The notes under the pieces: model-generated | Told to the model about the DNA's origin: nothing | Seen by the model: the letters and a program-made list of their open reading frames with translations, nothing else | The model's database searches: none | Made by a program: the position numbers and the translations under genes | NCBI GenBank assembly: GCA_907165135.1 | Contig: OU015568.1 | Location: 10,230,001 to 10,294,000 of the forward strand | Reading direction: 5' to 3' | DNA from: Oikopleura dioica | Lineage: Eukaryota; Animalia; Chordata | Length of the DNA: 64,000 nt | In this document: positions 1 through 64,000 of the stretch, piece by piece | How positions within the stretch are numbered: the stretch's first letter is position 1 | Layout of the letters: each line of letters begins with the position of its first letter

Positions 1-350
1 TCCATTGGCCGCCATTTCGAAGGATGTCTTAGAGAGGTGACTTTCTTAATTGTTATGCCTTGAGTTAAATATCGGGTAGCACGCGAATTCCTCTCCAGAT
101 CCGATCGGAGACCTTCTGCCAGCTGACCAAACTCCAAGGAAAGCTCGAGCTCGCCATTGCCAACGCCAACGTATCCGACGACGAAGAAGAGCTCGACGGG
201 CCCTTGCTCACCGAAAACGACCTGACAGACTTCGACGACGCGAGCCACTCCGAGTCCGACTGGGAGCCTGAATTCAAACCAGATGGCGGTGCTTCGGAGA
301 GTGGTGCCGAAAGCGAAATCGAAAGTAAAAGACGAAAGATGGAAGTGTAA
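1..350 (+). CDS. 3' end of a probable UTP5/WDR43-like (Utp12-domain) rRNA-processing protein; 5' partial, intron 37-79
   Basis: Spliced translation ...SKDVLESTRIPLQIRSETFCQLTKLQGKLELAIANANVSDDEEELD...KRRKMEV*. The RSETFCQLTKLQGKL segment resembles WDR43 SRVKTFQKLSHLHGKL (recalled), followed by an acidic tail. GT-AG intron of 43 nt. Confidence 0.5.
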
Positions 351-485
351 AAAGAAGATTTGATCGAAATTGTGAAGCTAGCCTTAATTATTATTCTCGC
401 TGAACTGAACGACTGTAACTGACTATCTGCAATCTGAACAGCTGAGAGTATCTTGAAACCAGTGATTTATCGGACCATTTTAGGC

Positions 486-939
486 ATGGACAGAAATAAC
501 GATGAAAACGACAGCCAAGACGAGGAACTGTGGGATGAGCCCCACGCTGATATTGTCATGGACGCGATCGTAAAACGACAAGTCATTTTTAAAATAACGT
601 GCATGGTAATCACGATTCATATTGAACGACCTCTATAATTTATCATTCTAGGAACGACCCTTCTTTAGCATGATGGTCACCTACTGCCATACGTTCAACA
701 TCAGCCTAGATACAGTCGTTTTTATTTATCTAAAAGATGAAAACTGGATTCCAATCATGGTAAAACCAATTATTATCCGCACATTTTTGATAGCAAACTT
801 TTAGAGAGACGATTCGCCCTCTAATTTCGGAATGGTCGTGAATAGAAGCTATCAAGTCATCGTTGGAACAATTCTGAGCATTCCCGACCCCTGGCCAGAA
901 ATTGAAGAAGTCAAAAGCAACTACACTGCCGGTTGCTGA
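486..939 (+). CDS. Divergent SUMO-like ubiquitin-fold protein (120 aa; exons 486-605, 652-759, 805-939)
   Basis: Spliced ORF ...RQVIFKITCM|ERPFFSMMVTYCHTFNISLDTVVFIYLKDENWIPIM|RDDSPSNFGM...YTAGC* aligns to the adjacent SUMO. Both GT-AG phase-0 introns fall at the same aligned positions as in SUMO. A TTTTAG acceptor lies just before the ATG. Confidence 0.8.
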
Positions 940-1100
940 AACCTTGAGAGAAAACCAAAAGCCCCTCATTTATCAAACTGCCTTCATTTATCACAGTTAC
1001 AATTTCAATCGACTGACAGTTGATTATTATTTTTGAAACAACAGTTATTTATTTAACTCTTTTAACTTATCTTTTCTGAATTTAGAAACGTTTTGTTGCC

Positions 1101-1448
1101 ATGGCGGACGAGGAACAGAAGGTCGAACACATCAACTTGAAAGTCGCTGGTCAGGATGGCTCTGTCGTCCAATTCAAAATCAAAAAGGTGACTACCGAAA
1201 TGAGGGTTATTTTAATGTTTTTCCAGCACACTCCTCTGCGAAAATTGATGCAGGCATACTGCGATCGCCAGGGTCTCCAGCTCAACCTTGTCAGATTCCG
1301 TTTTGACGGGAACCCGGTCAAGGTAAGCGCTTTCTCCTTGTTTACAAACCTAAGACACTTTTTCTAGGAGACGGATACGCCCGAAAACCTCGAAATGGAA
1401 GATGAGGACACAATCGACGTGTTCCAAAGTCAAACTGGTGGCTTCTGA
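1101..1448 (+). CDS. SUMO: Small ubiquitin-related modifier (exons 1101-1187, 1227-1322, 1368-1448)
   Basis: [20 protein letters not shown]|[16 protein letters not shown]...RFDGNPVK|[26 protein letters not shown]; di-Gly motif present; canonical introns. Confidence 0.97.
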
Positions 1449-1796
1449 GTCAGCAATCCAATCGATGAATACTGCCCATCCTTATATAAAGAATCTAGCA
1501 CTCCCCTTACCATTTACCCTTTATCGTCCCTGCATGGCCCGGCGCTCTACCCAGCTGCCGGGCCTGTCTTCTTACACTTTTAGAATAAATTTTCATTCAA
1601 TAAAAACTGATCTTGTCCAGTCGCTACAAGTAATTAGAACCTCTTTTAATTGAGCAATAGAAATACATCCCCAAAACATAGCATGTTAATAATCTACCTG
1701 TCAAAATTTTCTCCTGTCCAAAATTCACCCTCTGATTGAAAAATAAAACATCAAAAAATCTCAAGCTTGATTTCAAACTTATTTCTTTTGTCAAGA

Positions 1797-3882
1797 ATGA
1801 AGTACATTCTGGTCCATGGCGGGGTCATATCTGGCGTAGGAAAGGGAATCATTTCTTCTTCCATCGGCACATTGATGAAGTCAATCGGTCTGCGAGTAAC
1901 GGCCATAAAGATCGACCCTTATATTAACATTGATGCCGGTACTTTCAACCCTTATGAGCATGGAGAGGTAGATCCACCATCTTGTTCCTTGTTTTGACCT
2001 TTTTAATAGACCTACGTCCTAAATGACGGTGGAGAATGCGATCTCGACCTTGGAAACTACGAGAGATTCATCGGCTTGAGCCTTACAAAAGACAACAACA
2101 TAACAACAGGCAAAATGTACTCAGAAGTAATTCAAAAGGAGCGAAACGGAGACTATCTCGGGAAGACAGTTCAAATTATTCCTCATGTGACCGATCACAT
2201 AATGAACACAGTCGAGCGTGTGGCAAAGCTGCCTACAGATGGTACCAATCTTGAACCAGAAGTGTGTATTATCGAGCTTGGAGGAACTATCGGCGATATT
2301 GAATCAATGCCTTTTGTTGAGGCGTTCCGTCAGTTTGAATTTAAAATTGGAAAGGAAAATTTCATGAATTTGCATGTTTCGCTTGTTCCTACTCCTGGAT
2401 CAGGTAGAATTTCAATCAGCGGCGAATGTACTTTGTAATTGCCGTAATAATGTCTCTTTGATGATTAATTTTTCCTTCATTAGGAGAGCAGAAAACAAAG
2501 CCGATTCAAAATTCGGTTCGCACGCTGCGTGGTCAAGGATTGTCCCCCGACATGATTGTATGCCGCTGCAAATTAGCGCTGGAAGACTCAACAAAGCGTA
2601 AAATTTCACAGTTTTGCAGCGTCTCCGTCGACCAGGTCATTTCCGTCCACGATGTCGGGTGAGTTAACTACCCTCAATTTCCTGCTAATTATCGCTGTAA
2701 TTTTGTAGATCAATCTACCGCGTGCCACTGATCCTACATGAGCAGAAAGTTACCAAGTTTATCCGCGAGCGATTACAGTTGCCGAAATATGTGGGATCAA
2801 AAAACACTTTGAAAAAGTGGCGAGCATTAGCGATCAAGTCCGAAAAATCCTTCAAAGAAGTGACCATTGCTTTTGTTGGAAAATACATCCAACTTGAGGA
2901 TGCGTATGTTTCAGTCATCAAAGGTTTTTTCATGATAATAATTTGATAATTCTGAAACAATCGATTCTAGCCTTGAAACACTCTGCCCTTGCGATCAACA
3001 GAAAGCTCGTTATAAAATTCATCGACTCCGAAGACTTACAGAATGAGGCCAAACTCGGTCACCCCGCTCGTTATTACGAAGCTTTTCAAAAACTCTGCTC
3101 CGCAGATGGGATTCTCGTCCCTGGAGGCTTCGGGACCCGAGGCACAGAGGGAAAGATCACAGCCATCAACTGGGCACGAGAGCATAAGATTCCCTTCCTT
3201 GGAATCTGCCTTGGCATGCAACTGGCTGTAGTTGAGTTCGCTAGAAATGTTATGGGACTCGAAGGGGCGAATTCAGCTGAGTTTGATCCACAGACGAAAC
3301 ATCCAGTCATTATTTCGATGCCTGAACATCATACAGTAAGATGCAGTTTAATGAGATTAGAAGCTAAATCATTTGATTCTAGGGCGTTATGGGAGGAACA
3401 ATGAGATGTGGTCAACGAACGACCATCTTCAAAGATAAAGATTGTGTAATGTTCAAAATGTATGGAAAGCAGGAAAAGATTTCCGAGCGTCATCGTCACC
3501 GGTAAGTATGATTGGAGAATGACAAGTTTTGAATGGTTGTCTTAGATACGAAGTGAATCCAGATTTTGTCCAAGAAATTGCAGCACAAGGACTCAAATTC
3601 GTCGGCGAAGATGTCGACGGCGAGCGCATGGAAATCATCGAGCTCAAGGATCACCCGTTCTTCGTCGGGCTCCAAGCGCATCCCGAATTCGAAAGCAGAC
3701 CGCTCAAACCAAGTCCGCCTTATTTGGGCCTTCTGCTCGCCAGCATCAAGAAATTGGAAAACTACTTGACCAACGGATGCAATTTGAACACCGACGTGAT
3801 TGGAGATGACTCGGACGAAGAGTATTTGCGAGAAGAGGACTTTAGCAAGCTGATGTTAGACGACGTCAGGAAAAGGGACTGA
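1797..3882 (+). CDS. CTPS: CTP synthase (multi-exon)
   Basis: [57 protein letters not shown] (catalytic Cys), QAHPEF (His-Glu of the GATase triad). Confidence 0.97.
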
Positions 3883-4680
3883 AAAGCAATTTCTCACGGG
3901 AGTTTTTAGGATCGGCAGTCATCAGCGAGCAGACGCGCTTCTGCTGTCTCAGCGTCGCCAGCTTCGTCAGAGACCGAGTGAAAATGAAATGTTTGTAAAT
4001 AGAAAATTATCCGAATTCCGGAACTGGTGAAAACACGCTCTCTTGGTGACAATCAAATCGTACTAATTCAATCCCTTGAAAAAGACATGCAAAAATGAAA
4101 CGCGAAGTTGAAGAGAAACAGATCAAGTCTGAAAAGTGATTCCGCTGCTTTATTTGTCATTTTCCCCAAGTTCATCTAGCTAGCTTATTTTAATAATTCA
4201 AAGTCAAACCCAAACAGTCAAATGTTGACTACAAAGAATATATAATTAAATATTATATAGAGAGGTCGAACACAGAAACACACTCAACAATAGGATTTTC
4301 CAATTACTGCCCGAGCTCGTTTATTGAATGAAAACAAACAAAATCATAATCAAATCTCAAACACAATAAATTTCAAGCACGAACACACCAAAATCTTCAT
4401 TTTAAATCGATTAAAATGAAAGAAGCTTTGATATTTTATCGCAGGAAGAAGATGCAGGGCCGCTAATTTTTACGCAGAAATGGCAATCGCACTTTTGATT
4501 GCATTAATCGCCTCTGTTTACGAGAGGAGGAACCGGTCTGTCGCTTTGAAACTGTACGCGTTAACCAGGGTCATTAGGTAGCCCAAGCTGAACACACATG
4601 CGCGCCCCCTACTCGCCAATTTGCCTTCAAGTACCCGTGGAATTCTTGCTCCTCCAACAGATTATCGAACTCTCGAGAAA

Positions 4681-5965
4681 ATGTTATTGATGATTTTATT
4701 TGCTTCAGGTAGATAAAAGAGAAAGAGGTCTGAATTAAACAAACAATTTCTAGCTGTCATGGGATGCAAAGACTTGATGGCAGATTGCGAACTGCATTTG
4801 GACAAATGTGGCAACTGGTACATCCAGACTTACCAGTGTCCGCTCTCTTGTAGAACATGCGAGGTGCAAGAAGATCCACTGTCACCAGATTGGGTTGTTG
4901 TTGCTCCAGAAATTCCAGAGACAACAACAACTAAAGCCGCTCAAACGACTGCTTCTTCTACAACGACGACCACAACAACTCAATCGCACATAAGTTGCGC
5001 TGACAATCCCTGTGATTCCCAAGGAGGTAAAAAATAGTTAATCTAAATTTTCAAAAATTTTATTAGTAAAATTACGAAGTACAGTTCTCTTGAAATTTTA
5101 TTCCCTGACATTATATCTAACTCTTTCGAGCCGCCCCTCAAGCGTTGGTGGTGTAATGGTCAGCATTGATGCCTTCCAAGCATTAGATCCGGGTTCGATT
5201 CCCGGCCATCGCAAACTTTTTTCACTTTCTCTTTCGCGCAACTCGTAAAATGTTTCTTTCAGTGTCCACCTGTCGCGATTTGGATGAAGCACCATTTTAT
5301 CAATGTGAATGCTTTGCCAATTATGAAGGTTATCGTTGTGAAATTGAAAACTGTCGATGTGGAAACGGAGGAATCTGCAGTTACTGCTCCACTGAGAGAT
5401 GCTTCTGCAGCTGTCCTCCGGGATGGACTGGCGCTTACTGCGACGGTAAGTTTCAGCAGAAATGATTTTAGTTCAGTGCCCCAGGTCCGCCAGCTGACCT
5501 TATTGGGGCGTCAAAAAATTAGACCCAGTGGAAACAACTAATGTTGAAAATGGTCCTAACATGCACGCGCCCACCACCGTGGGTGTGACAAGAGCCTATC
5601 ACAAATTCATCCCTTTCTCATGAGAGCGAAGTTAGCTGAGCTTTAAATGCTTTATGGCTTCTCAATATCATTCTTATTTTTTAGTTCGAGTCCAAGAAGA
5701 GACGACGACTAAACTGCCAACAACAACGACTACTCTTACTCCCTATCGAACAAGTCTACGTGCTCCATATCCAGACTACGACACAGCGGCCGATATAGAC
5801 GATTCTGATGATTCTGGATTGATGACTTACATTTACGAATACGTAACATACGACTCGGCAGAGAAAGACGCCGAAGAAAAGCCAGTGGAAGAGAAGAAGA
5901 AAGAGGCTAGAAATCCACTTTCTTTCTATTTCTGGTACAAAATTCTTTCAAAACTGCAAGGATAA
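4681..5965 (+). CDS. Secreted ShKT-domain, Thr-rich and EGF-repeat protein
   Basis: Signal peptide MLLMILFASAVMG; ShKT pattern CKDLMADCELHLDKCGNWYIQTYQCPLSCRTC; EGF motifs CECFANYEGYRC and CSCPPGWTGAYC. 3' exon boundaries approximate. Confidence 0.7.
5142..5213 (+). tRNA. tRNA-Gly (anticodon TCC), inside intron 5027-5262 of the ShKT-EGF gene
   Basis: GCGTTGG...GATGC-CT-TCC-AA-GCATT...GGTTCGATTCCCGG-CCATCGCA cloverleaf with A/B boxes, followed by a T-run terminator. One T:T mismatch in the acceptor stem. Confidence 0.9.
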
Positions 5966-6047
5966 GACTTGAATACAATAAACTGTAGTGAGTTGATTCA
6001 GTGTTTTTTTCTTTTGAAGAACTATACAAATAGGAGAATGGATGAAG

Positions 6048-9000
6048 TTATGGAAGAGTCGGAGTTTTTATTCTAAAGAATTTTAGCAAAAATTTTCCGG
6101 TAAAACCTAACCTCGAGTAGTGCTCTTCATGAAGAATCTCGATCGACTTGAAATTAAAGATGAATCGGTAGAAAATTCCGAAGCTTCCCATAAGAACGAT
6201 AATGCCGAATAATATCAGAAGTAATCTATCGATAACAAGCGCTACAAAAGCCCAATCATCGAGTTGCGTGCTCGTCTCGTCTTCTTCCTTCTCATGATCC
6301 GCTATCATTCGGATTATTCTATTGCTGTAGATGACTCTGTCCATCGAAATTCCAGCCATGATTTTTGATTGCCGACTTATGCGTCGTTGGCGGCCTGATG
6401 TGATTGATGTTGTTGATCCTCTTTTGTTGGGTTGTTGTTTATTTCAAGACTTCGAAATAAGCAAATTCAACCCCTCCTGTGAGCATCTCTTCGAGGCATC
6501 ATCTCGGAAGCCTCTGCCACTCTTCTAGCGACGTCTTCAATAATGCTCATTGCTTCATCATCTGTATCACTGTCCCTCATCGCCCCTGAGCCTGAGATCT
6601 CCCGAATCTCTTTTGCTGTCAGAATCTTTTTCTCGAAAACACTCGGTCTTGGAGCTCTGTTTGGCATGTCTTTAGGTCCACTTGCATGCTGAGGTGCATG
6701 TGTGAGTAAGTCAATCTGGTCCTTGTCGATTGAAAATCTGTATCCGATCGGGAAAGTTGGTTTTTCTTTCTTTGGTCGTTCGATGAGCAGATATCTTGGG
6801 AGCACATTGAGGAAGATGTGACGGATCCAGCCATGAAACTGATGGGTTGCTGGTGAGCGATGATGGATATTGCAGACGATTACAGAAGTAACGATACTCA
6901 GTCCAACCAGGATCATTGAGAACAAAAGGTACTTAGTTAGGGGACTTATTTCCCGAAAAATAATGCATATTTTTACAAGTGCTATTATATAGAACCCTTT
7001 CCTTTGAAATGATAGGAACCTCATAAGAAGATCTTGGCGTGATATAGGAGACGAGAGTCTAAATACCCTGTTGACATGGCGGACAGGTGCTGAAACATGA
7101 TGATCTTACCAGAAAGTAAGTGAGAGTCAACAGGGTTGAGATTGACAGTGTCACTTTTTCGCCACCTACTGAGGGAGACTACATATCGGATTTTTTTTCT
7201 TTCATTTCATGCAGAACTTTAACTAGAAAAAATCCCATTCATGAAAGACAAAAACAACCAGTCCGGTGACACAAATTGTTGGGACGATTATATACAGCGT
7301 ATAATAAAGCGGCAAACGACTGAGAAAAACAGTGAAGCACACCTGATTTGCGGGTTAAAAATAAATCTATACAAAATCTATTTTCAGGAAGCTCTGAACC
7401 CGAAATAAGTTATATTTTTAGTTCCGTGTTGGGTCCACTCTTCGAGGGTCTGTTCCCATACTTTCACTCCACTCACTTCCCATTCTATATGAGACTGGAT
7501 CTTTGCCATGTTCTCTTGAGCATATTCTTCGAAGTGGATATCCAGCTCTTCCTCTTCGTATACCCACGATTTAAACATGAGAGTACACGCCTTATTGAAC
7601 AAGATAACGAAAACACGCTTGTTGGGAACTTCTACCTGGATATCATATGGAAACTGCTTGACCCTGAGATCGCAGTGCGCCTTGTATATCGACAACGGAT
7701 TCCACGTTACTTTCCCTGACCAATCAACCCTAGCCTTCGTCTCTGCTAGAGACGGCATGAACATTCCATCGATATTATTGTACAGGACTATCTCAGGATT
7801 CCACAATTCTTCGGACGAGACATGAATATACTCGCTTCCGCCGTATTCATCCTTGTTCCATACTAGACGTTCCTCCATCCAAGTTTGTCTGATGTCCATT
7901 CGAAGCTCGATCGTTGAGTCCGTTTGGGAAAGAGCTAATACTTGCTCTAATACAGGAGAGACTGTCCATGGATACTATTTTAATTATACAATCTGCTGAA
8001 GAGTTTAGATGAGCAAATGTATAGATTTCATAAAATAAAGAAAAGCCGGTACTTTGAATACGAAGCAGAGGCCTCTTATTGCTGGGAATTTCCAATTGAG
8101 TACAAAAAACACGAGTTTCATGGACCCGGATATTCATGATTATCTTCAGCTCAAGATAAATTCACAATTATCATGACATTCTTCGCTGAAATGGAACGGA
8201 ACGAATTTACGAAAGCATCCGTTTTCTTTAATTTTGATCTTCTTTCCTGGTTGTTCTGTTGGCTTGAAGATCTTGTTGTACTCTCTCAGAAGATGACAAA
8301 CACTCTGAGCCTTTCTTTTAATCCGAGTAAAAGTCAGTTTCCGATTTATGAGTTTGTTGTCGCTTCCTGTTAGTAAATCTTCGCGAAGTAATTTTTGGCA
8401 AGCGGTGTATTTCAACCCTTCGCATTTGTCCTTTAGTTCGTCGAAAATATAATCCCCGAAAATATCGTCTGATCCAGGGCTGGTAAATTAGCGCACTATT
8501 TTCTCTCGAAGAAAAAAAAATTAGCGCACTAATATTTTTTTAGAGACATTTTCGCGTCTTTCGCGCCTTTAGTGCACTAAAATGACACTAATTTTTCCTC
8601 TTGGGGAAATTAGTGACTTTTCGAGAGCCGATCAGCACTAAAGACGCGAAAAAAGAGGCTCTTTTTCATCATCCAATAGGCTCTTCCCGGATGATAGTTT
8701 CATGGAAGACGATTTTGATCAGGGAAGAATTTCTTCAAACTGAAACTGCTAGTATATAAAAATCAATGCATCGTAAATATGACACAATTTAATAAAAAAA
8801 AATTACTTATTTAGTAACAAATATGTTGAAAAGAATAAAAGTCAACTTTTGTTGGAAATTCTTTTTGTCGAGTTAAATGATGAGGTAAGATAAGCTTTGC
8901 TAGGGACAGGGTTTGAAATCTGAAAATTTTGCGTGAGCACGAGCACGCGTGAGCACGGGGATGCTAAAATTTTCGTGAGTATGAGCACGCGTGAGCATGC

Positions 9001-10207
9001 TCATTGAGCTCACTCACGTGCTCATGAACAGCTCATGCTAACGCTCCTCTCCCTAATTTTTTTATCGCAGGGCCATCCGCAGCTGGATCTTCCTGCTTTT
9101 CATCATTTTTTGCCTTTCTTCTTCTTGTCGTTGTCCTTCTCATCGCTGTCTTCAAGGAAGCCAGAGCAGCGTTGACTGATACGTGGTCTAAGAGCTCTTC
9201 TCAGTATCATTATATGATTCTTTATTCACAGAATCATATTTATTTGATAATTTAGAAGGGAGGTCTCCTCCGAAATTCACGCTTACTTGATAACTGCTAA
9301 TGAAGAACTCCTCCCAAAGTTTTTATTTAGTTTTCTAGGATAAAGGCTATCATATAACGTTGTAATTTTTTATAATAAATTGTATTGGGAGGAAATCTGC
9401 TTTCTTGATTACAAGGTAAGCATGAACTTGGGAGAAGATCTCCCTTTTGATTTTTTAAATATATATCATTTTGTTAATAAAGAATTATATCAACAATTCG
9501 CACAAGGCTGCTCCAGCTGCAGACTTTTGAGGACACCGAAATTAGTCGAACAACGACAAGAAGAAGATTGACAAGAAAGGGAAAAAGCAGGAAGAACAAG
9601 CTGCGGATGGCCCTTCAATAAAAAAAATTAGGGAGACGACCTCCCTAAGAAAGCTTATCTAAGGCTAAAAGTCTAACCTTATCATTCAAATCCAGCACAA
9701 AAAGAGTTGCAAACAAAAATTGAATTGTTTTTTTCCCTATATAATATATTCCCTATATTTGTTACTTTATATTCATAAAGAAAATTAACAAATGAATTGA
9801 CAAAGTCTTTTTTGACCTTATATTAAAATTCACGCCCTCAATTACCCAATACACATTATTGAAACCAAACTTTTTGAAATTCTAATATTAGCGAAGTTTG
9901 AAATTCTCAAACTTACGTATTCTTTAGAATTAAAGAGCCCGCGCTCATTGGCGGGCCAATCAGCAGCCTTTATTTTCGACACTTTTCGAGACTCACGCGA
10001 AAGAGACGCGAAAGTCACTAAAGTCTCGACAAAATAAATTCGCGCACTAATTTTAGTGCACTAAAAATTTTCGACAGATTTTAGGACGCGAATTTACCAG
10101 CCCTGGTCTGATCCATAATCTGGCAAATAAGAGCTTCCATAATTGAGCATGGGTTCGTAATATTTCTGTGAAACAACCAAGCCGAAAACATAAAGAAAGC
10201 TTCTCAT
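6048..10207 (-). CDS. Nicotinic acetylcholine receptor subunit, non-alpha (Cys-loop channel); first coding exon interrupted by a hAT element
   Basis: Signal peptide MRSFLYVFGLVVSQ at 10207; KLLREDLL..YNKIFKP; Cys loop CDLRVKQFPYDIQ|AC; M1 LPLYYTLYIIVP; M2 GEKVTLSISTLL; HHRSP; M4 WAFVALVIDRLLL. No vicinal CC in loop C. Confidence 0.88.
7179..7240 (-). other. Non-canonical GA-AG intron (62 nt) in the nAChR M1-M2 linker
   Basis: VFVFH|gaatggg...atgtag|SPSVGGEK is required to keep the frame. The interval is not a multiple of 3 and contains an in-frame TAG; no GT donor gives this join. Confidence 0.75.
8475..10105. mobile_element. Non-autonomous hAT-type DNA transposon (1631 bp)
   Basis: 15-bp TIR CAGGGCTGGTAAATT at both ends; exact 8-bp TSD GTCTGATC (8467-8474 and 10106-10113); subterminal TAGTGCACTA/GCGCACTAA repeats; no transposase ORF. 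Confidence 0.93.
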
Positions 10208-11499
10208 GATTTCTCTTGGGCGTTTTTGCTCTTGAAGTGATAGGGAAAAAAGGGATGAACAATCGCCGCTCACACAGGGAACGAGATTATTTTTGATTTA
10301 TCCACAATTGTCATCAGAGAGGAAAGCTTATCAGCTCTTTAGAGCGTACTTAAACCATTTCATTTTGTTTATAGCTTGTTGTTCTTTGATTTTATGGGAT
10401 AAGCCGATAAGTAAGTTCGAACATCGAAAAAGCAGAGGGATTTGCAGTTGTAAAATTCAAACAATTTAATCGAGTGTAAATGAGAATGCATCTTTTTAGG
10501 TTCTCATAAAAGGCGATAAGACTTTCAGCGCTACTTCAGCTATGATATGAAAACTGCAGATTCAGCGGAATTTTTTATTCCTAAATTTTCTTTAAAGCTT
10601 TTAGTTATATTTAATTCTTCGGCTGTATTTAAACTTGATAAACTTTTTAAAGAACTCTGGAGCGATAATTTATGGGCGAAAAATGAAAGTCGGAAAATTG
10701 TTGAAAAGGTCAAGGATCTTGAAGGAACCGTCCGTGTTTCACGGCGCACGGTGTTTATCTTCTTCGCTGCTGCTCCGGACGTCGATATCTTTCTGAGCGG
10801 AAAAAGGGGATGCCGCCGGTTGCAGTTCCTGATCCGAATTGGCGATAAGTCGCGCGATAAAGGAACCTAAAGGAAGGAAGGATGCGACAGAGATAGGGAT
10901 TGGCACGGACGAGCACTTGGCGCCTTTTGTAAATGAGGCCCCGCGGGGACCGGAGCTCCTTCTTATCAGTTTCCGCAGCTCTCGTCCTGCCGAATTCAAC
11001 ACTTGCTTCAATTAACTCTTCTTCGTGTGATTCCAAATACCATAAATGTACGGAAAAACTGAAAAAGCAATGTTTAAATTAATTGAATGTGAGTATTTTT
11101 ATTAGCTTGTACATAGTTAGGGACCAATATGGAGTATTATTTAGGCAGTCCGGTAAATATGTTTCAGTGATTTACCAAGTTTATGATCTCCTCAGTCTTG
11201 TCATCTGCTAGCACATGTACAGGAAAATCGAATGTAGCGAAGAATCGCTTGAGACACATGTCTAGAGCTCGATCGCCGATTCGGACAATAAGACCTATAG
11301 GTTGATATCAACTTGAACACCCTTTTCAAAAACCTCAGCGGTGCAGGTTGTTCGCGATCCCGGATCAACTCAATTCAAAGAATCCACAGCTCTAGAAAGA
11401 GCTCTTGAAAGATGATGGCGTTGAAAAACTTCGATGATATCTGGTTTCCTCTATCCGGGGCCTCATGTCCGTAATTGTACCGATAAGCTTCCAGGATGT

Positions 11500-14400
11500 C
11501 GGAACCCGGCTCGCTGATAAGGATTCCCTCTCCACCGGAATGCGCCATGTTCGGCCTCTTGTTGCGAACCCTACACGAGCCTCTTGTCCAGCTGATATGC
11601 GCCCTTTTCCGTTTGAAACAAAAGTCTAAATATTGCCCCGATTTTCCTGCTGTAAATAAAATATTGTCGTTCTCAGCTTTATTCTGCCCAGGAAGTGAAT
11701 AATGGAAAGAAACAAACTTGGAAAGTCCGGTTCGGCTCTTCCTCTCCCGGTGCCGTAGCTAAACAGCGCAATTATTCTCCCCTTTGATGCGAGCGGAAGC
11801 GACCCTTTTTGCGCTACCGAGACGCAGCCAAAACCGGAAATTGTCGCGGCCCAATCTCGGTATTTTACCTTTTTCTTCTCCAGCGAAGGCTTTTTGATAA
11901 GTACTAATCTAAAAGAACCCAATATGAATTAAATTACAATAAGTTCTTTCGTTAGGAAACTTATAAGTTATAACTTATAGTAGGTAGTTTCCGTCAATGT
12001 TAATAGACATCAACTGAGTTGATAGAGCGATCATCATATAAATTGATAGAGCGAAGAAATAGGGGTGGATTCAAAAGGAAGAAGTGAGAACTCCGGAAGG
12101 CCCGTTGCGATTTGCGCCTCGCTTTATAGCTACCGCGGCGGAAATTTGCTGACTTTTTTTGGCTTCTTCATATTTCCCTGCTCTTCGTGCCCTTTGTAGT
12201 AACGAATCGCTTCTCGGTGGGATTTCTTCTTCTGGCGTCGAGAGGAAGTAGGTTCGGAAGTGAGCTGCTTCCTAGTCAGCAGCACCGCGATTGAGTTATT
12301 TGGCTTCCAGAGTGTAAAAACCGAAGCCAGGAAATGGGGTAGAAGCGATTTCCTTTCCGACGGGTGTTACCCGCCGGTCGGGCAAAGGCAGTTCCGAGAG
12401 AATGGAGGGAACGGGATTTCCAGTTCTCAACTAGTGCCAGTGCCTGATCCACAAGGGGTTAAAGCACACTTCAAGACTCAACAAGCAGAAATAGATTTGA
12501 CTGCATTGTGATTTTGAGGATTTTTCATCACTCTTTTTTTACTATCATTTTTATGCTACCAAACTTATAATAGATTTTTCTTTGTCGAATAAATAATAAT
12601 CTTTATTTATTAAAATTCAAAAATAAGCCGGATAATTCGGATCACCTCTCCGGAAATCAATTCCTTTTCAGGAAATACGAACCAGCGCATGATTTTCATA
12701 TGAGGCAGTAGTCATGAATGGCAGGGTGTCTTATTCGGATTTTTACTTCCGGGATGATTGAGACCCAGACTGTCCCGGATTAATCAAAAATTCAAACTGT
12801 ACAGCCGGAGTCGATATTTAGTCTATATTTAGAATGAAAACGGAGGTGCAAAGATCCAAGTCCGGTCGATTCACTGAAGGGATCCATCCTCGGGGTTGCC
12901 GCAGTCACGGTGGCGCCCGTTCGCGCTCTAGCCCAGCGCTGGCCCCTAACGCGCAGGAGAGCTCCAGCACATCGTTCGCGCCAGCCGGATAAACCACCAA
13001 CACACTCACAAAGCTTCATTCACAAAAAGTAAAAAGTTAAACAAATACATCTGCATATTTTCCATCGACAGAGATTGACCTCTTGACAAGAAGGAAAAAA
13101 GAGATTTAGGAAGAAAAGAAGCGACCAGACGGTTCGTCGCGCCGGATAGGAGCCGGAAAATTTCACGCTGAAGAAAGAAGATGGAAGTGATCAAGATCGA
13201 GACGCCAGGGGCTGATGCTACTAAGACAAACCCTTTGGCCACCTTCGAAGCTAGCCAGCTGATCCCAACTGTGATGCCAGTCGCAGCGCCATGTTCTACC
13301 CCGTCGCCACCATCGCCGAAGCCTGCACCCGCTGTTTCCGCCGCATCAATCCCGTCGTACGAAGCAAAAGGTAATTAAAACTAACAACGGTAATTTCTGG
13401 AGCTCTTCTCCAGCGGAAGAGGTCTTGGAATCAGCACAATGCCACTCTGCGGGGCCCTTCATTTTTGCGAAAAACAAAAACGCCGCCGCCGCGACACGGA
13501 AGTCCGCTCGTCGACAGTAAAAACTTGTCAACGAGGCGATTTCCGGGACGTTGAATAGACCAGTTCCGTCGGACACGCAACGGCAGTGCTCGGGACAGAG
13601 CTTGCTTTGTGAGGTCTGTTGCTTGTGGCCAGATAGCGGAGTTTTCTCAAGTGTTTTTTTTCATTTCAATTTTATCATTTGATGATTCGTCAATCAAGAT
13701 TATTTTAAGAATATTAAAGATTTTTCCATTTATTAATTTTTCTACTTGTACTATCTATCTGGTCAAAAGGTGAATTTGACAAAGAATTAACAATAAAATA
13801 AGGGTATCCTAATCTTATTTTAGTTCTTTCTGCAGAATAGCATGAATAATGTCGGATTTTTATTTGTCTTCGAGAGTAACACGTGATAGGGGTTATAGTT
13901 GCCGGGGAGCTGCTTTTGATAGATTCCGGAACTGGGCTGATTCCCATTGTCAGCCGGCTTGTATCCGGGGTGAAGCTCTCGCGGATGGAGTGAATATTTA
14001 TGCGCCTTTCCGGGATGTTGAATAATCTATCGAGTCCACGACTACTCTCATGTCTCGCCCTGCATCTTTTATGCCTTCCCTATCTTTTCAGATGTAATCA
14101 TGGAATCAGAATGCAAACAAAGTCGGATTTCCGAGTTGCATTTTTCACAAGCTTCCAGGCTGAATTTGAAAGTTGAATTGATAACGAAGGTGTACGCTAA
14201 TCGGAAGACTTTAATAAGCGATTATGGTCGGAGTCAGCTGATCGGGGCTGGACTTGAAAATTTGTCCCGATCAGCTGGAGATTAGTTTATTGGAATTTCT
14301 CCAATTCTTTCGAAAAGGACTGAATACGTCCGCTCGTCGGTGGTGCTGGCTGACATTATCCGCCGCGCCAATCTGATTAAAGTTATCTTTCGCGCAGCAT

Positions 14401-17400
14401 CCGCTATTAACTTATCAGTAGTACGGATATCCGGCAATACATACCTCCCGGTAGCAGCGGCAGCCGCACTACCGGCCGAAGGACTCAAGCTTCTATCCTT
14501 CGGATTGTTGTCTTTTTTTTAAGAAATTTAAGTTGATATTACACATTTATGCATTAATCGAACCCATGACTGAGCCTATTTGAATTGTCATATTTTTATC
14601 GGATTAAAATGTGCAATTCTTTCACAACCTTATTCAAAGTAGCTCCGCTAGGAAGTTCAACATGTCATGCGGCAGTAGACGATGATCCGGTGTGCGCTGA
14701 GAATATTCCGGAATTTTATCCTCCACCGGGTCTATTTTTAGGGAGCATAATTGAATCTCCGATAGATATGGATTTCACGGAAATACTTCCTGTTTCAATT
14801 TTTCACCCAAAAAAAAGGAGATTGACTTTTTATAGTTCCTCGAAAAGCTCCTCCGCTCTCGCACTTTTATTTTCGCAAATTACCATTTCCGAAAAGCACT
14901 TCCTCTGACGTCTCAAAAAGTCAAATTTCTCCGGATCTGGGCTCGTAAAGTGTCAAAATATAATTTATCAATTTCGCGTGGCAGACTCACACTAAACGTC
15001 AGAACACCTAACTGGGAAAGAAGGGTGCCCGGATGGCCCCTTCCGGCGCTGGTTTGCTCGATTCCGGGTGGAGGAGACAAATTATGACCGGAAGGGACGG
15101 CTTTTATTGCGGGCTGCGTTTATGCAACGCCACAAATATATTCCGGCTCCATTTCCGGGCCCTGCCTGAGTACATCCAGATCTAATCATCCTTCTGACTA
15201 AACTTCCGGCGGCGACGCTAATCGACTGGGATTCATCACTACATCGTACCAGAAACTCACCGGAAATCTCATACGGTAAACATGTTATCATTTTTGCTCG
15301 ATTCAGAAAGCAACATCAGTCCCTGTTTTTATTTGAGAATGACCTTGAGCCTTTTCAATCGAGGACCAAAGGCTTCGAAAGACAGGGGTCATTAGTTCAG
15401 GATGGATGGGTGTGGAGGTTTCGCTCAATCAGCAACGGAAGTGGCTGACTCCAAAAGGACCTTACCGCCTTCGAGAGGCCACTTGTCCTGCTCACGTGAC
15501 TGCCCATGGAGAGGTGTTAAAGACAACTTCCGGGAGGCGTGATTAAAACGTGTTCAGCTTTCGCTAAGAGATATCTCGGAAATCCGCTGGCCACTCCGAT
15601 AGCCGAGGCCTAAGCCATCCCCGAAAGGTGCTTGAGCGCAAGCCAAAATCTCGGTCGAAAACACCTTGACCAGGAAATGGAAAAATTAGATAAAAAGGGG
15701 CGCAATTAAGCGGCTTTATCAGCCCGCTGCGTGTTGCGGGTGGGTTAACCTGCTGCTGCGATGCGCCTTTTGAACAATTCAATCTGCGCGAGCTTAGTTC
15801 TGACGGAAATCCGTGTCTTACCGTACGAGTTTCCGAGAAAGGGATTTGTTATCGACGGAAGCGCAACCGGTAACTCCGTACAAGAGCTTTTTCTGTGTCA
15901 TCAGACACCTTTTCTCACGCGCCAACCTATTGAATAAAGACAGGAACAGCACTTCCCTTTTCAAAGTTAAACAAGTAGTCTTTGTTAAAGTCAGGATTTA
16001 CTACTTCCACAGGGGGTAGTTTATTTTCCAAGGCAGGATATGGAACAGACCCTGGGCGGATGAAACATGGCCTTGATGTTTTAACTTCAAAATACAGTTT
16101 TAAGGATAAAAACCTTACTGTCAGTTATTTTTTTTTGTTTTACGTGTGACTTGGAACAATGCTGGGGAGTCTGTGATTACGCTCGAGCTTTTTTTTCGAA
16201 TCCATCATCAGAGCTCCCTTTCATTTTTTTCCAGTCAGCCAAATTTCGCCGGTGCTCGTTTGATGTACGTCGCCCCGGTCTAAATTATTCAAACCTTCTT
16301 CCTCCGGATGCGCGCCGTTGGCATTGACCATGAGCTGCGGCCCTTTTGATCAAGCAAAAAAAGATTGGTCCGGTTTTCATAAAGCTTTCCCCGTTGTCGA
16401 GGATTTTCGCTAATCTTTATGGTTCTTGAGCCGACTTCCGTGAGGAAATCGGCTTATTTACTCGCCGCTGCGATAAGAAATTTGGAGGATTCGCACAAAC
16501 ACCTTCAACATTTTTTCTCTGGTGGTGCTTGAGCGATAGGTAGATAAAATCAGCGGCACCGGAAGGAAACTAAATTCCGCTAATACACCCTCCAGCTACA
16601 GGGGGTGTTTTCTTCGCAGAGGTGTAAGTCTCCCGCTGAGTAACTGATAAGGTTTAGGGCTGATTATGGGTTTAGTATTTGCAGGGCTCGTTGATGTTTT
16701 GTAAATCAAAGTCATTTTTTACTGATTACTGATTACTGGGTTTGCTACTGATAAAAAATTCATAGTACCGGCGTCAGAGAGGATTTATATCCTGCCGAGA
16801 TTGGATGATAACGCCGTGCTCTGAGGATACTAGTGATCTGAAGAAGCAACCACATGGTGGTGCTGACGGTGCCACCGGGCGCCCGCGATAACGCCCGTCC
16901 GAGTTCCGGTGTTGACTTCCTGCCACTTGTCACTTGTTAATACCCGACGTCCCTCGTTATCGCAAAGGTGCTAGGGTGGCTTCACTCGCGAAGCCTTTCA
17001 CTTCCTTCCGCCGTCAGATTTTATCTCGAAATTAGGCTGAATTTCAACTTCGCGCAACTTTAAATATTTCTAACTCGGAGGAGCATTATCTTTTCGCTAA
17101 ACGACAGCAATTTATAAATCGCCAAAAAACACATTCCCGGGGAAAATACAGGCTTCCAAAATTACTGTTTTGAGGATGAGGGAACGTACTAAAACTCACA
17201 CGAAAAACATCCTGGTGAAAATTGGTGGGGCGGAGGTGGTGGTGCTCGTCGGCACTGATCTGAATCTCGCACCTGTTGCGGAAGTAGAGGAAGGAAGTGA
17301 CCCGCCAATCCTTCTATTAGTTTAGGGCAGCGACTATCTCCGGCGGTGGGTAGTGCCAGCACCACCACGACGGTTTTTATCTCACCCGGGATTCCCGTGT

Positions 17401-17620
17401 CAAAGTCCTTCCGCTTGAGGCACTAATTCCGCCCAGAATCGCTCCGGATGAAGCGCCGAGCTCATTATGCTGATAACTTTTCTAAACTGCTATTCAAGCT
17501 TCTTATCAATGTCCGGTAGATAGAATCATAATTATAGTCTTTTGGGCCCTCAGAATTGTGCTTATTCTTTCCTCTTCACTTCCACCTAACTTACATTTTA
17601 CAGCAACATAAATATAATTT
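11500..17620. promoter_or_regulatory. Upstream region and first intron of the Elk gene, dense in ETS (CCGGAA/ACTTCC) and GATA motifs
   Basis: Examples: ACCGGAAAT 11833 and 15259; ACTTCCGG 12745, 15202 and 15526; ACCGGAAGG 16558; GCGGAAGT 17278; interspersed GATAA/TTATC. Enrichment judged by eye only. Confidence 0.55.
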
Positions 17621-18487
17621 TCAGGTTTCGATGTGAATATCACGCTCTGGCAATTTCTCCTCGAGCTTCTCATGGATTCAAACTCGAAGCATCTTATCTC
17701 TTGGACTTCAACGGATGGAGAGTTCAAACTGCACAGGTCTGAGGAAGTTGCTCGACTCTGGGGATTGAGGAAAAACAAGACGAATATGAACTACGACAAG
17801 CTCAGCCGGGCGTTACGCTACTACTACGACAAAAACATAATCCAGAAAGTCAACGGCCAAAAATTTGTCTACCGTTTTGTCCAATTTCCGGATAACTTCA
17901 ATATGGCTGACATTGAGCTAGGCGATCATGCGAGTGTGACTCCGAGAATCAGCCCCAGCATTTCTCCTCGAACAACTCCGGTTTCGACAACAACTACGAC
18001 ATCATCCACGACGAAGCGACCTCGACCAACTTTTTCGCCAAGCTCTGCTTCGTCCGTTAGCCCAACCAGTTCCGGCACTGGTTCATCGACTAAAGAGCCG
18101 AGTTCGCAGATGGAAGCAATGGTTAGCCACCATCAGAGCATCCTTCGCCAGTACAATGAGCTTCTGCACAGCTATCAACTACAGTGTTTGATTCACCAAG
18201 CATCTGTCGAATACCTGACCAAACAAAATCAAGCTACGACTACTCCTCCTGTCTCCTTGCCAGCATTTCCGAAGTTGCCACTTGATGGAACACCATCTCC
18301 ACTTGATTGGCTTCCTGCAGTTGACCCATCGCTTGCCCTCCCTCCACCACCAAGTATGATCGAAGCAGTTGTTCCCACAAACACAAGCTCCACTCCTGCA
18401 GCAAGCGGCAACAAACGAAAAAGAAGTTCCGACAGCGATCAACCATTGGACTTATCGAAGCCCAAAGTAGCGAAGACAACGTCATGA
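13181..18487 (+). CDS. ELK: ETS-domain ternary complex factor (Elk1/3/4-like); exon 13181-13370 spliced to 17625-18487
   Basis: ETS domain [11 protein letters not shown]...[28 protein letters not shown]. Phase-1 donor AAG|GTAATT at 13370 matches phase-1 acceptor TTTCAG| at 17624, giving [13 protein letters not shown]-terminal PLDLS motif. Confidence 0.88.
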
Positions 18488-19108
18488 TTATTTCTTATCC
18501 CTTCTTACACGTTATTTTTCTTTGTTCAACTCTCTTCAAGTTTGTGTTAATATTATAAAAAGCAATAAAATTCAATAAAAATATCTCTATCTTTTCCACA
18601 AATATAAAGAATGGCATATAAATAGAATTAATTACTAATAACGTAGCTTCCGAGTGAGACTGCTTTGAGGAAGTTCACCGGAACTTACGCAGGCGTTTGA
18701 AGTATTGAGTGAGCGAGAGGAAGTGACTATGGCGTAGTCGGCGAATTCCCAGTTAGCGAGGATATCCGTCTGATCTCCCTGACTTTCCGTCGTCGGGTGC
18801 TCTTCTGATGACCTGGGAACCATGATCTCCGTCGCGGATCTCAGACGGTAGTGGATTAATTATATCTCCGGTTTTTATCTCCGGTTTATTGAAATGAATT
18901 AGTGGAGGAAACGAGTTCGTTATTGAATATCAGCATGAAAATGTCTCATATTAAATGTAGGTCAATTATCATTTTTTTGATACCAGAGAGTAACTACATC
19001 TTAACTGCTAAAGATAGTGTTTAGATATTAAAATAAAATCCGTATGAATACATAGAGGAGTCATCTGTCGAAAATTTTTTTCTCTACCAAGACATCATAT
19101 ATTTGACG

Positions 19109-20846
19109 TTATAAAGAAGGCTTCATGTGAACAAAAATATCAGCGAATTCTTCTGGCAGTCCTTCGTGAGGATTGTTCTTAAAATTCTTCCAAGAGAATT
19201 TAGGGAGACCATGCGAAAGAGTCGGACCGGAAAGTGCCCATGACTCCATAGAAAGAGCTTTTTCATATGTTGTGGCCTTCGTATCGTAGCATCCGCTCGG
19301 CGATGGCTCGGAAGCCAAATCACCTCGAGAGCAAATTGCTTTCCAAGGATCACCGTTCGCAAACTCGTCGTTGAGGTAATCATTATACCGTAGAATATCT
19401 TGGAACTCTTGGAACTTATTAACGTTGCCAGCATCTCGTCGGAAAATTTTAGCACGAGGAGCGAGCTAAAAAAATATTTTCAACAGAAGAGTTTTTATGA
19501 AATAACCTCGTAAGATTTTTCTGGGCCGAATTGAGCCGCAGCAGCTGCATTGCCAGAGATATTGTAAATCTCAGGGTAGAAAGGAACATTGTAGCTTGGC
19601 CAGTAACCGCCCATTCGAAGATAGTCGGTTTGATCTCCGGCTCCAACGTGGCCAGGCATCTGCTCAATTACCCAGAGAAGATCGTCAGCGAGAGGCTCGT
19701 TGGGTTTGAAAAGATTGTTGTTGATGATCATGTACTGGTTGTTGTATGTTCCAGAGTTGTATCGCATTGAGTAATCAGCCCATTCTTTGCCCGATGTAGC
19801 CATGTGGTTGGCGACGCGAACTCGCTGCCAAGAGAGAAGACTCTCTGGTGTAACAAGATCATAAAGAGAAGAGTTCAGACAGTTGATCGTCGTCTGAAGC
19901 ATGACAAGTCCAGAGGATAAAACATAGAAGTCATCCAAAGACTCCAAGTATCCAGCATAGCTGCTAAAGCTCATCGATGTTGCGGCAATAGAAGGTTCAT
20001 TCGTGTCGAATGTGTAGTGCTTGAAGATTCTGTTAGTTGCAGAATAAGTGAACCAAGAAGAGTGTCCCATGAACATGTCCTCGAAGCCAGGTGTAACGCG
20101 AACGAGAGCAGAACAGTGGCCAGATTTTTGCTCCAAGCGGGTGAGCTGCTCCTCCGTCATGTCGTTCAAGTCCGGCCTACTCTTCGGAAACAGAGCTCGT
20201 TCGAGATCGATGAGATCGCCGATTCCGTTCAGCATCGTGACATCCCAGCGAGTAATGGTTGGGTCGACTAATTGAACTCCCGCGTGGAGACCCTCGAACT
20301 GTTGCATGACATTCGCCACATTCAGCCAGTACGGATCCTTCATGTTATATTCTGATGTATTTCGAGCCCAGGCAGCTTGATCTTCAAAGAATTTCTGGAG
20401 AACCGGGAGTTTTTCTTCACTGAAGTTCCAATACGCTTCCATATTTCGAGCATTTTGCTTGATACGCTCTGCAGTGAAGTACCCCTCTAAAAGACCCGCG
20501 GCCCAAAAGACGGTTGATGGAAATTCGCCGGCTTTCGTGGAGTGAGCATGGATGTTCAAGACACCCTTGTAGGGTTAAAATCGTTTTAGAAATAAAGATG
20601 TCTTTCTATGTAAAAGTCTTTAACCCTTTCCCATCCGGTTGTATTGAGAGTATCATCATAAGTCCCATAAGCAATAGCAGTTTTGTCCAAAACTCCGCTT
20701 TTGACCGTCAATCCATCGACAGTTTGCACGACTGATGCGCAGTTATCGCAGTCGCTGAATTCTGGGTAAGAAGAAAAGTCCGTTTTCTCTTGAAATTTTA
20801 GCTTCGCTGCCTGTAAGCAGCCCAGTAAAAGGGTGAACGTCCTCAT
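19109..20846 (-). CDS. PLBD1: Phospholipase B-like 1 (Ntn-hydrolase)
   Basis: Signal peptide MRTFTLLLGCLQAA; AYGTYDDTLNTTGW; GHCSALVRVTPGFEDMFMGHSSWFTY; YNSGTYNNQYM; YWPSYNVPFY; RYNDY; GCYDTK. Confidence 0.92.
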
Positions 20847-21351
20847 TTCTCAAATAGACTTCTTGACTGAAATTAAAAAAGTTGAACTGTTTTGGTGGGA
20901 ACTAGACAGCTGAAGTAGCAATTTTCGTTTGTTATGTCTACTCTGCTCTATTTTGAATTTTTCTCGTATATCATAATATGATCGTTAAAAGTTACTGATA
21001 AAATCGCCAGAATTTTCTATCAACTATCAACGCGCAACGATTGGTGAGCAAATAACCGCGCCATATTCGAAACCGCGGTTCACTAGGGTTCGAAATTCGA
21101 ATTTAAAATCATAAAATGTGACGATGTTAGGCCTTGCATCCGGAAAATTGTGTTCTACATTGACTGGATCAGATAAGGTGCATCATACTAAATCACCCAC
21201 ATCTGGCAAGTTTGATACCCCGCTGCGGTGCCACTTGATGATGCTCAAGCTAACGGGAGCTATAAAATCTCGCTTTTTGGACGTCATAGTAAGAAAAAAC
21301 CTAATTCCTTATCCAAAGATAAGAAATAATAGAACTTTTATTAAGAAAATC

Positions 21352-21567
21352 ATGGAGAAAAACTCTATTCTTGGCAGCTTTCTTTCTGTCGATCATGTGA
21401 ACAAGCAAGGCAAAAAATCCTCGATCAGACGGAGAATGTCCCTCAAAGGAATAAAGAAGATCTTCAAGAAAAAGACTGGACCTCCAAAAGTGGAAATTCG
21501 ACGAGCATTTCGGCGCCGATCGTCCATGAGATCCATCGAGTTCTGGGAAGAATCCATCATAGCTTAA
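21352..21567 (+). CDS. Small basic hypothetical protein (71 aa)
   Basis: ATG in AATCATGG context; K/R-rich ORF (KKSSIRRRMSLKGIKKIFKKK, RRAFRRRSS); AATAAA about 60 nt downstream; no recognisable domain. Confidence 0.4.
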   Translation: MEKNSILGSFLSVDHVNKQGKKSSIRRRMSLKGIKKIFKKKTGPPKVEIRRAFRRRSSMRSIEFWEESIIA

Positions 21568-22018
21568 ATCTCTTCCATGTTTCGATAGATTTTCTAGAGC
21601 TATTTACAAGTTGACAGTAATTTTGAATAAAAACTTGATTCATTTCAATGAGAGTTTTCCTTCTTTTCATTGCGGCTGTTCTGGCTGAAACCACCTCCAC
21701 CTCAGATGCTCCCAATGCGAATGAGATTCTCGTAAGTTTCTTCTTTTATAATTCTTACGAGTCAATATTTCCCAGGCGATGCAATTGAAGTTCGAATATG
21801 TCACACGATTCTGGGACCGCGTCTGGCAATGCCTCGCACCACTGATAATTTTGGCGCTTTTGAACTTCATCAAGAAGAGTCTTTAGACAACCAAAAATGC
21901 ATATTTCTTTCTATCTAATAAATGATTTTTTTCATGGCTTTATTGTTTAGTAAAATTTATTTGCAGGGAACATGATATTTTTGAGCTGTACAGTTAGTTA
22001 CAATTAATTGTTTAAACT

Positions 22019-23080
22019 TTATAGTTTTGGGATGTAGCTGTGAGGATTTCCCTCTTGACTGACAACGACAGTTCCGCCGTTTTCTTGGCAAATTCCTTGC
22101 TTTTTGATTTTGTAAGTGAAGACGTTGTCTGCAGCTTCATCTCTATTGGTAAAATCTCAATGAGTATCTAATTAATTAGAAAGCAGACTTACCTTTCTTC
22201 GCAACAGTCGGTTCCTGCAGGATTGTATGGGATTCTATTCGGATAGATTCCGCAGCATTTATCTCTCGGGAGGGCGTCGTGCTTCATTCCGGTGTCGTCT
22301 TTGAGAGTAAGAGGGCAAACGTAATCTCCACCACCGTTGGCAGTTCGATACTCTTCATTGATGCAGTACGCTTTGCCGCCTTTGTCTTCAGAACCATTCT
22401 GAAAGTCATCATAAATATGGTTAATCGACTAAATATTCTTACGTCGCATTGATCCTGGTTAAACTTGATTGCCTCAGCGAAGGCAGCATCGCATCGGCAA
22501 GCATTCTCGCCGTCACTTTTTGCATTATCCGCGCATTCGATGACTCTGTTTCCTTCAGCATCAGTCTTGAACACGGCTTGGTAGGAGATTTCATGGTAAG
22601 TGCTTCCGTAGTCATTTTTAATGCAGTTGTAGCATCTGAAATGAATAAAGATGAAGGTTAAATAAATTTTCTTACTGGTATAAGCGTGTGCAAGCTCTAT
22701 CGTTCCAGTCGACATTTCCGGAACCAGCCGAGAAGGCTGTGATTTTATGAGCGCCGTTTCTCCAGCAGTAGCAGCCATAGTTTGTGTATTTTTTCTCAAT
22801 ATCTGCAAGTGTTGCTTCCATGTTTTGTGTTGATGGATCGACGTTGTCTGCTCCTTCCCCTTGCAAGTAAGCGATCATCGCTGCAATTGCTGAAAAATCC
22901 GATCTCTCGGACTGTCGACGATGTCGACCAGCAGCGATGTATTTGTCGACCCATTCGCCCGAAACGCTCCTCGTGATTTCTGGACCTTTGAATGATGCTG
23001 AAACACAGGCGAGAAGAGATAGGGAAATTTTCTAAAAATCTATGGTCAGTTTAAAGTATTTTTCAATTAATTCTTACCAT
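22019..23080 (-). CDS. Secreted phospholipase A2-like protein, predicted catalytically inactive
   Basis: M|KISLSLLACVSA signal peptide; YGCYCW; VDWNDRACTRLY|QCYNC in place of DRCCxxHDxCY; ACRCDAAFA; KCCGIYPNRIPY. Confidence 0.8.
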
Positions 23081-23597
23081 CTTTTAGTTTCTTCTCAGTT
23101 AAACTTTTCGAGTTATCTTGGTTTCACGCTCCAACATCGCGCTTATAAACTGGGATGCGCTACATGTGTCGCCCGGAATTGCGCCACCGTACTCGACTGA
23201 TAAGATAAAGGAAAACGTGCAAGGGTGCTGATATCACTATATTATAGAATTAAGGGGAAAGGATTAGAGTAAGATTAAAGTTCGACGGTTTAGACAACAA
23301 ACTTTCACAACGAGTTTTTAAAATACAGTTACCTCCGACAGTTACGCCCTTGTACTAGTGTTACAAGAGTCTTGTTTTTGAAACTGTCGAAGCTTCTTTT
23401 CCTTGGGTGTTTTGAGGAGTTCCCTCTCGTACGAGTAGTTTATCTATTTACGAAGTGATCTTAAATGTCAAATCAGAAGAAATCTCTATTTGAAACTTTT
23501 ATATTCTATTTGCTTTGGTAACAAGTAAGCTCTTCTGCTTGGAATTTAAAGGACACGTGCGAAACATTCTGACAAAAAAAAAGAGAACTTTTTCAAT

Positions 23598-26407
23598 ATG
23601 GGTAGTCGGCTGCGGCTGATATGGGATATTTTCATCGCAGCAGCGATTGTTGGAATTACTTCTTATATCATCTACGATGCTATTGCAGATAATGAAGAGA
23701 AAACTACGACAACGGCAATGCCTACAACAACGACTCTTTCAGATAGTGACTATGCAGATTCAATAAAAGTCTGCACAAATCCGCATGAAAAACTGGAGCA
23801 TCCAGAGAAATATCCCGAAAGTCCGCTGGATGAATACGTTTGGAGAGATGGTTAGATTTTTCAAAAATTTCTACTGAATTTATGTTTTAAGACGGAGCGT
23901 TCAATTTTGAGGTCATGTCAAATGAGGTTGTTTCCACCGCGAACGGTGACATGCAGGTCATAAAAGCCAATTTTACATCTCAACTTTGGCTTCCTGATGA
24001 AGACTGGCATCTAGAAGCTACTGGGAATAAGTATTGGATCCACTGGCTTACAATTTTTGTCCCACTTCCTGATCATAAGTATTATGATGAGCGACTTGTC
24101 AACACAGCTGCTTTACTCGTCGAAGGTGGGAGCAATAAAAAGGGAGAAACAGGTCCACCAGACGGCACCACCCTCGGGACATTTCTAGGCAAGCGATTCG
24201 GTAGGTCACTGAAGCAGTACTAAACTATTAAACTTTTCTTCATAGCGTCGTTTTCTGGAGCTGTCAGCATATCTTTGGAGCAAATACCAAATGGGCGTAT
24301 GCGTTTCAAGGACTGGAATAACGGCAATTCTGGTCTGGGTGGGGACGATCTAATTGGGTACACATGGAGACGATTTTTGGAGACAGGCGGAACTGAGCAC
24401 GAGAGGCTTCTTTTGATGCCGATGGCCAAGGCCGCTGTCCTGGCCTTCAACGCCACTTCAGACATTCTCCAACAAGAGCAATGCGGTCGAATTGGATCAA
24501 AACATCCTTGCAGAAAAGCTCCACTCGAAAAGTACATGCCATGGGGCTACTCAAAGCGAGGATGGACGGCGTGGCTCACTGCTGCTGTAGATTACAAGCG
24601 TGTCGCTGCGGTCAATCCTATCGTGTTGAGCTTTCTGAATATGATTCCCAATTTTCATCATTACTGGCGTGCATTCGGCGGCTGGAGCTTCGCCATGGCT
24701 CCATATTATAAGCAAAATATTACGAAAACGTTGGACGACCCGCTTAACATTGAAGCGGCAAAGATTCTCGACCCATACACGTTTAAGGGGGTGGTGGTCG
24801 AGAATTAAGATTTTTTAAACCATGATTGAGAAAAAACCGAAAGGGACAAGAAAATTTATATTTTCTAGGGTTAAAGATCAACGTTGAAAGAATGTGGGCG
24901 CGTGGAGAAAAAAAAAATTTTTTTTTTGAAAAAGCTGATAAAAATTTTATGAAAGTGGACCCTACTTCAATCCAAGATTACGGGCAAAATAACTTTTTTT
25001 TCAAAGATCAAACCTCATATGATGATAGAATAGACCCTTACGGATGTGGGCGCGTGGAGATTATTTAGTGTATCGCTGTAGAAAAAAAGTTCGTAATTGA
25101 ATCGAAAATGCTGGGAGCCTGAAAAATCGTCATTTTCATTCATTTTAAAATGAAATTTTCGAAAACATAACAGTAATCGTATTTTTTTTAGATTTTTATA
25201 ATTAAAATATGATCCAGAAATATAATCTTGCAGGAAAAAATCAATTTTTAAGTGGTTTTAGTGCGAAAAACGCGTTTTAGAATTTCCGAAAATGGCATTT
25301 TCATAGCATAAAATCGTAAATTTTCTTAAATAAAGTTGGTTTAATAAAAAAAAGCTAGAGACCAAAAATACTCCTTTTTTATCAAGGAATCTGAAAATAA
25401 TAATAGAATTTTAAAAAGTCGAAAAAAATTTTCTCGACCACCACCCCCTTAAAGACAGGCTTATCATGCCTAAGCTTGTAATCTCAGCCGCGGGAGACGA
25501 GTTTTTTATGGCTGACGATACCCACTATTGGCTCAAAGATATGAAAGGGCCAACATACTTTCGACTTCTTCCAAACGCGGAACACGCAACTGTCCTTCAC
25601 AGAAGAAATACAAAAGTTATGTATTTTACGATGCGTCAATTCTACCTGTCGTCAATGCTTGATCTGCCGATGCCAGGTGCGTAAACATCAACAAATAGCT
25701 AAAATGTCTTCGCACTATTAGACTACTGCACAACTCGCTACACACGAAATGATGGAAGGCGTGGTTTGCGAATCCAGACAAATGATGTTCTACGAGGCCT
25801 GGATGCGTTTATTGTCGACTCTCGGGATAAAAGTAGATTTAAAATCTTGACTTCGACTCTAGCTAAAATTTAGAACGCCGAGATTACCGTTTCATCCAGG
25901 TCAGAGAGGGAAGTTTCAAACCATTTGAACTTGAGCAAGACTTTCCCGGTTTCGAGGGTGTCTTTGACAATTACGACTATGAAGGTGGCAAGCAAATAAC
26001 CCTGAAGAATACAAGCCACTATCAATTCGACAGAGACATTGCGGACCAAGAAGAATTCCTGGAATACTCCCTTACCATCAAGGTTATATGAGCTTCATTT
26101 TTCAAACTAAAACCAATTAGGCGAATGTATGGCAACACTATACGCCTCACCAGATTGAAAACTCCGACTACGAATACGACTATTTTATCGAAATGGATCC
26201 TGGAGAGCTTGGCTACAGAGCTTTCCTTTTGAATGCTCAGTTTCAGGTATGCACTTTCCTGATGATACCTTGGTTAATTTGTTTGTTTAGGGTTCTTTCG
26301 ATGCTTATGGATGGTGGGAAACGACTTCCGAAGTCCAGTTCGCTGACATCGACCACGATCCCTTCGAAGACTGCGAAGGAATAAATTGCTACGGAACTCT
26401 TGTGTAA
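23598..26407 (+). CDS. PqaA/AprA-family (PhoPQ-activated pathogenicity-related) alpha/beta-hydrolase-like protein with N-terminal membrane anchor
   Basis: SPLDEYV; FTSQLW; GYSKRGWTAWLTAAVD; DPYTFK|DRLIMPKLVISAAGDEFF; PNAEH; C-terminus CEGINCYGTLV*; several spliceosomal introns. Confidence 0.88.
24787..25448. mobile_element. MITE with TTAA target duplication and GG termini (Kolobok-like), inserted in the PqaA-like coding sequence
   Basis: 18-bp TIR GGGGGTGGTGGTCGAGAA; TTAA at 24783-24786 and 25449-25452; empty site reads TTT AAA GAC AGG (FKDR). Confidence 0.9.
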
Positions 26408-26746
26408 TAAACTTTTATACGAGTCATTTTCGGTTCTCTGGAGATAGGATCGTTTGAGGTTATTACGTTATCAAAATTAAAGACAGAGAAAATTGATGAT
26501 TTTGTTATTTATTAAAAATATCAGTGGGAATATAAGCATTGTCTGGAACTCTGAGACATGTGGGAAGGCAGTTAAATGGAATAAAAATACAGTAAAGGCA
26601 GTTGATGAACGAATGTTTTTTTTCGAACGGAGTTATTTTGGGCTAAGAGGCAATTTTGCGTGTGGCAGTTGAATTCCAACCTAAATTTTTCGTAAAATAT
26701 GGAAAAAGAGTTTTTCTGACCTAATTTTTGGAGCGCCAGAAAAATG

Positions 26747-31519
<4,773 letters not shown>

Positions 31520-31849
31520 CTTATTTCTCTTTCGGCCTTTTTCCTCGTTTTTCCTTAAAAATCAGTTTTTCGCCGAGGAGAAGAATTTGGCTTTCGAAAG
31601 TAGCGTGGGAAAGTTTCCACCCCGCGGGAAAAATGCTCGACCAATCAGAGCGCGCGCCTAACTGAGGACCTCAATCTAGAAGAAATCAGGGAAGAATGAA
31701 AATTTTATTGAAAACACTAAGATTCAGGAAATACACGGATTTAGCGATATTTTCTCTTCTCATACTTTTCAATTGCTATTCTTTTGTTATGCAGACAATC
31801 TGACACGATTCTTTCGAGCTCAGGAGACAATTTATTTCAATGTTTTCGA

Positions 31850-32510
31850 CTATCTGTCAATACAAGTAGCAATGACATAAGAAGGGCCAACATAAGAATA
31901 TGCTCCTCCCCAGCCGCTCCAGTACTGGTAAGCCGGTGCCGATACAATCAGATTCCACGAACCAGCGCCATAGCAAAATCGAGCTCCTCCATGATCATTG
32001 ATGTAGTTATTCGCGCACCCGTTGAAATCATATCCACTCAGACCTGCACAGGCTTGTCCAGCTTCTGCGCTCACGGAATTCAAAATGCTCTGATTGACGT
32101 TTACGTAGGTCAATTCTCCGCACATGATCGTCCCATAGTAGGGTTCAACTATTCCCCACCAGGTTCGAGCTAAAATTTTCCATCTCGAGTAAAATGATCA
32201 ATTTTGGCGTCACCTTGAACAGTCTCCCAGTCAGATGTAAAAGCGCAAGTTACAGGCAAATTATAGCGATTTGAAAATGAACTTCTTATATTTTCAACGC
32301 ACGTTTCGTGGTAGATGTTGTACTGCTTGCATCTGAACAAAAGTTGGCAAGGCTAATCTTTGAAAGATCAAAAAAGCGCTTGAAGTTGGAGTTTGGTTGA
32401 GTTACTTTCGAAGAAAACAGACATTACCGTTGAATTTCTTGTCGAATGAGGGAAGTTGCCGTTGAGTCGTCAATTGCAAAAATACATTGAATAAGAAATA
32501 AAGCTCTCAT
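31850..32510 (-). CDS. Small secreted cysteine-containing protein of unknown family
   Basis: Signal-like MRALFLIQCIFA at 32510; last exon CGELTYVNVN...CAGLSGYDFNGCANNY...FCYGAGSW...TCIDR*. Middle exons approximate. Confidence 0.5.
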
Positions 32511-33497
32511 GATCAATAAAATTTCACTCATTCAACTCAGAAGGCCGACAAACATGTGTCTTTATTCTCAACCGATACAAGACTGTCTACTTTCTCATCG
32601 CCAAAAATTGAATTTGACAAGCAAGAAAACTTAGTCGCCGGATCCCCCCCACATTTACCGAAGTTCGACCCCTATCTACTTTTTACTGGCCTTACGTGTG
32701 GGGCTGGTTAGGGGCTCAGATTGAACTTCTTTTTTTGACGAACAAATACATGCTTGATAAGCCCCCATTCATAAGATTCACTATTAGTGAATTAAATGCA
32801 TCCGACTTTTATAGTTCAAATATCGCTAGACACGATCATTTCCGCTCCACATGCCTCGAATTTTCTCCTTCTTTCTATCTTGCTAGTCTTCTTTACTCTT
32901 ATTTTCTTTGAACAAGCAAGAAATAATAATCGCCGCGAAATTTGTTAATTGCCCCATTTACTTTTTGCGGTCCGTGCTCTCTGGAAAATTTCAAGTCCAT
33001 GGCCAGCGAAAAATCATTGAAATGACACGACTTTGCCTTTCGATAATTATATATTAGAATTTATTTACTTTTTTTTTATATAGATACAAGTTAAATGCTG
33101 CCGACAATTTGTATCAAAACGTAGTATTTCGATGAAGTGAAAGAGTTGAATATACAGTAGTGTTAGGTTAGTTCAATGAGATACAGTATAATATATAATA
33201 TTCATTTGATAGTATTTTTTTCGGTTTGGGTTTGGTGAACGAAAAACGTTCTATTGCACTAGCCCGACCTTGTCTTCGTGAAAAAATAATCATAATAGAA
33301 TTGCAACAAGAGAAAAAGAATTATCCTAAATAAAAAATAACAGATTCGAAACAAATCAAAAATATGAAATTATGAAGTATTGATGAGAATGGAAAAAGTC
33401 CTTAGAAATAATAATAGTGAATACAGTAGAATAAGATTTGAAATTTGAAATAATAAAAGAGAGAAAAATCGACACTTATGTTTTTTGAAGCTTGCTT

Positions 33498-36400
33498 TCA
33501 ATCAGTAGCTTCTTCTGTAACGTTTGATACTGTGTCATCATCCCTTTCGCTATCCGGCCTGGTGACGAGCACTGCCGATTCTGACTCACTGGCGGCGATT
33601 TCGGACACACTGTCGGATTTAATGCCCATTTGGATATCCTTAATCACTTGTGTTTAGTATGTGCTAATGAACACTAGAAACCGAAGATTCTCATTTCGGA
33701 TCGATTTAAGGTTAAGGATACCGAAGATTTTATGCGTCCAAGTGAGGCTTGTTCGCCGTCATTTTGCGGCTAATTCTTAGGTTTCGAGAGACTAAGTTTA
33801 AATTCGGCAATTGTTCCAGTTTCACTTTTATGCTTTTATGAATAATTAATTTCAAATCGAATTTTACTAGACTAATAAAACGACGAGTCTCTATGACCTT
33901 ATAATTTTACCAACTTCATTAGTTTGGGATTATTATTTTGAATAATTTATTTGAATAAACTGTATCACGTGTTACCTCGCTATCTGTGTCTGGCGGCTCA
34001 ATAGGATCAATTGGCGGTTCTGGATCAGGTTTTTGCTTGAGTTCCTGTTTGAGAAGCTCAACATCATGAATTGGGTATTCATTCATTTGTCCGACTTTGT
34101 TGACTTCGCTAGGGTTCATCGCTGTTCTTTCAGGCGTTCCGAACTCGATGTTGTCAACTGCTTCTACTCCCTAGATAAACCATCGTTAATTGATTGTTTT
34201 ATTATCGGCATCTACCTGGATGAAACAGTGGTCAGCGTTTCCGACTTCGTATTTAAAGGCGCCAAAACGGCCTCTACTCCAGACATTATGCGACTTCAAC
34301 CACTCCAACTGTTCATTAACAATCTCGTCGCGGTCGATCGTCGGCACCGGGAAGCCGTGCGTCATCTGAATACAACTGTTGCTCATTTTAAAGACGCTTT
34401 TCTAAGGATAATGTGATTCTCTATCGACTTCTTAATTAATCCTGGTTCTTTTTTACTCTGTCCCTTTTCGTAATGGAAATACAAAGATTGATGATAATAT
34501 TTACTTCGAAAAGTGCTCCAGTTATCTCCTTGAGACTCTTACCTGCGTGACATGCATGGACACGATTTCATCATCTGGTTTGAGAAGACCGACACCGAGA
34601 CAATCGATGATCACCTTAATCAAATTATTACCAGAAAAATCAGTTTCCCTTCGGAAAAGAAGGAGAGAGCGCCCCATCTGACCCCAGATTCTCGCGAACT
34701 GGAAGCAAGGCATAAACAAAAGCGCATTTTTTGGATTATTGGCTTTTTTCTGCTGATCCGACAGTTTCTCTAACGATTTCAGTCACAGTAAAAGCTCACC
34801 TGTTCAACCAAAGTTGCATTAGAGACTTCTTTTAGTGGGCCTTCAGAGATCTCAAGCATCAAGCTCCAATATGGACCGGGCTTGTAGCTTTCATCGTCTC
34901 TGCTTTGAATTTCTTGGTCCGCTCGGCGAAGGGTGATCAGCTCGGTTGTCTAGGATGTGCGTTAGTTGGAAAAGGAATAAGTAAGTTCAAGTGGCTCTCT
35001 AGGAAGCATGGGAATGTTGTTTTTATTAGGTTCACACGAAGTTAAAGAAAATACGAAAGCATATGGACATTTATAATATAATCTTAAAATAAAGTACGTA
35101 GAATAAATGACTCTGAAATCAGATTGCTGAGCTTGAAGAATCAGCTTTCAGCGGCTGGTCTCAAGATTTTACCACGTCATTGAGCGCAATTTGAAAAGTT
35201 TTAAGGGAATGTTCGACTTGAAAGTTAGTCACGCTCGCTAATTCAACAAGCATTTCATGTTTTTTGGTGATGTGGATATTTCTATTTCCAGAAAATTAGC
35301 TCAGGCGGAAGTCATTATAAAATAATTTAGGAAATGATAATCGATCCAATTGCCAACGAAAGTTCATGGAAGCTGAATTACTTCCTTATCTTAAACCCAG
35401 CGTTGATATTATGAAATGAAGTCCATATTATGGATCATTGTTTGAGGTTAATTTCATCGATGATAATGACCCTCGTGGCTCTTGAGATTTGACTCACCTT
35501 CTCGGGAACAGAATCAGCATCAACATTGCTGAAGACGCAGGCTTTGTGGAAGATTGTTCCCACTTCTGGGTAGTAGATAGCTCCGTTTTTGCCGAATAGA
35601 TCTTCTGGTGTTCCTCGCAAGCCCAGACAGACCAGGTGGAGAGAACTGTGAAGGAGTCGATCAGCGGCGTCTGATCGACCGGTCAGATCGAGAAGGGTAG
35701 AAAGAGGCATCGTTGAGATAAGATTCTGAAGTAAAAAGTCAATTTCGAAATATGAAATCGAAATTACGTCAGGAAGAAGAAACCAAGGAACTGGGACTGA
35801 TCACGCTCGATAATAAGCCGAGGGTTTAATTTCCATAATGCTAATCACCGTCTAATTTTGTTCAAAAATCTTGGCAATTGTGAATTAATTATTTTACGGG
35901 CGTTTTTCTAAGTAACCACCGAAGTTCCGCTTTCGTTTCCTAATTTATCACTTTGGATCGTTAGGCAAATTTTGCGTGTTTTTCTCGGAAATAATTTTTT
36001 AAACAAAGATCCCTTCAGACGGATCTGTCTTACCTTGTATCGAATTTCAATATCATCTCGAGTTTTGGCGACTTTTTCTTCAAGGTCAATTTGAACGACT
36101 TCAGCTCGGAATTTCACGTTGTTCCTTGGAAGCTTTTTCGCGAGCATTCTCCAAACTCCGCCAAGACCATTTCGTTTTGGGTACTTTATTTATTTATTTT
36201 TAGGTTTCAAAATATGAGTTCTACCTTGAAGCTGCTGGAATGGCCCCATAAGTCATCCTTCTGCTCCCCATCCAAAGTTCTTACAAGATCACGTTTCAAA
36301 TCTGTGGGAGGAATTTTACTATGCACCCAACTATGCGCAAGCTTCGTTGTCGGATGCGCCCATGTCTTGAACATCATTGGGCGGAAAAAGAGATTCGTAA

Positions 36401-37321
36401 GGGTCTCTCCCCATTGCTCCAAAAGCCAATCATCAAGGTTATTCGGGGGGTTTTCGTTTGGCACATTTTTTGCCAAAATCTGCGCCTTCACCAAATCGGC
36501 GAGGCAATCGGCTTGTTCCTTTGCTGGTAAACCGGCGAGGTTGGATTGGATCGGGAACTTGACGAAGTGGCTCCGCAAGCTTACCCAGTTGGTTCTGACC
36601 TTCTCGATGAATTCAATGAATTCGCGGTTTTTGATCAGCTTCCCTTCTGCATCATATTTCGGCCCAAGCTCAGCCAAGACGTGTTCTATGAAATCATATC
36701 TTCTCGGCAGCACTGTATACCCATGATCGAATCTGAAGCCTTCTGGCGTCCGGAAAGAGCCCGCAAGTCCGCCTGGCTGTTTGTCAGCATCAACAAGAAC
36801 CCAGTCGTCCTTCTCCAATTGAGATAACCTAAAAACCAAAGTTAAGGAGTCCAATATGTTCAATTAACTGGAGCCATTAAATATTCAAAAAGGAGGAAGA
36901 AAATAGTCGAAGAGTCGCTACTAAGTGGTAATACAGTACTTGACTGCATATTTATTCGACTTTCGCAAGGCTTGGTCAATGCGACTGTCATTTTTTCATT
37001 TTAAGTTATTTAAATTCTAGTTTTAACATCTTGTTAATACAAAAACACCGTCTCTCTGGAAGTTAACTCTAAAACAAAGTCAACTCAAACTCATGTCGAA
37101 TTTAAACTACGGTCGACTTTTGATTTTTTTCCGAACAAATATTCTCCAAAAAGAAACCTGTACAAAAATATTCAATAAGCCAATCCAATAAAAATGGTCT
37201 GAAGTAAATCTTCAAAACCATGTTTGAAATACCTATAAGCAGCACCTAGTCCCGTTGGGCCGCCACCAATAATCAACGTTTCAACATCAAAGCTCGAGCC
37301 GGGCCCTATCGTATTGCCCAT
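33498..37321 (-). CDS. glf: Eukaryotic-type UDP-galactopyranose mutase-like flavoprotein
   Basis: LIIGGGPTGLGAAYR|L; QPGGLAGSFRTPEGFRFD; FPIQSNL; LFFRPMMFKTWAHPTTKL; WSRGRFGAFKYEVGNADHCFIQ. Colinear with fungal UgmA as recalled. 3' end approximate. Confidence 0.8.
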
Positions 37322-37753
37322 GCTTCCCCAGGGTCAAGTTCTCTGTGCCCAAATTTTATGAAAATTTATCCAAAATTTGATAAGGAAAAGGGTTGAACTT
37401 TATTTTTAATTTATCCGCTGTGGGGAACTCGAGCGGCTTGCTGCAGGGGTCGGCCAATATTCCCCCCGGCCCGGGCGGATCATCTCCACCAACAAGCTCA
37501 AAAAAATTTTTTTCAGTAAGATTTATATTTATGATGATTATAATTCTACAATTAAAATTTAACGTCCGTATAATTAACTAAAAAGATCGATACCGAATTA
37601 ATCTGCTTAGAATCTACCAAAATAGAGCAGCAATCGATCACTCCATGTCTTCATGAAAGAGTGAATTTAGAACAATCTGTCTGAGAATTTGCCGTAGTCC
37701 TAATGAAAAAGCAGCGCTCGACTGTTATCTTTATTAGTCTTTCTTAGTAGATA

Positions 37754-38535
37754 CAGTCGACTCTGGCAATTACGAGTAGCAGAATTACGAGTATTTTGAC
37801 AAAAACCCGCCAATTTTGAAAACAAGGGATCATCGACCGAAAATAATTTTTTTCGAAAAAATTGAGAATGCTTGATTTTAATCATTAACCCGCTAACAGG
37901 GTGGTCGATTTTGCCTACGCTTTTGCCTGTCTGTGATTGAGTGAAAACATGGATCCGGGCATGCGATTGGCTACTCATTTCCACGCGTGGCCGTGAGACG
38001 GCCACGCGCCTGTTACCGGGTTAAATCTTTGGCTTAAGAGTCTCCGGCTCTTCAGATGGTTTTAAAGCAGCTTCAACAGATTGAAAATTTGCATTATTTT
38101 TTTTATGAAAGTCTGTGAATATTATTTTAATTTTTCGTTGACAAAAAACTTTCCAAAGGGGTACGGTAGTAGCTTAGAGCCTTAGCTCTCTCCTGAAAAA
38201 AATTAAGGGTTTCCCTCAGCTTAAATCCCTGAAAAAGCTTGATCCTATCAACCTGATCTTTAACGGCCTGTATATCATTGAGGAGGTAGAACTAGATTTT
38301 TTGAACAACCGTGATTTTCGGGATCATCATAAGGGAAGCGGTTGTAGTCGAGTGTTAAATTCGAGTTCCAATTAAATTAAGGGTGTAAATAAGATAGTTT
38401 CGGAGAAATACTAGCTCCAAGAAGGCCCATTTTCGCAATTTTCGCAAAATCGAGCCAAATTTTCCAACTCGGAGAATTACGAGTATTTCACGAAATTCCC
38501 GACAAAAAAAGGCTCGTAATTGCCAGAGTCGACTG
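37754..38535. mobile_element. 782-bp Tc1/mariner/pogo-type MITE, copy 1
   Basis: 23-bp TIR CAGTCGACTCTGGCAATTACGAG; TA on both flanks. Confidence 0.92.
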
Positions 38536-39730
38536 TACATTATTCTTTTTAAACAAGTAGGTCAAATAAATGACACTGTTCCAAAATGCCTCGCTAATTA
38601 AATATTGCTTTACGAATTTTTACTGATTATATATTATTAATGGATACCTGCTTGATGATTTCTGTTTAGCCAAAATTCCGGGTCGATCATCGCTGAAAAC
38701 ACTTTTCACCTTCATGATTTATGAAAATGAGAATATTAAAGATATTCTCATTTGTTTCTTTACCTTGCGGAACTAAGGCACGTCATCTGCGTTGCCGATC
38801 GACCAGTTTCTGGTGAAGAGCTTCTGCGATTCTTGCAGCAGTTGATTGGTATTCTAGCAGCGCTAGCAACATCGGTCACTGTGTTTTTAAGGAGCGTTTT
38901 CGCTTGGCTCAGTTGACTTTCCTGAACTATTTTGGCTTATTTATGCACGTTTTATCTTCATTTATTAATAAAAAGTATCTCGTTTCGTAATATACGTAAT
39001 AATTCACGATCATTCTTTCAGAAGCCTTTCCTATCTGCTCTGAACCCTCTTTCTTCGACATTCTCTCTCTCTACTTGCTCGTTTTCTGTTAATTACTTTT
39101 CTGGCAATGCCTATCTCTTTGGTTATTCTGGGTCTCCTTTGCGCTTGGAATGGGTATAAATTGAAATGAGTTTATTGACTTGTGTATTGGAAAGTATTTA
39201 CTCGCCTGCGGCAGTAGCGCGAGTGACTGTGGCCGCGGGGGGAACGCTTTCTACACGAGGGGCGGCTGAATATCCGATGAGACGGGGATAACCTTCGCCC
39301 TCCTCGCACTAAGAATACAACATATCCAAAGAGTCAATCGCCAAAAGTGCTTTTGCTCGATTTTAAGCAACGAAAACACAACCCACAGGCCCGCGCGGCT
39401 TTTCGATAAACGATTAGCGGTTAAGCGAAAATAGAAAATAGCGAAGGACGCTAAAAGTAGTATGCAACACGTGGCCAAAGTATTTTTACAAAATGATCGT
39501 TAAGAATCTATGAATCTGTAATTTAGTCCATGACTTGTCCATTCAGCTGGCGTCGTCATTAAATTAGACGATGAAGGGCTGCATGAATGTATTCTTTTCA
39601 TTTCTTGTCTTTGAAAAGGATTTTCCAAATTTCAAAATAAGACCATTTTGTTTCAACAAACTGTATCCCTAAAAAGAATCGTCTCTATCCCAAGTCATCA
39701 AAACCTAGCCTCGGTAGAGCTGATTACGTA

Positions 39731-40512
39731 CAGTCGACTCTGGCAATTACGAGCCTTTTTTTGTCGGGAATTTCGTGAAATACTCGTAATTCTCCGAGTT
39801 GGAAAATTTGGCTCGATTTTGCGAAAATTGCGAAAATGGGCCTTCTTGGAGCTAGTATTTCTCCGAAACTATCTTATTTACACCCTTAATTTAATTGGAA
39901 CTCGAATTTAACACTCGACTACAACCGCTTCCCTTATGATGATCCCGAAAATCACGGTTGTTCAAAAAATCTAGTTCTACCTCCTCAATGATATACAGGC
40001 CGTTAAAGATCAGGTTGATAGGATCAAGCTTTTTCAGGGATTTAAGCTGAGGGAAACCCTTAATTTTTTTCAGGAGAGAGCTAAGGCTCTAAGCTACTAC
40101 CGTACCCCTTTGGAAAGTTTTTTGTCAACGAAAAATTAAAATAATATTCACAGACTTTCATAAAAAAAATAATGCAAATTTTCAATCTGTTGAAGCTGCT
40201 TTAAAACCATCTGAAGAGCCGGAGACTCTTAAGCCAAAGATTTAACCCGGTAACAGGCGCGTGGCCGTCTCACGGCCACGCGTGGAAATGAGTAGCCAAT
40301 CGCATGCCCGGATCCATGTTTTCACTCAATCACAGACAGGCAAAAGCGTAGGCAAAATCGACCACCCTGTTAGCGGGTTAATGATTAAAATCAAGCATTC
40401 TCAATTTTTTCGAAAAAAATTATTTTCGGTCGATGATCCCTTGTTTTCAAAATTGGCGGGTTTTTGTCAAAATACTCGTAATTCTGCTACTCGTAATTGC
40501 CAGAGTCGACTG
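39731..40512. mobile_element. 782-bp Tc1/mariner/pogo-type MITE, copy 2, inverted relative to copy 1
   Basis: Same TIR and TA flanks; internal sequence is the reverse complement of copy 1, and the ORF track gives the same peptides over the element-internal portion on opposite strands. Confidence 0.92.
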
Positions 40513-41994
40513 TATTATACATATCGTCGGTATATTATCGAGCTTTGAACGACTTAGAAACGATCATGTACCAGCTGATAGCAGATAAAAATATAAATGT
40601 ATCTTTAAGCTTTCAGAGCTCTCATAATTTCGATGAGCTACTGTTCTATAATTTTCATTAGAGTCACCTTTGGAGAGACGACCTAGTTAATTGCTTTGCG
40701 TAAATTAAGTTGCCCTCCAAGTATTTATATTAAATCTTAATTAGAGCGTCTCTACGTCTTGAAACGTCTGCTGAGGAAATCATCCGGCAGATTCATTCGA
40801 CACCTGATGGCCGAATGCCGAAGTGCGTTTATCTAACTTAGCTGCAGATCTGCTGGATACCCCGGAAGTATAAAAGATTCATAAGAGACTTGTGTTCACT
40901 AGTCGTCGTCACGTGATTGTTTTCCTTTGCGCGAATTTTCTTGCTGTATTTAAATAAAGACACATATTCATTTTCATTTTAAAATGCTTCTTAGATCTTG
41001 TTTTGTTATGATCCGTGAGGGATGAAATTAATTATGGTTAGTGTGACGGTATTTAGAGACATGGAAGATATTCAATTAAAATTGAGTTAACCTGCAAAGT
41101 TCATTTTCAGGCTTGCGTTTCAAATAATATTAAACTTGAATGGGAATTAAGATCAGTTAATATTGAACGAAGAATACAGTACTTCAGTCTGAATAATGAA
41201 GGACATTTGGGCTCTGAAGTTGGATAACGAATTTGCTGTGAAGCCACTTGCAACTTCTAATCTCGAAGCCTTGTTTGCCGACTTTTTTCTTTTTATTTTC
41301 ATAAAAATGATGGAATATCGTATAATATTTTCCATAAAAATCAAGTAATAGTATCTACCTTCGAATTCGTTTTTGATACAAAAAAGTACAAGAAAGTTCA
41401 TTTCTAAGATCTTTAGGATGCGGTGTAAGATTTCAAAAAGATCCTCACGAATACACCTTAATTTTTGTCGTTCGTTCCTTCGCCAGACAAGGCCAAGCAA
41501 CAGGTTTATCGACCATCGCATCCGCTAATTTCATGATTATCATGACAGCTCAACAGCGCCTCGTCGCGTCGGACACCCGTCAGCATCAATCGGTCATCGC
41601 ATATTAAATTTTCTGCAGCGAGAAGAAAAACTATGAAAAATTTGTATTGAAAACAGCAATATCAAAAATTTTCAGCCCCTATATCGTAGAAGTAATTTTT
41701 CTTTTCGAGTGAAAAAGTAGAGATAAGTAGAAAAAACAAGGAAGACAACGAAGATACATGCTTTTGTTTACAAAAGTCCTCTTATTGCTGGGGACAGTCA
41801 AATGTAAGTAAAGGGAGTGTGGGAAGGAAAGATAATGATTTTCTTCAGGCGATTTACTAGGTAAAATAGGTATAATAACTAAGGTACGTGTAGTGAACTG
41901 CGGTAATAGATCATTTTTATAATTTTTCTTTCGTCTATTTGAAATTATGCAAATCAACTTCACGCCACATTTTAGGTCAGACCAAAAACTTGGC

Positions 41995-44974
41995 GAGTTT
42001 AGTTGGCTCTGGTGGCAACTTTTTCTTCGACAAACCGAAGCCCAAGCCAAAGCCTGTTGGTGAGTTTGAAGTACAGAAGAGTCTGGGGACAATTACTGGT
42101 CTAAGGCGCGGAGTTTGAGTTACTTTTTGATTTTTTTCTTTTTATTGATATTTTTCTCTTGAAAATATAATCTTTGATAACCTCTGGAAAGATGCAAACC
42201 CTTGGCACAACCTCCTGGTACTCGAATGATGTGTTCAAAGGGAATTTCTGAAGATTCAATTTGTACAGTTATTTGTGACGAGATCAAATCTGGTTTCGGC
42301 ATGGGAAGCCAGGTTTGCGCTTGTGCGAAGATGTTCAAAGGACCCGTGATGATTCCTCTTGGGTGCAGTTGGAAAGGAGCGATGCCCGACTGTGTTGTCC
42401 CAGGAATGGATGGGATATTTTTCCAATTATTCTTGCCTCAAATATTTTCTCTTCGCTGCAGAATCTATAATAACTGTGTAAATTATCATCCTTTCAAGAA
42501 GAAGAGCCAGTTGCCAATGCTCTCGCGGGAAGAAGCTTGCATAAGGCACCAACAACTCAAGTTGCAAAGTCAACAACGACAACGACAATGAAACCGACTT
42601 CAACAACAACAACGACAGAAACGACAACTAGTACTACGACAACATCCACCACTAGCACCACCACGACAACGACAACAAAGAAGACAACTACTGCATCAAC
42701 GACTACTACAAAATCGACCACAAAAACTAGTACTACGACAACTACGACAACTACTACAACTACGACATCGACGACATCAACAACTTCAAAGGCAAAAACA
42801 ACAACAACCTCTACGACGATCACTACGTCTACGACTACAACGACTACAACTACCACTACAACGACTACAACAACCACAAAAACCACCACTACAACAACAA
42901 CCACAACGACGACTTCTACAACAAGTACCGTTTCTAGCACCACGACAGAAGAATACGTTATTCTTCATGATATTGAAGTAAACTATACTTCTACATCTCC
43001 AGCTCCCAGCACACAATACGCAGCTGAATTTGATTGGGCTGAAACAACAGAATCACCTTACAGCATAATTTACGAATTGGAAGAAGAAACATCCTCCACT
43101 GCACCACCAACAACTGAATCGATCGTTTCCTCAACAGAATCATTTATAGAGCTGGAGACAGAAGCACCTATCAACTGGGCTCGAAGAATCAAGGGAAATA
43201 AAAAAGACTGGCAAGCATTCTTAGATGGAACTTCCACAACTGCGCAATCAACGACTACTGAATTTGCCACAACAACAATCCCCGCATCCACGAGTATCTA
43301 TACTACTGTGACGACAGAAGCCCCAGCCACAGCTCGAAATCCAAATCGTTTCAAAAACGAGTTCAACACAAATACTGGTTTGGATCGAAATTCAGCAGAT
43401 CGGGACTCGATTCATAAGAAAATTGATAAGCCTGCTTGGGCAGAGAAGCTCATTGTTCCAGAAACACGTCCTCTTCTTGAACGACCGATCAACAACGAGC
43501 GTGTTGAAAAGTTCAAAGATTATGATGACTACAGTGCAAAGCCAATTCCACCTGGAACAGTTGCTATGGCGGTCAAAGAAGTGATGGAGCCAGAAACAGC
43601 GTCATTGCCTGTTGATGAACCTCTTGTTGTTCAGTCTGAAGATAAGTCTGCCATCACTTTCTATCCGTCGTTGCTAAAAGAGACCTTCAATCAGCTCCCT
43701 GGATTGAGCAAACTGGAAGTTTCGCAGCTCCTCAACAAATTTTTGACAGAATACAAGGTGAATATGATAAAACTTCGAAGTTCCAGAGTCTTTATAGAAG
43801 GTCATTGAAAACGAAATTATTCCTATGCGGCGTCAGTGTGGCATTACATCGTATATTGATTCTATTTATTTTTTAGGAAATTATCCATGACGATGTGGCC
43901 ACAACTGAGGAGCCAGTCAAAACCACAACGGAAATTTATACCACAGACTACACGAGCGCGATGACGACCAAAGGTGTTATCAATCCTTTCAAAGGTAGCA
44001 TAGTCTTGTCTAATGGAATTAAGCTTAAAATTGAAGGTTGCCCGAATTTGATCCCACCGGAAGATGGATTCTTACAGTATTCGGATGGACTCAATAGTGG
44101 CTCTATCGTGACTTACCTCTGTAGCAAGGGTTTTGAAATCAAGCAGAAAGGAGCTGAGCGAAAGGTAAAGAACAACTCTTCCAATTCAAAGAACTTAATC
44201 ATTTTTTTCAGTGCTTATGTGATAATAACGAGTGCGTCTGGTCAAAGAAGCCACGCGACTGCGAAAGAAAAGTCGGTGGTGGCACTGGAATCAGCGCTAG
44301 CGAGCGAGAACAGCGTCGCGAAGAGAAACGAAAACAACGAATTGAACAGAGAGAAAGGTCAGTTTTATGTGATTTTTTAGACTCTACGGAAATTAAATTT
44401 GTCGAATTAGATTCCACAAATGCTGATCTGTTTGATATGCATTGACCTTTACCTTCAGGGAGAAAATGGCCAGAGATTCTTTCAGTAGGAAGACGAAGAA
44501 ACAATCAAAGAAGCAAGCGTCGGCACCGTCAAGTACTTCTTGGGCTCGATCACTTGGTGGCGCAAGTATCGATACCAGCGGAGAATTCTTCAATAACTTG
44601 TTTGTCGAAGAAAATGATTTCTACAAAGAACAGACATATCATCACACTCCGACTTCTGCCCAAGCGAAAATGCCTACTTCTGCTAGATGTGAGCAAAGCT
44701 TTAAAATCTACTTTTTTATCCAATTTTTAGCCACGAATATGGTGGATACGACTTGTGATCCATTGAGCTTGGAACACGGGCAGATCTTCTGCTCGAATCA
44801 TTATAATGATGGGTCTAAGTGCACGCTCAGGTCAGTTTATTCCATCAATAATTTACCTATCTTATTCTTAGTTGCTTGCGAGGATTCAATTTACAATTTA
44901 CCGGTCGAGTAGTCCGGTGCGTTTGCACTCAAACTGGCTGTCATTGGAACAAACCCCCGCAGAAATGCGTATAA
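41995..44974 (+). CDS. Sushi/CCP-domain mucin-like protein; start codon not located
   Basis: Three CCP-like modules (CKPLAQPPGTRMMC...WKGAMPDC; CPNLIPPEDG...VTYLCSKGF; CDPLSLEHGQIFC...WNKPPQKC) around a long Thr-rich tract. Confidence 0.72.
42570..42950 (+). repeat. ACN-codon low-complexity tract encoding a poly-Thr mucin domain
   Basis: (ACA/ACT/ACG/ACC)n runs inside ORF 42537-43808. Confidence 0.9.
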
Positions 44975-45775
44975 AACACGAGAAAACGATTTTTAATTAA
45001 ATTTTATACCTAAATTTGATAAAATTAAGTTAACAAAAGCTCACTAACAGACCAACAGACTATCATTTTTGTATGTAAACGCTTTTTCTGAGCCACAGTC
45101 GCGCGTTTCAATTTTATTCGGGAAATGAACACATTTTTTGATAAGCCATTTCTCGTTTGCTTCCATTTTTGTAAATACGTTTCGTAAATAAAGTTTATTT
45201 ATCAATGAGTAATGAAAAAACATACTCAAATACTTCCTGATGAAAACAATACCATCGAACATCAACATCGACCACATGAAAAATACAAAAATAAAAATCA
45301 GTTAAATGCCAATACCTTCATGTTGCTGTAAAATAAACAACGATAAATGCTACAATATTATCTCGTTATCTGCCTCATCAAGGGAAAAATCAAATTTGTT
45401 TGAAAATAACAGCATTTTATTCACAACTCCTCAAGGTTTTCATCTACCAGTTTCCTCGTCTCAGACAATCGTCGTTCTTGGTCTCTCTTCGTTTTTCATA
45501 CAAACCTGCGCCGATTATACATTTTGTGTATTATTTGGTTTCATGATTGGCAATCATTTTATAGCTTGTTAATATAATTGTACAACTCACCTTTATCATC
45601 ACCTCTAGCGGATTCATCAGCAGGGCCTCCAGTCTCGAAGTCAAAAAGCGTTGGTTTCAAAACTGGGAAACTCGCTTCAGTCGACGTCTTTCCGCAAGTT
45701 GATGGTATACCATATTTGCCCTCCTCTGACGTTGATTCGGCGATAAATTCTTAGAAATAGACTTTATTATTCATT

Positions 45776-46550
45776 TTAACAAGAGTTACCGTGGATCCAG
45801 TCGTAGTAGAGCGGAATGTTGGCGTAGATAGCAGGCATGTTCTTTTGAGCACATCCGTATCCGTAGCTAACCGCACCAATCGCAGCCCATCCTTTTTCTG
45901 TTTCACAGACGAACGGACCACCAGAATCACCCTGACAAGCGTCGATTCCGCCGGGTTGGTAGCCAGCACAGATTTGAGATTCGTCGAGTGGAAGCCCAGT
46001 CCAGCCCCATCCACCTTGCGACTCGAGGATATTCTTGCAAGACTGCTTCTCCCAAATTGGAATGACAGCGTGATTCAGCGCATCGTTGGAACCCTTCCCA
46101 AAGCCACTGACTACACAGCGGCCAAATATCGATGGTACAAACTCGCGTGTTGGCAAACATGCAGGTTGGACGTATTCTGTCCAGACAAACGGCCTTGTTA
46201 GCTCGAAAAGCGCGATGTCGTTGTGGAAGTGACTGTTGAAGCCAGGATGAGCGATTGCGCGTCTCACAGTGCTCCACTGGTAAGAGGCAGTTTGCGTTTT
46301 GGCGTGAAAGCCCTCTGTATGACCGGCGGTAAATTTGAGCTCATCGGCTTCAAACTTGCCGACGCAATGAGCGGCTCCAATGATAACCTTCTGCGTTACG
46401 ATGGTACCTCCACAGATGATGTGATCACCGTATGCTGCGTGAAGCATAGCCGCTTGCCATGGCCAATTGCCGAGACTGGAAATTTCGCCACCGATAATTC
46501 GGGCATCTACTCTTTCAAAACTGTCATCATTCTTTTCAAAGTTAGAGAAA
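45776..46550 (-). CDS. Trypsin-like serine protease (catalytic exon; flanking exons not resolved)
   Basis: RIIGG activation site; AAHC; HNDIAL; CQGDSGGP; S1-pocket Asp (IDACQG). Confidence 0.92.
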
Positions 46551-46956
46551 TATATTCTACGGTATTGCAGTATAAATAATTCTGATCTCTTGTCCTAAGT
46601 AAGAATTCACTGTGAGTGACCTGTGACAGCTCCATCTCATTATTTTTCTCTAAATTTATTTCTCTATCCGCGCCTTAACTTCGCCTCGTGCTGAAACAGC
46701 CGCTGCAAAAACAGGGAAAAGCTTCATTTTGGCAACGTGAAGCCTCTCGTCTGAGTACTTTGATCGAGTAGCTTTGAAACCCCGTCGTTATCGGACACCG
46801 CGCGGAATTAGTGTTCTCTGAAGATACTTACTTTCGTGCTAAGCCCAACTACTAAACGAATTCTCATACGCAGTCACGACGGATAGAATTGACCAAATAC
46901 CCAGCCGATGACTCTAATGCCACGAAAAACAGTCGCAAACATGCTTTATTAACAGG

Positions 46957-46994
46957 CATGGGTGACCGGTTGGAATACCTCGTGCGCTAAGCGT
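46957..46994 (+). pseudogene. 5'-truncated 5S rRNA fragment
   Basis: CATGGGTGACCGGTTGGAATACCTCGTGCGCTAAGC matches the 3' third of the 5S at 60362-60481 with a 1-nt deletion; upstream 5S sequence is absent. Confidence 0.85.
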
Positions 46995-47241
46995 TTTGAT
47001 TTTTTCAAAACGCCAGTTTTTCCTACCAGATGCTTCCTTAAATCACAATTGTTATGAGTTTGATTTCAGCTACTCAAGTGGAGTGCGAAGGAGAGAATTA
47101 TTTCTTGTTGAATTAGGGCGTCGGGCGGGCGGCGTGGCGTTAGAGAAAAAGCGCCCTCTACCGCGCGCTTTTCCGAAAAGAGGTCGAAAATAGGAGCGTG
47201 CAGCGACAAAACGACCTCGAAATCAAGCACCTCTTCTCGCT

Positions 47242-47336
47242 ACTCATCCCATTTTTGAGTCCGATTTCGATTGTCTAACAGGTAAGAATCGTCTTCATGC
47301 CCACTCTCTCCTATCCCTCTCGCCTCTCACAAGGAA
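47242..47336 (+). ncRNA. Spliced-leader (SL) RNA gene with the canonical 40-nt exon at 47242-47281
   Basis: ACTCATCCCATTTTTGAGTCCGATTTCGATTGTCTAACAG|GTAAGAA, the O. dioica SL as I recall it, downstream of 5S sequence. Confidence 0.92.
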
Positions 47337-47661
47337 TTAACCTACAGAATCTGTGTATCAGTTGACGAAAAAAAAACATGTGATTACTACTGCCTGGACA
47401 TCAACGACATTGACGTAATAAATTGCACAACCTTAAAAAAAGCACGTCATTCCTAATCGCTGGTAGCCACCTGAATCTATTGAGTTAACCCGACGCTTAT
47501 AATTTGCTTTTGCCGAAACTAAGTGCTGCACCTGACAATAAAAAGGCAATCGACACGCTGAAAAAGATCTTAAAGAACATTCTCAATCATTCATTTTTAG
47601 TATAGATATATTTACAGAAATTTTTATTGAGACTGCCTATTTTGAAACTCTCTGATTCGCT

Positions 47662-48325
47662 TTATTTCCTCTTCTTTTCGCTTTTTTCTGCTTTGTCTTC
47701 AATGATCTCTTCCCGGACCTCGTTCATTTCAATCTTCGCCATCTCGCACCGGTGATATAATTGTCTACTCTCCTCCTCCATCGATTCCAGGTTATCCTTC
47801 ATATGTTCAAATGCAGCTTCTCGATTCTGTGCGCGTTCTTTCACTCTTTCTATTTCTTCAATTCTTCGCTGAAGATTTTCTTCGAGCTTCTTCTCCATCT
47901 TTCTTTTTCGTTGCTGTGCAAGCAATTGTAACTTGCGTTCACCCGTGATCCTTTGCTATATTTTTTATTAAATAATTTAAATCAAATTTGTTCAATACCA
48001 TAAGCCTCGTCGCTTCGTTGTCTTCGCCTTCGCCATAATCGTCATCATCCTCTTCATCCCATCACCATCTTCCATCTCCTTCTTCCATCTTTTCTTCGCC
48101 TTCGCCTTCATCACTGCTTGCGTATGCGTCCATTCCAAAAAGCCCGTTGCCGCCTTCTTGCATCTGTTCTTCGCCTGCTCTGCCGTCATCGTATTCGTCC
48201 ACTACCAAAAGCTCGTTGCCGCCTTCTTCCCTCTCTCCTTCGCCTTCGCTGCCTTCTTCCATGCCTTCCTCCATTCTCCCCAGTCCGTCGCCGCCTTTAA
48301 CCATTTGACCAGCATCATAGTCCAT
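47662..48325 (-). pseudogene. Acidic Gly/Glu-rich plus coiled-coil ORF with one in-frame TGA (pseudogene or assembly indels)
   Basis: The frame continues past TGA (48062-48064) to ATG|GTATT, a 43-nt intron (47956-47998) and the coiled-coil exon ending 47662. Confidence 0.5.
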
Positions 48326-50527
48326 CTAATATTTTGTTAGTGATCTACAAAAATGAGTAGCAAAAATCTTGCATTCAATTTATTCAAGATATGCCCTGAC
48401 TCCAACCACTGAAGTGACCAAGCCACAGAAGTTCGACTCTCAAATAATCCCGAGACAATTTTCAGAAAAAAATTTATTTGAAATCGAAAAATGGATACGT
48501 CGCTAGAAAGATCGCCCCTTTGAAGGCAAAATTTAGCCCTGACTCAACAACCGTTGAACGAGTCAACCTTGGCGATTATGAATATGTTCGAAAACACACT
48601 CGATGCCAGATCATGCAGGGATTAAACCGCCCGACTAAGAAACAAACTCCAGCTCTATCGCGAAGCAGATGTTTAAAAGGCAAATGAGCTGAAGGTACCG
48701 AAACCTATCCTTGTTTGTATTCTTTACTGCCACTTATTTCACTCCTTATACGCCTGCTATTTTTAGATAGGACTTATTATTTATCGAAAAAAATCAAATC
48801 CTTCTGCCAATTGTTAAGTACTCTCAATCAAACTTTCTTATCCAACCCTAACCCTACCTGATCTTTATCAACGTCTTCATCTTCATCTTCATCTTTATCT
48901 TCATCTTCTGCCTAAAAAAATTTTAAGCACACTTGCATCAAAAGTCTATGTGTAATATAATAAACTTACGAGTCCCAGCTGGTCTTTGAAATTCTCAAAG
49001 TATGCTCGTCGCGTTCGCTTTATAAAGTCACGTCGAGTTCTTTTTCCAACGCAGATTTCGCGTCGACAAACGCTTGCCCCAAAGAGTCCCATTTGCGCTA
49101 GAACGATAAATTAGTCGGTAAGAGATCACAAGGGCGTACCTGCAGAAAGACGAGGGCGAACATTAATGTGACCTGCCTCCTGAAATTTCCAGGAGAAACA
49201 CGTACTCCTGTGTTCTAGGTTCAACAAAGTCGCCCGAAACCAAGATCGGATCGGATCGGGTTTTTAGGGGTCATGAAAAATCGGATCAGGTTTTTATCGG
49301 GTTTTTTTGTCGGATTTTCGTCGGGTTTCCAACAAGCACAAATAAAAAAAAAAATCAAGTCAAAAGAAGGTCAAAACCTTATCTTGAGCGGATTTTTTTG
49401 GTCAACAATAATTTTCGAGTTTCATTTACAGTAAAAACCCAAAATTTGCCCACCCGAAATTTGGCCGTTTTTTGTCTAAATCCGCCTTTTTTGGAACCTG
49501 AAATCAACCCAAAATTTGACCGCTTTTTCGAAAATACATAATTTTTCATCATAATTGGGCCCAAATGATGCTTTTTCTGATCATTTATAGGCTTTTAAAA
49601 GTGTTTTAATCATTGTTAATGACTAAACTCTAATAAGAATGTCTTCCAACAAGCAAAAATTTGAAAAAAAATTATCAAAAACGTGAAAATCATGCCGATT
49701 TTCGAAAATTTCGAAACTTTGCTTCTTGGAGAGGAAACTCGGCCACCCGGCAAAAAACCCAAAATTTGGCCGCTTTTTTCGGGAATTTACATCTGAAAAC
49801 CGGCCAATTATTGGGTTTTTACTGTATAATAAAATTTATATTTTTGTACATTTTCACATCGTGCATCTCCTAAAAAACGCCTGGTCTAATACGGCCGAAT
49901 AGAGGATAAATAATCCAAGCCCCCTTTATATCTTTAAAAAGTTTAGAGTCTAAACTTTAGACCTAAGAAAACAAATGTTCTGCTAAAGCCTTCAAGCTCA
50001 GGCGTTCTCTGAAATTCCGCGCTCGAAATGGATCGTCGATTACCAGGGACCTCGCCGAATTTCTCAATTGCCAGAAGATTATGATTGGTAAAGTTGATGT
50101 GAATGTCCTCTAGAGCTCGTGCCTGGCTTTCCCCGGTTTTGGAGGCAGTTCTCATCTATTTCTCTCCCATTATTAAGAAAGGGGATTATTTGGTCTCCCA
50201 TTGGCAATGGGCCATTGCCAGAGCGTCATTTTCGCCCTGGAATGATGATTTTCAAGATTAAAGAGCGCAGACGTTTGATTTTACAGTTGTAGTTTTAGTT
50301 CATAAAATTATCTAGAGATGTTGGTTTATACTGTTAATTTAACAACTAGGACAAGACTAAAACTTTATATTATTTTTACTTTCGAGAAATAAAACCCTTT
50401 GTTACGCTCTTTCATACTTTTTTCTTGGCGCAAAAGCGTAAGGATTTAGGTTGCGGTTCGACAAAATATCAAATCCCCGGTTAGAGTCGTTGCTTTGGGC
50501 TCGTTTTCCTGTCCTTTTTTTGTTAAA

Positions 50528-53500
50528 ATGAGCTTGAATACAAACACTAAAAATATTCAAATATTTTTATTTGTGATATTCTTGTGTATTTATTTTGTTG
50601 TAACTGGCTTAAGACAAGAAAAGCTTTATTTTAACTCGGAGAAATATCAAGCTCAAGATGAGACCACAAAAAATGATCATTTGATGTTTTTTATCAACCA
50701 CGGAACTTATCTTCCTCCAAGCAAGGATATAAGGCCCTATGAGATTATTCATTCGCCAAGAGAAAATTACGAGGATGTGGAAATTGTTTTTGGTCTAAAA
50801 ACTGTTTTTAAGGAAGCGATAGTAGAAAAAGCTCGTAACACACAGAGTTGCAAATTTGCTCAGCGGTCGCTCAGCTCAGCTCAGTAGTTTAAGAAAATGA
50901 TCTGATCTTCTCAGTTCAGCTCAGATCAGACAAGTATCACTCAGCTCAGCTCCACTCAATGGTTTTATCAGAATTTTACTACTAAAAATACAGTAAAAAC
51001 AGCTTAGCTGAGTTCACCCAGCTCAGATAAGCTCTTATTAGGGTCTGCTCAGCTCAGCTCAATGACCTCTGAAAAAGGCTAGCTTAGCTCAGAGAATTTT
51101 TCACTCAGATCAGCTCGGCTCAGCCAAGCGAAATGAAGGCAAAATTTGCATCACTGGTAACACAAGAAAATCATTATGTTTCTTCCCAAAGAACTTTTTA
51201 ACTATCACCCACATAAGCATCGAATGAAGAGAGATTCGATAAGAAAATCATTTGGTAATTCCGATTTCTATCGCGAAAAATATAACGTAAAATTCGTGTT
51301 CTTGCTCGGAAAAAGGAGGATGCCCATGAACAGAGTTGCAAACTGCTAGAAATATAATTATCAGATCTTGGCTGTGTATCGCGCTGATCTCTTTGTTAAT
51401 TTTATTAAATAAAATAACTCTTTCGAGGAAAGTGAAATTCTCGCGGAAGAAGAATTGTTCGATGATATCATCTACGGGAGCTTTCAAGACTCGTACTGGA
51501 ATTTAACCTTCAAGGAGAGCATGTTTTACTCTTGGACAAAACAAAACGTGCCCAATGTGAAATTCATTTACCGAGGAGACGATGACAATTTTCTTAATCC
51601 ACTTGGAGTGATGAAATTTCTCGAAAAACATTGGGACGAAGCAAATGCAGAAGCTGCACTTTGGGGTGGAGTTATTCAGGGAATGCCCTCCGTTATTAGC
51701 GACACGACGAAATTAGATGAAATCATGGAGGAAAGAAGGACTGATGTGTAAGTCGCGAAAAAATAAAGCTCAGTTTTGTTTATTCTGTTTTAGATGGCCA
51801 GAAGAAGTATATCCGAAGTATGCATCTGGTTCTGGTCATATTATGAACCGAAATGCTCTCTTCGTTTTGGAAGGACAAATGCAGCTCAATCCGTTGATAT
51901 CTATTGATGATGCTTTTATTGGCATTTGTATGACGAAAGGGTCAAAGGGTTCAAATTTTAGCATTATTAAAAATTCCAAAGTTATCGGAGTGCTTTCTTA
52001 TGACCCCCTTTTAAGCTGGGTTAGAAGATAGAATTTTCGATGTCAATGAATTTCACCCGTGGGGAATCAAGTTTGAAAACGGAAATGATTTTTGCACTAT
52101 TGTTAATGCAATCTCCATTCATTACCCAAAATTTGATTACGAATGCATGCTTTCGAAGATCCTCAAATACGCGGAAAAATGCGAAAAGATGAACTTCACG
52201 AGGCCAGAGATATTTCTTTCAGTTGTCCCTGGTACGAAAGCAAGCTTTCGGCGCCGATTCTTGATGGGCCTTTTTACCAACGCTGCGGGCCTGAGTTCAA
52301 TAACAGTAGATGCAGCACTGACAGGCTCTTGGCTCGACATTCTAGACGGTTTTTGTGGTGAGAACCAATTTTCGCCTCGAGAAATTTGAAACCATTCTTA
52401 TTCATATACAGTCGTTACGCACAATTCCGTAACGCACAATTCCGGACATTTAGGGAAAACGGAAAAATTAAAAACGCACAATTCCGGACAATTCGACAAA
52501 AATTTTAACTGAAATCTTTATTTTACTCGATCATTTTTTTGCAAAAAAACTAAGAATGCTTGCTTGTTTCTTCGGCTTTTCTGGCTTCTGTTGAGGTGCA
52601 ATTTCCATGGCTTCTTCTGGTTGTTCGTCAACATGCTCGCGATCATCTCCAAGATCAAGTTGCGCGAAATCCCGGGCCATAAGCAGCTCTTCTTCCACTT
52701 TTTTGATCTGTTGGCGCTGGAGCTCTTCATCTTCATTCTCGATAGGCGCTTCCGAAATTTATAAGTTTGTAAAGAAAGATATTAAGTTTAAATTATACCT
52801 GATACTTTTGGAATCGAGGAATGCCGGATTTTCGCCAACATGTCCGTATAATGTTGGGAGACATTTCGGAGACGAGCCTGACTGCAGTTTTGACTCCCAA
52901 CTCCAGTCCAGGCGAAGTTTTTTGGTGCTCTTGTCGGAAAGACCGCAGCCATTTTCGGTACTTTCCTTTTATTAGGAGATCGTCAAAATTATATATTTTT
53001 ACATAGTTTTAAATTAATTTATCTTTTAATAATTTTTAACGAAGTATTGACAAACCCCCGCCTTTAAGACAGGCGAAAAATACCTGATCGAGTGGCTGAT
53101 ATGCCCCAGTTGTCCCTGGCTTGAAAAAACCCAGGGCAACGTTCGTAACTCCAAGCGCAGAAGGGTCAACATTCAGATGACCCGAGAAATTGTCAAGGAG
53201 GAGCAAGTTCTTTTGACCCGGTTTTACCCGGGCCAAGAACCGAGAGAATCTCTTAAGGGATCCCCTCCCGATTTGAAAAATATCATCGAGAGCTTTTATG
53301 TGATATATTTTTGGAATCTCCGTTGTCTGGCGATCATTTTCATATATTACGTCAAAGGGAGTCCGTCACGTGGTAAGCCGTGACACAGCTTTGAAAATGG
53401 CTTATTTTAACGAAAAATTTTACTTAGAAAAAATTCGCAATTTTTTCGACTTTTCAAAGTCGACATAATCAGATGAATAAGGGCTCTTAAGAAAGCTCAG

Positions 53501-55817
53501 AGAAAACTGAATTAGAAAAAAATAGATTAAATAAAATATCTAACCACTAAAAGGTGCTAGAGAGCTAAGAAAGTCAAAAAAATGGCAAAAATCAGTTAAA
53601 AAACATTTTGTAAAGAAAAATTCTACAATCCTTGACGGAATCACATGCCTGTACTAGAGATTGTAGATTAGGGGTCAAGGAAGACAGTTGTTATTGATTT
53701 AGGGCTCTATCTAAGAGCAGAAAAACTAAGTTCGATTTTGAAAATGGCCCAAAGTAGGGTTTTTCGCGAGTATCAATGTTTTCAGCCCGTCTTTTCAAGG
53801 TGTTTCCCCTTATGAAAATTAATTTCTGTACTAGAGTTTGTTCATTAAAAAAGGGGCTTCAAAATGAGCCCTCATACTTGTAAAAAGCTCAGTCCTAAAA
53901 AAAGTAGTTCGAAGTCAAAGTTGACGAAATCGGGGGATCCCTTAAGCTCCTCCTTGAAAATTTCCCGGGTCATCCACCCGTTCTGGTTAGAGTACGCAAC
54001 GAAGCACGGAAATTTTTTCGCCAGCATCGTTGTGCCATTTGACACAAAAGTACGGGAGCTTTCCAGCCCAGACCAAGTGGTCATTTTATTTGCTAAAAAA
54101 ATTTACAAAATTTCATATTCCGGACCAAGGTCTTATGGCCCAGAAAATTTCCGGACCAAGTTATCTTATGGCCCAGAAATTTCCGGACCAAGTTTTTTTT
54201 GGCCCAGAATTTCTTTCTGATATTTTTCAGTAAATGATTGATAAATGATGTGTTTTTCTTTTGGTAAAATTAATTAAATAAAAGAAGAAGGTAAATGTTA
54301 TATTTTTGAGTACCTTTGACGATGACCCCTGGTAGAAAGGATCCATCGCCGTCAGCGGAAATGATCGGAGTAAGGGTGAAGCGGAGGCGCTCATCTTTCG
54401 CTTTTGATTTTCGAAAACATTCATTCTTGCGAATGATCAGACGTTTTTCTGGAGCATACGCAATGAACATGGCGGATTCGTCGAGGTTCCAAATGTTCCC
54501 ATCATCATAACCACTGCACATTGCCATTAGCCGAGCCAGTTCCATTTTCATCTCTACGTCAGAAAGAATGACCTTCGTACTAACTGACCGTGTAATTTTC
54601 AAATTATACGACTTGATGATTCGGTTGCAGTAGTCTGGATGGAAAGACATTGACGTAATTTCTTCCTTGTCTTTATATTTCTCCGTAGCTGCAAGTTTAT
54701 GAGCTTCATCCTGCAGGCCAACAACGCCCTCAATGTCCACAGTCGAAGATTCAATTATCGCCAGAAGATCATCGTCAAACTCTTTTCGAATGTCACTCTG
54801 CTTGTAGTCTGGTCGGCAACGGTTCGCAACCTTTCCAGCAGCCAGAATCTCGTCTGCTTTATTTCTCCAATCGTAGAATGTTGCTCTAGGCAGCTTTTTA
54901 TGTTCTTTCTTCTCGAAATATTTGTTGACTTCTTTGTATCCGGCGCCAGCTTTGATTAATCGACAGTAAAACTGCCTTTGTTTGAATTCTACATCGACAC
55001 GGGTAGATCCTGGCCGTTTTCTCTGCTTTTTTCTCGACATTTTACGTTTTGAATAAAAAACAAGCATTTTGAAAACAAAAATTTTTTCCATCTAGAATCC
55101 GCACAATTACGGACATTTTGCCCTTTTTGCTGAAAAAAAAGTGTCCGGAATTGTGCGTAACGACTGTATAGTAAAGTGTAATTCACACTTATTACGATTT
55201 CAAAGCCAAATACAGACATGACTGGACTGTTCGAAAACCCGAAAATGGTCCATGTTGTAGCCCAAATGGCTACTGTGTGCCAACCAAATGGGATTGCACA
55301 TGTCCAGATTGTGTGGATTTTCTTGAACTGAAAGCTCGTAAGTTATGAAAAAATCTGATTTTGTTCCTTTCATTTTTTTCATTTGAAGATAAAGACGAAG
55401 CTGTCGAGCACAAAAAAGGTGAAACCTGCTGTCCGTTGGTCAAAATACACACAAAATTATTTTTCAGGATCAGAGTTCTTAGTTGACAGAAAAAAGGTGC
55501 TAAACTTAAGGCTCCTGATTGAAAAATGCATGATCAAAACTCTTTAAAGAGGTATCTACAGAAAAATCATTATCAATGAGGAACAAGCTGAATACGTCTC
55601 TAAAGAGCTTTCGAATGAAAAGCCAATTTACAAGCTCGTTTATGGCGAATTCAACTCTGAGGAAATGGGATGGCACATTCAAATGCTTCAAAATGACAGC
55701 TACATTCCGATTAATGCTTACGATAAAATAACTACAGCGAATAAATGCCCACGAAAGCTTGCCGGATTATATGGACTTGACGTTTTTGTTGACTGTTTTC
55801 ATGAAAAATACAATTAA
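50528..55817 (+). CDS. GT31-family beta-1,3-glycosyltransferase (type II membrane), probably with a C-terminal Cys-rich region beyond the pogo insertion
   Basis: TM IFLFVIFLCIYFVV; DSIRKSFG; KFVFLLG; DDIIYGSFQDSYWNLTFK; YRGDDDNF; YPKYASGSG; IDDAFIG. Exons after 55176 (PCCSPNGYC...CTCPDCVDF) join in frame by eye. The extension is less certain than the core (50528-52360). Confidence 0.7.
50843..51156. mobile_element. 314-bp hAT-type MITE with internal (GCTCA)n repeats, probably intronic in the GT31 gene
   Basis: Imperfect TIR CAGAGTTGCAAATTTGC / CAGTGATGCAAATTTTGC; exact 8-bp TSD GTAACACA (50835-50842, 51157-51164). Confidence 0.88.
52409..55166 (-). mobile_element. pogo/Tigger-like DNA transposon (2758 bp) with an intron-containing transposase
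   Basis: 21-bp TIR CAGTCGTTACGCACAATTCCG; TA TSD; HTH (LPRATFYDW); IWNLDES; WMTREIF; LLLLDNFSGH; YQPLDQ; CWRKSGI; C-terminal PIP-box-like KQASILSFF. Confidence 0.93.
53257..53941. mobile_element. MITE with TTAA target duplication and GG termini, nested in the pogo transposase exon
   Basis: TIR GGGATCCCC(TC)CCGATTT (TC present in the left copy only); TTAA at 53253-53256 and 53942-53945; empty site on the minus strand reads GAG CTT AAG AGA TTC (ELKRF). Confidence 0.88.
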
Positions 55818-56100
55818 TTATCGATCAACGGGTTTTGAGCGACAACTAATTCTATACTGAATACCTCTTTTATCATTTATAATAAAACAAACAAAAAGAC
55901 CGTTGCAATGATATTGGAAGACAACCTTATTATTTGCCTTAAAGCATTGTGATTTCTTCTTGTTGTATTAACGCGCACGATTTCGTTTGACATTTTGATA
56001 ATATCGAAGATGTCCTCAAAATAGTTTGTTTTTTTGCCATTCCAAAATATCAGCATTTCTTCAGTTCGGATCTCTGAATCGTCTTGGTAAAAAGAGAAAA

Positions 56101-57440
56101 ATGGAAAGTTCTGTTAAAGACTTTGTTTTTATTTTGATTTTTTGTTTCGTCGTTTTATGGGCAAACACGTTGAACCTGTCGGAAGATAAAACTGAGAATT
56201 TTATCGCACCCTTTTTTAAAACACAAGAATCGGATACGGAAGATGTGATCAACTTTCCAGTAGATGAAGCGACTAAAAAAAGCAGAATTTACAAAACATT
56301 TGTGAAGAGAAGAAAACACCTCAATTTCGTGTGCGAGCGATCGAGACAAATTATCAATTTGTATCAGGACAAATCCGCGACTTCTTTGAAGCTCATGAAC
56401 TACCAGAAAAATATAAATAATTCCGGAAAAGACTATATTTCATGCAAGCCAATTACCCATCCGCTTGGTTTGCCTGACAATCTCTTCAAAAACGAAAGTA
56501 AAAAAAAGTCGCAAAGCCAAGATAATAAATTGACCTGTTTTAGAATATAAATTAAGAACATGTCTTCCGACCAAAACCGGAAGCACCAGCTGGCTGAAAG
56601 CACTTAGCTCTCTTAAATTTTCTGATGGAATGTGGAGTCCCAATGTTATTGAGCATGGATCACTAAAGTTAAAATTTAATTTCCCAAACACAATTTTTGA
56701 CCCAGAATTTGAATTGACAGAATTTTTCGCTGCAATTCAGTCGAAGTTGGCCATTACAATTGAAGATCCATGAAAAAGATAACGAGTGGTCATATCCAGA
56801 AAAAATGCATCGAAACGCATGGTTACTTGAGCAGCAAATTTTCGGCAGAACTGGTAGCGAAGAATGGATGACGCTGATGACAGTACGTCATCCGATGGCG
56901 AGGCTCTATTCAGCATGGAAGGATAAATTTAGAAAAGGTCATGCATATCTTGGGACGATCGAAAGTCAGTTCGGGTATTATTTGACCAAATTCGAGCGCC
57001 AAAACATGCAAAACTCGACCTATCAATACTCGTTTGAAGCTTTCGTCGAAGTTGTCGCTCTTTCCGATTTCGATGGGCAAAGAGACCGACACTGGCAGTC
57101 AATTCACACCTACTGCAATCCGTGCGCCATTCCTTACGAATTCATTATAAAACAAGAATATGCTTTTGAAGAAAACGACTTCGTTTTGCGCGTGTTTGAC
57201 CGAGAAGACAGATTTCAAAATCTGAAGAGCATTCCGCAGATATCTTCGTGGGGCCGAAAGATGAAAAATAAGCCGATCGATGTAGACGAGATGCTTGAGC
57301 CCTGGAGAAATGTCAGCAAAAGGACAATAAGAAGGATTTATAAAATATTTTTCATGGATTTCGTATATTTTGACTACAGAATCGAGAAGTTCATTGCCGC
57401 TGGAAAAAATGGTTTATTCCAAAATTATCGAAATTCATAA
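56101..57440 (+). CDS. Carbohydrate sulfotransferase (HNK-1ST/CHST8-14 family)
   Basis: N-terminal TM; RRKHLNFVC; 5'-PSB CLPTKTGSTSW; 3'-PB VRHPMARLYSAWKDKF; RHWQSIHTYCNPCAIPYEFI; DFVYFDY. Confidence 0.88.
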
Positions 57441-58544
57441 TACGATTTAAACTTTAGATGACGGCGAGCTGGAATCGTTGAGAAAAGTGCTCAAAGAGAG
57501 AATCGATCTCCAGGGATCATTAATAAGGTGGAGAGAGACAACTCATTGCACCGGAAACTTCCCGGAAGGTTGTCAATTTGTAGAGTTCCCAGGATTCATT
57601 CTTTCATGCTCAATTCAATTGTCAACAAAGGATTTTGAAGGTTTCTAAATTAATTTTAACTTTTCAAGATTTTTTTTTTCAGAGGCGAAAAAAGAGGCAT
57701 GTCAATATCATCCAGACAAAGGAATTCACGGAATCGGAATAAACGATGGAAGTTACTGCCTCGCTACAATTGATGATAAATTAATGAGAACAGATGATAA
57801 TCGAACGATAAGTTGGGTGCGAAGGGAGCTACCAATTATTATTACGGAGAGCTTTCAACCCGGTTATTTTTTCACGAGTTCTGATAAAACACCAAAATAA
57901 ACAAAGCTTAAACCTAATCCGGTCAATTTCATTCCGTTAACAATCTTGTTATTTTCAGCCCTATTTGAAGGCTGGTTATTTACAAGGAGAAATAAATAGC
58001 AAAAAGAAACGTTCAGAAATCTTTCTTGCATGGAGCGTAAAAAATAAGTGACCTTGGCCAAATTGTAAAAAGAACAAGCGAGTGGCCGCGCATGCTCGCA
58101 GTTGGGCCAATATTTGAGCTATTTAGATCAAAAACGAGCTCTTTTAAAAAAAATCTGTCGCCCATAATTTTGTAAGCGACGCCAGGCGGAGCTATCGCTG
58201 CCCAGAGAGGAGACATGTCGAGCTTTCTAAAAGGTAAAAAACGACGATAGAAGGAATTTACGGCAGATAAATGATTTCGAGTGAAAAAGCTGGTGGAATT
58301 TACTCTGGCTACCAAAATTCATGAATGCGAGATAAAAGTAGCGTAAATAAATTTCAACGGGACGGGAGGGCACAAATCAAAGTGATGGCCAGATTGAGAA
58401 AAATCGAAAATCGTGGCAGACATGGATTTGTATTTTTTGAACCAAGAGAAAATTCTGTATTTTACGGATTCGATCAATAACGGTACTTTTTCCGAAGAAT
58501 TTTCGTTTTCGCGATTTAAGAGAATTAAATGAATTATTGAAGGT

Positions 58545-59911
58545 GTGAAAGCAAAGAGCTTGGATCAATCAACAGAGGAGAAGATCTCACTCAACAGCCC
58601 GATCGACGACTTTGTCATTGCCTGCCATAAAGGTATCTTCTTATCAATATTTGCGGCTGTCTTTATCGAGCTTATTTTGAAGGGTACGCGCGTGATGTCG
58701 AAAAATATATCGCCTCGGCGGCGTATATTCCAAACCAGACGGATTTTTGGATGGAAAAGGTTCAAAAAGTTACTTTTTCCATAAAAATCTGATATTTATG
58801 TCATATTAAAATATTGTTTGGTCGCCCAGACTTTTGGGCTCAAAAATTTAAATCGTGACACCCTTCGTTATTTTTATAGAAATATTATCAAGAAATCAAT
58901 AAAATTTATTCCTTGATCTTAGATTAAAAATGAACCACAAAAAGACAGGTTTACACGCTGCCTGCGCTGGATGTCATCTCTATTTACGGGCTGTCAAAGA
59001 CTCGTGTTTTTCTTCTTTTATCGAATGTGTTTTTGACCTCGGCCAAGATCATCCAAATCCTGCTGAATAAAGGCGAAGACCCAACGATCGAGGACAAGCG
59101 GGGAAACTCGCCGCTGCAGCTGTTTGTCAAGTGGAACGCCATCAGTATTGACATGATCGACGATTATAGGTGGGAAAAGAGCGTCGCCGAGTAAACACAG
59201 CTAGATTCGCGCATAATTTACTTCCTGCCTAAAAATTTGTTCAGGCGGGTTCTTCGGATTTATCTCGAATGCCTGGAGAAAAAATATGGAAGCAAGGCGA
59301 TCGACAAAATTTACAGCAACGGAAACGCTTGTCTCCATACAGCAAGTGAGTTTCTTCGGAGCGATACAGTACTTCGAATATTTTGAATGCTTTGAATTTG
59401 AAAGATTGACAAGTCCCGGAAATACCAAAGTCGCCGATAAATAACTACGGGAGACACTTAATTGCACTGGGCAAATAGCGCACATTTCCGTTATCGAGGA
59501 TTTACTGTTGACTTTGGACTTACTTAGTTTTTTCGAGGGTCAGATGGATCAATACAGATTGCAATATCTTCTTATCAGATAATCATTTTCAGCTTGAAAT
59601 TTGGCAGAAACTGTCTGGTTGTTCTTATGAAGAAAACCGCTCTACATTCCCTCCTAACTATTTTTTCAGTCATTTTCGCCGAACATACGACAGTAGAACT
59701 ACTCCTCAAATCTGGCGCAGACATCAACCTCATGAACAAAAAACACGACAGCGCTTTGATGCTTGTAAAAGATCTCAAAACAAAGAATCCAAAAAAATAC
59801 GAAACGATGTATCACATCGTCATTTCTTCCTTGAGAGGCAACGAAGAGCTCAGAAGCCCGAGGTTTGGGCGGAAGAAGATTCATGAAGAAAAGGCACTAA
59901 TTGAAACTTAA
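58545..59911 (+). CDS. Ankyrin-repeat protein; 5' end not resolved
   Basis: IIQILLNKGEDPTIEDKRGNSPL and TVELLLKSGADINLMNKKHDSALM are ankyrin-consensus segments. Confidence 0.65.
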
Positions 59912-60026
59912 AAAATTTCTTTGAAATTTGTAAATAAAAAACTGGCGCATGAAGAGATCCCTTACTTTCAAGAGTATTTACTCGATGCGAGTTCGCTCAC
60001 GACTGATACTCTGATTATGTGGATTC

Positions 60027-60124
60027 ATTCCTTGTGAGAGGCGAGAGGGATAGGAGAAAGGGGGCATGGAGACGATTCTTACCTGTTCTAGACAATCGAA
60101 ATCGGACTCAAAAATGGGATGAGT
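60027..60124 (-). ncRNA. SL RNA gene variant with a 42-nt exon (60083-60124)
   Basis: Minus strand ACTCATCCCATTTTTGAGTCCGATTTCGATTGTCTAGAACAG|GTAAGAA, a 2-nt insertion relative to the copy at 47242. Confidence 0.88.
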
Positions 60125-60361
60125 AAGGAGGAGGGTGCTTGATTTCGAGGTCGTTTGGTCGCTGCACGCTCCTATTTTCGTCCTCTTTTGGAAAAGCGCG
60201 CGGTGGAGGGCGCTTTTCTCTAACGCCACGCCGCCCGCCCGACGCCCTGATTCAACAAGAAATTATTCTCTCCTTCACACTTCACTTGAGTAGCTGAAAC
60301 CAAAATTATAACAATTGTGAAGTATCTGGTAGCAAAAACTGGCGTTTTGAAAATAATCAAA

Positions 60362-60481
60362 ACGCTTAGCGCACGAGGTATTCCCAACCGGTCACCCATG
60401 TAAGTACTAACCACGCCCGTCGTAGTCTAACTTCAGTGATCGGACGAGAACTAGTTCATTCTACGCGGTATGACGCTAAGC
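60362..60481 (-). rRNA. 5S rRNA, full length
   Basis: GCTTAGCGTCATACC...GGTTAGTACTT...GGGAATACCTCGTGCGCTAAGC; helices I, II (bulged A) and III (AA bulge) pair by inspection; TTTT terminator; SL gene about 240 nt downstream. Confidence 0.92.
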
Positions 60482-60662
60482 AATTGCGTCTATGCTTAGC
60501 CTGCTTATAAAAGAAGAACGGAAGAGACGTTTGACCAAATGGATGAATAAAGACCTGACTTTTAAATCATCTCATTGATCCTTGATTTATATTGAAATAT
60601 ATTTTATTTGAAAATAGATAATATAGATTTATGAAGATAAAAATATGCAGGTGTTTGTATTT

Positions 60663-62944
60663 TTATCTGTTCATCGTTGTTCCTCGTCGCAGGCTCTGTC
60701 TATTTGAATAGTCCTTTGCGTAATCACTCAAACCCATCGTTTGGTGTCTGGAGACGCGAGAAAGCGTAGACGTAGTTCTTGCACGGCTCATTCTTGAGCT
60801 TCGTTTGTACCAATCTTGAACCGAGGCTTTCGACATCTCATATGAGATTCCGTGGTCGGCGCCTTGGAGCATCTTGCGTTCTTCTTCCTCGAGTGCTTCC
60901 AATCGACTCTGAGCTTCAGCCATGAATTGACGGCGAATGTGGGGGAACATTTCGAGGACCTTTTCAAGAGTTAAGATAATAAAGAATAAAATTGGACCGT
61001 CCAATTTCGTCTATTTAGTTGGTAGACTTCTGTCGCCAGTCGACAAAAAATTGAAATAAAAGTTCAACTTTTACAATCTCAACTCTTTCCTGATTCATGT
61101 CATCCACGTCAAGTGAGTACATGTAGCAATACGATTCAGCAAAAACGCTTGCAGTTCTCCTCTTCGTTGGGTGAAGAAGGGCAATTTCTCCGAAGTACTC
61201 GCCGTCTGTCAGGACTCGAGAACTGCCAAGATTTTTGTAACTGAGGATTCGAACGGAGCCACGAGAGATGAAGAACATTTTCCGACCAAGAGTGCCTTGC
61301 CGGATGATTTCGTCGCCGTAAAGGTAGACTTCGAACTTGAGCTTCGTGAGTAGCTTGTCGATGAAGTCGTCGTCGCACTCTGAAAATATTGGGATAAAGT
61401 CTTATCAATCTGATTGAAAGCTACCTAAGAACATGGGAACAGCATCAATGAGTTCTCGGCAAGAAGCATTGATGAGCTGCTGACGGAGACTTTCGTTAAG
61501 CTCGGATTTGATTTGCTCCTCATTGAACATTTTTCCTTGGTATCGATTCTCGTAATAGTCGGTGATTCGCTTTCGGAGTTCAACCGGTAGTTTTCGGAAG
61601 CTCATGTATTCTGAAATAATGGTTCCATGCTGAAGAAAGATTGAGTCTTACGTTTGACAGACGCAATTTTCTCCTTGTAGAGTCGTTTCGAAGCATTGTG
61701 ACTTTGGACAATTGAAGTCAAGATACCAATGCATGCGGCGAATAAGATCGCGCCGGTAATCATCATACAAATCGTCACGATCTTGTCTTTTCGGCTGACA
61801 GGAGGGAACAGTCCATACCCAATGCAGATCATTTGAGACATCGCCCGAAACAATGACCACATATACTGAAAAGTGTTTAATTTAAAATTCACGGAGAGCG
61901 ACAAACCTGTATTTTTAATTCTTTGTATTCCAAGTTTCTAAATGCAATCCAAGTATCTGGAGGGATATCGTAAACAAGCGGTATCGCAAACTGGAAGCAA
62001 GCTGATATATGACAAAAAGTGAGGATGAGCATGAGGACCCCAAGCAACTTGAAAGCAATTACTGCTGTGTCATACTGGAATAACTCAATTTCTTTCCACT
62101 AAAATCAGTTAGAAATATTCCCTTTTGTATATCGAAATACCTGATGCTTCGTTCGAAAAACTTTAGTAACACGAATCAGCCTGAGAAGCTGAAAGAGCTT
62201 TACAATTTTCATCAAGCCCAGATTTCCATGCGTAGCGCCACTGATTGCTTCCCATATTATGCTTACTGGAATAGTTGAGATGAAATCAAAGAAGAACCAT
62301 CCCCTAAAATTTACTGTTATGACGTTCTCAGAAACAAAACTTACTTGAGATATGCCATTCTTATCTTCTTTGGATCCATAACGATGATATTTTCAGCTTC
62401 GTTTTCCACAATTCCCGTGCGGAAGTTGAGTAAGATGTCGGTCGCGAAGAGGACGTCTGTGATGATGTTCACAACCATTGCTGTGTAGCGGTGAGTGCAG
62501 CTGCTCTCATGCCCGAAAGGAGAGTAAAAATCGAACGCGGGAAAGGCCAGAAAGACGGGAAATGTGTAGATGATAATTATAATTAGGAAGATCATCATCA
62601 AGTCCCACATGAAGCGAAATGTTGAGTAAGGATGGATTATTCTCTGTAGAGCTCCTTCTCGCTAAAATATTTCAAAATTAAATTGGTTCCTTGAGTTCGA
62701 AAGTACTCACGGAACTATTTATCTTCTGAAGTCGTTCGCTCTCTCTAAGAACTGCTTTGACTGATCCATACTTTCTGATAAGTCGCTGGCTGACTGGTAT
62801 TCCAGTCATGCTCTCTCTGTCTTTCTTCTTTCGCCCCGCACTATTTGCAGGCATTTTTGCCGTCTCATTCGGCATCTGAAATAGATGTTCAAACCCCGAT
62901 TTATCAACAATCAGTTTAGCCTTAACTTTAGAAATATCAATCAT
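60663..62944 (-). CDS. HCN: HCN-type cyclic-nucleotide-gated cation channel; start approximate
   Basis: IIHPYSTFRFMWD; LNFRTGI; AMSQMICIGYG filter; EYMSFRKLP; YYENRYQGKMF; YFGEIALL; RRTASV. Confidence 0.93.
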
Positions 62945-63456
62945 AAAATAAAAGAACTATCAATCGAAAATTGAACCCAAGTTCATACCTTTTTATATTC
63001 TTGCTGAGGACCGTCAAAGCTTTTGCAAGCTAAATGGTAAAATGTCAAAATTTTAAAAAGTCAATAGACATTCTAGAGAAATTTCAGTTTTTCAAAAATT
63101 TTGTCAATCAACTATTTTCAAAAAATATCCCAGTAAATCAGTCGTTGTAGCGTATAATTCAACAGGCAAGAGAGTAACGCCAATGACCTTCTACCAGTGC
63201 TCATTATAAAGTCTTCTTTTGCTTCAAAAATGATTTTGCGGAGACTGAAGATAAATTAAGAGAAAAATGTCGTTTTCTGAGGCTTCATTCGAGCGTCTCT
63301 AGAACACCGATGAGCACTATGTTGTCAGTTCTAATTTTTGTCAGTTTGTAAGGAACCCGAAATGGCTGCGCGTCGCCCGACTACGATTCAGCTCGGCAGG
63401 CTCACAAGTAGGCTATCAAAAACTCTCTTTCTCAGAATTTTTTTTTTCAATTTTAG

Positions 63457-64000
63457 ACGATTATGAACTCGGGGAATACTTAGCATCAGGAGGATGCGGG
63501 ACTGTAATGATGTGTAAAAAGAGGGGCGACAACGAAAACAAGCAATACGTCCTAAAGTATATGGACCTCAATGAGCTCACTACAAACAAAGCGAACGGTG
63601 CCCAACGTGAAGCCGAGGAACGGGTTTAATTCAGTACATTTTGTTTTAATTTGCGTAGAATGATACCTCACCCGCAAAAAGCTGATGCAAAATATTAACC
63701 ATCCAAATATTGTTACGTTGTATGAGGTTTTTGAATGCGATAACAAGCTGCATCTTGTGATGGAATATTGCGACAGAGGGGACTTGAGAGACAGAATCAC
63801 TGAAAGGAGATACAAAAGGCGACCCTTTAACTATTCTCTTATTCGAAGATGGATGCTGCAGCTTGCAAAGGTAAGCGCTTATCATGAAATAACTTCATCA
63901 AATTGAAATTAAGGGTGTCAAGGCGCTGCATGAAGCAGGAATCGTTCACCGAGACATCAAACCTGAAAATATTTTCCTGACTGGACATACTGATGATATT
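63457..64000 (+). CDS. Ser/Thr protein kinase, NEK-like (partial; runs off the window end)
   Basis: LASGGCGTV; YVLKYM; REAE|[11 protein letters not shown]; [11 protein letters not shown]; [12 protein letters not shown]. Confidence 0.85.

Follow-up and report, generated by a model that had tools for sequence, protein, structure and literature searches.

A young hAT-like transposon in a coding exon of an Oikopleura dioica Cys-loop receptor gene carries a candidate in-frame GT-AG splice pair in its terminal inverted repeats

A Cys-loop receptor gene of Oikopleura dioica is interrupted in its first coding exon by a cut-and-paste insertion, which its sequence features identify as a young, non-autonomous hAT-like transposon. 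The perfect terminal inverted repeats (TIRs) of the element present a candidate GT donor at 10097 and a candidate AG acceptor at 8480, and whether this pair is spliced in at least some transcripts appears evenly balanced from the sequence. The window is the whole 64,000-nt stretch analysed, positions 10,230,001-10,294,000 of the forward strand of contig OU015568.1 (GCA_907165135.1), and all coordinates are relative to it.

Results and Discussion

The host gene and its interrupted first exon

The host gene lies on the minus strand and encodes a Cys-loop (nAChR-like) receptor. Pfam recognizes Neur_chan_LBD (E 1.9e-32) and Neur_chan_memb (E 4.2e-18 and 6.2e-07), while the Cys-x13-Cys loop, CDLRVKQFPYDIQAC, extends across the exon junction 7636/7590. 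With the ligand-binding domain, the membrane domains and the Cys loop all present, the gene is a member of the Cys-loop ligand-gated ion channel family. Its parts are as follows.

10106..10207, minus strand: exon 1, upstream part; ATG at 10207-10205, signal-peptide-like MRSFLYVFGLVVSQ, ending ...PDYGSD and including copy 1 of the target-site duplication (TSD)
8151..8474, minus strand: exon 1, downstream part; DIFGDYIFDELKDKCEG...HLLREYNKIFKPTEQPGKKIKIK..., an N-terminal extension and an alpha-1-helix-like stretch
6048..7962, minus strand: remainder of the receptor gene; ligand-binding domain with the Cys-x13-Cys loop, M1-M4 and stop codon (Pfam and sequence)

Translation and comparison with homologues place the upstream part of exon 1 collinear with an uninterrupted 140-aa ORF (P0007) and with P0001. 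The downstream part reads DIFGDYIFDELK... in the same frame as the upstream part, and its candidate 3' ends are 8165 (GT donor) and 8150 (GC donor). Only across the element does the signal peptide share a reading frame with the remainder of exon 1, which has no ATG downstream of the insertion. The insertion point is preceded by the signal peptide and followed by the first helix of the extracellular domain; here the alignment of homologues displays an indel of 4-5 residues, and the surrounding N-terminal stretch is fast-evolving, indel-prone and poorly constrained. Compared with the related contig L002, the N-terminal exon carries 7 synonymous and 7 non-synonymous differences, and the LBD1 and TM3-loop segments carry 11 synonymous and 0 non-synonymous differences. 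Thus, the host gene is otherwise intact and constrained.

Architecture and classification of the element

The element and its flanks comprise the following features.

8475..10105, no strand assigned: non-autonomous hAT-like transposon; 1631 bp, 36% G+C, imperfect hairpin (palindromic) layout overall
10091..10105, minus strand: TIR at the gene-5' end, CAGGGCTGGTAAATT; candidate donor CTG/GTAAAT with GT at 10097-10096
8475..8489, plus strand: TIR at the gene-3' end, reading AATTTACCAG/CCCTG on the gene strand; candidate acceptor AG at 8481-8480
10106..10113, minus strand: TSD copy 1, GATCAGAC on the gene strand
8467..8474, minus strand: TSD copy 2, GATCAGAC on the gene strand
8491..8580, no strand assigned: left subterminal repeat zone; TAGTGCRC / GYGCACTA starting at 8491, 8524, 8570 and 8572
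10042..10063, no strand assigned: right subterminal repeat zone; TAGTGCRC / GYGCACTA starting at 10042, 10054 and 10056
9045..9639, no strand assigned: long internal inverted repeat belonging to the hairpin formed by the entire element; ~68% over 626 nt, arms up to 91%

Features typical of hAT elements are found at both borders. The 8-bp TSD, GATCAGAC, is present on both flanks and occurs just once at the empty sites of L002 and L003. TIRs of hAT elements are short and begin with the consensus 5'-YARNG; here the ends begin CAGGG and both TIRs read CAGGGCTGGTAAATT, with 0 mismatches over 15 nt between 8475-8489 (+) and 10091-10105 (-) and a weaker pairing that reaches 37 nt at 81%. Short subterminal repeats, putative transposase binding sites, are represented by TAGTGCRC: the 64-kb window has 7 copies, none farther than about 100 nt from an end of the element. 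Set against the hAT target consensus nTnnnnAn, GATCAGAC agrees in the A at position 7 and not in the T at position 2, a comparison of one site only. The 8-bp TSD, the CAGGG ends and the subterminal repeats mark the sequence as hAT-like, and in this form the hAT assignment of the preliminary description holds.

No stop-free stretch of the element exceeds 75 aa, a Pfam search of its ORFs gave nothing significant (best E 0.013, below the cut-off), and the 64-kb window contains no second copy. The element is non-coding with TIRs and a TSD, yet measures 1631 bp compared with the <800 bp typical of MITEs, so the label non-autonomous element is preferred. The segment 9045-9639 was considered as a nested element and ruled out: inverted pairing goes on outside it (8808-8906 with 9642-9771), and the whole element is therefore one imperfect hairpin. 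In the predicted fold of the pre-mRNA the two candidate splice sites come within 3 bp of each other, and the predicted minimum-free-energy structure places both inside a 15-bp perfect duplex.

Empty sites and age of the insertion

The preliminary description envisaged an empty allele elsewhere, and three independent contigs carry one, two of them Tara Oceans metagenome contigs with 95-97% identity and the third from a public run. The site reads ...TATGGATCAGACGATATT... in L002 and L003 and ...GGAGCAGAC... in L001, and each of the three has a single copy of the target and lacks the element; the exon is also uninterrupted in two more distant homologues (P0002 and P0003). The insertion is therefore young or polymorphic, and the perfection of the TSD and TIRs points to a very young event. 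Absence at the orthologous position in relatives, a property by which introners are recognized, thus applies to all five sequences. No other sequence found has the element at this site, a pattern also compatible with a deleterious young allele.

Candidate splice sites and predicted product

Read without splicing, the upstream piece (10207-10106) runs through ...PDYGSD into QGW and TAA, a stop three codons into the element. The unspliced element thus destroys the reading frame, in agreement with the preliminary description. The gene strand displays a candidate pair, GT 10097/10096 and AG 8481/8480, that would delimit an intron of 1618 nt. Joining 10097 to 8480 gives ...PDYGSDQGCPGSDDIFGDY..., with no stop, and the predicted spliced junction is ...GACCAGGGCTG joined to CCCTGGATCAGAC (in another rendering, ...GGATCAGACCAGGGCTG to CCCTGGATCAGACGAT, with unspliced read-through entering GGTAAATTCG). 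The element residue left by this joining is 13 nt, CAGGGCTGCCCTG, stop-free in every frame; it consists of 8 + 5 nt of the ends and, with the 8-nt TSD, makes up a 21-nt scar encoding QGCPGSD (7 aa). The expected flanks of the element-derived intron would be CAGGGCTG / CCCTG followed by the TSD. The joined sequence confirms the TIR-borne pair, the stop-free scar and the footprint in multiples of three that had been described, and rechecking of the element, TIRs, TSD and frame left all earlier coordinates and sequence statements standing. The earlier interpretation as a whole is partly supported.

Enumeration of splice pairs identifies 10097/8480 as the sole canonical GT-AG combination that retains the whole exon, all alternatives losing at least 39 aa. 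GT 10097 is the first GT past the upstream part of exon 1 on the sense strand, while the only nearer AG competitor, the CAG of the TSD at 8469, lies downstream of AG 8480 and gives a stop when combined with donor 10097. The donor CTG/GTAAAT has its mirror image at the other end, where ATTTACCAG/ provides a YAG after a short pyrimidine run. Because the acceptor is the mirror image of the donor in the opposite TIR, a single 9-nt motif, CTGGTAAAT, encodes both. A canonical GT and YAG lie in frame within the TIRs and are candidates for the functional border splice sites that introners carry or recruit. GTAAAT-type donors also occur among the candidate short introns of the window, for example at 43073 in a heuristic list. 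The claim that the arrangement works in either orientation stands for the core splice signals, which are identical both ways, but not for the pyrimidines before the AG, which number 5/8 in the present orientation and 4/8 in the opposite one; the slightly poorer tract makes the orientation symmetry imperfect.

In trials with random 20-nt inverted ends, 8-9% yielded some GT/AG pair that is in frame and stop-free, and ~0.1% yielded a pair of the quality seen here, defined strictly as a GTRAR donor and a YAG with >=5/8 pyrimidines. The latter figure suggests splicing but falls short of proof.

The sequence establishes the insertion of the young, non-autonomous hAT-like element into this exon. The favoured explanation, for and against which the evidence is about equally divided, adds that the spliceosome uses GT 10097 and AG 8480 in at least part of the transcripts. 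Splicing would take out 1618 nt and leave QGCPGSD in the poorly constrained, indel-prone segment, making the insertion allele leaky or close to functional and not null. Hairpin proximity of the two sites could aid definition of the intron or, conversely, mask the sites. Against splicing, the pyrimidine tract of the acceptor is short and QGCPGSD would put an unpaired cysteine into the extracellular domain. In addition, introns of this genome average ~36 nt (bioRxiv 10.1101/2023.05.09.539028), which would make one of 1.6 kb very long. The splice signals in the TIRs may have been selected in the family or may have arisen by luck as a by-product.

Competing explanations

The strong rival to splicing is a plain loss-of-function allele, created by a recent hit that is probably heterozygous or strain-private and whose splice-like signals are coincidental and either unused or used too rarely or wrongly. 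This explanation is quite possible, if somewhat short of an even chance. An assembly of a very gene-dense genome from a single individual is expected to include some young exonic insertions that selection has yet to purge, and the very young age implied by the perfect TSD and TIRs, together with the empty site in three related contigs and in more distant homologues, is what such an allele would display. The 8-9% frequency of in-frame pairs in random ends and the predicted sequestration of both splice sites by the hairpin also agree with it. The searches for RNA point the same way: the public collections searched returned no RNA-derived protein or contig for the host gene, and large protein collections queried with the N-terminal and ligand-binding exons returned only ORFs of genomic or metagenomic contigs, all running into introns. 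Look-ups of the exact products of five window ORFs, three of them crossing the element junction, gave no match. Metagenome scans gave 0 matches with the element end plus 4 bases and 2 matches with the predicted spliced junction, both chance occurrences in unrelated DNA. Against this rival, an in-frame, stop-free donor and acceptor of such quality are found in only about one of 1000 random ends, the two are the outermost usable sites, and the remainder of the gene is intact. If the element is not spliced, it is an ordinary deleterious insertion, and single-individual assemblies of compact genomes would carry broken alleles, possibly hidden as introns by gene predictors.

A stronger form of the favoured splicing explanation holds that the element belongs to a true introner family, in which CTGGTAAAT has been selected in the TIR so that insertion into an exon yields a canonical intron and 7 extra codons regardless of orientation or frame. 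Such a family would contribute to the high intron turnover of Oikopleura. We regard this reading as doubtful. One motif supplies both sites, the footprint is 3n and stop-free in all frames, and the core signals are the same in both orientations; the principle is moreover established in Aureococcus (PMC9860276) and dinoflagellates (bioRxiv 10.1101/2020.10.14.339549), and MITE-derived introns occur in the sister larvacean Fritillaria (review PMC11282704). However, the window holds a single copy and displays no old fixed copy serving as an intron, the collections searched gave no RNA evidence of splicing, the acceptor is weaker in the opposite orientation, and 1.6 kb is far above the median lengths of described introner families, 30-654 nt (PMC9860276).

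A non-canonical G[ACG]-AG splice, typical of Oikopleura dioica, is a very unlikely means of removing the element. There are 13 frame-preserving solutions ending at 8480 or 8469 in the pair enumeration; for example, a GA donor at 10113 with the AG of the TSD at 8469 would delete the element and 6 nt, changing ...YGSDD... to ...YDD.... GA/GC/GG-AG sites are permitted in the annotation of Oikopleura dioica (bioRxiv 10.1101/2023.05.09.539028), and the host gene itself, as its sequence reads, apparently has a GC-AG intron near 7396. These weak sites nevertheless have nothing to distinguish them, and a good canonical GT is available on the spot. Exact excision of the element with one TSD copy as a canonical intron was rejected, as an AC-AG intron would be required.

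Misplacement of the element into the exon by the assembly is extremely improbable: no point in its favour was found, and the exact 8-bp duplication of a target which L002 and L003 have only once, together with perfect TIRs, is the signature of real transposition.

Implications

Intron turnover is known to be very high in Oikopleura, and its source is unsettled. If the pair is spliced, a mobile transposon becomes a canonical intron on arrival and intron birth would be directly observable in a laboratory chordate, where a polymorphic insertion, a defined junction and a defined 7-aa scar could be followed. It seems unlikely that CTGGTAAAT is an adaptation that turns every exonic insertion, whatever its orientation or phase, into a canonical GT-AG intron adding 7 codons; were this true, the family would be the first introner with canonical splicing to be reported from Oikopleura and an active source of the exceptionally rapid intron turnover there. 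The introner concept itself, with both splice sites carried and TSD-derived codons added, is not new and has been published (PMC9860276, Fig. 2F). Literature searches found no description of such a family for Oikopleura dioica, and Oikopleura is unmentioned in PMC9860276 and PMC12130899.

Comparison with known systems

One close likeness is to the introners of Aureococcus anophagefferens, whose splicing leaves 4 + 8 = 12 nt, or 4 aa (Gozashti et al. 2022, PMC9860276, Fig. 2F-G). Both are non-autonomous DNA transposons with an 8-bp TSD and are absent at the orthologous site in other isolates or relatives; the Aureococcus elements bring both splice sites and leave a 3n scar of element bases plus TSD, as the present element would with its candidate sites. 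The predicted scar is longer here (13 + 8 = 21 nt, 7 aa), the host is an animal, and both sites reside in one palindromic TIR motif. In addition, Aureococcus displays hundreds of short copies with RNA-proven splicing, whereas one 1.6-kb copy is in view here, known from DNA alone.

Among dinoflagellate introner-like elements, Polarella classes 6, 8 and 10 have an 8-nt TSD and form introns in either orientation (bioRxiv 10.1101/2020.10.14.339549); the present element shares the TSD length and, if spliced, could likewise form an intron in either orientation. In contrast, one splice site of the dinoflagellate elements comes from the TSD (GHN6) and no footprint remains, whereas the present element would use its own ends only and its scar would be 21 nt. 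Fritillaria borealis, another larvacean tunicate, has non-canonical introns derived from MITEs, which are similar in having TIRs, TSDs and species-specific positions (Henriet et al. 2019, as summarised in PMC11282704). According to the same summary, most of the Fritillaria introns have AG-AC or AG-AT borders and depend on a modified spliceosome; the sites proposed here are canonical GT-AG.

In maize (Ds/dSpm) and C. elegans (Tc1), cut-and-paste elements that have inserted in exons are well documented to be spliced out of the pre-mRNA by way of donors and acceptors at or close to their ends, which results in leaky alleles. Ds is itself a hAT element, with ends CAGGGATGAAA. Splicing of Ds, dSpm and Tc1 is usually imprecise, involves several alternative sites and is regarded as a by-product. 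In contrast, the single symmetric motif of the present element would yield one defined in-frame product.

Interrupted receptor exon

The open reading frame of exon 1 starts on the minus strand at 10207 (MRSFLYVFGLVVSQKYYEPMLNYGSSYLPDYGSD), enters CAGGGCTGGTAAATT and, in translation, ends after QGW; downstream of the second copy of the 8-bp target-site duplication (TSD) the same frame resumes with DIFGDYIFDELKDKCEG...HLLREYNKIFKPTEQPGKKIKIK... Because a reading-frame check revealed no ATG of its own in the exon-1 frame downstream of the element, the signal peptide and the exon-1 body are joined only across the 1631-bp insertion. The downstream exons match the Pfam families Neur_chan_LBD (E 1.9e-32) and Neur_chan_memb (4.2e-18 and 6.2e-07), and the Cys-x13-Cys loop is intact across the 7636/7590 junction. 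These domain assignments identify the host gene as a Cys-loop receptor. The gene apparently also has non-canonical introns (7340-7400 and 8140-8170, minus strand): the sole phase-0 donor after ...NITYFGFR is a GC (AGA/GCTTCC, about 7396) joining cag/GTGTGCTTC (about 7341), and for the 3' end of exon 1 the candidates are a GC donor at 8150 and a weak GT donor at 8165. The main features of the interruption are:

8475-10105: element, within exon 1
10113-10106 and 8474-8467, gene (minus) strand: TSD GATCAGAC, directly outside both element ends
8475-8489: inverted recurrence of the 15 bases of the gene-5' element end, with no mismatch in either place
10097 (GT) and 8480 (AG), gene strand: candidate splice pair, both inside the terminal inverted repeats, which would remove 1618 nt

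The 15-nt end has two other matches in the window, each with three mismatches and at chance level (expected 1.4); the inverted repeat formed by the element ends (I4) reaches 37 nt at 81%. No stop-free stretch exceeds 75 aa, the element ORFs gave no significant match to Pfam (best E 0.013, below cut-off), and the element is without coding capacity. Its G+C content is 36% versus 41% in the surroundings. Seven copies of the octamer TAGTGCRC lie within about 100 nt of the element ends and none elsewhere in the window, and no second element copy occurs in these 64 kb. We infer a hAT affiliation, which fits the 8-bp duplication, the ends starting with CAGGG and the subterminal repeats of an element that holds no transposase. 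Each half is an imperfect reverse complement of the other, and the pre-mRNA is predicted to fold into a single long hairpin (-607 kcal/mol over 1711 nt) within which the inverted ends pair base for base. Two internal 32-nt direct repeats (8924-8997; 88% identical, 42 nt apart, rich in GTGAGCACG) sit in a 140-nt stretch unpartnered in the opposite hairpin arm.

Candidate splice pair

The enumeration covered all donor/acceptor pairs with which the frame set by the ATG stays open as far as the conserved NKIFKPTEQPGKK stretch. The preliminary description had proposed in-frame removal of the element through GT 10097 and AG 8480, leaving 21 nt, and on paper this holds: the pair is the only canonical GT-AG combination retaining the whole of exon 1, each of the remaining 14 losing at least 39 residues. 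The predicted product reads ...PDYGSDQGCPGSDDIFGDY... GT 10097 is the first GT past the exon, and no later donor is workable because the read-through stop lies immediately behind it. Similarly, earlier acceptors are excluded by an in-frame TAA at 8490-8488. The nearest rival AG, in the CAG of the TSD at 8469, lies downstream of the proposed acceptor and with GT 10097 leads to TGA.

The footprint, claimed to be always a multiple of three, is 8 + 5 + 8 = 21 for any insertion of the family, and its 13-nt residue is stop-free in every frame; the one caveat is that a target starting with A could create a TGA in the third frame. The equivalence of the two orientations, also proposed earlier, stands for the core splice signals, which are equal both ways owing to the 15 nt that the ends share; past these the ends diverge, and the opposite orientation has a slightly poorer pyrimidine tract. 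Among simulated random 20-nt inverted ends, 8-9% contained any in-frame, stop-free GT/AG pair and about 0.1% one of the observed quality.

Empty site and tolerance of the insert

An exhaustive HMMER run, with the exon-1 portion downstream of the element as query, yielded three short proteins and a word-indexed search a fourth. All four homologues are continuous across the insertion point, where they read:

P0007, from two Tara Oceans metagenome contigs (L002, L003): ...PDYGSDDIFGDY...
P0001, from L001, a contig from the assembly of a public sequencing run: ...PDYGADDIFGDY...
P0002, more distant: ...YGEQDYIFADY...
P0003, more distant: ...YGDQDIFADY...

L002 aligns to the window in two BLASTN blocks, 1-2077 with 12189-10106 (94.6%) and 2068-4285 with 8476-6262 (97.2%), which share 10 nt of query. 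In-silico removal of the element and one TSD copy gives a junction identical to L002 and L003 (...TATGGATCAGACGATATT...). Read from the sequences, this pattern is the signature of cut-and-paste insertion with 8-bp target duplication and shows the insertion to be lineage- or individual-specific. The empty site, to be looked for in other haplotypes or populations according to the preliminary description, is real: L001, L002 and L003 are uninterrupted there. The 2 kb upstream of the gene (10208-12189) are 94.6% identical to L002 and, across the 0.9 kb present in L001, 91.8% identical to that contig; wild marine metagenomes therefore contain close relatives of this genome, in which the presence or absence of further insertions could be checked. 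L001 comes from a more divergent relative (84-92% identical to the window); at 1075-1263 it carries an in-frame TAG after 86 exon-1 codons (…NRIKKS, then stop), and it has small deletions close to the exon-1 3' end. Decay or a different splicing of the N-terminal exon may be under way in that lineage.

The insertion point follows the signal peptide and precedes the first helix, and the homologues show a 4-5-residue indel precisely there. Between window and L002 the N-terminal exon has 7 synonymous and 7 non-synonymous differing codons, against 11 and 0 in the tested ligand-binding and TM3-loop segments; the gene is therefore constrained and otherwise intact, and the interrupted segment loosely constrained. 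The predicted seven-residue insert brings one unpaired cysteine. P0002 is without about 30 residues (…LTGSDNKLINRKLTFTRIKRKAQSVCHLLRE…) found in the window and P0007 (columns 80-110 of the exon-1 alignment A1; window 8270-8370). This stretch is flanked by repeated LLRE, its window DNA includes TACTAACAG, and the gap may stem from an in-frame indel or else from an intron specific to the lineage.

Possible splicing, alternatives and known systems

The protein-search results contained no RNA-derived product of the receptor gene, exact look-ups of junction-spanning ORFs returned no match, and the predicted spliced junction had only two matches in the JGI metagenome collection, both by chance. On the sequence evidence, the chances are about even that a meaningful fraction of transcripts is spliced at GT 10097/AG 8480. 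A plain broken, effectively null allele, captured in the assembly of one individual's very gene-dense genome, is a serious contender of somewhat under even probability, favoured by the youth of the insertion and by the empty site in all other sequences found. The stronger version of splice use, in which the family would be an introner by adaptation, is unlikely.

Exonic insertions of Ds and Tc1 are removed by splicing at sites within their ends. The principle of a splice-site-carrying transposon is already published, among others for the Aureococcus introners, non-autonomous DNA transposons with 8-bp TSDs that carry both splice sites (PMC9860276 Fig. 2F-G). In dinoflagellates, classes of such elements that make 8-nt duplications give rise to introns whichever way round they insert (bioRxiv 10.1101/2020.10.14.339549), and MITE-derived introns, with non-canonical ends, are described for the larvacean Fritillaria (PMC11282704). 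The literature search found no paper on such a family in Oikopleura dioica, and the genus Oikopleura is absent from the text of two introner surveys. In contrast to described introners, the element here is long (1.6 kb); it would at most represent a known principle in a lineage where such an element would be useful.

What the first reader, a model, noticed from the sequence alone, without database searches (positions are those of the whole stretch)
24783..25454. TTAA-targeting, GG-ended MITE that becomes a zero-footprint GG-AG intron in the PqaA-like gene
Seen: the MITE splits the motif DPYTFK-DRLIMPKL, and read-through stops after GVVVEN. Removing 24789-25454 (GGGTGGT...CCCCCTTAAAG) gives TTT AAG GAC AGG = FKDR, exactly the empty-site protein. 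The element's G-run supplies a GG donor and replaces the exonic bases lost when the second TTAA plus the target AG becomes the acceptor. The GT sites in the TIR give no in-frame join to this acceptor. Known: O. dioica uses GA-AG and GG-AG introns; Kolobok elements have TTAA TSDs and purine-purine termini. Inference: a relaxed spliceosome and G-ended MITEs together form a precise intron-gain route.
Basis: partly seen in the sequence, partly recalled or inferred. Interest (0 to 1): 0.88.

Follow-up and report, generated by a model that had tools for sequence, protein, structure and literature searches.

The report
Young TTAA transposon splitting hydrolase exon
A small jumping element has recently landed inside a coding exon of an otherwise intact hydrolase gene of the tunicate Oikopleura dioica; it could be cut out of the RNA exactly as an unusual GG-AG intron, but no RNA could be brought to the junction and the splice signals are poor, so it may simply be a broken allele.

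Summary
A 662-bp element with perfect 18-nt inverted ends and a TTAA duplication sits in exon 3 of a 629-codon AprA/PqaA-like (PF10142) gene. It adds exactly 666 nt between Lys and Asp of the family motif DPxx(Y/F)(K/R)-(D/E)RLxMPK. Read-through stops six codons into the element.

Removing 24789-25454 (GG...AG) is the only G*-AG pair that restores the protein exactly. The RNA would still differ from the empty site by one synonymous base (AAG versus AAA).

Splicing itself is untested. Three RNA runs laid no read on the whole gene, and the protein and metagenome searches found no same-lineage transcript or empty site.

Two points weaken the intron reading. About 20% of TTAA sites in the window would allow such a removal by chance. 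The GG donor (AGG|GGGTGG) lacks the context reported for Oikopleura non-canonical donors. It also sits 2 and 5 nt before better GT donors, which frameshift with this acceptor.

My odds: disrupted or poorly rescued young insertion allele 0.5; precise newborn GG-AG intron 0.35; other in-frame splicing or artefact for the rest.

Transposon-born non-canonical introns are already published for the larvacean Fritillaria. This scan has noted several similar TTAA-element-in-exon cases elsewhere in this genome, none with RNA proof.

The parts
23598..26407 (+). Host gene: membrane-anchored AprA/PqaA-like hydrolase (PF10142). It has 629 codons if the element is removed. Exons: 23598-23850, 23892-24200, 24246-24788 | 25455-25676, 25722-25832, 25874-26082, 26121-26246, 26291-26407.
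   Evidence: Pfam hits on the exon pieces. tblastn of homologues along the locus as far as the C-terminal motif. The two halves were translated apart and both are open. The six other introns are GT-AG and 38-45 nt long.
24783..24786 (.). Left copy of the TTAA target-site duplication.
   Evidence: The bases outside the 4-bp repeat differ on both sides.
24787..25448 (.). 662-bp non-autonomous DNA transposon (MITE), 30% G+C. It has no long ORF, no Rfam match and no other copy in the window.
   Evidence: In DNA run X25 the summed contig depth over the element is about 5-25 times that of the flanks. At least 11 contigs begin to match at 24782/24783 and carry unrelated sequence before that.
24787..24804 (+). 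5' terminal inverted repeat (a G-run followed by three GT dinucleotides).
   Evidence: 100% complementary to 25431-25448.
25431..25448 (+). 3' terminal inverted repeat. On the gene's strand it reads as a C-rich pyrimidine tract.
25449..25452 (.). Right copy of the TTAA target-site duplication.
24789..25454 (+). Hypothetical 666-nt GG-AG intron: donor AGG|GGGTGG, acceptor CCTTAAAG|ACA. Not shown at RNA level.
   Evidence: It is the only G*-AG pair that restores the protein. No RNA read lay on it.
24791..24798 (+). Three competing canonical GT donors (24791, 24794, 24797). All are out of frame with the acceptor at 25454.
   Evidence: The base-pairing count against the U1 consensus was done by hand.

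Best explanation
A non-autonomous, TTAA-targeting cut-and-paste transposon with GG/CC termini (Kolobok-like) has recently inserted into the third coding exon of an otherwise intact AprA/PqaA-like hydrolase gene of Oikopleura dioica.

Shown: the insertion adds exactly 666 nt between the Lys and Asp codons of a conserved motif. The unspliced frame stops six codons into the element. The family is multi-copy in another individual's DNA.

Inferred: this copy is a young, probably segregating insertion allele. Its transcript is truncated, mis-spliced from the nearby GT donors (frameshift), or at best only partly rescued by the exact GG-AG removal. It is raw material for an intron, not an established one.
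For: - Youth: the inverted ends and the TTAA duplication are perfect.
- Exact 666-nt addition at a place where the homologues run on without a gap or extra residue; four metagenomic relatives read straight through it as one ORF.
- Read-through stops after GVVVEN.
- The exact-restoring donor is AGG|GGGTGG. It lacks the exonic AG and the +3 A reported for Oikopleura GA-AG donors (PMC7072748).
- GT donors 2, 5 and 8 nt downstream can pair with U1 over 6-7 contiguous positions (counted by hand) and frameshift with the same acceptor.
- The intron would be 666 nt, against 38-45 nt for the gene's six other introns.
- Both splice sites lie in or next to a 23-bp perfect RNA helix.
- About 20% of TTAA sites would allow such a removal by chance.
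- The one X25 contig that reaches the left junction stops matching at the last A of the TTAA, 4 letters before its own end, and does not run into the inverted end. This weakly suggests an allele without the element.
- Unchecked scan notes report several paralogues of this gene family and several segregating TTAA elements in exons of this genome.
Against: - The gene is otherwise fully open with all family motifs. For so young an insertion this says little.
- The acceptor (pyrimidine-rich end + TTAAAG) resembles the gene's own acceptors such as TTTTAAG and TTTAG.
- The A-to-G change left by the GG-AG removal is synonymous.
- Oikopleura tolerates non-GT donors in 11-12% of its introns (PMC8008620).
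- Transposon-born non-canonical introns are real in the related Fritillaria borealis (Henriet 2019, as summarised in PMC11282704).
- The scan keeps finding removable elements in exons of this genome.
- The RNA runs gave no test either way.
Confidence: 0.5

Rival explanations
1. One reading: the element is removed precisely as a GG-AG intron (24789-25454). The G-run of the inverted end supplies the donor, and the second TTAA plus the target's AG supplies the acceptor. The gene stays functional, and this would be a newborn intron.
For: - It is the only pair that restores the protein exactly, and the one-base change is synonymous.
- The C-rich inverted end gives a pyrimidine tract before TTAAAG, which is like the gene's own acceptors.
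- The place holds no intron in relatives L001/L002 and L004/L005; a third, L003, has one 2 nt away.
- Non-GT/AG introns are common in this species (PMC8008620, PMC7072748).
- There is a precedent in Fritillaria (PMC11282704) and in introners whose duplication builds a splice site (Huff 2016, cited in PMC13326754).
- Unchecked scan notes report several similar cases in this genome.
Against: - No RNA evidence.
- The donor context is poor and sits among alternative G and GT cleavage sites that all frameshift.
- The length is 15 times the gene's other introns.
- The 23-bp helix covers the donor and the pyrimidine tract.
- The chance of compatibility is about 20%, and the cases were picked by a reader who was looking for compatibility.
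Confidence: 0.35
2. The element is spliced out through other sites that keep the frame but delete a few conserved residues. Examples: GT 24781 to AG 25458 (loses FKDR), or GT 24791/24794/24797 to AG 25474 (replaces DRLIMPK). The result would be an altered protein.
For: These are canonical GT-AG pairs and they keep an open frame.
Against: - They remove the most conserved motif of this region.
- The downstream AGs lie in exon sequence with no pyrimidine tract.
- No RNA evidence.
Confidence: 0.08
3. Assembly artefact: a repeat copy was wrongly placed into the exon.
For: The family is multi-copy, and no X25 contig bridges either junction.
Against: The exact TTAA duplication, and an addition of exactly 662 + 4 nt at a codon boundary of a conserved motif, are the signature of a real transposition and not of a mis-join.
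Confidence: 0.03

Closest known systems
MITE-derived non-canonical introns of Fritillaria borealis (Henriet et al. 2019, Curr Biol 29:3193; read here only through PMC11282704 and PMC13326754)
   Same: Both are in larvacean tunicates that have lost the minor spliceosome. In both, a small DNA transposon with inverted ends and a target-site duplication lies at a species-specific place in coding sequence. In both, exonic target bases help to form the 3' splice site and the intron ends are non-GT.
   Different: There the ends are mostly AG-AC or AG-AT, the introns are the majority in the genome, and removal by the U2 spliceosome was shown. Here the ends would be GG-AG, the target is TTAA, it is a single young copy, and no RNA evidence exists.
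Introners of Micromonas and Aureococcus (Huff, Zilberman and Roy 2016, Nature 538:533; cited in PMC13326754) and other introners (PMC9860276)
   Same: A non-autonomous DNA transposon carries one splice site and uses its target-site duplication to build the other, so removal can be exact.
   Different: Those use canonical GT-AG, exist in hundreds to thousands of copies, and are shown to be spliced. PMC9860276 does not mention tunicates.
Kolobok superfamily and its T2-MITEs (PMC6004289)
   Same: TTAA target-site duplication, purine-purine (RR) terminal bases, terminal inverted repeats, and non-autonomous multi-copy derivatives.
   Different: The Xenopus elements begin AGGRR or AG, whereas this one begins GGGGG. 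No transposase with matching ends was seen, so the superfamily assignment rests on the ends alone.
Non-canonical G*-AG introns of Oikopleura dioica (PMC8008620; PMC7072748; that GG-AG occurs there is from my memory of Denoeud et al. 2010, which could not be opened)
   Same: G at +1, AG at the 3' end, and a U2-type spliceosome that tolerates a non-T at +2.
   Different: Reported GA-AG donors have exonic AG before them and A at +3, and the species' introns are about 49 nt at the median. Here the context is GG|GGG and the length is 666 nt.
piggyBac elements
   Same: TTAA target-site duplication.
   Different: From my own knowledge, piggyBac termini are CC...GG. Here they are GG...CC. A piggyBac-like foldback with CCC...GGG ends does lie elsewhere in the window (37885-40384).

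Membership tests
Kolobok-type non-autonomous DNA transposon (MITE) | 4-bp TTAA target-site duplication | tested here: met
   TTAA at 24783-86 and 25449-52, with the bases outside differing. Removing 662 + 4 nt restores the family motif with no gap.
Kolobok-type non-autonomous DNA transposon (MITE) | Terminal inverted repeats that begin with two purines (RR; PMC6004289) | tested here: met
   18-nt perfect inverted repeats that begin GG.
Kolobok-type non-autonomous DNA transposon (MITE) | Multi-copy, with copies at unrelated sites | tested here: met
   In X25 the depth over the element is 5-25 times that of the flanks. At least 11 contigs start to match at 24782/83 with unrelated sequence before that. 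There is no second copy in the window.
Kolobok-type non-autonomous DNA transposon (MITE) | An autonomous partner that encodes a Kolobok DDE transposase and has the same ends | not tested
   None in the window.
Transposon-born spliceosomal intron (introner; Fritillaria type) | The element sits in coding sequence at a place where relatives have no intron | tested here: met
   L001/L002 and L004/L005 read through the place without an intron, and the homologues align with no gap. Caveat: L003 has a GT intron 2 nt away.
Transposon-born spliceosomal intron (introner; Fritillaria type) | The ends plus the target-site duplication give splice sites that allow exact removal | tested here: met
   GG 24789 with AG 25453-54 restores the protein and leaves one synonymous base change. 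The chance expectation is about 20% of TTAA sites.
Transposon-born spliceosomal intron (introner; Fritillaria type) | The element is removed from the RNA | tested here: inconclusive
   Three oligo-dT RNA runs laid 0 reads on 23300-26700. No RNA run holds the stretch. No junction was found in metagenome contigs.
Transposon-born spliceosomal intron (introner; Fritillaria type) | Many copies of the same family serve as introns in different genes | not testable with these tools
   The genome outside the window was not available. Only unchecked scan notes speak of other cases, and those concern other families.
Oikopleura non-canonical G*-AG intron | G at +1 and AG at the 3' end | tested here: met
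Oikopleura non-canonical G*-AG intron | Compensating donor context: exonic AG before the donor and A at +3 (reported for GA-AG in PMC7072748) | tested here: not met
   The context is AGG|GGGTGG. The register that does have AAG| before it frameshifts or ends in AA.
Oikopleura non-canonical G*-AG intron | Short length (median 49 nt, PMC8008620) | tested here: not met
   666 nt, against 38-45 nt for the gene's six other introns. Long introns do exist in the species, so this is not disqualifying.
PhoPQ_related / AprA-like hydrolase (PF10142), the host gene | Pfam match above the curated cut-off over the domain | tested here: met
   Exon pieces score 24.8, 133.8 and 48.8 bits against a cut-off of 20.3, and the profile positions are colinear. 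The animal homologues are named autocrine proliferation repressor A-like.

The most novel reading that the evidence does not exclude
G-run-ended, TTAA-targeting MITEs are a working intron-gain system in a chordate. Wherever such an element lands at TTAAG or TTAAAG in an exon, the permissive Oikopleura U2 spliceosome would remove it exactly as a GG-AG intron. These families would then be a main source of the species' GG-AG introns and of its fast intron turnover.
Probability: 0.3. Interest if true: 0.75.

Novelty: new member of a known kind. Interest (0 to 1): 0.45.

Why it matters
How new introns arise is a long-standing question, and Oikopleura is the animal with the most extreme intron turnover. 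A young, datable transposon copy in an exon would let one watch intron birth in a chordate. The one-base difference (AAG versus AAA) separates a spliced transcript from an empty allele, so the test is direct. It would also link the species' non-canonical GG-AG introns to a specific transposon chemistry. If the copy is not spliced, it is an ordinary loss-of-function insertion allele. As it stands, the general idea is already published for Fritillaria and for algal introners, and this locus adds a candidate, not a proof.

Tried and rejected
- RNA reads: none of the listed RNA runs holds the stretch. The three bulk oligo-dT runs laid 0 reads at 90% likeness on 3.4 kb that covers the whole gene. 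That is no test.
- DNA run X25: its contigs are too short to bridge either junction, and no joint was reported.
- Same-lineage transcript or public gene model: the search of 1.84 billion representatives found nothing closer than 47% over full length. The word-indexed search with the 180-residue piece found only metagenomic relatives at 59% or less. A profile search was swamped by other animals' AprA-like proteins. A second profile built from the window's pieces collapsed and found only its first row, so that search was wasted.
- Metagenome scans for the junction (with R at the diagnostic base) and for TTAA plus the inverted end both gave 0 hits.
- Rfam on the element gave nothing meaningful. 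There is no second copy in the window.
- Denoeud 2010 and Henriet 2019 could not be opened. What I say of them comes from secondary sources or from memory.
- A neighbouring single-exon gene, which could have brought in the public annotation of the locus, was looked for and not found.
- Rules followed: the host gene is an endogenous animal hydrolase, not a toxin or injected effector.

Full report
**What is there.** The sequence at 24783-25452 is a 662-bp AT-rich (30% G+C) element bounded by TTAA on both sides. Its ends are perfectly complementary over 18 nt, or 23 nt with the TTAA and one more base. The 22-nt TTAA+end pattern occurs only at these two places in the 64-kb window, and none of 100 shuffles gave two matches. 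The 4-bp repeat cannot be extended in either direction, so it is a true TTAA target-site duplication. The element has no Rfam match and no meaningful ORF.

In DNA run X25, which carries the same species label, the summed contig depth over the element is about 5-25 times that of the flanks. At least 11 contigs begin to match at 24782/24783 and carry unrelated sequence before that. So it is a multi-copy family whose copies all start at a TTAA. A TTAA target with purine-purine termini fits Kolobok-type elements (PMC6004289). From my own knowledge it does not fit piggyBac (CC...GG). No transposase with these ends was seen, so the assignment rests on the ends alone.

**The host gene.** On the + strand I could build a complete model. 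The exons are 23598-23850, 23892-24200, 24246-24788, then after the element 25455-25676, 25722-25832, 25874-26082, 26121-26246 and 26291-26407. The two halves, translated apart, give 368 and 261 residues. There is no other stop or frameshift, and the family's C-terminal motif is present.

Pfam PF10142 (PhoPQ_related) matches the exon pieces colinearly. The animal homologues are named autocrine proliferation repressor A-like and include Ciona, amphioxus and molluscs. It is an ordinary animal hydrolase gene with an N-terminal membrane anchor, not a toxin or effector. The six other introns are all GT-AG and 38-45 nt long, with acceptors such as TTTTAAG, TTTAG and ATTAG.

**The insertion is exact.** The upstream piece ends ...DPYTFK and the downstream piece starts DRLIMPKL. 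The homologues read DPxx(Y/F)(K/R)-(D/E)RLTMPK with no gap. In the alignment the two pieces abut column to column, and the Pfam profile positions run on across the break. Unspliced, the frame stops after GVVVEN.

Three marine-metagenome gene versions, 59-71% identical and with larvacean-like tiny introns, bear on the site:
- L001/L002 read through this place without an intron.
- L004/L005 also read through it, but need a 59-nt GA-AG intron seven codons upstream to stay in frame.
- L003 has a GT... intron that starts 2 nt from the equivalent place, and the contig ends 32 nt later.

So this stretch of the gene gains introns readily among relatives. No relative carries an intron exactly at the element's position, although L003 has one 2 nt away.

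**The splice arithmetic.** I listed every G*-AG pair around the element that keeps the frame open. There are 41, and only 24789-25454 (GG-AG, 666 nt) gives the unchanged protein. The RNA would read AAG where the empty site reads AAA. The footprint is therefore one synonymous base, which conveniently tells a spliced transcript from an empty allele.

With it they add 2, 5 or 8 nt. They join in frame only to AG 25474 or 25501, which destroys the DRLIMPK motif.

**How good are the signals?** The acceptor is plausible. The C-rich inverted end is a pyrimidine tract, and TTAAAG resembles the gene's own acceptors.

The donor is weak. The required register is AGG|GGGTGG, whereas Oikopleura GA-AG donors are reported to have a conserved exonic AG before them and A at +3 (PMC7072748). 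The register that does have AAG before it frameshifts. By my hand count against the U1 consensus, the GT donors 2 and 5 nt downstream pair over 6-7 contiguous positions, against 5 scattered ones for the GG donor.

Two more points count against easy splicing. The intron would be 15 times longer than any other in the gene. In the folded pre-mRNA the two ends form a perfect 23-bp helix that covers the donor and the pyrimidine tract. Co-transcriptional U1 binding could still precede formation of that helix (inference).

**How surprising is the compatibility?** For an element GGGGG...CCCCC with a TTAA duplication, same-length GG-AG removal is possible whenever the base after the target is G, or the next two bases are AG. 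In this window 13.5% + 6.4%, about 20%, of TTAA sites on both strands qualify. The case was also picked by a reader who was looking for compatibility. The arithmetic alone therefore carries little weight.

**RNA and population evidence.**
- No RNA run in the index holds the stretch.
- Three 2026 oligo-dT RNA runs with the same species label laid no read at 90% likeness anywhere on 23300-26700. Either the gene is silent there or the runs come from another cryptic lineage. It is no test.
- X25 gave no bridging contig and no joint. Its one contig that reaches the left junction stops matching at the last A of the TTAA, 4 letters before its own end. A filled site should have let it run about 30 nt into the inverted end. 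This weakly hints at an allele without the element (inference).
- The protein collections hold no same-lineage product of this gene.
- Metagenome scans for the junction and for the element's end were blank.

**Comparison with what is known.**
- Transposon-born introns whose target-site duplication helps to build a splice site are established in algae (Huff 2016).
- With non-canonical ends they are established in the larvacean Fritillaria borealis (Henriet 2019, read through PMC11282704 and PMC13326754).
- Oikopleura dioica has 11-12% non-GT/AG introns (PMC8008620), with GA-AG the commonest (PMC7072748).
- The papers I could search do not describe TTAA-element-derived GG-AG introns in Oikopleura.
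- Other notes of this scan, all unchecked, report several TTAA or hAT elements in exons of this same genome. Some are segregating, one is inside an older intron, and none has RNA proof. They also report several paralogues of this hydrolase family.

**Verdict.** The structure is real and described correctly. The claim that it is an intron is not shown.

Against the intron reading stand the poor donor, the competing GT sites, the length, the helix and the 20% chance level. For it stand a permissive spliceosome, a good acceptor, the synonymous footprint and the Fritillaria precedent.

My odds are:
- 0.5: a young, probably segregating insertion allele that is disrupted or only partly rescued.
- 0.35: efficient precise GG-AG removal.
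- About 0.1: other in-frame splicing or artefact.

One RT-PCR on genotyped carriers would settle it.

Noticed in passing
window 37885-40384: A foldback element of about 2.5 kb. Its arms are perfectly complementary over about 656 nt, it is flanked by TTAA on both sides, and its termini are CCC...GGG (piggyBac-like). It is a different family from the GG-ended MITEs.
   Followed up: no
Pfam finds nothing in those ORFs. A 29-nt inverted copy of the right flank lies at 53176-53204, so the locus looks rearranged and not like a clean split gene.
   Followed up: partly
L003:780-854: A metagenomic relative of the host gene (59% identical) has a GT... intron that starts 2 nt from the place equivalent to the MITE site (TAC AG|GTAGGG). 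The contig ends 32 nt later, so the origin of that intron is unknown.
   Followed up: partly
L004:387-445 (same in L005): Another relative needs a 59-nt GA-AG segment (AAG|GAGAGG...GAAAAG|AGT) removed to keep the conserved frame. It lies seven codons upstream of the MITE-equivalent place. This is a non-canonical intron inferred from frame alone.
   Followed up: partly
window 23598-23850: The host AprA-like protein begins with a hydrophobic anchor and a Thr-rich stretch instead of the usual signal peptide. The relative in L001 has the same layout.
   Followed up: no
window 24892-24908 and 25044-25060: A 17-nt exact direct repeat inside the MITE, 152 nt apart. The surrounding sequence is not repeated, so its meaning is unknown.
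   Followed up: partly

Follow-up and report, generated by a model that had tools for sequence, protein, structure and literature searches.

Non-canonical introns are common in the larvacean Oikopleura dioica, in which 11-12% of introns are non-GT (PMC8008620) and GA-AG donors show a conserved upstream AG and an A at +3 (PMC7072748). Some such introns descend from transposons. In Fritillaria borealis, a sister larvacean, MITE-derived non-canonical introns undergo splicing (Henriet et al. 2019, in the summary of PMC11282704), and for Oikopleura, where a transposon origin has been proposed, transposon insertion is listed as an intron source (PMC3443670). The main text of Gozashti 2022, on introners, mentions neither Oikopleura nor tunicates. 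If Kolobok MITEs were spliced from O. dioica exons as introns that begin with G and end with AG, the Fritillaria story, in which a relaxed spliceosome neutralises transposon hits, would extend to the main larvacean model, and would help to explain both the non-canonical fraction of O. dioica introns and their fast turnover.

A preliminary description of the O. dioica sequence analysed here (64,000 nucleotides, hereafter the window) proposed such an intron within a transposase. We conclude that the locus is probably a neutral, inactivating nested insertion of a Kolobok-type element into a pogo copy, and that the proposed GG-AG intron amounts to the pre-insertion site viewed in reverse.

The host transposon and its uninterrupted paralog

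The features of the interrupted transposon, referred to below as the host, are as follows; a slash marks an exon boundary.

52409-55166, minus strand: full-length pogo-like transposon (Tc1/mariner superfamily), 2069 bp without the insertion
55146-55166, minus strand: host 5' TIR CAGTCGTTACGCACAATTCCG, 21 nt, with a perfect mate at 52409-52429
54314-55040, minus strand: exon 1, putative HTH/CENP-B-type N-terminus and first catalytic D (NLDES)
54093-54313, minus strand: intron 1, GT-AG, with 2.9 copies of a 31-nt tandem repeat inside
53941-54092, minus strand: exon 2, part upstream of the insertion, ending ...GWMTREIFKEELK
53062-53251, minus strand: exon 2, part downstream of the insertion, RFSRFLARVKPGQKNLLLLDNFSGH...QPLDQVFFACLKG, with the second and third catalytic D
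52966-53061, minus strand: putative intron 2, AAAG/GCGGGGG...AAAAG/GA, placed by protein alignment
52753-52798, minus strand: intron 3, donor GT; acceptor CG at 52754-52753, AG in the paralog
52531-52752, minus strand: exon 4, PIP-box-like tail QASILSFF, then the stop codon

The DDE_1 domain, the TIRs and a TA duplication on both sides identify the host, as judged from sequence, as a pogo-like transposon. The downstream piece of exon 2 matched the DDE_1 profile at E 2.3e-5 and the uninterrupted paralog exon did so at E 1.3e-12, which bears out the earlier statement that the element lies inside a transposase exon. Protein searches used as queries single exons or the naturally uninterrupted paralog exon, rather than joined models, and 313 relatives were found at E<=1e-3. 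In an Atlas language-model feature search, exon 1 fell near HTH_Tnp_Tc5 and DDE_1 clusters (score 0.95); it has no Pfam HTH match. No PDB sequence match was obtained for the exon-2 protein. The end of exon 1 agrees with the annotated paralog protein P0001. Word searches with the read-through ORF, with exon 1 or with P0001 itself returned P0001 alone; one of them was length-limited and would miss a full-length 485-aa model. An exact look-up of the exon-1 ORF gave no match, and neither word searches nor exact look-ups found a transcript-derived protein.

The summed exons amount to 1455 nt, or 485 codons (hand count). All 481 of the 481 aligned codons of the interrupted copy are open, with a dN/dS of 0.18 against the paralog, and from these values we infer that this copy was coding until recently. 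For intron 2, only a non-canonical GC-AG intron apparently fits the protein alignment. TTAAAGG precedes this intron, and an old Kolobok insertion was considered as its origin; the idea was rejected, since neither a TIR nor a second TTAA is present and the frame disagrees.

A paralog on contig OU015569.1 of O. dioica OKI2018_I69 is 92% identical to the host transposon, and its 5' end also carries TA. The comparison with another pogo copy that the preliminary description had called for is provided by this paralog: the MITE is absent, the empty site is CTTAAGAG with a single TTAA, and the uninterrupted site reads ...GAGCTTAAGAGATTC... The MITE insertion is therefore the derived state.

The inserted element

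53257-53941, no strand assigned: non-autonomous DNA transposon, putative Kolobok-type MITE, 685 bp, without coding capacity
53253-53256, no strand assigned: TTAA target-site duplication, gene-downstream side
53942-53945, no strand assigned: TTAA target-site duplication, gene-upstream side
53257-53265, plus strand: MITE TIR core GGGATCCCC, with its mate on the other strand at 53933-53941

Before the insertion the target site read CTTAAG, a palindrome. A 14-nt perfect inverted repeat, CTTAAGGGATCCCC, at 53252-53265 and 53933-53946, spans beyond the MITE ends. The termini match over 9 nt, then differ by a 2-nt indel, and then share CGATTT. On the minus strand the sequence across the insertion reads ...GAGGAGCTTAAG/GGATCCCCCG...GGGGATCCCTTAAG/AGATTCTCT..., with translated flanks ...GWMTREIFKEELK before and RFSRFLARVKPGQKNLLLLDNFSGH... 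after. The perfection of the duplications and of the TIR cores indicates that the insertion is young. No second copy of the 685-bp element was found across the window or in the paralog.

PiggyBac-type elements have 5'-CCC..GGG-3' ends. The ends of this MITE are GGG..CCC, and a piggyBac-type assignment was rejected (PMC9587614 contrasts Kolobok with piggyBac). Kolobok elements are defined by a TTAA duplication and 5'-RR..YY-3' ends (PMC9587614, PMC6004289), and we observed both here: the duplications at 53253-56 and 53942-45, and the ends GGGATCCCC...GGGGATCCC, which are 5'-GG..CC-3'. By these features the MITE classifies as Kolobok-type, its G ends being a trait of the superfamily. An autonomous Kolobok partner with matching ends is not present in the window. 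The element had been described as a second family, unrelated to the TTAA-flanked, G-ended, non-autonomous element at 24787-25448, and this holds: apart from TTAA and the G-rich ends, no similarity between the two was detectable. Two other candidates were set aside. The TTAAGGGTTTCCC pair at 38203/40051, considered as a third TTAA element, belongs to a perfect inverted repeat of 793 nt that continues past the TTAA, and three metagenome matches to the MITE end, all in contigs of 57% GC with nothing similar beyond the match, were attributed to chance.

The MITE lies between the first and second catalytic D of the DDE_1 domain, and the read-through transposase ORF meets a stop 24 codons inside it. 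Since translation would end there, the interrupted pogo copy most likely makes no active enzyme any more.

Exact removal and the candidate GG-AG intron

53252-53940, minus strand: candidate GG-AG intron of the preliminary description, 689 nt, AAG/GGATCC...CCCTTAAG/AG

Removal of this segment joins ...GAGCTTAAG to AGATTCTCT... and rebuilds the empty site seen in the paralog, so that the frame is indeed restored without a trace, as had been reported. Such restoration is no evidence of splicing; it is the arithmetic of target duplication, because deleting the element together with one duplication undoes any target-duplicating insertion. An exact GG-AG removal does exist, as the description stated, but the precision claimed for it is a matter of geometry alone: there are 7 equivalent 689-nt deletions that rebuild the empty site, and 53252-53940 is the one with GG-AG ends. 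The GG-AG reading is possible because the first base of the MITE and the base next to TTAA are both G. The window has 337 TTAA sites, and at 14.5% of them the next base is G. The same geometry was said to recur at 24787, where we found no exact-restoring removal with GG-AG ends; the GG-AG option there leaves AAG instead of AAA, a synonymous change. The general rule that was drawn for G-ended elements at TTAAG or TTAAAG cannot be supported by the two elements in the window.

The proposal of exact splicing is that a permissive O. dioica U2 spliceosome removes the MITE exactly at AAG/GG...AG/AG, which would leave an mRNA equal to that of the empty copy and a transposase that is still coding. The GG-AG geometry with zero footprint is in its favour, and AAG/GGATCC...TTAAG/AG has a G at +1, a 3' AG, an upstream AG and an A at +3, all through geometry alone; this AG/GxA donor context agrees with the GA-AG intron pattern (PMC7072748). 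The abundance of non-canonical introns in O. dioica (11-12%; PMC8008620), the splicing of MITE-derived introns in F. borealis (Henriet 2019, via PMC11282704), the place of transposon insertion among Oikopleura intron sources (PMC3443670) and the otherwise intact host exons point in the same direction. However, chance alone would produce this geometry in about 1/7 of TTAA insertions. The donor is poor at positions +4 to +6 (TCC), and the acceptor is preceded by a poor, purine-rich tract, with A at position -3. At 689 nt the candidate is 14 times as long as the median O. dioica intron of 49 nt (PMC8008620), and is thus beyond the typical size, although this is not a strict limit. Base-pairing is predicted at both candidate sites, a host that is a transposon has no need of rescue, and the acceptor of the last host intron is already mutated in the same copy. 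On balance we consider exact splicing of the MITE unlikely.

In C. elegans, the removal of Tc1 inserts is imprecise and uses cryptic sites. A comparable process at this locus would yield transposases that differ by small in-frame insertions or deletions, and the material for it is present, with 27 frame-preserving GN-AG removals within ~60 nt of the MITE ends. One of these is a canonical GT-AG of 674 nt, from the GT at 53925 to the same acceptor, which would add 5 residues (GSPDF); the others are neighbouring GN-AG pairs. The GT at 53925 is in a weak context (TTC/GTCAAC), and any alteration would sit between catalytic residues; we regard imprecise removal as very improbable.

A neutral nested insertion probably accounts for the whole locus. 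A young non-autonomous Kolobok-type transposon would have inserted by cut-and-paste into the sole CTTAAG of a full-length pogo-like transposon, interrupting the transposase between its first and second catalytic aspartates and inactivating the copy. The insertion would be neutral, and no selection is needed for it to persist, because the interrupted sequence is a transposon copy too; efficient splicing of the MITE would not occur. The change of the last-intron acceptor from AG to CG in the same host copy was counted in favour of this reading. Some observations were counted on the other side: non-GT introns are frequent in O. dioica, and the host gene apparently requires a GC-AG intron of its own. 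Also, the host has 13 TTAA sites, and the MITE used the sole TTAAG among them; the 481 aligned codons of the host are open at a dN/dS of 0.18. Possibly, though with less than an even chance, the MITE is present in one haplotype or individual, as a segregating or assembly-specific allele, and the typical genome is empty. The perfect duplications and TIR cores, which point to a young insertion, would suit such an allele, and this reading is compatible with the neutral nested insertion rather than opposed to it.

The interrupted pogo copy is a poor test case for MITE splicing, because host selection does not act on a transposon and splicing would give the same RNA as an empty copy gives. The value of the MITE at 53257-53941 is as one further catalogued insertion toward a genome-wide test.

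A conserved helix, and comparison with known systems

53946-53974, minus strand: helix arm 1, 29 bp, codons of WMTREIFKEE
53176-53204, minus strand: helix arm 2, codons of LLLDNFSGH, complementary to arm 1 at 27/29 positions

The MITE insertion falls in the junction of a 29-bp helix that is conserved, covarying and present in 6 of the 7 family members. In the predicted fold, the host helix stacks on the MITE TIR stem and both candidate splice sites are paired in a long duplex. One might propose that the stacked helix clamps the ends of the insert, so that exact GG-AG removal from the pre-mRNA leaves the transposase functional; we hold this to be decidedly unlikely. If true, it would be a case of one transposon tolerating another through splicing, in a chordate whose spliceosome is permissive. 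The sense strand folded more stably than the antisense in 4 of 6 members, a result that settles neither whether RNA or DNA is involved nor which strand. No Rfam family was found over 52300-55300, and we found no precedent for a helix inside the catalytic-domain coding sequence of a transposase. The helix is more unusual than the MITE insertion and may matter more: a covarying RNA or DNA structure conserved within the catalytic domain of a eukaryotic transposase would constitute a new type of element encoded by transposons.

Like the Fritillaria borealis introns, as these are summarised in PMC11282704, the MITE occurs in a larvacean, has TIRs and duplications, lies within coding sequence and would be removed at non-GT ends that the target site supplies in part. 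The Fritillaria introns are mostly AG-AC or AG-AT, have RNA proof and exist in many copies, whereas the Oikopleura MITE has candidate GG-AG ends, one copy and a transposon host. Introners of Micromonas, Aureococcus and others (Huff 2016, Gozashti 2022) are alike in that a DNA-transposon end and the target duplication could supply splice sites; they comprise hundreds of spliced copies with canonical sites, in contrast to the single copy described here at the genomic level. With Kolobok non-autonomous elements such as the Xenopus T2-MITEs (PMC9587614, PMC6004289) the MITE has in common the TTAA-specific 4-bp duplication, 5'-RR..YY-3' ends, short TIRs, the lack of an ORF and a length of a few hundred bp, but the T2-MITEs have the terminal motif AGGRR where the Oikopleura element has GGGATCCCC. 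The host, for its part, resembles pogo/Tigger-type Tc1-mariner elements in its DDE_1 motifs (NLDES, LLLDNFSGH and QPLD), TA duplication, TIRs, putative HTH N-terminus and C-terminal PIP-like motif, and differs from them in its three introns, one apparently GC-AG, and in the conserved 29-bp helix within the coding sequence of its catalytic domain.

A Kolobok-type MITE nested in a pogo-like transposon

At 53257-53941 a young Kolobok-type MITE has inserted into a pogo-type transposon, and the preliminary description had the anatomy right. The features of the two elements are as follows.

52409-55166, minus strand: complete pogo-like transposon, with 21-nt perfect terminal inverted repeats (TIRs) and TA on both sides
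53257-53941: element proper, 685 bp
53253-56 and 53942-45: TTAA duplications of the element

The only protein relative found by word search was Oidioi.mRNA.OKI2018_I69.XSR.g16924 (P0001), whose locus (L001, OU015569.1) matches window positions 55175-52485 with 92% DNA identity. By our own count, anchored on P0001 and the family alignment, the host has four exons totalling 1455 nt (485 codons); no stop interrupts any of the 481 codons aligned between host and paralog, and dN/dS is 0.18 with dS of 0.21. The DDE_1 match on the uninterrupted paralog exon (E 1.3e-12) spans the insertion point; the MITE lies inside a transposase exon, in line with the preliminary description, and the host exon piece downstream of the insertion matched DDE_1 with E 2.3e-5. 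Host exon 1 had no Pfam match but resembled Atlas clusters that combine HTH_Tnp_Tc5/CENP-B with DDE_1, and the protein terminates in a PIP-like QASILSFF. There are two defects in the window copy, the MITE insertion and an AG to CG change in the last-intron acceptor at 52754-52753. For intron 2 (53061-52966), the conserved DQ-VFFACLKG-KYRK spacing was obtained only with a GC-AG reading and a G-rich start, AAAG|GCGGGGG; a 1-nt acceptor difference in intron 2 of L001 would leave only a CG-AG reading or a frameshift. Intron 1 contains a 31-nt tandem repeat (54118-54209, 2.9 copies), which includes GGTCCGGAAAT, similar to the TIR-proximal GTCCGGAATTGTGCG that recurs close to each end of the transposon, and the corresponding paralog region shows strong structure (z about -9).

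On the minus strand, the junctions of the element read ...GAGGAGCTTAAG|GGATCCCCCG ... GGGGATCCCTTAAG|AGATTCTCT..., and an inverted-repeat scan paired 53252-53265 with 53933-53946 as a perfect 14-nt inverted repeat, CTTAAGGGATCCCC, for which a pattern search without mismatch gave no further occurrence in the window. Both element ends share GGGATCCCC, followed by a 2-nt indel and then CGATTT. The MITE contains no ORF of note, and no second copy was found in the window or in L001. The flank translations, ...GWMTREIFKEELK and RFSRFLARVKPGQKNLLLLDNFSGH..., are exactly those first reported. The empty site that had been sought in another pogo copy was present in L001, where the sequence is uninterrupted (...GGAGGAGCTTAAGAGATTCTCT...); it follows that the element was inserted at one TTAA, itself part of CTTAAG.

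Helix conservation and covariation in the pogo transposase coding region

We observed that the pogo transposase coding sequence contains a 29-bp helix that is conserved and covarying and whose stability greatly exceeds that of synonymous recodings. Its arms, detected by inverted-repeat scan as 29-nt segments complementary at 27 of 29 positions, are formed by the codons of WMTREIFKEE and of LLLDNFSGH. Relatives were collected by an exhaustive protein search that used the exon of the paralog as query; they came from two more loci of O. dioica, from marine metagenomes and from a single Logan run. The helix loci are listed here.

Window: 53946-53974 with 53176-53204
L001 (paralog): 6597-6706
Other relatives: L005, L007, L008, L009 and L010

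The uninterrupted paralog stretch of 123 nt had a predicted fold of -74.9 kcal/mol, with z of -11.9 against shuffles and -8.8 against 2000 synonymous recodings, and it was the only such stability outlier in the coding sequence. The window copy and L001 differ at 2 of 117 positions in the helix region versus 164 of 1867 elsewhere. Six of seven family members, environmental contigs included, retain the helix (126 nt, -56 to -76 kcal/mol, z of -6 to -9 versus recoding). In a gap-free alignment 86.7% of cells were paired and 4 of 29 pairs had changed on both sides; for example, AAG, CAG and GAG in arm 1 are matched by the Leu codons CTT, CTG and CTC in arm 2. With seven sequences, which are few, the covariation score was 0.209, compared with 0.097 +/- 0.016 in shuffles (0 of 500 reached it) and 0.056-0.146 with slid partners. 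No precedent for the helix was found, and Rfam gave no family over 52300-55300. Sense and antisense fold energies fit either an RNA or a DNA structure. In the predicted folds, the TTAA used by the MITE is an unpaired linker of a three-way junction, and with the insert the host helix would stack on the MITE terminal stem.

Two side observations concern these relatives. The g16924 model (L001 6001-7351) takes as donor a GT (CGG|GTAAAA) situated in the apical loop of the structured region and splices it to the last exon, so that P0001 consists of the N-terminal DNA-binding part and the PIP-like tail and lacks catalytic residues two and three. This donor is present in the window copy and L001 and is not conserved in other family members; the model may represent either an isoform that acts like a repressor or an artefact of annotation. 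Also, three marine metagenome contigs, one labelled TARA (L012 340-600, L013 and L014), carry a relative from this transposase family with about 120 nt of intervening sequence that has its own inverted ends and lies between the LL and DNFSAH codons, a candidate MITE-like intron in the same transposase domain.

Removal of the MITE as a candidate GG-AG intron

Deleting the element plus one duplication copy always regains the pre-insertion sequence, and seven 689-nt windows do so, with ends CT-CC, TT-CC, TA-CT, AA-TT, AG-TA, GG-AA and GG-AG. The precise GG-AG intron of the preliminary description thus stands as one of seven equivalent exact removals, that is, as a geometric possibility for a zero-footprint intron at 53252-53940 rather than as a result. 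It exists only because G follows TTAA, as is the case for 14.5% of TTAA sites across the window (337 in all); among 13 TTAA sites in the host, TTAAG occurs only at the one used, at best a hint (1 in 13). Under a GN-AG rule, 27 frame-preserving removals were found near the element ends, one of them a canonical GT-AG (53925 to 53252) that would introduce five residues.

Removal of the MITE from host RNA would be in keeping with the share of non-GT-AG introns in O. dioica, 11-12% (PMC8008620), although the candidate intron, at 689 nt, compares poorly with a median of 49 nt (PMC8008620). The candidate donor AAG|GGA fits the upstream AG and +3 A conserved in O. dioica GA-AG donors (PMC7072748), but positions +4 to +6 are TCC, and the candidate acceptor has a purine-rich tract upstream and A at -3. 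Transposon insertion is already among the sources of Oikopleura introns (PMC3443670), and splicing of non-canonical introns that derive from MITEs is documented for Fritillaria borealis, a sister larvacean (Henriet 2019, summarised in PMC11282704); here, however, both putative intron ends lie deep within a long duplex of the predicted fold, and, with a copy of a transposon as host, nothing is in need of rescue. Because of this host, the MITE is among the least informative cases for splicing. Protein collections contained no transcript-derived product of the host gene; a 485-aa model at this locus, should there be one, would have fallen outside the word-search length window. RNA-seq hints were used in the public annotation.

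The two TTAA elements and the Kolobok superfamily

Only two TTAA/TIR elements occur in the window, 53257-53941 and 24787-25448. They have no internal similarity, in agreement with the claim that the former is a second, unrelated element. The claim that they share the same geometry did not hold: at 24787-25448 none of the exact-restoring removals has GG-AG ends, unlike at 53257-53941, and the two therefore lack one common geometry. A GG-AG option there (24789-25454) leaves the protein unchanged solely owing to a synonymous replacement of AAA by AAG. Elsewhere in the window, just downstream of a UGM-like gene, 37751-38543 and 39723-40515 form a 100% perfect 793-nt inverted repeat with a 1179-nt spacer, which could reflect a foldback element or else stem from the assembly.

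Duplication of TTAA together with 5'-RR..YY-3' ends defines Kolobok and distinguishes it from piggyBac (PMC9587614; PMC6004289). The ends of both window elements match this definition, with GG..CC at 53257-53941 and GGGGG..CCCCC at 24787-25448, and their G-ended character is thus a superfamily signature and not a splicing adaptation.
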